Of a DNA stretch of 20,281 nt, positions 1 through 20,281 are shown in pieces. The position numbers were made by a program, and so were the translations under genes. The notes below the pieces were generated by a model, which did no database searches, was not told where the DNA came from, and saw only the letters and a list, made by a program, of their open reading frames with translations. Source of the DNA: Deltaproteobacteria bacterium (GTDB lineage Bacteria > JACQOV01); the NCBI GenBank assembly GCA_016202395.1, contig JACQOV010000026.1, positions 1-20,281 of the forward strand, given 5' to 3'. How positions within the stretch are numbered: position 1 is the first letter of the stretch; each line of letters begins with the position of its first letter.

Positions 1-39
1 ATATAATTTACTCTAAAGTCAAGCGCAGCGAGAATTTTG

Positions 40-1917
40 CTATTCAATATTTAACCAACCGGATGCGTCAACGAGTTCATTTTTCACACAAACGACATGA
101 ACTCGAACCTCTTCATGGTTATTGTCATGCGAGGCAAAATCGCCCCCACATTCCCAATTAAAGCCCCCTTGTTTACAATGGATCCGACCAATATACGAAA
201 CGCCATTTTCATTGATGTCCCCACCCGCGAAAGAGAAACCACCCGTAAAACACCAATGGGTAAGCACAGAAACTTTCGTATCATACCAAACCTCCCCCTT
301 AGATCCCCTAAAACCCAACAATTTAATCGGTTTCTCCCCCTGAACGAGCAGATCTCCATCCAATCGAGAATTCCCAGCCACATGGAGTGGGGCTTGAGGG
401 GAGGAGTTCCCAATGCCTACTTTCCCAGCAAAGTAATTATTCCCACTCCCATTTTGGCTAATCACGCCTGAGAAACTGGTATTTACTGCTTGAATGTCGC
501 CGTTGACATCGAGTTTGTATTGGGAATTAGGAGAGGTGCCAATCCCGACGTTGCCGGTGATTATTTGAACTCCTTGATCGCTGATCCGAGCAATGTCAGC
601 CCCTCCCACTATAAACGTATGACCTGTGGACGCTACGACTCCATAGTTCATCCCCCCTCCATGCCCTAGGACATAGGATGAAGCTCCTTCCCCCGTTAAA
701 TTGAGTCTCGCGCCAAACATCTGCCCATCTACATACATATCATTATCCACCTGGATATCATGACTGGTGCGAATATCCCCCTCCACATCCAGCTTGTAGC
801 CGGGAAACGACGTCCCGATGCCAACGTTGCCGCTCGGTTGGATGACCATCTCAGTGCCGCCAACCCCTTGCCACGCGTTGAACTGGATATCGAAGTTGTC
901 GCGCGTGCCAAAGACCATCGCACCATTGTGCGACAAGATCTCACCTCCTGCCATGGTTGTCGCGAGCCCGGTGGTCGGCGCTGTGACACCAATAACGTAT
1001 CCATCACCGTGCACATCCAGCTTGTAGCCGGGCGTCGTCGTTCCGATGCCGACGTTTCCCTGTGCGTCGATCACCAACCGATCCTTGTTCGCGCTCGCGT
1101 CCGTGATCGAAAAGCCCCCGCCCTCGCTACCAACGACCCAATTTCCACCGCCCGCCCCGACGGCGAAGAACCCAATACGAGAAGCGTTGCCGGCCGTCTC
1201 GAAGCGAGCCGGAAGCGTGCCCGCCGGACCGACCACGTGCAGGGGATTCGCCGGGCTCGTCGTCCCGATGCCGACGTTGCCTTGACTTGTCACCGTTAAT
1301 CTCGCCTGTCCGCTCGTATCATCCCATATGGAAAGACTATTTGCATCGCCTACCCCCGCCCCCGTAAAAATCTTCCAATCGTTCTTGCTGGCGTCGGTAT
1401 TCACAAAATTGATGGCACTGGCACTGGTTCCCTTTATTTGTATTTCACCCTGACCTGTCGCATTGACTACCTCCAGTTTCGTCGCCGGATTTGTTGTTCC
1501 GATGCCGACGTTGCCATTGGCCACGATAAAATCCCCTTGGGAGCCCAGGGCGTAGGGGACGGAAACCAGGTGCTGATACTGATTGCTGGTCATTAAAGGT
1601 TCCCCTTCCACTATGACTCGTAAATACAGATCCTGCACCGCAACGTCAGAAGCCTCTATCGGTTGATTGCCTTGAGAAGTGTCCCCTAACTCCACCGAAA
1701 AAATACCTCCAGAAACCTCCACCACATATCTCCCCTCCCACATCGGATCTCCGTAATCCGGGGAACAATTCGGTGTGGAACAGAGCGCAAACTCCATGAT
1801 TGTCGTTCCACTGACCGGCCCACTCCCATCCTCCAACACCCCTTGGTAGGAAAGACGAGCTGAGAAGGCTGAGGTTGTTAAGACCAGCAGACCCAGGGAC
1901 AAGACAAGGTGTTTCAT
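40..1917 (-). CDS. Secreted fibre/adhesin-like protein with six G(N/K)VGIG(T/N) repeats (tail-fibre-like, resembling Bdellovibrio mosaic adhesive fibres)
   Basis: ORF 40..1953; start moved to ATG 1917 (GGAGG at 1923-1927, Sec-type signal MKHLVLSLGLLVLTTSAFSA). N-terminal 'LSYQGVL...GIFSVELG' domain, six VGIG repeats, Cys-containing C-terminal domain. Confidence 0.8.
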   Translation of the reverse strand: MKHLVLSLGLLVLTTSAFSARLSYQGVLEDGSGPVSGTTIMEFALCSTPNCSPDYGDPMWEGRYVVEVSGGIFSVELGDTSQGNQPIEASDVAVQDLYLRVIVEGEPLMTSNQYQHLVSVPYALGSQGDFIVANGNVGIGTTNPATKLEVVNATGQGEIQIKGTSASAINFVNTDASKNDWKIFTGAGVGDANSLSIWDDTSGQARLTVTSQGNVGIGTTSPANPLHVVGPAGTLPARFETAGNASRIGFFAVGAGGGNWVVGSEGGGFSITDASANKDRLVIDAQGNVGIGTTTPGYKLDVHGDGYVIGVTAPTTGLATTMAGGEILSHNGAMVFGTRDNFDIQFNAWQGVGGTEMVIQPSGNVGIGTSFPGYKLDVEGDIRTSHDIQVDNDMYVDGQMFGARLNLTGEGASSYVLGHGGGMNYGVVASTGHTFIVGGADIARISDQGVQIITGNVGIGTSPNSQYKLDVNGDIQAVNTSFSGVISQNGSGNNYFAGKVGIGNSSPQAPLHVAGNSRLDGDLLVQGEKPIKLLGFRGSKGEVWYDTKVSVLTHWCFTGGFSFAGGDINENGVSYIGRIHCKQGGFNWECGGDFASHDNNHEEVRVHVVCVKNELVDASGWLNIE

Positions 1918-1938
1918 AGTGACCTCCAGTTTTTTATG

Positions 1939-2052
1939 GTCATCCCCGTGCAAACGGGGAACCAGACCTGGATCCCCGCTTCCGCGGGGATGACGATGAC
2001 CTGGATTCCCACTTTCGTGGGAATGACGGAATTTCCGTTTTTACGGGATGAC
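1939..2052. repeat. Cluster of four GTCATYCCCG...GGGRATCCAG REP/dRS3-like palindromic units
   Basis: Units at 1939-1965, 1968-1994, 2001-2027 and 2028-2052; 2005-2024 is ATTCCC-N8-GGGAAT. Confidence 0.85.
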
Positions 2053-2065
2053 GACAAAATGATAC

Positions 2066-2080
2066 GCAAGAAGTGTGCCA
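2066..2080 (-). promoter_or_regulatory. Sigma-54 (RpoN) -24/-12 promoter for the fibre gene
   Basis: Minus strand reads TGGCAC-ACTTC-TTGC, an exact TGGCAC-N5-TTGC match pointing at the fibre gene. Confidence 0.85.
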
Positions 2081-2140
2081 GAAGGGGGACTTTAGCATTA
2101 AAAAATCATCCAAGGGAATGGATACTAAAAATGCTTTTTA

Positions 2141-2153
2141 AATCAGAGGGTTA
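2141..2153. promoter_or_regulatory. Putative IHF site
   Basis: AATCAGAGGGTTA fits WATCAR-N4-TTR and lies between the sigma-54 promoter and the upstream palindromes. Confidence 0.55.
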
Positions 2154-2214
2154 AGCCTGAAATCTTCTTGTGGGGTGATTGGGAAGGTTCAATAAGAATT
2201 CCATCGAAAACTCT

Positions 2215-2260
2215 ATTTGTAACAGATCTGTTACAAATTTGTATCAAAACTGTTACAAAT
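2215..2260. promoter_or_regulatory. Tandem palindromic activator sites (putative enhancer for a sigma-54 activator)
   Basis: Perfect 24-bp palindrome ATTTGTAACAGATCTGTTACAAAT (2215-2238) plus imperfect copy ATTTGTATCAAAACTGTTACAAAT (2237-2260), offset by 22 bp. Confidence 0.7.
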
Positions 2261-2268
2261 GCGTCGTA

Positions 2269-3387
2269 CTAGCGGATTTGGCGATGGATGCGTGTCGTGC
2301 TAAACACAATTAAAACGACTCCGAATAAAGCCAAAACTAAAGCCTGGGGCCAAAGGATCTCCCAGCCGTTCCCTTTCAAAATAATGCCGCGGATAATCTC
2401 CACAAAGTAGCGGACCGGGTTCAAAAGGCTCACCCACTGAAAGAACTTCGGCATGTTGGCTGTAGGGAAAAGGAAACCCGATAAAATGATCATTGGAAAG
2501 ACAACAAAGAATGCGGTATTCATCGCCTGCTGTTGATTCTGAACGAGGGTGGAAATAAACAATCCAATGCTGAGGGTCGTCAATAAAAAGACCCCTGTTA
2601 ATGCGTAGAGTAGGCCAATCTCCCCCCGGACAGGAACACCGAACCCCTCGATCCCAACAATGAGAACGGCAGTCATGTTCAAAAAACCAAGCCCGATAAA
2701 GGGGATCAGCTTCCCAAGAATAAAAGCCGTCCGACGCAACGGCGTCACAATCAGTTGTTCCATCGTCCCCAGCTCCTTCTCTTTAACGATGGTCAGAGCC
2801 GTGAGCATGATGGTGCTCACCATGAGGACGTTCACGATCACTCCGGGAACCATGTAGTTGCGACTTTTGAGCGCCGGGTTGTACCAGACGCGCGGACGAA
2901 TCTCGACAACGGCGGCTGGGGTGGCGCTTGATGAGGCTGGGAGATGTTCCACCGCAAAATCGTTCGTCAAGATAGAGGCATAATTGGTGGCGATGAGGGC
3001 GCTGTTCGACTCGGAGCCGTCCACAACGAGTTGAAGAGGGGCAAAGCCTCCGGAGACCACCTCTTGACCAAAATTGGGAGGGATCATCAGTCCCACTTTG
3101 ATCTCTCCTCGTAGAATTAATCTCTCAAGCTCTTCACGGGAATCGATGTAGCCCTGAACATCAAAAAGATTCGTTGCCACCCACTGTTCCACCACCGATC
3201 GACTGATGGCGCTTCGATCCCTATCCCAAACCGCCATCGGAACATGCTCCACATCCAGAGTGGCAGCGTAACCGAGCAACAACATCTGAAGAACCGGGGC
3301 CAACATCAATGGAGGCCAGAGCTTCTTGTCGCGCAAGAGCTGGATCAACTCTTTCTTCACCAACCGAAACATCTGAAACCAGATCAT
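2269..3387 (-). CDS. ABC-2 type transporter permease (YbhR-like)
   Basis: KELIQLLRD N-terminus, WYNP...PG, KEKELGTMEQLIVTP motif, C-terminal TM helices. Confidence 0.92.
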   Translation of the reverse strand: MIWFQMFRLVKKELIQLLRDKKLWPPLMLAPVLQMLLLGYAATLDVEHVPMAVWDRDRSAISRSVVEQWVATNLFDVQGYIDSREELERLILRGEIKVGLMIPPNFGQEVVSGGFAPLQLVVDGSESNSALIATNYASILTNDFAVEHLPASSSATPAAVVEIRPRVWYNPALKSRNYMVPGVIVNVLMVSTIMLTALTIVKEKELGTMEQLIVTPLRRTAFILGKLIPFIGLGFLNMTAVLIVGIEGFGVPVRGEIGLLYALTGVFLLTTLSIGLFISTLVQNQQQAMNTAFFVVFPMIILSGFLFPTANMPKFFQWVSLLNPVRYFVEIIRGIILKGNGWEILWPQALVLALFGVVLIVFSTTRIHRQIR

Positions 3388-4500
3388 CTAGGCAATCCTC
3401 TTTTGGAAACGCCGAACGCTCACCCCCACAAAAACGGCTAGAAAGATAAAAAGAGGCCACATCTGCGGCCATGCATCCCTCCACCCAATCCCTTTGAGCA
3501 GAATCGCTTTGACAAGATGAACGTAATAACGAATGGGGAAAAAACCGGTAATCTTTTGTAAAAATGTGGGCATGCTCTCGATCGGGAAGATAAACCCCGA
3601 CAGGAGAAACGAAGGGAGCATCGTAACAATAAACGAGATCTGCCAGGCCACTTGCTGACTATCGGTGAGTGTGGAAATGAACAACCCTAAACTGAGCCCC
3701 ACCAGCAAAAAAAGGCCGGTGGTGACAAACAGAATCCCAAATCCCCCCACCACGGGAACCCCAAAAACGAAACGGGCCGCCAAAACACCGCAGATGAATT
3801 GGACATAGGCGATCAAAAGGTACGGGATCAATTTCCCAGAGATCATCTCGATCGGCCGGATCGGCGAGGCCAAGATCCCCTCCACCGTTCCGTGCTCTTT
3901 CTCTCTCACAATGGCCAAGGAGGTCATGGCCACCGTGGTCATCATCAAAACGAGACCGAGCAGTCCAGGGATAATAAATAACGTGCTCCGCAAAGTCGGA
4001 TTGAACCAGATCTGGGGGCGAAGCTCGGTGGCCATATGAAGATTCTGCGCTGTCAAGAGGACGCGATCTTGGTAAAATCGCTGCACGATCCCTTGAGCAT
4101 AGCCCATGGCAATGGTCGCCGTGTTATTGTCGGCCCCATCCACCAGAAGCTGCACGTCCGCATGTTTGCCGGTTTGAAGGGCCTCTGCAAATCCCTTGGG
4201 GATTTTCACCCCGATCCGAATCTGATCTCGGTCCAAGGCAACATCAAAATCCCTTTCGTTTCGGGCCCAAAAAACCGGCTCAAAATAGGTGGAGGCCTCG
4301 AATCGATCGAGAAGCTCTCGCGAGGCCGCAGTTCGGTCCTCGTCTTGAATGCCGTAGGGGATATGATCGATATCGAGTGTGATCGCAAATCCGTGGATGA
4401 GAAGCATCATCAAAGGAAAAAGGATAATCATGGAGAGGGCGAGGCGATCCCGCGACAGATGCCGAAACTCTTTGATGATGATGGAAACAAGTCTATGCAT
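3388..4500 (-). CDS. ABC-2 type transporter permease (YbhS-like)
   Basis: KEFRHLSRD, WFNP, REKEHGTVEGILASP; paralogous to and abutting the adjacent permease. Confidence 0.92.
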   Translation of the reverse strand: MHRLVSIIIKEFRHLSRDRLALSMIILFPLMMLLIHGFAITLDIDHIPYGIQDEDRTAASRELLDRFEASTYFEPVFWARNERDFDVALDRDQIRIGVKIPKGFAEALQTGKHADVQLLVDGADNNTATIAMGYAQGIVQRFYQDRVLLTAQNLHMATELRPQIWFNPTLRSTLFIIPGLLGLVLMMTTVAMTSLAIVREKEHGTVEGILASPIRPIEMISGKLIPYLLIAYVQFICGVLAARFVFGVPVVGGFGILFVTTGLFLLVGLSLGLFISTLTDSQQVAWQISFIVTMLPSFLLSGFIFPIESMPTFLQKITGFFPIRYYVHLVKAILLKGIGWRDAWPQMWPLFIFLAVFVGVSVRRFQKRIA

Positions 4501-4501
4501 G

Positions 4502-5428
4502 TTACGAAGATTGTCGGCTTAAAGAAACAAACACATCCTCAATCGATGGCGAAATCTGCCGAATAGAAATCTGCTCTATCCCTTTCTCCTTCAACTCTTC
4601 TTTCAAAAGATCCATGCCATCAAACCCTGGAGGCATCACCACATGCAACTCATCTCCATAAAAATTCACATCGATGACATGCGAAGAGCTCTTTAGAAGA
4701 TCAAAACAACGCTCCATCGGCTCTCCTTGGATAGAAAACAGAGATTCCCGCATCACCGTAGATTTAATTCGCCCTGGCGCATCGGAGGCCACCAGCCTCC
4801 CATTCCAGATAAAACCGATTCGATTGCAACGCTCCGCCTCCTCCATGTAGTGTGTGGTGATAAACAAGGTCATCCCCGATTGCGCAAGCTTGTATAAAAT
4901 ATCCCAAAGGGTTCGACGAGAGACCGGATCAATCCCCGCCGTCGGTTCGTCTAAGAAAAGGATTTTCGGACGATGGGAGATCGCAGAGGCCAAAGCGAGT
5001 TTCTGTTTCCATCCTCCCGAGAGATGCTTGGCAAGGTACTTGCGATAAGGCTTGAGCTCAATCTCTTGAATCACTCGCTCTCTTTCACGAAAGATCTCGC
5101 TCCGTTTTTTGAGATAAAGGCCGGTGTAAAAATCGATATTCTCTTCGACGGTCAGATCATGATAGAGACCAAAATGCTGAGACATATAACCGATAACGGT
5201 TTTGATGCTCTCAGATTCTTGAACAATGTCGAATCCTCCAACGCATCCTCCTCCAGAGGTGGGGGCCAAGATTCCGCAGAGCATCCGGATCGTGGTGCTT
5301 TTTCCAGCGCCATTGGGCCCCAAAAAACCGTAGATCTCCCCGGGCCGGATCTGGAGATCGAGTTGATCGACCGCTACTTTTTCGCCGAAACGACGCGTTA
5401 ACTTATTCGCTTCGATAGTCCACACCAA
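4502..5428 (-). CDS. ABC transporter ATP-binding protein
   Basis: Walker A GPNGAGKS, LSGG signature, Walker B LFLDEP, H-loop TTHYMEEA. Start TTG 5428 or GTG 5425. Confidence 0.95.
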   Translation of the reverse strand: MVWTIEANKLTRRFGEKVAVDQLDLQIRPGEIYGFLGPNGAGKSTTIRMLCGILAPTSGGGCVGGFDIVQESESIKTVIGYMSQHFGLYHDLTVEENIDFYTGLYLKKRSEIFRERERVIQEIELKPYRKYLAKHLSGGWKQKLALASAISHRPKILFLDEPTAGIDPVSRRTLWDILYKLAQSGMTLFITTHYMEEAERCNRIGFIWNGRLVASDAPGRIKSTVMRESLFSIQGEPMERCFDLLKSSSHVIDVNFYGDELHVVMPPGFDGMDLLKEELKEKGIEQISIRQISPSIEDVFVSLSRQSS

Positions 5429-5432
5429 ATTT

Positions 5433-5492
5433 CTAACTCCCTCTAACCCCCTCTAACTCCCCCTTAGAATAAGGGGAGGTTAGGAGGGGTTA
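5433..5492. repeat. CCCCCTT/AAGGGG-type palindromic element overlapping the HlyD stop codon
   Basis: Imperfect hairpin 5444-5492; 5444-5465 is the exact reverse complement of 11418-11439; three ~10-bp CTAACYCCCY units. Confidence 0.7.
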
Positions 5493-6376
5493 CTCACCAA
5501 AATTTCCACATCTACCGGCAACCCCGGCTTGAACTCTCCTCGAGGATTTTCTACAGCGATCTTTACAGCAAATACCAAACGCGCCCGCTCCTTGCGCGTT
5601 TGCACATTGCGTGGCGTAAACTCGGCCTCCTGCGCGATATAAATCACACTCCCATTATAAACGACATCGGGATAGGTCTCGCTCAACACTCTCGCAGGTT
5701 GCCCCAACTTCACTTTGCCAATCTCCGATTCCAGAACATAAACACGAACCCAGAGGTTCTCGAGATCTCCCAAAGTGAGCAAAGGCCTCCCCGGAATAGC
5801 AACCTCGCCAGGCTCCGCAAGCCGAAGCAGCACAACGCCGTCCATCGGTGAGATAATCGTGCTCTTCACAATCTGAGTCTGCACATAACGGAGAGAGGCC
5901 TCCGCTTGCGCAAGCAGCCCATTGGCAAGTTCGACTTGCCCTTCCGCCAGTCTCCAAGCCGTCTCCGTTTGATCGGCCTGCTGCCGTGAGGCCCCACCGG
6001 TTTTCAGCAACGATCGAAAACGCTCGTAATCCCTCTTTTTAAGCTCAAGATCAATCTCCGCCTGATGGAGCTCCGCCTGTCGCGTGACAACCAACGCCTC
6101 CACTCGCCCCTTCTCACTTTGAAGAAGGGCGGTGTCCAACTCGATCAAGGGGGCTCCCGCCTCCACACGATCCCCCTCTTCCGCCAGGAGGGTGAGAATC
6201 GGAGAAGAGATCTCAGCGCTCATATCGACCTGGGTTGCCTCAATCGTCCCAGAAGCCGAAATCGATGCGCCGTCCATCGAATCGCGATGATGAAATTTCC
6301 ACGCCCCTAAAGCGACGAGCGAACCGACGAGAAGAACCAAGGCAACCGATGATTTTTTTCGACTCATTCGAATCAT
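5480..6376 (-). CDS. HlyD-family periplasmic adaptor (YbhG-like)
   Basis: N-terminal TM, SGTIEA, lipoyl-like motifs, EAEFTPRNVQT, KPGLP; GGAGGAGG RBS; ATGA overlap with the TolC stop. Confidence 0.92.
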   Translation of the reverse strand: MIRMSRKKSSVALVLLVGSLVALGAWKFHHRDSMDGASISASGTIEATQVDMSAEISSPILTLLAEEGDRVEAGAPLIELDTALLQSEKGRVEALVVTRQAELHQAEIDLELKKRDYERFRSLLKTGGASRQQADQTETAWRLAEGQVELANGLLAQAEASLRYVQTQIVKSTIISPMDGVVLLRLAEPGEVAIPGRPLLTLGDLENLWVRVYVLESEIGKVKLGQPARVLSETYPDVVYNGSVIYIAQEAEFTPRNVQTRKERARLVFAVKIAVENPRGEFKPGLPVDVEILVSNPS

Positions 6377-7746
6377 GGAATTCCTCCTCCTATGGCCTTA
6401 TAGAAAGCAGCGGTTGCAATTTGATATTGAGAACCGGCGGCTAATGCCGCTACCTCGGCCTCATCCAAGGTAAGTTGCGAATCGAGGACATCGGCATTCG
6501 ACACGATCCCCTCTTTAAAACTGGCCTCCGCAATCTTAAGGGCCTCTTCGGCCACCTGAACCTCTTCTTCACGAGCCTCGACCAATGCTAAACCTTCCTC
6601 AATCCGATCGAGCGATTCTCGAATCTCTAACCAAACTCGATCCTTCAGTTGAAGCTCTCGAAGATCGATCTCGGCCATCTCGGAGCGGAGCGAGTCGACC
6701 TTTCCTGAGACTCCAAATCCATCGAATAGCGGAAACTCGATGGCAGCCCCCACCGACCAATTGTCTTCAAACTTCTGCTCAAAGTCGGGGGCCGGATACT
6801 GATAGCCCCAGTGAGCCCGTCCCAAAAGCGAGGGGCGATTCTTCGCTTTCGTCGCGTGAACCGATTGACGTAGAACCTGGCTCTGGGCTTCCAGGCGATG
6901 AAACTCAGGACGTTCCACCAAAGATTGTTGCAAGACCGCCTCGAAACTAGGAAGCTCATGGCGCTGCTTTAAATCCCCGGAAAGCTCGACAGTCTCTTCC
7001 AAAGGGAGCCCCACCCTCTCTTGAAATCGAAGAAGGGCCCGCTTGTAAGCATGCTCCGCCTCGATCACCTGGGGCCTAAAAGAACGGGTGTGACTCTGCG
7101 TTCGGAGCCATTCAAACCGCGAGATCAGCCCCTGTTGGTAACGACTCTCCGAAATCCGTTCGTGATCTTGAGCCCTCTCGTACCCTTTTTGCTTGACCTG
7201 CCAGAGCTCTTTGGCTTGAAGGGTTTGGTAAAAAATCTCGGAAACTTGGTAGACCACCTCCGACTGAACACGATGAAGCTCGGCCACCTCCGCTTGTCGT
7301 TCAAACTCTCGAGCGCGATAGGTGGAGGCGAGCCTGCCCCAGCTAAAAAGAACCTGCTCGAGATCTAGAGAGGTGTCGATGTTGTCGGCATTGCCCAACT
7401 GGATCGTCTGCGTCCCAGCAGCTCCCACAGGGATCTGAGCCGAGGGAACATTCCCCACCCGCTCGTAGCCCGCATTGAGTGTGAGTTGAGGGAAAAAACT
7501 CGACCGACTCTCTGTCTTAAGCCCTTCCACTTTTCCAACCCGCTCCTCTTGCGCCAGAACCTCACGATTCTGTTTCAACGCCATCTCCACCGCTTGATCC
7601 AACGTCAAAACCTCCTGGGCATAACCAACACCCTGCAGCATTACACCCAGTAGAGGTAGCAAAACCATGATCCCCCTCACCTTCATCCTCTCCCCTTTGG
7701 GGAGAGGAAAGAGGTGAGGGGGTAAAAATTCCGTCCTTCTTTTCAT
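6373..7746 (-). CDS. TolC-family outer-membrane efflux protein
   Basis: LTLDQAVEMAL, FFPQLTL, FPLFDG OEP motifs; GAGG RBS 7 nt upstream of ATG 7746. Confidence 0.9.
   Translation of the reverse strand: MKRRTEFLPPHLFPLPKGERMKVRGIMVLLPLLGVMLQGVGYAQEVLTLDQAVEMALKQNREVLAQEERVGKVEGLKTESRSSFFPQLTLNAGYERVGNVPSAQIPVGAAGTQTIQLGNADNIDTSLDLEQVLFSWGRLASTYRAREFERQAEVAELHRVQSEVVYQVSEIFYQTLQAKELWQVKQKGYERAQDHERISESRYQQGLISRFEWLRTQSHTRSFRPQVIEAEHAYKRALLRFQERVGLPLEETVELSGDLKQRHELPSFEAVLQQSLVERPEFHRLEAQSQVLRQSVHATKAKNRPSLLGRAHWGYQYPAPDFEQKFEDNWSVGAAIEFPLFDGFGVSGKVDSLRSEMAEIDLRELQLKDRVWLEIRESLDRIEEGLALVEAREEEVQVAEEALKIAEASFKEGIVSNADVLDSQLTLDEAEVAALAAGSQYQIATAAFYKAIGGGIP
7672..7722. repeat. 51-bp CCCCTCACC...GGTGAGGGG palindromic element inside the TolC 5' coding region
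   Basis: Near-perfect hairpin; core CCTCTCCCCTTTGGGGAGAGG identical to the element at 14701-14751. Confidence 0.8.
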
Positions 7747-7750
7747 CTTT

Positions 7751-8392
7751 CTACCTCAGAAAAGGATTACTGCGTCGCTCCTGCCCAATCGTTGTCGCCG
7801 GGCCATGCCCCGGGTAAACCAAAGTCTCATCCGGAAATGAAAGCAACCGTTGATGAATCGACTTCATAATCGTCTCCAACGATCCCCCCCAAAGATCGGT
7901 CCTTCCAATGCTTCCGTAAAATAACGTATCCCCCGTAAAGAGCCGATCGGCCTCCCCTTCCACCGGAATCCGAAAGGTAACACTCCCTGGAGTGTGCCCG
8001 GGGGTCTCGATCACCTCCCCTTGCAGTTTGCCAAAAGGGAGCGCTTCGCCGTCTTTTAAGTAGCGGTCCACAGGGATCACCGGCGGAATGGAAATCCCTA
8101 AAAAAGAGGCCTGCATGTCGGCATGATTGTAGAGAAAAAGATCTTCTGAATGAACATAAACGGGGGCGTTCGTGGCTTTCTGTAGAGGATTCACACCACC
8201 GATGTGATCGATGTGGGCGTGGGTGTGAACGATCGCTTTAACTTTAAGCCCATGCTTGGCCAACGCAAGAAGGATCTTATCCATCTCATCCCCCGGATCG
8301 ATCACGATCGCCTCCTTCGTCTCAGGGCAACCCAAAATCACACAATTGCATTGAAAAGGGCCGACCGGAAATGTTTCTTGGATGATAGCCAT
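7751..8392 (-). CDS. MBL-fold metallo-hydrolase (glyoxalase II/YcbL-like)
   Basis: THAHIDH, TPGHTPG, FTGDTLF, YPGHG, NPFL motifs. Confidence 0.93.
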   Translation of the reverse strand: MAIIQETFPVGPFQCNCVILGCPETKEAIVIDPGDEMDKILLALAKHGLKVKAIVHTHAHIDHIGGVNPLQKATNAPVYVHSEDLFLYNHADMQASFLGISIPPVIPVDRYLKDGEALPFGKLQGEVIETPGHTPGSVTFRIPVEGEADRLFTGDTLFYGSIGRTDLWGGSLETIMKSIHQRLLSFPDETLVYPGHGPATTIGQERRSNPFLR

Positions 8393-8395
8393 CTC

Positions 8396-8932
8396 TTACC
8401 ACGGTGCTTCTGCTTGCTTCGCCTGAAAATTCTCCCAACGGGCCAAGACAAAGAGATAATCGGAGAGTCGATTGAGATAAACAACGATCGGAGTCATCTC
8501 CTCTCGGTCATCAAGAGAAACCACTCGACGCTCCGCATGGCGACAAACCGTTCTCGCGTAGTGAAGCAACGCCGCCGTTTGCGTTCCCCCCGGCAAAATA
8601 AAATTTTTGAGTTTGGGGAGCCTCTCTTCCCAACGATCGATCGCCTTTTCTAACTCTTCCACCCTTCCCGCTTTAAGAATGGCCTTCTCTTTGGCTTTGG
8701 CTCCGGGTCGAGGATCGGCCAACCGCGCGCCAATCGTAAAAAGATCGCGCTGGATCTGCTCGAGCTCTTTTCGAGTCTCCTCATGGTCGGTAACGGAACA
8801 AACCCACCCCAACAACGCATTCAACTCATCCACATGACCATAGGCTTCCACCCACGGATGGTCTTTTCGAACTCGCGAGCCATCCGCAAGCCCGGTCTCC
8901 CCCCGATCCCCTGTTTTGGTGTAGATCTTCAC
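8396..8932 (-). CDS. pduO: Cob(I)alamin adenosyltransferase, PduO type
   Basis: KIYTKTGDRGET, EAYGHVDELN, FILPGG, ARTVCRHAER, YLNRLSDYLF motifs; GTG start. Confidence 0.93.
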   Translation of the reverse strand: MKIYTKTGDRGETGLADGSRVRKDHPWVEAYGHVDELNALLGWVCSVTDHEETRKELEQIQRDLFTIGARLADPRPGAKAKEKAILKAGRVEELEKAIDRWEERLPKLKNFILPGGTQTAALLHYARTVCRHAERRVVSLDDREEMTPIVVYLNRLSDYLFVLARWENFQAKQAEAPW

Positions 8933-9045
8933 GTCGCACCCCAGTCTATCAAAAAGTCCCCCCGTTTAAAAGAATGCGGAAAAGAATCTCCCTTTATGGT
9001 AGAATTATTGGCTAGTGCAGTTTGCTCGAGATTGGCCGAAGAAGG

Positions 9046-9071
9046 CAATTGTCGCGGCGCCGCAACAATTG
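9046..9071. promoter_or_regulatory. 26-bp near-perfect palindrome, possible protein-binding site
   Basis: CAATTGTCGCGGCGCCGCAACAATTG, one mismatched pair. Confidence 0.45.
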
Positions 9072-9078
9072 GATGGGT

Positions 9079-9162
9079 AATTTGGGGACACGATGCTTAA
9101 TCCAGAAAAGTTTTCATAGATAAGTATCGTGTCCCCCGAACTACCCGAACTACACCGAACTA
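9079..9162. mobile_element. Hairpin element 1 (inverted + direct copy of the array motif) with 3' tandem duplications
   Basis: GGGGACACGATGCTTA-ATCCAGAAAAGTTTTCATAGA-TAAGTATCGTGTCCCCCGAACT; CCGAACTA at 9136, 9145 and 9155. Confidence 0.75.
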
Positions 9163-9163
9163 T

Positions 9164-9433
9164 TTAGGCAGCACGTTTTTTGAAAACGGCCTCCTCTAAT
9201 CGAGCAATTCTAGAGACCAATCCCCTCTTCTGACCCAATAAATAATCCTTGAGTATTTGATTAAGGAGCGCCTGATACTTACTCCCAGAATCAATAGCCA
9301 GACTCCGAAGAATGTCCAACACTTCCTTATCGAGATAGGTAGTGATACGAACCTTTGCAGATTTCAGCTCTTCTAAGCTTATAGAAGGACCTCGTACTTT
9401 TTCCATTTTGCTAGGATCAGGTATTTTCTTCAT
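9164..9433 (-). CDS. brnA: BrnA-family antitoxin (RHH/CopG-like)
   Basis: KVRITTYLD...KYQALLNQILKDY; start ATG 9433 with GGAGG at 9441-9445; overlaps the toxin 3' end. Confidence 0.8.
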   Translation of the reverse strand: MKKIPDPSKMEKVRGPSISLEELKSAKVRITTYLDKEVLDILRSLAIDSGSKYQALLNQILKDYLLGQKRGLVSRIARLEEAVFKKRAA

Positions 9434-9695
9434 AATATTTCCTCCATTTGCGCCATTCCGCAGCGCCAAAAATACGAACCGTCTCTCCCCGTAAAGTATA
9501 CCGTACAGTGATGATCTTACCTTTTACGGTTTTACCAACAGCATAGTGTCGATCCTCTTCCGAGGAATGTTTTGGATCTTCCAAATGAATAACCTTTGGA
9601 TCTGCAAAAACTTCCATGGCTTCTTCAAAATTACAGCTATGCTTCGAGATATTTCTAAGTTCTTTCTCAAAATCCCACTCAAAAGTGTACGTCAC
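9417..9695 (-). CDS. brnT: BrnT-family toxin (DUF497)
   Basis: FEWD..K...N..KH...FEEA.EVF.DP, HSSEEDR...VG, VRIFGA. Confidence 0.9.
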   Translation of the reverse strand: MTYTFEWDFEKELRNISKHSCNFEEAMEVFADPKVIHLEDPKHSSEEDRHYAVGKTVKGKIITVRYTLRGETVRIFGAAEWRKWRKYYEENT

Positions 9696-9701
9696 GCTCT
9701 A

Positions 9702-9730
9702 CTTATATGCTATTATATGTATTATGTCAA
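9702..9730 (-). promoter_or_regulatory. Sigma-70 promoter of brnT-brnA, probably leaderless
   Basis: TTGACA (9730-9725)-N17-TATAAG (9707-9702), then 6 nt to the GTG start; no SD. Confidence 0.7.
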
Positions 9731-9768
9731 GCGGTTGTACTGGACGCCAAAAAGGGTGGGGTCATATA

Positions 9769-9833
9769 AATTCTGGGGACACGATGCTTAATCCAGAAAA
9801 GTTTTCATGGATAAGCATCGTGTCTCCCGAGCT
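9769..9833. mobile_element. Hairpin element 2 (near-identical to element 1)
   Basis: GGGGACACGATGCTTAATCCAGAAAAGTTTTCATGGATAAGCATCGTGTCTCCCGAGCT. Confidence 0.75.
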
Positions 9834-9848
9834 TGAAAGGACTCCGTT

Positions 9849-10319
9849 ATGAAATCTGACCATTACATTTTTGATGTCTCGATTGAAAATTGCGGCGCCT
9901 ATGATGTGAAGGGAAAAGTCCTGCGCAAGATCCAGATTGACGGGAACAAGAGTCTTTATAACTTTGCACAAGTAATCACAGAGACGTTCGGATTTTATTT
10001 TGACCATTGTTTTGGTTTCTACGACAATTTTAAAAGATATCATGATTCCAGGAAGGCCTATGAACTTTTCCAAGATATCGGAGAGGAGCCGCTTTCGCCA
10101 ACAACCCAAGGAGTCAAGAAAACAAAAATATCACAGGCGTTTAAGACCCTCGGCGAGAAAATGCTTTTTCTCTTTGATTACGGCGACGGCTGGCGTTTTG
10201 TTGTGGAATTGAAAGAGATCAAAAACTCCGAAAAACGGAATTTAAAACCGGTGATATTAGAGGCGATCGGCAAAGCGCCGGAACAGTACCCACGGTACAA
10301 AGAGGAATGGGATGTGTAG
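9849..10319 (+). CDS. Plasmid pRiA4b ORF-3 / TnpR-like family protein
   Basis: RKIQIDG..SL......I...FGF..DH...F and FLFDYGDGWRF...L, G.AP.QY motifs; AAGGA RBS. Confidence 0.8.
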   Translation: MKSDHYIFDVSIENCGAYDVKGKVLRKIQIDGNKSLYNFAQVITETFGFYFDHCFGFYDNFKRYHDSRKAYELFQDIGEEPLSPTTQGVKKTKISQAFKTLGEKMLFLFDYGDGWRFVVELKEIKNSEKRNLKPVILEAIGKAPEQYPRYKEEWDV

Positions 10320-10327
10320 AAGAACTG

Positions 10328-10460
10328 GGGGCCAGGTTCAAGTATTAAGTTTTTAATCTATTTCCCGTTCGCCCTGAGCCCTTCGATAAACTCAGGACGG
10401 GCCTAGTCGAAGGGGGTGAACGGGGGTTTTTCAGCAGAATCAATACTTGAACCTGACCCC
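10328..10460. mobile_element. MITE-like element with 19-bp terminal inverted repeats containing a nested palindrome
   Basis: GGGGCCAGGTTCAAGTATT (10328-10346) / AATACTTGAACCTGACCCC (10442-10460), 18/19 match; nested CCCGTTCGCCC...GGGTGAACGGG at 10364-10424. Confidence 0.7.
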
Positions 10461-10510
10461 AAGCGTTTCAGTGAAAAAACTCCCGAATCCCAAAGGGATG
10501 GTTTAGCCAT

Positions 10511-10547
10511 TCAGTATCGTGTCCCCAGAACTTATGCAGAACTTATG
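10511..10547 (+). repeat. Array motif copy 3 with 11-bp tandem duplication
   Basis: TCAGTATCGTGTCCCCAGAACT; CAGAACTTATG twice (10526-10547). Confidence 0.8.
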
Positions 10548-10549
10548 CT

Positions 10550-10720
10550 TACACTAAGATGCTCAAGAGGCAAATAACCATCCGTCTGGAATCAGAGACT
10601 ATTGCTTATTTTAAAAAATTAGCTAAACGCTCCGAAATTCCTTATCAAAGCTTGATCAACATGTACCTTAAGGAATGTGTTCAATCCCACAAGAAACCTG
10701 TTTTTAAATGGGCCGCCTAA
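10550..10720 (+). pseudogene. 5'-truncated BrnA-family antitoxin (not in ORF track; 53 aa from ATG 10559)
   Basis: Translated by hand: YTKMLKRQITIRLESETIAYFKKLAKRSEIPYQSLINMYLKECVQSHKKPVFKWAA*. Lacks the usual N-terminal EYDF...NPY segment, an SD and a toxin partner. Confidence 0.7.
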
Positions 10721-10734
10721 AATATGTTTCCAAT

Positions 10735-10756
10735 TAAGCATCGTGTCCATCGAACT
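10735..10756 (+). repeat. Array motif copy 4
   Basis: TAAGCATCGTGTCCATCGAACT. Confidence 0.8.
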
Positions 10757-10766
10757 TTTTACAACA

Positions 10767-11168
10767 CTAAAGCCCTTCTTCACATGAAATCCAATCTTCA
10801 TAAACCTTTCCGTGTTTAGGGGAAACAAAAGCCATGTTACCTATCATACTCACGTTAGTCTTACGACCAGGTTTAACTATGGCACACTGATGCATGAGCC
10901 CAAAAGTCATATAAAAATCACCGTCTGAACCAGAACTTTTCCAAACTGTTATCCCAGTGTCATGGTTTCCAATTCCATCAATACTAAAAAACAAATCTTT
11001 ACCAACTTTGTAATTACAAGATAAGACTTGTGACTCCGACTCTCCGCTCTTGCAAGATTTCCCTTTTAGAGTCTCCTTATAGGTTATGTTGTCCTTCTCT
11101 GCCATCACATCAAGACTAAAAAGAAGTGTGAAGATAGCAATAAAAAATATCCGCGGCTTGCTTTTCAT
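10767..11168 (-). CDS. Secreted hypothetical protein with four Cys
   Basis: Start ATG 11168 with GGAGG RBS; signal peptide MKSKPRIFFIAIFTLLFSLDVMA; AT-rich. Confidence 0.75.
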   Translation of the reverse strand: MKSKPRIFFIAIFTLLFSLDVMAEKDNITYKETLKGKSCKSGESESQVLSCNYKVGKDLFFSIDGIGNHDTGITVWKSSGSDGDFYMTFGLMHQCAIVKPGRKTNVSMIGNMAFVSPKHGKVYEDWISCEEGL

Positions 11169-11284
11169 AAGTGGCCTCCATGACAAATTTAAAAGATAAA
11201 CCCCCAGCATCGGAAGAATGATAGCAAATTGGAGATAATAAAGACACTCAAGTCCCTATTTCCTCCCCCACTTATTTTCCCAAT

Positions 11285-11306
11285 TAAGTATCGTCCCCCC
11301 CGAACT
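11285..11306 (+). repeat. Array motif copy 5
   Basis: TAAGTATCGTCCCCCCCGAACT. Confidence 0.75.
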
Positions 11307-11325
11307 TGAGGGGAAATCCCCTCTT

Positions 11326-11497
11326 GTCATTGCGAGGAGCCCCGCCTTGGCGGGGCGACGAAACAATCTCCTCCCCCTTGAAACAAGGGGCTACAATCCA
11401 TTTCTCCCCCTTTGATAAAGGGGGAGTTAGAGGGGGTTACTCTTCCATTCATGGTAAGTGGCATTCCGTTCATGGTGAGCTCCGTCGAACCATGAAC
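11326..11497. repeat. Mosaic of at least three small palindromic element families
   Basis: GTCATTGCGAGG...AAACAATCTC (11326-11370); CCCCTT/AAGGGG hairpins (about 11374-11439); GTTCATGGT...ACCATGAAC (11468-11497). Confidence 0.7.
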
Positions 11498-11671
11498 AAA
11501 GGGAACGGCCTCAGACAAGAGTTGTGAAGTTGCTGAAAACTAAAAAACCATTACCTGACACCATTCCTGACCCCCATTTCCGCAAGAAAAACAGTCGCTG
11601 TCCCTATTTTCTAAACCAATGCTGTGGAACAAATCATTAAGTTCGGCGGACACAACAGAGCATGTAACCGC

Positions 11672-11711
11672 TTGCTTTATTATTAACGATATTGTATAAA
11701 ATCGTTAATAA
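11672..11711 (+). promoter_or_regulatory. Fic gene promoter overlapped by an 11-bp inverted-repeat operator
   Basis: TTGCTT-N17-TATAAA; TTATTAACGAT-N10-ATCGTTAATAA (11680-11711); extra half-site TTATTAACG at 11721-11729. Confidence 0.65.
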
Positions 11712-11739
11712 GACAATCCCTTATTAACGGGTTTACGAC

Positions 11740-12876
11740 ATGGCTACAATTCATGGGAAAAAGATCAAATGCGCGGAAGGCTATCAGGCTTATGTTCCTG
11801 ATCCATTGCCTCCCCCGATAGAGTGGAATGAAAGGCTCGCCAGACATCTCTCTGATGCAGATCGCAAGATCGGTCAGTTGGCCACCATCGGTTCGGCCTT
11901 GCCAAACCCTCATTTATTGATCCGTCCTTTTGTCCGTCGCGAGGCCGTGTTGTCCAGCCGTATCGAAGGCACTCAAACCTCACTGGCAGAGTTATTCGCG
12001 GACGAAGCGGGTGTGGAAACGGGACGTGACCGCTCGGATCTCAAGGAAGTCGAGAACTATGTCAAAGCCTTGGAATATGGAATCAAGCGCCTCAAGACAT
12101 TACCGATGTCACTCCGTCTGATGTGTGAAATTCATGAGCATCTGATGAAAGGGGTGCGAGGCAACATAGCGACTCCGGGTGAATTCAGAAGATCTCAAAA
12201 TTGGATCGGGGTCGCTGGCTGCACCTTGCAAAACGCAACTTACATTCCACCACCGCCATATTTGTTGATGGAGTGTTTAGGAACCTTGGAAAAATTCTTT
12301 CATGAATCGACCCTGCCGCCACTTGTCACCATCGGCCTGATCCATCAGCAATTCGAGGCCATCCACCCATTCCTAGACGGGAACGGTCGTGTAGGACGTC
12401 TACTTATTATCCTTTACCTCGTGGAACACGGTATCCTCCCTTCTCCGATTATGTATCTCAGCGCTTTTTTTGAGGCCACCCGAGACGAATACTATGCCCG
12501 ACTTAATGCCGTCAATGAAAACGGAGATTGGAAGGGCTGGGTTGAATACTTCTTGAATGGCGTGACCCGTCAGGCAGAAGACGCCCTGAGTCGCATCCAG
12601 CAGATGCAGGAAACCGTTACAAAATGGAAACAACTCTTCACCCACAAGGCGGCTGACAAGAACAGTCTCTTGTTGATTGATGACTGCATGACAAACCCCT
12701 TCATGACCGTCGGTGGTATGGCTAAAAAACATAAAATCTCTTTCCCAACGGTGCAACGTGCCGTGGACAAGCTCGAAAAGGCAGGCGTTTTGAAACAGAC
12801 CAGCGATGCAAAACGAAACCGAATCTATTGTGCCCGTCGCATTTTAGATATTTTGGATCAACCTGCTAAGATTTAG
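11740..12876 (+). CDS. Fic-family protein (N-terminal inhibitory motif, C-terminal wHTH)
   Basis: Canonical HPFLDGNGRVGR; SSRIEG matches the (S/T)xxxE(G/N) inhibitory helix. Confidence 0.92.
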   Translation: MATIHGKKIKCAEGYQAYVPDPLPPPIEWNERLARHLSDADRKIGQLATIGSALPNPHLLIRPFVRREAVLSSRIEGTQTSLAELFADEAGVETGRDRSDLKEVENYVKALEYGIKRLKTLPMSLRLMCEIHEHLMKGVRGNIATPGEFRRSQNWIGVAGCTLQNATYIPPPPYLLMECLGTLEKFFHESTLPPLVTIGLIHQQFEAIHPFLDGNGRVGRLLIILYLVEHGILPSPIMYLSAFFEATRDEYYARLNAVNENGDWKGWVEYFLNGVTRQAEDALSRIQQMQETVTKWKQLFTHKAADKNSLLLIDDCMTNPFMTVGGMAKKHKISFPTVQRAVDKLEKAGVLKQTSDAKRNRIYCARRILDILDQPAKI

Positions 12877-12889
12877 CCGAGAAGAAAAT

Positions 12890-13261
12890 TTCTCGGCTCA
12901 AATCCGATCGCTGCGCACATTTCTCGGGATGACACAAGCACAACTCGCAAAACGAGCATCACAAAATCCCCGGCTCATTCGGCGGCTGGAATCTGGGGAG
13001 GTAGACCCTCGCCTATCGACTCTTATGAAAACAGCGGAAGGATTGGAGTGCAAACTTGTTGTTCGATTTGTGCCAAAACAACCGGTTGTAAAATTATTAC
13101 GGCAACGCGCAGAAAAAAAGGCCGAACAGATCGTTGAGTTGTCGAAAGGGACCGCTGCAATGGAAGAACAAGAACCTAAAGACGTCATTGTTCAATTTCA
13201 AAAAACCGCGATTGCTGAAGAATTGATCGACAAAAAACGGTCTCTGCTGTGGGAAGACTGA
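12890..13261 (+). pseudogene. Mobile mystery protein A-like XRE-HTH protein, apparently 5'-truncated
   Basis: Frame reads FSAQIRSLRTFLGMTQAQLAKR...LECKLVVRFVP...MEEQ...LWED. The first HTH helix lies upstream of ATG 12929 and there is no ATG/GTG/TTG back to the in-frame stop at 12845. Confidence 0.7.
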
Positions 13262-13784
13262 CTTTGAAAAGTAAAGCTACCAACGACGGGAAAACACCTT
13301 TAGCCGATTCTTCGGGATTACTTGTCGATGTTTATGCTCGAGACCAACTCAACGCATTTGAGTTTGAAAATGTCAATAAAGCGATCATGAAATATCTGAC
13401 CCGTCGCCCCACAGACAAAAGGGCATCCTTTACCTACTCGTGGTTTTTACAAGTACATCAAGAGATGTTTGGAGAGGTAACGATTACCACTTTTGGACGA
13501 AATCTGAAATGAACCATGAAGAACTCTCGGCTAGATTGCATCATCGATTGGTGTGGATTCACCCTTTTGAAAATGGAAATGGTCGATGGGCTCGACTCAT
13601 CATGAATATTCATCTTAAAAAGTATAACCTGCCATGAGTGGAGTGGCCGGAAAAGAGCCTTCTGGATCTTTCCTGCATTCGAGAGAAATATCTAAAAGCG
13701 CTGCGCGATGCAGACCACCAAAACCTTCAACCTTTGATTGCCCTGCACCAATCGCTACAAAAGCAGAGCAAACAGCCCTCTTAA
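13249..13784 (+). pseudogene. Mobile mystery protein B-like Fic protein, disrupted
   Basis: GKTPL...LNAFEFEN...HQEMFGEV, frame change with apparent internal deletion near 13480, HHRLVWIHPFENGNGRWAR, in-frame TGA at 13635-13637, then VEWP...REKYLKALRDAD to TAA 13784. Confidence 0.8.
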
Positions 13785-13820
13785 AAACTTCCCGCAACCC
13801 CGAAGGGATAGCCTGGCCAT

Positions 13821-13842
13821 GAAGCATCGTGTCCCCCGAACT
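13821..13842 (+). repeat. Array motif copy 6
   Basis: GAAGCATCGTGTCCCCCGAACT; the upstream ~38 bp also aligns with the sequence upstream of copy 3. Confidence 0.8.
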
Positions 13843-13951
13843 CCCATTTTCATGTACCCGCTATCGAGCTCAAGTACTACTCAACACGCGACTTGACCCC
13901 ATGACCTGCTATGAAATCTTTTCTAAATTGAGTATTCTGTTCCCGGCATTT

Positions 13952-14257
13952 ATGAAAAAGGGATTCAGAGAAATATTCCTGGCTAAACCGCCGCCCGCCA
14001 AGAAGGGTGAGATTAATTATTCCCTTATCGATCGGTTCACGTTGGTCCATTTTATGATCGGTTTTGGTTATGACTTGCTGGGACTTAGTTTGGGGCTGGT
14101 TGTTTTGCTTGCGCTTGTCTGGGAACTTCTCGAAAATCCCTTGAAAGCCCATCTTCCTTTTATGTTTCCTCATGGCACAGCAGATACTTTACAAAACTCG
14201 GTGGGGGACACCCTTGCCGTTATCTTAGGTTGGATAATTAGCCGTTACGTTATTTAA
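13952..14257 (+). CDS. Small membrane protein (DUF2585-like motif pattern)
   Basis: D.FT.VH...G, WELLEN, DT.QNSVGD with hydrophobic segments; start uncertain (ATG 13952 or 13901). Confidence 0.6.
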   Translation: MKKGFREIFLAKPPPAKKGEINYSLIDRFTLVHFMIGFGYDLLGLSLGLVVLLALVWELLENPLKAHLPFMFPHGTADTLQNSVGDTLAVILGWIISRYVI

Positions 14258-14315
14258 CAACAACCCTTCCGCAGGTGATCGGCCTCTAAAACTCTGGGAT
14301 AAATTCATTCAAAAC

Positions 14316-14410
14316 GTCATCCCCGCGAAAGCGGGGATCCGGCAACATTCATAAGACTGGGTCCCCGCTTTCGCGGGGATGACGTGGATTCCTGTTTTTA
14401 CGGGAATGAC
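14316..14410. repeat. Second GTCATCCCCG REP/dRS3-like palindrome cluster
   Basis: Units at 14316-14342, 14357-14383 and 14385-14410; same family as 1939-2052. Confidence 0.85.
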
Positions 14411-14516
14411 GGATGGAGCGGCAGAATGACGTGACCCTGACTGGACGGATACATCCATTTGACATAAAGAAAGGGGCGTGATACCAACGAGCCTTCCACA
14501 AGGGAGGGCCAATCCA

Positions 14517-15644
14517 ATGGAGAGGAATCGGATTTTGTCTTGGGTTTTGGGGTTCGGGGTTTGGATCTTCGCTCCTCATTCCCTGATCGCTGAAACTCAG
14601 TTTTTCCATAGCGATCATCTGGGATCTTCAACACTCGTAACCCATGCCGATGGCCAGGTCGTTCAAAGCGGGACATACTCCCCTTTTGGAGAGCCCTTAA
14701 CCCCTCACCCTTCTCCCTCTCCCCTTTGGGGAGAGGGTTGGGGTGAGGGGGCTACCGCTTACCTTTACACCGGCCAAGAGCTCGACGCGGAATCTGCCCT
14801 CTACGATTATGGCGCCCGATCTTATGATGCCGCTTTATCTCGTTTTGTCAGCGCCGATCCGGTTCTGGGAAATCCCCCTTATAGTTACGTCCAAAACAAT
14901 CCGATCCAGAGAATCGATCCTAATGGGAAAGACGATGAAGATTTTCAAGAGTTGCTGCGCCGATTCGAGAGTTCTTCCAGGCGACTTGGAGAAAAAATAG
15001 CCAGACTGGCATCAGAGGCCTCTAGACTGGCTGCAGAGCGGTATGCAGCCGAGTGGGATTCCCTACCCCAAGAACAAAGGGGAAATATATTGGAGAATCT
15101 AACGCATCGAGATCCTGCAACAAACGGTTATCGGATCCAAATCACCGTGGAAAGCATGATGGCCAAAAGTCTTGCTAAAGAACTCAAGGCAAAAATAGAC
15201 GAAGATTCAGCGCTGATCGAGAGACTAGATGCCCGTCAACTCATGGCTTATACAGAGCTCACCAAAGGCCTCCCCGAAAGTAGGACCCTTCATTTTAGTA
15301 GTGTGGATGGCGAAAAATTTTCGGGGCCTTTGGCATTTCCCGTAAATCTCGATCCCTCGCTGGGTCAAAATACGGGCTATGGGACACCGGAGGATAGCGC
15401 CTTGAAAAAGATAGGGTTACCAGGCCAGAAACTCGATTATCGACTCAAGCCTAATCCTTGGGTTTCTCCCAATATGGAAGAGCTTCGACAATCGCTGGGC
15501 ACGAATCCAGGTTATGGATGGAATCCCGATTGGGGAAGTTTGGCAGGCCCCCTGTTCGTAGTAGGGGTCACAGGAGCCGTAGTCGGCTGCGCCCTCTTCT
15601 CTGAGGTCTGTGGCGCAGCAGCAACCTTGGCCACCGTTCCGTAG
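14517..15644 (+). CDS. Short RHS repeat-associated core protein with signal-peptide-like N-terminus and unknown C-terminal extension
   Basis: HSDHLGS, YSPFGE, YTGQELD, YDYGARSYD...RFVSADP, YSYVQNNPIQRIDPNG; ATG 14517 with GGGAGGG RBS. Confidence 0.85.
   Translation: MERNRILSWVLGFGVWIFAPHSLIAETQFFHSDHLGSSTLVTHADGQVVQSGTYSPFGEPLTPHPSPSPLWGEGWGEGATAYLYTGQELDAESALYDYGARSYDAALSRFVSADPVLGNPPYSYVQNNPIQRIDPNGKDDEDFQELLRRFESSSRRLGEKIARLASEASRLAAERYAAEWDSLPQEQRGNILENLTHRDPATNGYRIQITVESMMAKSLAKELKAKIDEDSALIERLDARQLMAYTELTKGLPESRTLHFSSVDGEKFSGPLAFPVNLDPSLGQNTGYGTPEDSALKKIGLPGQKLDYRLKPNPWVSPNMEELRQSLGTNPGYGWNPDWGSLAGPLFVVGVTGAVVGCALFSEVCGAAATLATVP
14701..14751. repeat. CCCCTCACC...GGTGAGGGG palindromic element inserted in frame in the RHS core
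   Basis: Hairpin translated as PHPSPSPLWGEGWGEG between YSPFGE and YLYTGQE. Confidence 0.8.
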
Positions 15645-15646
15645 TC

Positions 15647-16915
15647 CTATTTCAGTGTATGGACAAGAGCAAGGCTAATCTGAGGGAAGTAGGTGACAAG
15701 CAGAAGGCCGAGGAGCATGACAGCCAGGAAAGGGAGGACGGCTCGGATCACGCGAACAACCGGCTTGTCGAAGACGATGCTCGAGACGAAGAGATTAATT
15801 CCAATGGGGGGCGTAAGATAGCCGATCTCCAAATTGACGATATAGAGGATCCCCAAATGAATCGGATCGACCCCCATCTCACGAGCAATGGGAGCCGTCA
15901 GCGGAGCTAAAATTAAAATAGCCGAAATGATATCCATCAAACAGCCGGTGACTAAAAGGAGCAGATTCAGAGCAAGGAGAAAAACCCATGGGGTATGGAT
16001 GTGATCCGAGATCCACTCCGCTAATAGCTGAGGCACATACTGAGCTGTCAAAAACCAGGAGAGGCTCATGGCAATGGCGATGATCACCAAAATGATCCCC
16101 ATATCGACGGCGGAACCGACAAAGATCTCTGGAATTTTTTTGAGCTTCGTCTCACGATGAATAAAAACCTCCACCCCAAAGGCGTAAATCACCGCAACAG
16201 CGGCCGCCTCCGTGGCGGTAAAAATCCCTCCGTAGATTCCTCCTAAAATAACGACCGGGAGTAACACCGCCCAGATCCCCTCTTTAAATCGGGAGACGAA
16301 CGCACTCTTGGAGAAAGGGATCCGATGTTGAGAACCCCCTCGGTTTCGAAGGAACGAATAGGTCATCAACAGAGCGCCGATCAGCAATCCGGGCCCAACC
16401 CCTGCGATAAAAAGATCGCTCACAGAGACCCCCACCACAATGGCATAGATGATCATGGGAATGCTGGGTGGAATCAAAATGCCAAGCGACCCGGCGGTCG
16501 TAACCAGGCCGAGTGAAAAATCTTGAGAGTAACGATCTCGAAGCATCGCGGGATACATCAAGGTTCCAACGGCAACAAGGGTTGCGGGGGAAGAGCCAGA
16601 AATAGCCGCAAAGAGCATGCAAGCGGCAACGGTGGCAATCGCAAGCCCCGAGGGAAGCCATCCCACAGCCGCCTTGGCCAGGTCAATGAGTCGCCGCGCA
16701 ATCCCCCCTTTGGTCATCAAAGCCCCCGCCAGGATAAAAAACGGGATCGCCATTAAAGGGAAAGAGTCGGTGGTCGTAAACATCCGCTGGGCCATCACCA
16801 CCAGTGGGATGTCCGAAAAATAGAGCGCCATTGCAACCGCGGTTCCCAAAACAACGAAAAGAGGGACCCCTAAAATCGCAAAGAGGGCAACGATGGCGAG
16901 AATAATAAAGGTCAT
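15647..16915 (-). CDS. dctM: TRAP transporter large permease
   Basis: LMAIPFFILAG, AAISGSS, GILIPPSIPMI, FTATEAA, GYLTPPIGINLF. Confidence 0.95.
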   Translation of the reverse strand: MTFIILAIVALFAILGVPLFVVLGTAVAMALYFSDIPLVVMAQRMFTTTDSFPLMAIPFFILAGALMTKGGIARRLIDLAKAAVGWLPSGLAIATVAACMLFAAISGSSPATLVAVGTLMYPAMLRDRYSQDFSLGLVTTAGSLGILIPPSIPMIIYAIVVGVSVSDLFIAGVGPGLLIGALLMTYSFLRNRGGSQHRIPFSKSAFVSRFKEGIWAVLLPVVILGGIYGGIFTATEAAAVAVIYAFGVEVFIHRETKLKKIPEIFVGSAVDMGIILVIIAIAMSLSWFLTAQYVPQLLAEWISDHIHTPWVFLLALNLLLLVTGCLMDIISAILILAPLTAPIAREMGVDPIHLGILYIVNLEIGYLTPPIGINLFVSSIVFDKPVVRVIRAVLPFLAVMLLGLLLVTYFPQISLALVHTLK

Positions 16916-17436
16916 ATTTTTTCTGAACCCCTCACCCCTTCGATCCTATCCTCTTGTTTAGGAAGCTCTCCAAACGTTTGCCCTACGAATCGCAAAGCCA
17001 TCAATCCAGCAGCCAAGGGGATGCTCAATTGAACCCACCAAATGGGAATTTCCATGGCCGGCGAGTGTCGACCCGTCACATAGGAATGATGAACTAAAAT
17101 TGCTCCCAACCCGCAAAAGAAGGCGCAGAATAGGCCTGAGATCGCCAGAGCGCAGCGTTGGATGGAAGATCTAAGAGACTCGGAGCGAACCGCTCGACTC
17201 AAAAAATCGATTTTGAGATGACGCCGAGCGCGGGTAGCCAAACTCGCTCCAAAAAAACCGGACCAGATCATCAGATACCGAGCTAGCTCTTCGGCCCACG
17301 GCAAGCCGACGGAAAAGCCGTATCGAAGAACCACTTGAAGAAAAACGGCCAACGTCATCACAACGAGACTGGTGACAATAATTATTTTCTCAACGGAAGC
17401 GAGAGTTTGATCCATGCGGGAGAGCCATTGTTTCAT
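16912..17436 (-). CDS. dctQ: TRAP transporter small permease
   Basis: QVVLRY, WAEELARYLMIW, HLKIDF; four TM segments. Confidence 0.93.
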   Translation of the reverse strand: MKQWLSRMDQTLASVEKIIIVTSLVVMTLAVFLQVVLRYGFSVGLPWAEELARYLMIWSGFFGASLATRARRHLKIDFLSRAVRSESLRSSIQRCALAISGLFCAFFCGLGAILVHHSYVTGRHSPAMEIPIWWVQLSIPLAAGLMALRFVGQTFGELPKQEDRIEGVRGSEKI

Positions 17437-18479
17437 GGGGCTTTTTTTTTGGCCCGATAATCGATGAGCGCCTTCTCAATGAGGGGAAGAGTTTCTTTAA
17501 AACGATCGCGAAACTGCCCTTGGACCCCCGCAGTCTGCTTCATAAACTCCATTTTTTCTTCCGGCGTGAGTTTATTAATCTTGAACCCTTTTTGTTGGTA
17601 AGCTTCAAGAAGCTCCGGCTCAAAATTTCTCATCAACTCCCGAACCCGGCTCTGGGCCCAGATAAACTCCGCCTCTGAGGCATTCCGATACTCCTCAGGA
17701 ATTTTTTCCCAGGCCTTTTTGTTAATGACAATCACCGCCGGCTGATAGATGTGATAAGAGAGGGTGAGATACTTCAACGTTTCCCAAACGCCGGTGGCCG
17801 ATAGCATCACCAGTGAATTCTCTGTGGCATCGACAATCCCCATCTGAAGGGCGTTAAAAAGCTCCGTGATGGCAATGGGGGTTGCTGGAGCCCCCAAGGC
17901 CTTCCAAAACGCAACGTGGACCTGGCTTTCCTGGGATCGCCATTTAAACTCGCGCACATCGGCCACCGTGTGAATCGGCTTCTTTTTGTTCGCAAAATGC
18001 CGCCATCCATTCTCACTCCAAGCCACCCCTTTCAGGCCCAAAGCATCGAGTCGTTTAAATAGAGGCTCTTTTAAAACATTGTCGAGGACGTAATAAACCT
18101 CGTCATCGCTCTGCCAAAGAAAGGGGAGATCAAAAACTCCAAATTGAGGATCCATCCCTTCGAAAGCCGCTAAAGATCCCGCCCAAATGTGAATGGTTCC
18201 CAATTGAGTCCCTTCCAACGACTCCACCTCTCCACCCAACTGACCTCCAAGATAAGCCCGAATCTTCATTTTTCCGCCGGTCTTCTGAACAATCCGCTCC
18301 CCCACCTCAGAAACCACTTGGGCCCACGGAGTCCCTTCTGGGGCCACGGTGGCCATCCGAAGTTTAATAACATCGGCCGGCTTAACCTCGTCGGCCTCGA
18401 CAGAAGAAAAAATGGCAAGCAATAGACTAAATAAGAACGCGCATCGGAAGGATTTAAAAAACACGCCCATCCTCCTCAA
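17433..18479 (-). CDS. dctP: TRAP substrate-binding protein (DctP/TatP type)
   Basis: LRMATVAPEGTPW, GGQLGGE, FDLPFL, ENGWRH, ALQMGIVD. True start may be GTG 18464 (6 nt after GAGGAGG). Confidence 0.92.
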   Translation of the reverse strand: MRRMGVFFKSFRCAFLFSLLLAIFSSVEADEVKPADVIKLRMATVAPEGTPWAQVVSEVGERIVQKTGGKMKIRAYLGGQLGGEVESLEGTQLGTIHIWAGSLAAFEGMDPQFGVFDLPFLWQSDDEVYYVLDNVLKEPLFKRLDALGLKGVAWSENGWRHFANKKKPIHTVADVREFKWRSQESQVHVAFWKALGAPATPIAITELFNALQMGIVDATENSLVMLSATGVWETLKYLTLSYHIYQPAVIVINKKAWEKIPEEYRNASEAEFIWAQSRVRELMRNFEPELLEAYQQKGFKINKLTPEEKMEFMKQTAGVQGQFRDRFKETLPLIEKALIDYRAKKKAP

Positions 18480-18482
18480 AAT

Positions 18483-19367
18483 TTAAAAGAATAAATCATC
18501 CATTTCCGAAAGAAGTTTCTCCGCCTTACGTTGCTCCACCGTCTGCTCTGGCACGATGTCGGACAAAACCGAAGGATGGGTATCCAACACAAATCGGAGA
18601 TCGGATTCGAAAAGGGCCTGATCTCCCATTTTAGGAGAATAATTTTCAGATCGCAAAACCCGGGTGGCAAAATAGTCTGGCGCGATCTCCAAAGAACGCT
18701 CAAAATGTTCCTTCGATTTGTTAAGATCCTGCCCGGCAAAAGCAGGAATGACCGAATAGTAAGCCCCCAACCAACGATGCGGAGCTCCATAAAAATAGGT
18801 TTCATCGAGCTCCAGGCAACGCTGCATCCCTTTGATGCCTTGCGATCGGAGAGAAAGCGCTGCAATGATCCCCTTCTTCTTAGCCCATTTGCCCAAATTG
18901 GCCGCCGACCAATAAAGCGCTCCAATGTACGGCTTGTCTAAAACATAAAAGGCATCTTCCGGTTTCGTTCCGCCGTCCACCAGTTTTTTAAACTCCAGAT
19001 TCAGAGCCAGCGCCTTTTCCCCCCACCGAGCCCCTTCGTTGTAAGCGGCCAGTTGAGCCTCCTTCTCTTCATCGGCCTGCAAATACGAGTCGGCATAAAA
19101 ATAGTAGGCCCGCGAGAGATGCGTCAGAAGCTCCAAATTCTCTGGATCGCCCTGCGCCGCTTCTTTGTAGAGAGCCAGCGCCTTCTCCAACTCGGCGCGA
19201 TCCAATCGATTCGCCCAATGAGAATCAGCTCTGGCAATCCGTTCGGAGGCATCGCCACCCGTAATCTCACTCACCCCTTCCCAACCGACCTGCCGTCCCG
19301 CGCAACCGAAAAGAGCTGCGGTAGAGATGGCCATAAAAATGACACGCGGTGTCGCAAATTTAACCAT
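18483..19367 (-). CDS. TRAP transporter TatT (TPR-like T component) lipoprotein
   Basis: Start ATG 19367 with AGGAGG; lipobox LFGC; LELDETYFYGAPH...GQDLNKSKEHFERSL; upstream of dctPQM. Confidence 0.82.
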   Translation of the reverse strand: MVKFATPRVIFMAISTAALFGCAGRQVGWEGVSEITGGDASERIARADSHWANRLDRAELEKALALYKEAAQGDPENLELLTHLSRAYYFYADSYLQADEEKEAQLAAYNEGARWGEKALALNLEFKKLVDGGTKPEDAFYVLDKPYIGALYWSAANLGKWAKKKGIIAALSLRSQGIKGMQRCLELDETYFYGAPHRWLGAYYSVIPAFAGQDLNKSKEHFERSLEIAPDYFATRVLRSENYSPKMGDQALFESDLRFVLDTHPSVLSDIVPEQTVEQRKAEKLLSEMDDLFF

Positions 19368-19456
19368 GTTCTGACCTCCTAAAAATTTAGCAGCTTGCTG
19401 ATCCCTCTTTACCCCAATCCCCCTCTCTCTGTCAACAAGTTTTGACTCAAAATGAA

Positions 19457-20281
19457 TTACACTAATCCTGTTAAAAATTTTGCCAAGGGAAGAACACGAA
19501 TCCCATCCTTTAAATAATCCTTTGAGCCTTCCAGACTGACTTGATAGCAAAAAGGGATCTTGAGTGCATCACGAAAATGAAAGAGGGCCTTAGAAATAGC
19601 CTGGCCTTCACTTTTGCTCTCGACCGCAAACCATGGCTTATTTTCATAGCATACTAAAAAATCGATTTCTCTTCCCGTTTCATCCCGAAGATAATGAAGT
19701 GAAACCTTCCAACCCCCTTCATCATGTAAATAGTGACAAAACTTTAGCAAATGGGAAGCGAGCATGTTTTCAACCTTGGGCCCTACCCCTTTCAACTCAG
19801 ACCAATCCCAAAGATAGAGCTTTTTCTCTTTCCGAACGGACGCAATTCGTCGCGACTGGAAAGGAGCTAGCCGAAAACAATAATAAAAACGTTCAAAAAC
19901 CTCTATCCAATTGGCGACAGTTCTAAAGTTCATCTGAAGATCTTGAGCCAAAGAATTAATGGACAAGATGGATGAAACCTTCTCTGGCAATAAATCTGCC
20001 AACAAGGTTAAATTGCCTAGATCATGAATTTGGGTAAGATCTCGGACATCTTCCTTAAAGAACCGGTCTAAACGTTCATTGTGCCAGCGGCGCAAAAACT
20101 TTTCGCTCTGTTCCAGGAAGGGATCCGGAAAGCCTCCGTATTGTAATAGATTTTTAAAATTGGAATCCGGAACAGAATCCAAAAAAACAAGCTCTTCTCC
20201 AGGTTGAACCTTTGGAAACACGGATAAAAGCTCCGCCAATGAAAAAGGGTGCAAACGGTAGTAATGATAGCGCCCTTGGAG
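19457..20281 (-). CDS. AAA_14/DUF4143 ATP-binding protein (5' end outside window)
   Basis: Frame open to the window edge (LQGRYHYYRLHPFSLAE); YGGFP, KLYLWD, EIDF...AVESK PD-(D/E)xK-like C-terminus. Confidence 0.88.
   Translation of the reverse strand, partial: LQGRYHYYRLHPFSLAELLSVFPKVQPGEELVFLDSVPDSNFKNLLQYGGFPDPFLEQSEKFLRRWHNERLDRFFKEDVRDLTQIHDLGNLTLLADLLPEKVSSILSINSLAQDLQMNFRTVANWIEVFERFYYCFRLAPFQSRRIASVRKEKKLYLWDWSELKGVGPKVENMLASHLLKFCHYLHDEGGWKVSLHYLRDETGREIDFLVCYENKPWFAVESKSEGQAISKALFHFRDALKIPFCYQVSLEGSKDYLKDGIRVLPLAKFLTGLV

Follow-up and report, generated by a model that had tools for sequence, protein, structure and literature searches.

Terminal inverted repeats of the TIRYT/TIRtron type in a deltaproteobacterial islet of toxin-antitoxin and Fic modules, a probable pile-up of inserted and decayed elements

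A 22-base motif recurs in an AT-rich islet of 4.8 kb that contains toxin-antitoxin and Fic modules and is located between pduO and an Rhs fragment in a 20,281-nt stretch of DNA (the window) from a Deltaproteobacteria bacterium (GCA_016202395.1). Judged by its sequence, this motif is a terminal inverted repeat (TIR) of the GGGGWSAS type, as carried by TIRYT/"TIRtron" elements. TIRYTs (TIR-associated tyrosine transposases) are RAYT-like Y1 HUH enzymes of TnpA-Y1 subclass 2.1. We consider it probable that the islet is a local pile-up of inserted TIR dimers and decayed solitary arms of this family.

The motif matched the plus strand at positions 9121, 9812, 10511, 10735, 11285, and 13821, with 0 to 2 mismatches each, while 100 dinucleotide shuffles, used as a null control, gave no matches. 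The preliminary description had reported six co-oriented copies and none elsewhere in the window. The six plus-strand copies were recovered, but a minus-strand copy was found at 9769-9790 and a further inverted arm at 9084-9099. With these inverted partners, copies 1 and 2 each form the right arm of a 60-nt hairpin; the two hairpins (16-nt arms; 93% identical to each other) flank brnTA. Besides these two dimers, the pile-up in the window comprises four solitary right arms, all in one orientation. The islet holds 6 of the 15 motif sites of the assembly in 4,764 bases, where 0.04 were expected (Poisson P = 4e-12); the clustering is far from chance. The islet was also, as had been described, richer in AT (GC, 0.37 to 0.46) than its flanks (0.51 to 0.55).

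Dimer 1 spans 9079-9142, with a left arm at 9084-9099 (GGGGACACGATGCTTA) and, after a loop of 21 nt, a right arm at 9121-9142 that takes in the outer box CGAACT; its predicted single-stranded DNA fold is -16.4 kcal/mol (z = -6.5). At 9143-9161 (plus strand), direct reading identified tandem duplications of the TIR tip, in which a CCCGAACTA-like unit is present in three copies, including that of the arm itself. The brnA antitoxin gene follows (9164-9469, minus strand; Pfam BrnA_antitoxin, E = 8e-6), its stop codon (9164-9166) lying 2 nt past the last GAACT, together with the gene for the ribonuclease toxin BrnT (9417-9695, minus strand; Pfam BrnT_toxin, E = 1.6e-19). In dimer 2 (9767-9833), the left arm occupies 9775-9790 and the right arm 9812-9833; the predicted fold is -21.1 kcal/mol (z = -8.5). 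The right arm of dimer 2 is followed after 15 nt by the ATG (9849) of a PRiA4_ORF3-like gene (9849-10319, plus strand; Pfam E = 1.3e-16). This gene is enclosed by an inverted repeat of 27 nt (89%) formed by the left arm of dimer 2 with the solitary right arm at 10511. Next to the gene is a hairpin element of 140 nt that belongs to a second TIR class (10325-10463; GGGGYCAGGTTCAAGTATT arms; fold z = -5.2), the arms of which are related to the TIRs around the assembly's own Y1 genes. The metagenome-run depth of this element was far higher than that of its neighbors.

The first solitary right arm, which forms no hairpin, is contained in a unit of approximately 62 nt (10471-10532, plus strand), with a two-copy tandem duplication of the tip (CAGAACTTATG) at 10525-10549 (plus strand). 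Copy 3 is followed by an orphan 53-aa BrnA/CopG-type ribbon-helix-helix ORF lacking a toxin partner (10559-10720, plus strand), whose Pfam matches are confined to the C-terminal half of each profile (BrnA, positions 34 to 67 of 68; CopG, 43 to 78 of 79). The second solitary right arm (10735-10756, plus strand; 2 mismatches) likewise forms no hairpin, and the stop codon of a 147-aa ORF for which no family match was found (10767-11210, minus strand) lies 10 nt past it. These positions, obtained by ORF reading, agree with the gene abutments described earlier for copies 1 to 4. Beyond the third solitary right arm (11285-11306, plus strand; 2 mismatches) are genes on the plus strand for a Fic_N, Fic, and winged-helix protein (11740-12876; Pfam E = 4e-28 and 1.6e-19) and an HTH_3 (Xre-type) protein (12929-13261; Pfam E = 3e-6), followed by a Fic gene broken into three frames (three short ORFs; 13249-13827, plus strand), of which the fragment at 13440-13637 corresponds to the end of the Fic profile (E = 4.9e-11; positions 55 to 93 of 93). 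The last solitary right arm is again contained in the ~62-nt unit (13781-13842, plus strand). This arm and the left arm of dimer 1 form a 29-nt, 79% inverted repeat, and inverted arms therefore bracket the whole islet.

The ~62-nt unit is common to 10471-10532, 13781-13842, and positions 13537-13598 of contig C8. The three long solitary arms have one common left boundary, which is odd for random decay, counts against the pile-up, and suggests that the unit itself was copied. The upstream part of the unit reads K-K-L-P-N-P-K-G-M-V-stop, with a faint likeness to TIRYT C termini (weak similarity).

A complete arm is approximately 22 nt long and comprises an outer box (NRAAYT), next GGGGACACGATRCTTA, and usually then ATT; a dimer consists of a left arm and a right arm about a short loop, with an arm spacing of 8 to 29 nt. 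In 14 of 15 dimers, the two outer flanks of 6 nt are complementary to each other at no fewer than 4 positions, and 11 different sequences occur there; the arm therefore reaches beyond the 16-mer. All good arms carry GGGGACAC, which fits GGGGWSAS, the TIR consensus around TIRYT genes (Di Nocera et al. 2013, PMC3733652), and the GGGG[AT][CG]A[CG] consensus of subclass 2.1 TnpA-Y1 TIRs (Quentin et al. 2018, PMC6006769), as given in the parts of these reports that we consulted. A full-text search did not find the arm GGGGACACGATACTTA in print.

The link between the motif and Y1 HUH transposase genes, proposed in the preliminary description, holds: Y1 genes of three other genomes lie between inverted, near-identical copies (GGGGACACAATAC[TC]TA). 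Such copies, with 1 to 2 mismatches in 16, surround the Y1_Tnp genes of loci L030, L028, and L043 (3 of the 19 Y1 loci examined; 3 of 5 genomes). At L030, arms at 1424 and 2121 enclose a gene for a 222-aa protein, the right TIR overlapping the stop codon. This protein contains NHVH (TNHVHLIV) and YVEYNP (YVEYNPV), which correspond to the HUH motif and the catalytic Tyr motif of class 2 TnpA-Y1, and matches PF01797 above the cutoff; its best NCBIfam match, REP_Tyr_transpos, scored 72.8 bits, under the 80-bit cutoff. As a point against this assignment, another of the five genomes (G041) contained dimers, yet the islet's TIR class was not found around any of its three Y1 genes. The assembly's own two Y1_Tnp genes have perfect 25- to 29-nt GGGGTCAG... 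inverted repeats on either side. The protein of the gene on contig C28 (L001) scored 83.5 bits against the 80-bit REP_Tyr_transpos cutoff and has a DnaA_C-like tail, and 9 of the 11 good copies of this gene's TIR are on C28 itself. Local clustering, as far as sequences indicate, is a habit of the TIR family.

The islet motif resembles the TIRYT/TIRtron elements treated in the consulted parts of PMC3733652 and PMC6006769 in that the arms begin with GGGGWSAS, inverted copies lie on both sides of a RAYT-like Y1 HUH gene, the right one overlapping the gene's 3' end, and the protein has NHVH and Y..NP motifs; the dispersal of such TIRs singly, as dimers, and in groups has also been described already (PMC3733652). 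It differs in that the islet arm is unchanged across metagenome-assembled genomes (MAGs) of several phyla and in that a Y1 gene with the islet's TIR class was not found in the 89%-complete assembly. Neither the toxin-antitoxin association nor the tip duplications were found mentioned in the parts of those two reports consulted.

The earlier view of the islet as integron-like, with capture at a GAACT target, was not borne out; GAACT forms the outer portion of the arm itself. At this position, nearly all arms here have NRAAYT, and transposase-flanking TIRs elsewhere have CGAATA, CGATTA, or TTAATT. The statement that the sites are not attC-like was supported: four of the six lack a second arm, and the two dimer hairpins, read against the attC box consensus (RYYYAAC...GTTRRRY), lack R''/R' boxes in the canonical places. 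A profile search likewise confirmed that the window encodes no recombinase or transposase. A true integron remnant, i.e., an integrase-less cluster of attC sites (CALIN) on which an integron integrase encoded elsewhere acts, would share with the islet its small accessory genes, toxin-antitoxin cargo, hairpin-capable repeats, and absence of a nearby recombinase. Against this reading, to which we assign a negligible probability, stand the missing arms and boxes and the Y1 transposase genes flanked by this sequence. Furthermore, the 89%-complete assembly yielded no integron integrase (best TIGR02249 score, 74 bits; cutoff, 265), and its only two tyrosine recombinases are Xer-like, with full-length XerD matches of 326 and 299 bits and scores of 74 and 68 bits against the integron-integrase model. 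In contrast to integron arrays, the islet has mixed gene orientations and a repeat belonging to a transposase family, and its intermotif segments are not one-ORF cassettes; several genes share a segment, and one segment contains the broken Fic gene. The integron analogy is poorly supported.

Folding as single-stranded DNA separated the two kinds of site: dimers folded strongly, and solitary arms formed no hairpin (in the islet, three had z values between +0.2 and +0.8, and the fourth, 11265-11310, had z = -2.5 with a fold of only -2.2 kcal/mol). The 15 motif sites of the assembly (8 dimers and 7 solitary arms) are distributed over nine contigs. The six dimers outside the window lie beside housekeeping genes or in frame within them; among the eight loci outside the window, six are at MoaA/Rieske, carbonic anhydrase/CitMHS, RsmH/FtsI, or ComEC or in frame in carA or fmt. 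The proposed tie between the motif and accessory genes therefore fails for the dimers. Since dimers are often found 4 to 36 nt past stop codons, between convergent genes, the hairpins could be transcription terminators, mRNA stabilizers, or regulator operators conserved for their role, and REPs with such secondary roles have been reported (PMC3733652, in the part consulted). We regard such host functions as very improbable: no T-run was seen after the dimers on reading the sequence, an Rfam search with the dimers matched no family, copies occur within coding sequences, the variable arm spacing disfavors a dimeric operator, and arms around transposase genes would be left unexplained.

As hairpin-forming, short, nonautonomous doublets spread in extragenic space alongside a single-copy or absent Y1 transposase, the dimers are similar to REPIN-RAYT systems (Bertels and Rainey 2011; Bertels et al. 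2017). A classical REP is palindromic even as a single copy and has a 5' GT[AG]G foot (PMC6006769, in the part consulted), whereas the islet's single arm is nonpalindromic and a hairpin requires an arm pair. Sequence reading showed no GT[AG]G foot beside the islet's TIR class, and on these grounds a classical REP identity was rejected. IS200/IS605 elements and their miniature derivatives are alike in their Y1 HUH enzyme, probable action on single-stranded DNA, and lack of target duplication, and a gammaproteobacterial genome (G044) contains a comparable internally deleted mini-element (left TIR, ~118 nt of the gene's 3' end, right TIR). IS200/IS605 ends are, in contrast, separate subterminal hairpins and not terminal inverted repeats (PMC6006769, in the part consulted).

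In the explanation that we favor, the dimers would be hairpin-forming miniature elements, comparable to REPINs, that inserted genome-wide, even in frame inside carA and fmt, and the solitary arms, unable to fold, would most likely be immobile remnants of elements that have decayed or been rearranged. A TIRYT working in trans may nick single-stranded DNA at the foot of the paired-arm hairpin and move dimers in the manner of IS200/IS608; because no Y1 gene with the islet's TIR class was found in the 89%-complete assembly, the acting enzyme is assumed. In the TIRYT literature, as far as it was covered, we found no study of the transposition mechanism or of arm binding and cleavage. Repeated insertion and decay in insertion-tolerant DNA could have produced the pile-up, perhaps aided by new copies inserting next to resident tips.

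The exact hairpin was detected on 15 contigs of 12 MAGs and one uncultured bacterium, the MAGs being labeled Acidobacteria, Gammaproteobacteria, Elusimicrobia, Omnitrophota, Rhodospirillaceae, and Cytophagales. Five hairpin-bearing genomes contained 11 to 47 arms each, versus 0 for a reversed control. TIR-punctuated toxin-antitoxin arrays were also present in G044 and in an Omnitrophota genome (G043). Those of G044 have the order TIR, PIN and Phd, decayed TIRtron, ParE and HTH, TIR (L126) and Phd and PIN between inverted TIRs (L127), while in G043 (L020) MazEF and a PIN gene are bracketed by dimers. Tandem duplications of the TIR tip recur across several phyla. Passive accumulation poorly accounts for the toxin-antitoxin modules between TIRs in these unrelated genomes and leaves the tip duplications unexplained; the shared orientation of the islet's four solitary arms also counts against a pile-up. 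The recurrence of such arrays and of the tip duplications, together with the nonrandom clustering in the islet, still speaks for some tie to gene modules.

These arrays bear on an alternative that we consider unlikely, in which the TIR tip mimics the element's target and the TIRYT adds TIR-ended segments, mostly toxin-antitoxin pairs, beside resident tips. Such a process, improbable as we judge it, would yield co-oriented, reshufflable arrays; each of the four co-oriented solitary right arms closes one gene segment, and the tip duplications and the arrays in G044 and G043 would fit. ORFs of up to 160 aa flanking TIRs in G044 (n = 34) matched PIN (3), PhdYeFM (2), ParE (1), HTH_3 (3), and dnstrm_HI1420 (1). 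Such toxin-antitoxin-type matches numbered 9/34, versus 0/27 among control ORFs at arbitrary positions (Fisher P = 0.003), in tallies that do not identify the matching members; however, six of the ORFs counted come from two arrays already seen before counting, and a large duplicated block in G044 may cause loci to be counted twice. A 100%-identical 3.2-kb block in G044 stops 2 nt past a TIR tip, but its other edge is not TIR defined, and ectopic recombination between repeats would give an equal edge. The broken gene in one islet segment and the location of dimers mainly beside housekeeping genes also argue against this alternative, as does the failure to observe joints or strain variants at the islet in the four metagenome runs holding it; neither a circular form nor an empty site was seen. 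No relative closer than "same domain" was present among the 40 candidates considered, and the best PduO relative in metagenomes was 59% identical.

By its sequence, the islet motif is a further member of the known, little-studied TIRYT/TIRtron family, and its copies are probably marks of element landing and decay rather than sites at which a recombinase captures cassettes. Should the unlikely alternative nevertheless be true, TIRYT tips would be landing sites at which a Y1 HUH enzyme stacks toxin-antitoxin and other small modules in one orientation, and the arrays of this MAG, the gammaproteobacterium, and the Omnitrophota genome would represent a single-strand, HUH-driven counterpart of the integron in several phyla.

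The 22-bp motif occurs on the + strand of the window at 9121, 9812, 10511, 10735, 11285, and 13821 with 0 to 2 mismatches, and no copy was found in 100 dinucleotide shuffles. These six sites lie within 4,764 bases (0.04 expected; P = 4e-12) of an AT-rich patch of toxin-antitoxin and Fic genes, referred to here as the islet. The gene abutments on the motif and the low G+C content of the islet relative to its flanks, both given in the preliminary description, were confirmed by reading the window. The same description held that all copies were co-oriented and that none existed elsewhere in the window, which overlooked two inverted arms at 9084-9099 and 9769-9790. Each of copies 1 and 2 thus forms the right half of a 60-nt hairpin; the two hairpins have 93% mutual identity, lie on either side of the brnA/brnT pair, and have predicted single-stranded DNA folding energies of -16.4 kcal/mol (z = -6.5) and -21.1 kcal/mol (z = -8.5), respectively. 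We refer to a left and a right arm around such a short loop as a dimer and to an arm on its own as a solitary arm. No hairpin was predicted in the four solitary arms of the window (z = +0.2 to +0.8 for three arms; the remaining arm had z = -2.5 but a folding energy of just -2.2 kcal/mol).

Across the assembly to which the window belongs as contig C106 (G000; 1.9 Mb; 108 contigs; 89% complete), the motif family was present at 15 sites, i.e., eight dimers (two in the window and one each on contigs C3, C4, C19, C27, C32, and C48) and seven solitary arms, of which the window holds four, C8 one, and C102 two. Outside the window, dimers were located between the genes for MoaA and a Rieske protein, between those for carbonic anhydrase and a CitMHS transporter, where rsmH ends ahead of ftsI, at comEC, and in frame within carA and fmt. 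The carA dimer (C32 7042-7087; L008 3543-3588) occupies the linker joining the two domains and reads GTRYLFSPENKYRVP. The fmt dimer (C48 4443-4487; L009), next to which lies a MazF gene, reads GDTILISNQNKHCVP and lies in a C-terminal-domain loop that exceeds its counterpart in the best solved homologue by 8 residues. The neighbors of the solitary arms on C8 and C102 are ORFs without family matches. The two arms on C102 (155-315; TAAGGTTCGTGTCCCCTGAATT) are in direct orientation, 139 bp apart, directly after a tRNA 3' end.

RAYT-like Y1 HUH transposase elements with terminal inverted repeats (TIRs) are known as TIRtrons or TIRYTs. One study gives their TIR consensus as GGGGWSAS, with copies that are single, dimeric, or grouped (PMC3733652), and Quentin et al. 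assign the elements to TnpA-Y1 subclass 2.1, with NHVH and Y[IV]ELNP motifs and HTH tails (PMC6006769). Among the Y1_Tnp loci of five other genomes bearing the hairpin, inverted copies of GGGGACACAATAC[TC]TA flanked 3 of 19, in three genomes, which answers the suggestion that inverted motif pairs be sought around such genes. At one locus (L030, gammaproteobacterium G044), 19 nt separate the left arm from the ATG of a downstream transposase gene, whose 222-aa product has NHVH and YVEYNP motifs. The stop codon of this gene and the right arm overlap, and its last ~130 nt, together with the right arm, are repeated in tandem at 2148-2285. Because this arm-gene-arm layout is the published TIRtron/TIRYT arrangement, the statement in the preliminary description that TGTCCCC/TGACCCC termini flank Y1 HUH genes was correct.

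The ~220-aa Y1 proteins flanked by the TIR class of the window have 38 to 55% mutual identity and are unlike the 323-aa proteins of G000. The two Y1_Tnp genes of the latter genome (one on C28, one on C57) both have perfect 25- to 29-nt inverted repeats on either side starting GGGGTCAG. The C28 product (L001) scored 83.5 bits against the NCBI REP-associated tyrosine transposase model (cutoff, 80) and has a DnaA_C-like tail. Nine of the 11 good copies of the TIR family of this gene are on C28 itself (57 kb; 13744-49805), inside a long run of genes for 370- to 420-aa proteins; most of them occur singly, right next to a stop codon, often with TAG immediately before GGGGTCAG. No transposase gene cognate to the TIR class of the window was found in the G000 assembly (89% complete). 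In tblastn searches, 21 ORFs from Y1 loci had no significant match in the window, and in G000 they matched only the two GGGGTCAG-class genes and a small divergent Y1-like ORF on C66 (~6690-7130). This ORF has DHAH and Y..EDP motifs and lacks recognizable flanking repeats.

The exact hairpin GGGGACACGATRCTTA-N(5-30)-TAAGYATCGTGTCCCC was present on 15 contigs of 12 MAGs labeled as Acidobacteria, Gammaproteobacteria, Elusimicrobia, Omnitrophota, Rhodospirillaceae, Cytophagales, and one uncultured bacterium, mostly a few bases past stop codons and frequently between convergent ORFs. The hairpin pattern had 0 matches among viral contigs, blastn of the dimer found no matching plasmid, and Rfam held no relevant family. 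A search of the available full texts did not find the exact 16-mers; published TIRs are listed in figures and supplements. Tn3-family ends read GGGG...TAAG, and this candidate was rejected on length and orientation. We conclude that the motif is a TIRYT-type TIR, which occurs as dimers and solitary arms, is scattered genome-wide, and forms a cluster in the window with no recombinase in cis, as the preliminary description had stated.

The extent of the arm was assessed with 15 dimers from other genomes. The inner 3 nt were paired in 15/15, and at least 4 positions of the outer 6 nt beyond the 16-mer were complementary between arms in 14/15; these flanks comprised 11 different sequences. The arm is thus ~22 to 25 nt long. 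Nearly all G000 arms have NRAAYT outside CCCC, whereas the right arms flanking TIRYT genes in other genomes have CGAATA, CGATTA, or TTAATT. Accordingly, GAACT, which had been taken for the end at which DNA is inserted, is the outer box of the arm itself and not an independent target. The G000 dimers are less symmetric in this box (1 to 3 of the 6 positions pair in all but the C3 dimer). The outer box and a few arm bases are tandemly repeated at 9134-9161 and 10525-10549 in the window, on C3 and C4, and at six loci of other genomes (L013, L015, L024, L126, L127, and L129). Such tip duplications recur across phyla, and they may stem from slippage at the foot of the hairpin or from insertion at the tips of resident copies.

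Several features favor the integron-like cassette array proposed at the outset. The four solitary arms share one orientation, inverted arms enclose the whole islet (29 nt, 79% complementary) and PRiA4_ORF3 (27 nt, 89%), and the three long solitary arms, each at a different locus, contain a shared ~62-nt unit with the same left boundary. Similar arrays exist in other genomes. It is nevertheless improbable that arm tips attract further insertions and thereby assemble toxin-antitoxin arrays: dimers occur in housekeeping surroundings, the segments contain more than one gene and differ in gene orientation (with a frameshifted Fic gene in one and an orphan half-length antitoxin in another), and no integron integrase was found in the 89%-complete G000 assembly, both of its tyrosine recombinases being Xer-like. 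The islet is present in four groundwater metagenome runs of one study, in which no variants or joints were seen; this says little since the contigs were short and probably came from the source population. For a comparison of the pduO-to-dctM interval, none of 40 candidate relatives, all related only as "same domain," had the motif family, and a metagenome scan with PduO gave a best match of 59% identity. Sequence upstream of the arm proper in the long solitary arms was just faintly similar to real TIRYT 3' ends, so that a TIRYT remnant there remains a suggestion. We favor a history in which dimers would be mobilized in trans by a Y1 enzyme acting on single-stranded DNA, solitary arms would be relics, and copies would accumulate in tolerant DNA.

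Several arrays in other genomes are like the islet. One G044 locus (L126) reads TIR, PIN and Phd, a 240-nt decayed TIRtron, ParE and HTH, TIR; at another (L127), inverted arms enclose Phd and PIN. MazEF and a PIN gene lie between two dimers in Omnitrophota (L020), and a dimer precedes MazEF in Rhodospirillaceae (L015). By contrast, dimers bracket ssb at L128, and the segments at L125 encode one protein each of the DUF308, PEGA, and unknown kinds.

For G044, we compared the ORFs nearest to every arm (21 loci; 57 ORFs) with 60 control ORFs, taken on either side of the most central gap in each of 20 arbitrarily placed 4.2-kb stretches. The 57 ORFs matched PIN (3), PhdYeFM (2), HTH_3 (3), AbiEii (2), and dnstrm_HI1420 (1), along with housekeeping families (e.g., RNA polymerase, S15, and TruB); these tallies are family counts without the names of matching members, ORF calling was crude, loci in a large duplicated block may be counted twice, and the full control tally covers the best 25 of 76 families. 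Among ORFs of ≤160 aa, the 34 flanking TIRs included PIN (3), PhdYeFM (2), ParE (1), HTH_3 (3), and dnstrm_HI1420 (1), and the 27 controls had none of these families (integrase-core, DDE transposase, and a few others were present). A rough test gave P = 0.003 (9/34 versus 0/27), or ~0.02 one-sided for the six toxin- or antitoxin-specific matches alone. Six of the matches in the test set stem from L126 and L127, loci seen before the test was designed. By this rough test in an independent genome, arms adjoin toxin-antitoxin modules more often than arbitrary positions do.

Two G044 loci have 3.2 kb in common at 100% identity. This block carries a ParA-like gene, a gene for a 172-aa protein, and a mini-TIRtron in which the left and right arms flank ~118 nt from the 3' end of the transposase gene. 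The homology ends 2 nt past the arm tip; no arm defines the other edge, and a larger duplication contains both loci. The breakpoint is explained equally well by recombination between repeats and by transposition. One of the copies is interrupted by a 1,287-bp IS (L171 3245-4531) with GGAACTTCTATTTATT-type inverted ends and a 5-bp TATTG target duplication. A 99% match between L130 and L147 was left out of the evidence because it is part of a block of at least 12.5 kb extending to the contig end.

Other features of the window accompany the motif copies. A 140-nt hairpin element at 10325-10463 has arms GGGGYCAGGTTCAAGTATT of a second GGGGWSAS class (z = -5.2), and its depth in the four groundwater runs was several-fold to ~20-fold that of neighboring bins. 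Two further repeat-rich stretches, 11296-11509 and 14292-14505 (the latter with a palindrome at 14314-14385 built on CCCCGCGAAAGCGGGG), had summed contig depths of 183 and 1,850, respectively, versus ~5 to 10 nearby, and are common to many other sequences in those metagenomes; Rfam gave only spurious microRNA matches far under threshold for both. An Xre-type HTH gene followed by a Fic gene in three broken frames (12929-13827) may be a decayed two-gene Fic module next to the intact Fic_N and Fic gene at 11740-12876. Downstream, a 142-aa ORF without family matches (13829-14257) precedes a 388-aa ORF (14478-15644) whose RHS repeat-associated core domain is confined to residues 67 to 150, so that the ORF resembles an orphan Rhs tip.

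These results mainly correct an over-reading, as the motif has a known explanation. TIRYT elements are common yet scarcely studied, and this case contributes four concrete observations: dimers tolerated in frame within essential genes, identical arm sequence in distant phyla, recurrent arm-tip duplication, and the excess of toxin-antitoxin modules beside arms in the rough test of G044. If the link to toxin-antitoxin modules reflects mobilization rather than shared tolerance, it would be a new route by which small defense and addiction modules are shuffled.

What the first reader, a model, noticed from the sequence alone, without database searches (positions are those of the whole stretch)
9079..9833. 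Two near-identical bulged hairpins bracket the brnT-brnA module
9084-9142 and 9775-9833 differ at only four positions. In element 2 the left arm ACACGATGCTT-A-ATCCA-GAAA pairs with the right arm (read as reverse complement ACACGATGCTT-ATCCA-T-GAAA), leaving one unpaired base on each arm. Extrahelical bases in ssDNA hairpins are how integron integrases and IS200/IS605 TnpA discriminate strands. As direct repeats, the two elements define an excisable ~690-bp TA unit with its own promoter.
Basis: partly seen in the sequence, partly recalled or inferred. Interest (0 to 1): 0.75.

Follow-up and report, generated by a model that had tools for sequence, protein, structure and literature searches.

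The report
Transposon-end hairpins beside toxin-antitoxin genes
The two hairpins are gene-less miniature copies of the ends of a known but little-studied single-strand-DNA transposon family; they are scattered through this genome and pile up around accessory genes, and nothing shows that they cut out the toxin-antitoxin pair.

Summary
In detail: two 59-nt copies, 691 bp apart, four transitions, strong hairpins, flanking brnT-brnA. The interpretation mostly does not. Each hairpin is a head-to-head dimer of the end repeat (GGGGACACGAT, motif GGGGWSAS) of a TIRtron, the Y1/HUH 'TIRYT' element of Di Nocera 2013. The same arm encloses a 201-222 aa Y1 gene in four other genomes. This genome holds 24 arms: 8 dimers, two in frame inside carA and fmt, plus single arms. 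The cognate enzyme is not in this 89%-complete assembly. The bulge occurs in 3 of 20 dimer rows. There is no attC core and no integron integrase; 0 of 12 BrnT-homologue loci carry the arm; no empty site or circle appeared in contigs of four runs (weak test). What remains of interest: the pair heads a 4.8-kb island with eight co-oriented single ends, stuttered outer edges and a truncated antitoxin fused to one end, and TA toxins lie near TIR ends more often than other short genes (11/37 versus 21/329). One-ended capture of cargo is therefore possible but unproven. The scan has noted this repeat family before on other DNA.

The parts
9084..9136 (.). Element 1: head-to-head dimer of the GGGGACACGAT-type TIR arm (mini-TIRtron, 53-nt core); stem can extend to 9075-9146
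9136..9162 (+). Outer-edge stutter: three copies of CCGAACTA straddling the end of element 1's right arm, ending 1 nt before the brnA stop
   Evidence: read from sequence; same feature in 20 of 85 arms from other genomes
9164..9433 (-). brnA antitoxin (likely start ATG 9433, 89 aa; overlaps the brnT stop)
   Evidence: PF14384 26.6 bits vs cut-off 26.1; 65% identical to the L153 antitoxin
9417..9695 (-). brnT toxin (92 aa)
   Evidence: PF04365 E 1.6e-19
9702..9750 (-). Promoter/operator region of brnTA: TTGACA-17-TATAAG read by eye; a second consensus site 9750-9721 called by the scan (2 found, 2.1 expected by chance); a 17-nt AT-rich motif is shared with the closest homologue
   Evidence: function untested
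9775..9833 (.). Element 2: sister dimer (core 9775-9827); its right arm has decayed from GTGTCCCC to GTGTCTCC
9013..9071 (.). Unrelated small repeat with a 26-nt palindrome (9046-9071), 12 nt left of element 1; 97% copy on C82, core also on C36
9849..10319 (+). pRiA4b ORF-3-like gene, starting 16 nt outside element 2
   Evidence: PF07929
10325..10463 (.). Dimer of a second TIR family (CTGACCCC type, related to the ends of the C57 Y1 gene) enclosing another palindrome
   Evidence: (I21)
10486..10548 (+). Single arm (end 10526) with about 45 nt of inner DNA shared with C8 and 13796, followed by an 11-nt tandem stutter (10527-10548)
   Evidence: (D8)
10550..10720 (+). 5'-truncated BrnA-family antitoxin gene fused to the stutter; about 16 N-terminal codons and the toxin partner are missing
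   Evidence: Pfam BrnA/CopG; homologues L229/L231 at 52%/47% extend further 5'
10723..10757 (+). Single decayed arm, directly after the antitoxin stop
10767..11210 (-). Gene of unknown function between two arms
   Evidence: no Pfam hit
11273..11307 (+). Single arm
11553..11605 (+). Three end-like motifs of other TIR types (CTGACACC, CTGACCCC, CTGTCCCT), same direction; short, so less certain
11740..13637 (+). Fic gene (11740-12876), HTH gene (12929-13261) and a broken Fic-family gene (pieces 13249-13637)
13796..13843 (+). Single arm with inner DNA related to 10486-10532
   Evidence: (D8)
13880..13900 (+). Single end of a TTGACCCC-type TIR family

Best explanation
The two hairpins are recent sister copies of a non-autonomous miniature TIRtron: two end repeats of a TIRYT (Y1 HUH) element set head to head with the gene lost. 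SHOWN: the arm is the terminal inverted repeat of a coherent group of 201-222 aa Y1 proteins in other genomes; the dimer occurs at unlinked sites of this genome, even inside essential genes; copies share DNA on the inner side only and stop 5-10 nt outside the GGGG. INFERRED: a TIRYT acting in trans nicks one strand just outside the end (near the conserved NGAAYT hexamer), holds the 5' end as a phosphotyrosine and rejoins it elsewhere. Events using both ends move the whole dimer, which gave elements 1 and 2 by a local hop. Events using one end copy the arm plus a variable length of inner DNA, which gives the outer-edge stutters, the single arms and the truncated neighbours. brnTA is a passenger of a TIR-rich accessory island and happens to lie between two of its ends. 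The bulges are lineage features of one subfamily, not recognition signals.
For: Inward-facing pairs of the same arm enclose a Y1 gene in L036, L059, L076, L086; these proteins are 44-56% identical to each other and 28-33% to this genome's two Y1 genes. This genome's own Y1 genes (NF047646 above cut-off plus a DnaA-C-like tail) are bounded by GGGGTCAG TIRs and have their own empty dimers on 7 contigs. In five other genomes 10 of 28 Y1 loci have inward TIR pairs: TGTCCCC ends go with short proteins, TTGACCCC ends with about 330-aa proteins. The motif fits GGGGWSAS and 'dimers or clusters' of PMC3733652. A third, 84%-identical copy of the 53-nt dimer sits between carbonic anhydrase and citrate transporter genes on C4; dimers lie in frame in carA and fmt. 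Two Omnitrophota genomes hold 70 and 54 arms and no BrnT match. Inner-only sharing: 0 of 80 own-genome arms share 17 nt or more outside, while inner sharing runs 15-117 nt. Stutter at 20 of 85 outer edges versus 2-4 expected. L097 and L032 show a truncated copy of arm plus inner DNA in tandem with the full copy.
Against: The cognate short Y1 gene is not in this assembly (89% complete), so present activity is unknown. No close relative exists in the genome collection, so no before/after allele could be compared. TA toxins are over-represented near TIR ends in this genome (11 of 37 versus 21 of 329 short genes), and all eight single ends in the island point one way, which 'passenger by chance' does not explain. 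In carA and fmt the dimer replaces part of a variable loop instead of adding its full length, so clean two-ended insertion is not shown. The nicking chemistry is inferred from the HUH family; I saw no biochemistry on TIRYTs in the papers found.
Confidence: 0.7

Rival explanations
1. TIRYT-driven cassette array. A single end is the recombination site; end-plus-cargo units (promoter-brnT-brnA headed by element 2) are captured or excised by the HUH enzyme and added at the outer edge of a resident end, building a polarised array like an integron without an integrase. The hairpins are still TIR dimers, but brnTA travelled with one.
For: Eight single ends of at least three TIR types in 10526-13900 all point one way; 18 of 22 neighbouring single-end pairs in this genome are co-oriented. 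TA toxins near ends: odds ratio 6.2, Fisher p 7e-5, though clustered loci are not independent. C30, C65 and C5 arrays alternate ends with TA pairs and mini-RHS genes. A truncated antitoxin is fused to a stutter. L090 has Y1, end, brnTA, end, truncated Y1 5' fragment, end. L097 duplicates an end together with most of a gene.
Against: For this arm family alone the TA enrichment is not significant (2 of 37 versus 6 of 329, p 0.19). In other genomes only 3 of 73 inner and 1 of 70 outer neighbours hit TA-type Pfam families (crude ORF calls, and the L090 antitoxin was missed). Co-orientation is absent in G043 (5 of 10) and G045 (3 of 6). 0 of 12 BrnT-homologue loci and 0 of 7 further BrnT loci (the eighth was chosen for having arms) carry this arm. 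No skip or circle joint. Both TA genes and repeats are expected to gather in accessory islands anyway.
Confidence: 0.2
2. One reading: bulged single-strand hairpins read like attC or IS200/IS605 ends, defining a dedicated 691-bp excisable TA unit.
For: Direct repeats 691 bp apart with offset bulges; own promoter-like site inside. The C4 copy keeps the left bulge with a different base.
Against: Bulge in 3 of 20 dimer rows; no R-box core; no IntI and no IS200-type short TnpA in the assembly; the dimer occurs elsewhere without TA; homologous brnTA occurs without hairpins.
Confidence: 0.05
3. The two copies were made or kept alike by host recombination (duplication on insertion of brnTA by homologous recombination between a dimer-bearing donor and a resident dimer, or gene conversion), or are kept as transcription insulators, with no present role for a TIRYT.
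For: No cognate enzyme in the assembly; element 2's end motif has decayed; element 1 lies between the brnA stop and the next operon on the same strand.
Against: No T-tract follows either hairpin and the terminator scan does not call them; this rival does not explain the origin of the arms, the stutters or the intragenic copies.
Confidence: 0.05

Closest known systems
TIRtrons / TIRYT and their TIR repeat families (Di Nocera et al. 2013, PMC3733652; passages read)
   Same: GGGGWSAS end motif; TIRs flank a tyrosine (Y1 HUH) transposase gene; free TIRs occur as singles, dimers and clusters.
   Different: Whether this exact arm is among those in the paper's Figure 9 could not be seen. The passages read do not mention TA cargo ('toxin' occurs 0 times), outer-edge stutters or polarised arrays of TIR ends.
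TnpA-Y1 subclass 2.1 (Quentin et al. 2018, PMC6006769; abstract and passages read) = RAYT group 1
   Same: Y1 proteins with a C-terminal extension (Bac_DnaA_C or HTH-like), flanked by inverted repeats with consensus GGGG[AT][CG]A[CG] and not by REPs.
   Different: The proteins tied to this arm are short (201-222 aa) and their subgroup was not assigned here; the two long DnaA-C-tailed genes of this genome go with other arms.
REP/REPIN-RAYT systems (TnpA-REP)
   Same: Non-autonomous hairpin doublets spread in trans by a Y1 HUH enzyme; intragenic in-frame copies and clusters with variable flanking DNA are described for REPs.
   Different: The single arm is not itself a palindrome and has no conserved GTAG/CGTC foot: a GTAG lies by element 1 only, none by element 2, and the family's outer consensus is NGAATT.
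Integron attC sites / CALIN arrays (features recalled)
   Same: Co-oriented repeats between small accessory genes, many of them TA.
   Different: No RYYYAAC...GTTRRRY core, no unpaired central spacer in the stem foot, no conserved extrahelical base, no IntI.
IS200/IS605 ends (as described in PMC6006769)
   Same: Same enzyme superfamily.
   Different: IS200/IS605 ends are two different 20-25 nt subterminal hairpins with guide tetranucleotides; here the ends are inverted repeats of one sequence.

Membership tests
TIRtron TIR repeat (mini-TIRtron) | End motif GGGGWSAS | tested here: met
   Three of the four arms begin GGGGACAC; element 2's right arm has one change
TIRtron TIR repeat (mini-TIRtron) | The same repeat flanks a Y1 HUH gene as inward-facing TIRs | tested here: met
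   4 distinct genes among 80 loci: L036, L059, L076, L086
TIRtron TIR repeat (mini-TIRtron) | Dispersed family of singles, dimers and groups | tested here: met
   24 arms, 8 dimers in G000; 70 and 54 arms in G043 and G045, control 0
TIRtron TIR repeat (mini-TIRtron) | Cognate TIRYT gene in the same genome | tested here: not met
   Only two Y1 genes, both with other TIRs and 28-33% identical to the cognate group; assembly 89% complete. PMC3733652 says TIRtrons and TIR families coexist in few genomes, so this is not defining.
TIRtron TIR repeat (mini-TIRtron) | Cleavage or mobilisation by the enzyme | not testable with these tools
   needs biochemistry
Integron attC | R''/R' core RYYYAAC ... GTTRRRY (recalled consensus) | tested here: not met
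   0 candidates with 5 or more of 7 paired positions in 8900-14500
Integron attC | Conserved extrahelical bases on the bottom strand | tested here: not met
   3 of 20 dimer rows
Integron attC | IntI in the genome (not required for a CALIN) | tested here: not met
   2 PF00589 matches, XerD- and XerC-like by sequence and context; names assigned from my knowledge
IS200/IS605 ends | Distinct left and right subterminal hairpins with an IS200-type TnpA | tested here: not met
   Arms are inverted copies of one sequence; both Y1 genes are NF047646-type with long tails
REP/REPIN (GTAG or CGTC) | Palindromic monomer with conserved GTAG/CGTC foot | tested here: not met
Excisable TA cassette | Empty site or circular form | tested here: inconclusive
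   No joint in contigs of 4 runs from one study, which may be the source of the assembly; contigs break inside the repeats
Excisable TA cassette | Homologous modules carry the same ends | tested here: not met
   0 of 12 loci, two of them weak matches

The most novel reading that the evidence does not exclude
TIRYT ends act as portable one-sided capture sites: the HUH enzyme nicks just outside an end, replication extends into the end and adjacent DNA, and rejoining adds end-plus-cargo units in one direction. This would build integrase-free cassette arrays of TA modules and polymorphic mini-RHS genes (at least 33 paralogues here), with element 2 plus brnTA as one such unit.
Probability: 0.2. Interest if true: 0.75.

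Novelty: new member of a known kind. Interest (0 to 1): 0.3.

Why it matters
As it stands this is an ordinary instance of a known repeat class, and it corrects an attC-like reading. The class is barely studied: 'TIRYT' occurs in 2 distinct works and 'TIRtron' in 1 in the library searched. The sequence footprints here (fixed outer edge, variable inner length, truncated copy next to the full copy, stutters) give a concrete, testable model of how these Y1 enzymes act. If they also carry cargo, they would be a gene-capture route parallel to integrons for TA and polymorphic-toxin genes in uncultured bacteria.

Tried and rejected
Exact 26-nt element pattern in genome contigs: 0 hits. Dimer pattern in viral contigs: 0. 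Module against plasmids: no match. DNA search of 40 'relatives': only 2 short cob-gene matches, all relatives being at domain level; the order holds only G000, so no orthologous empty site was testable. Rfam: only chance miRNA matches on the CGTC REP, far below gathering. Terminator role: not called. Replication-strand bias as the cause of co-orientation: 44 of 59 arms put CCCC on the C-rich strand, but per contig 16 versus 11 (p 0.44) and 28 of 58 in other genomes; inconclusive, and skew here also follows gene direction. Genome-wide 8-mer counts show no excess of GTGTCCCC under a Markov model (56 versus 53.6), so only the longer arm is informative. Four bare 8-mer matches in the window (8902, 8963, 9490 on +; 14204 on -) lacked arm context and were set aside. 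Five toxin matches below Pfam cut-off were left out of the 38 loci, and DUF2283 was not counted. Literature searches found no paper on TIRYT cassette arrays; most subscription papers are not in the library, and the figures and supplements of PMC3733652 and PMC6006769 were not seen and may list this arm.

Full report
Observation. The window is the whole contig C106 of a 1.9-Mb, 108-contig, 89%-complete genome. The two elements are as described: 59 nt each, 691 bp apart, four transitions, hairpins with z of -6.4 to -7.8 on both strands. Between them lie brnT and brnA, with a promoter-like region at 9702-9750 (the scan's count equals chance). The offset bulges of element 2 are real.

The elements belong to a larger family. 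The repeat finder already showed four more right-arm copies in the window. A 15-nt arm pattern with up to two mismatches gave 28 hits in the genome, against 3 in the reversed genome. I kept 24 as true arms and dropped 4 without context: 8 head-to-head dimers (C3, C4, C19, C27, C32, C48 and the two here) and 8 single arms. The C4 dimer is a third, 84%-identical copy of the same 53-nt subfamily and lies between carbonic anhydrase and citrate transporter genes. The C32 and C48 dimers sit in frame inside carA and fmt; against 19 and 23 homologues they occupy variable loops and add only part of their 15 codons. Those on C19 and C27 overlap the called mraW and comEC frames. The dimer therefore exists apart from the TA pair.

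What the arm is. The genome has two Y1 HUH genes, NF047646-type with a DnaA-C-like tail, each enclosed by inward-facing GGGGTCAG repeats; the C57 type has empty dimers on seven contigs. PMC3733652 (passages) named such elements TIRtrons and the enzymes TIRYTs, with end motif GGGGWSAS and free TIRs as singles, dimers or clusters. PMC6006769 (abstract and passages) places most in TnpA-Y1 subclass 2.1. An exact 18-nt arm gave at least 127 stretches in GTDB genomes, 80 fetched. Nine of the 80 loci hit a Y1 gene, which is six distinct genes; four are enclosed by an inward pair of this very arm. Those proteins and the L090 one are 201-222 aa and 44-56% identical to each other, but 28-33% to this genome's two Y1s, and no remnant of the short type was found in the assembly. 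In five further genomes 10 of 28 Y1 loci had inward TIR pairs, TGTCCCC types with short proteins and TTGACCCC types with long ones. So the hairpins are miniature TIRtrons whose enzyme is lost or unassembled.

The bulge and excision ideas. Of 20 dimer rows (C3 appears twice) the left bulge at stem position 16 occurs in three: elements 1, 2 and C4. It arises because one arm is of the TTAAT type and the other of the TTAT type. No attC core was found (consensus recalled), and the two tyrosine recombinases look like XerD and XerC (my assignment). None of 12 BrnT-homologue loci carries the arm; the closest shares the operator-like motif but not the hairpins. Two genomes with 70 and 54 arms have no BrnT match. 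Contigs of four groundwater runs of one study show no skip or circle joint. They may be the source of the assembly, break inside the repeats and drop rare forms, so this test is weak. No close relative was available.

Footprints of mechanism. Outside the GGGG the family keeps NGAATT for six positions and then diverges (89 arms). Paralogous arms share DNA inward for variable lengths but not outward: 0 of 80 own-genome arms reach 17 nt outside. In other genomes 14 of 90 do, several being orthologous or duplicated loci or stutters. Short repeats straddling the outer edge occur at 20 of 85 arms, versus 7 at the inner edge, 2.3 at random places and 4.0 with swapped flanks; the window shows two (9136-9162, 10527-10548). 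In L097 an arm plus the 5' part of a gene precedes the full copy, and L032 is alike. This order fits a nick outside the end, extension from the 3'-OH through the arm, and rejoining to the enzyme-held 5' end at a variable point. That is inference from HUH chemistry and is not shown.

The island. From 9084 to 13900 there are three dimers and eight single ends of at least three TIR types, all single ends pointing one way. They separate brnTA, a pRiA4b-like gene, a 5'-truncated orphan antitoxin fused to a stutter, an unknown gene and Fic/HTH genes. Similar polarised arrays on C30, C65, C5, C95 and C104 alternate ends with TA pairs and with members of a family of at least 33 short RHS-core genes. 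Genome-wide, 12 of 38 TA toxin loci lie within 500 bp of an end, against 1.7 expected at random and 4.0 on the same contigs; without this window it is 11 of 37 versus 21 of 329 other short genes. Against this: the excess is not significant for this arm family alone (2 of 37 versus 6 of 329), neighbours in other genomes are mostly ordinary or unassigned genes (3 of 73 inner and 1 of 70 outer with TA-type hits), co-orientation is absent in two arm-rich genomes (5 of 10, 3 of 6), and a replication-strand explanation could not be settled. L090 is one independent case of brnTA between co-oriented ends next to a Y1 gene. The preprint 10.1101/2020.03.09.984088 (whole text read) reports a comparable link of subclass 2.1 genes with prochlorosin genes, and its authors later found no strong evidence of cause. 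PMC5581495 (passages) notes that group 1 RAYTs are the most IS-like true RAYTs.

Verdict. A real feature of a known kind: TIR dimers of a TIRtron family (about 0.95 counting both leading readings). The bulges are not signals and a dedicated excisable TA unit is unlikely (0.05). Carriage of cargo by single ends remains open (0.2). Earlier notes of this scan reached the same family on other genomes; they are unchecked AI notes and not counted as evidence. One prompted the attC scan. Interest 0.3.

Noticed in passing
G000 C28, C30, C5, C95, C104, C65 (L165-L171) and window 14478-15644: At least 33 paralogous short RHS-core genes (329-426 aa; apparent signal peptide, shared first 130-160 aa, variable C-terminus), many separated by co-oriented TIR ends; a possible polymorphic-toxin array tied to TIRYT ends.
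   Followed up: partly
G000 C32:7042-7087 (carA) and C48:4443-4487 (fmt); also C19 mraW 3' end and C27 comEC 5' part: TIR dimers in frame inside housekeeping genes, encoding 15-residue inserts that replace part of variable loops.
   Followed up: partly
window 9013-9071; C82:4706-4764; C36:13771-13796: A separate small repeat family with a 26-nt palindrome; the C82 copy lies next to a DUF1016-N/SNase gene, and a paralogue of that gene precedes the BrnT next to the C8 arm.
   Followed up: partly
window 10367-10430: A further palindromic repeat nested inside the second-family dimer, with copies on C103 and C21.
   Followed up: no
window 1936-2030 and 14313-14413; C30, C5, C104: CGTC-type REP dimers; on C30, C5 and C104 such a REP lies directly inside a TIR end and is repeated with it.
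   Followed up: no
window 5434-5495, 7665-7726, 11371-11442, 14694-14751: CCCC/GGGG-rich palindromic repeats that are very abundant in the groundwater runs; one lies in frame within the RHS gene.
   Followed up: no
G000 whole genome: TA-rich for 1.9 Mb: 21 PIN, 6 ParE, 5 BrnT, 4 PemK and 2 HicA matches above cut-off.
   Followed up: partly
L090/L091 (one Desulfobacteraceae contig): Two different Y1 genes, brnTA, a nucleotidyltransferase-type TA pair and several co-oriented ends of two TIR types within 4.5 kb.
   Followed up: partly
window 13249-13795: Broken Fic-family gene downstream of an HTH gene, ending at a TIR arm.
   Followed up: no
window 40-1953: 637-aa protein with repeated GNVGIGT motifs and a weak tail-fibre match (below cut-off).
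   Followed up: no
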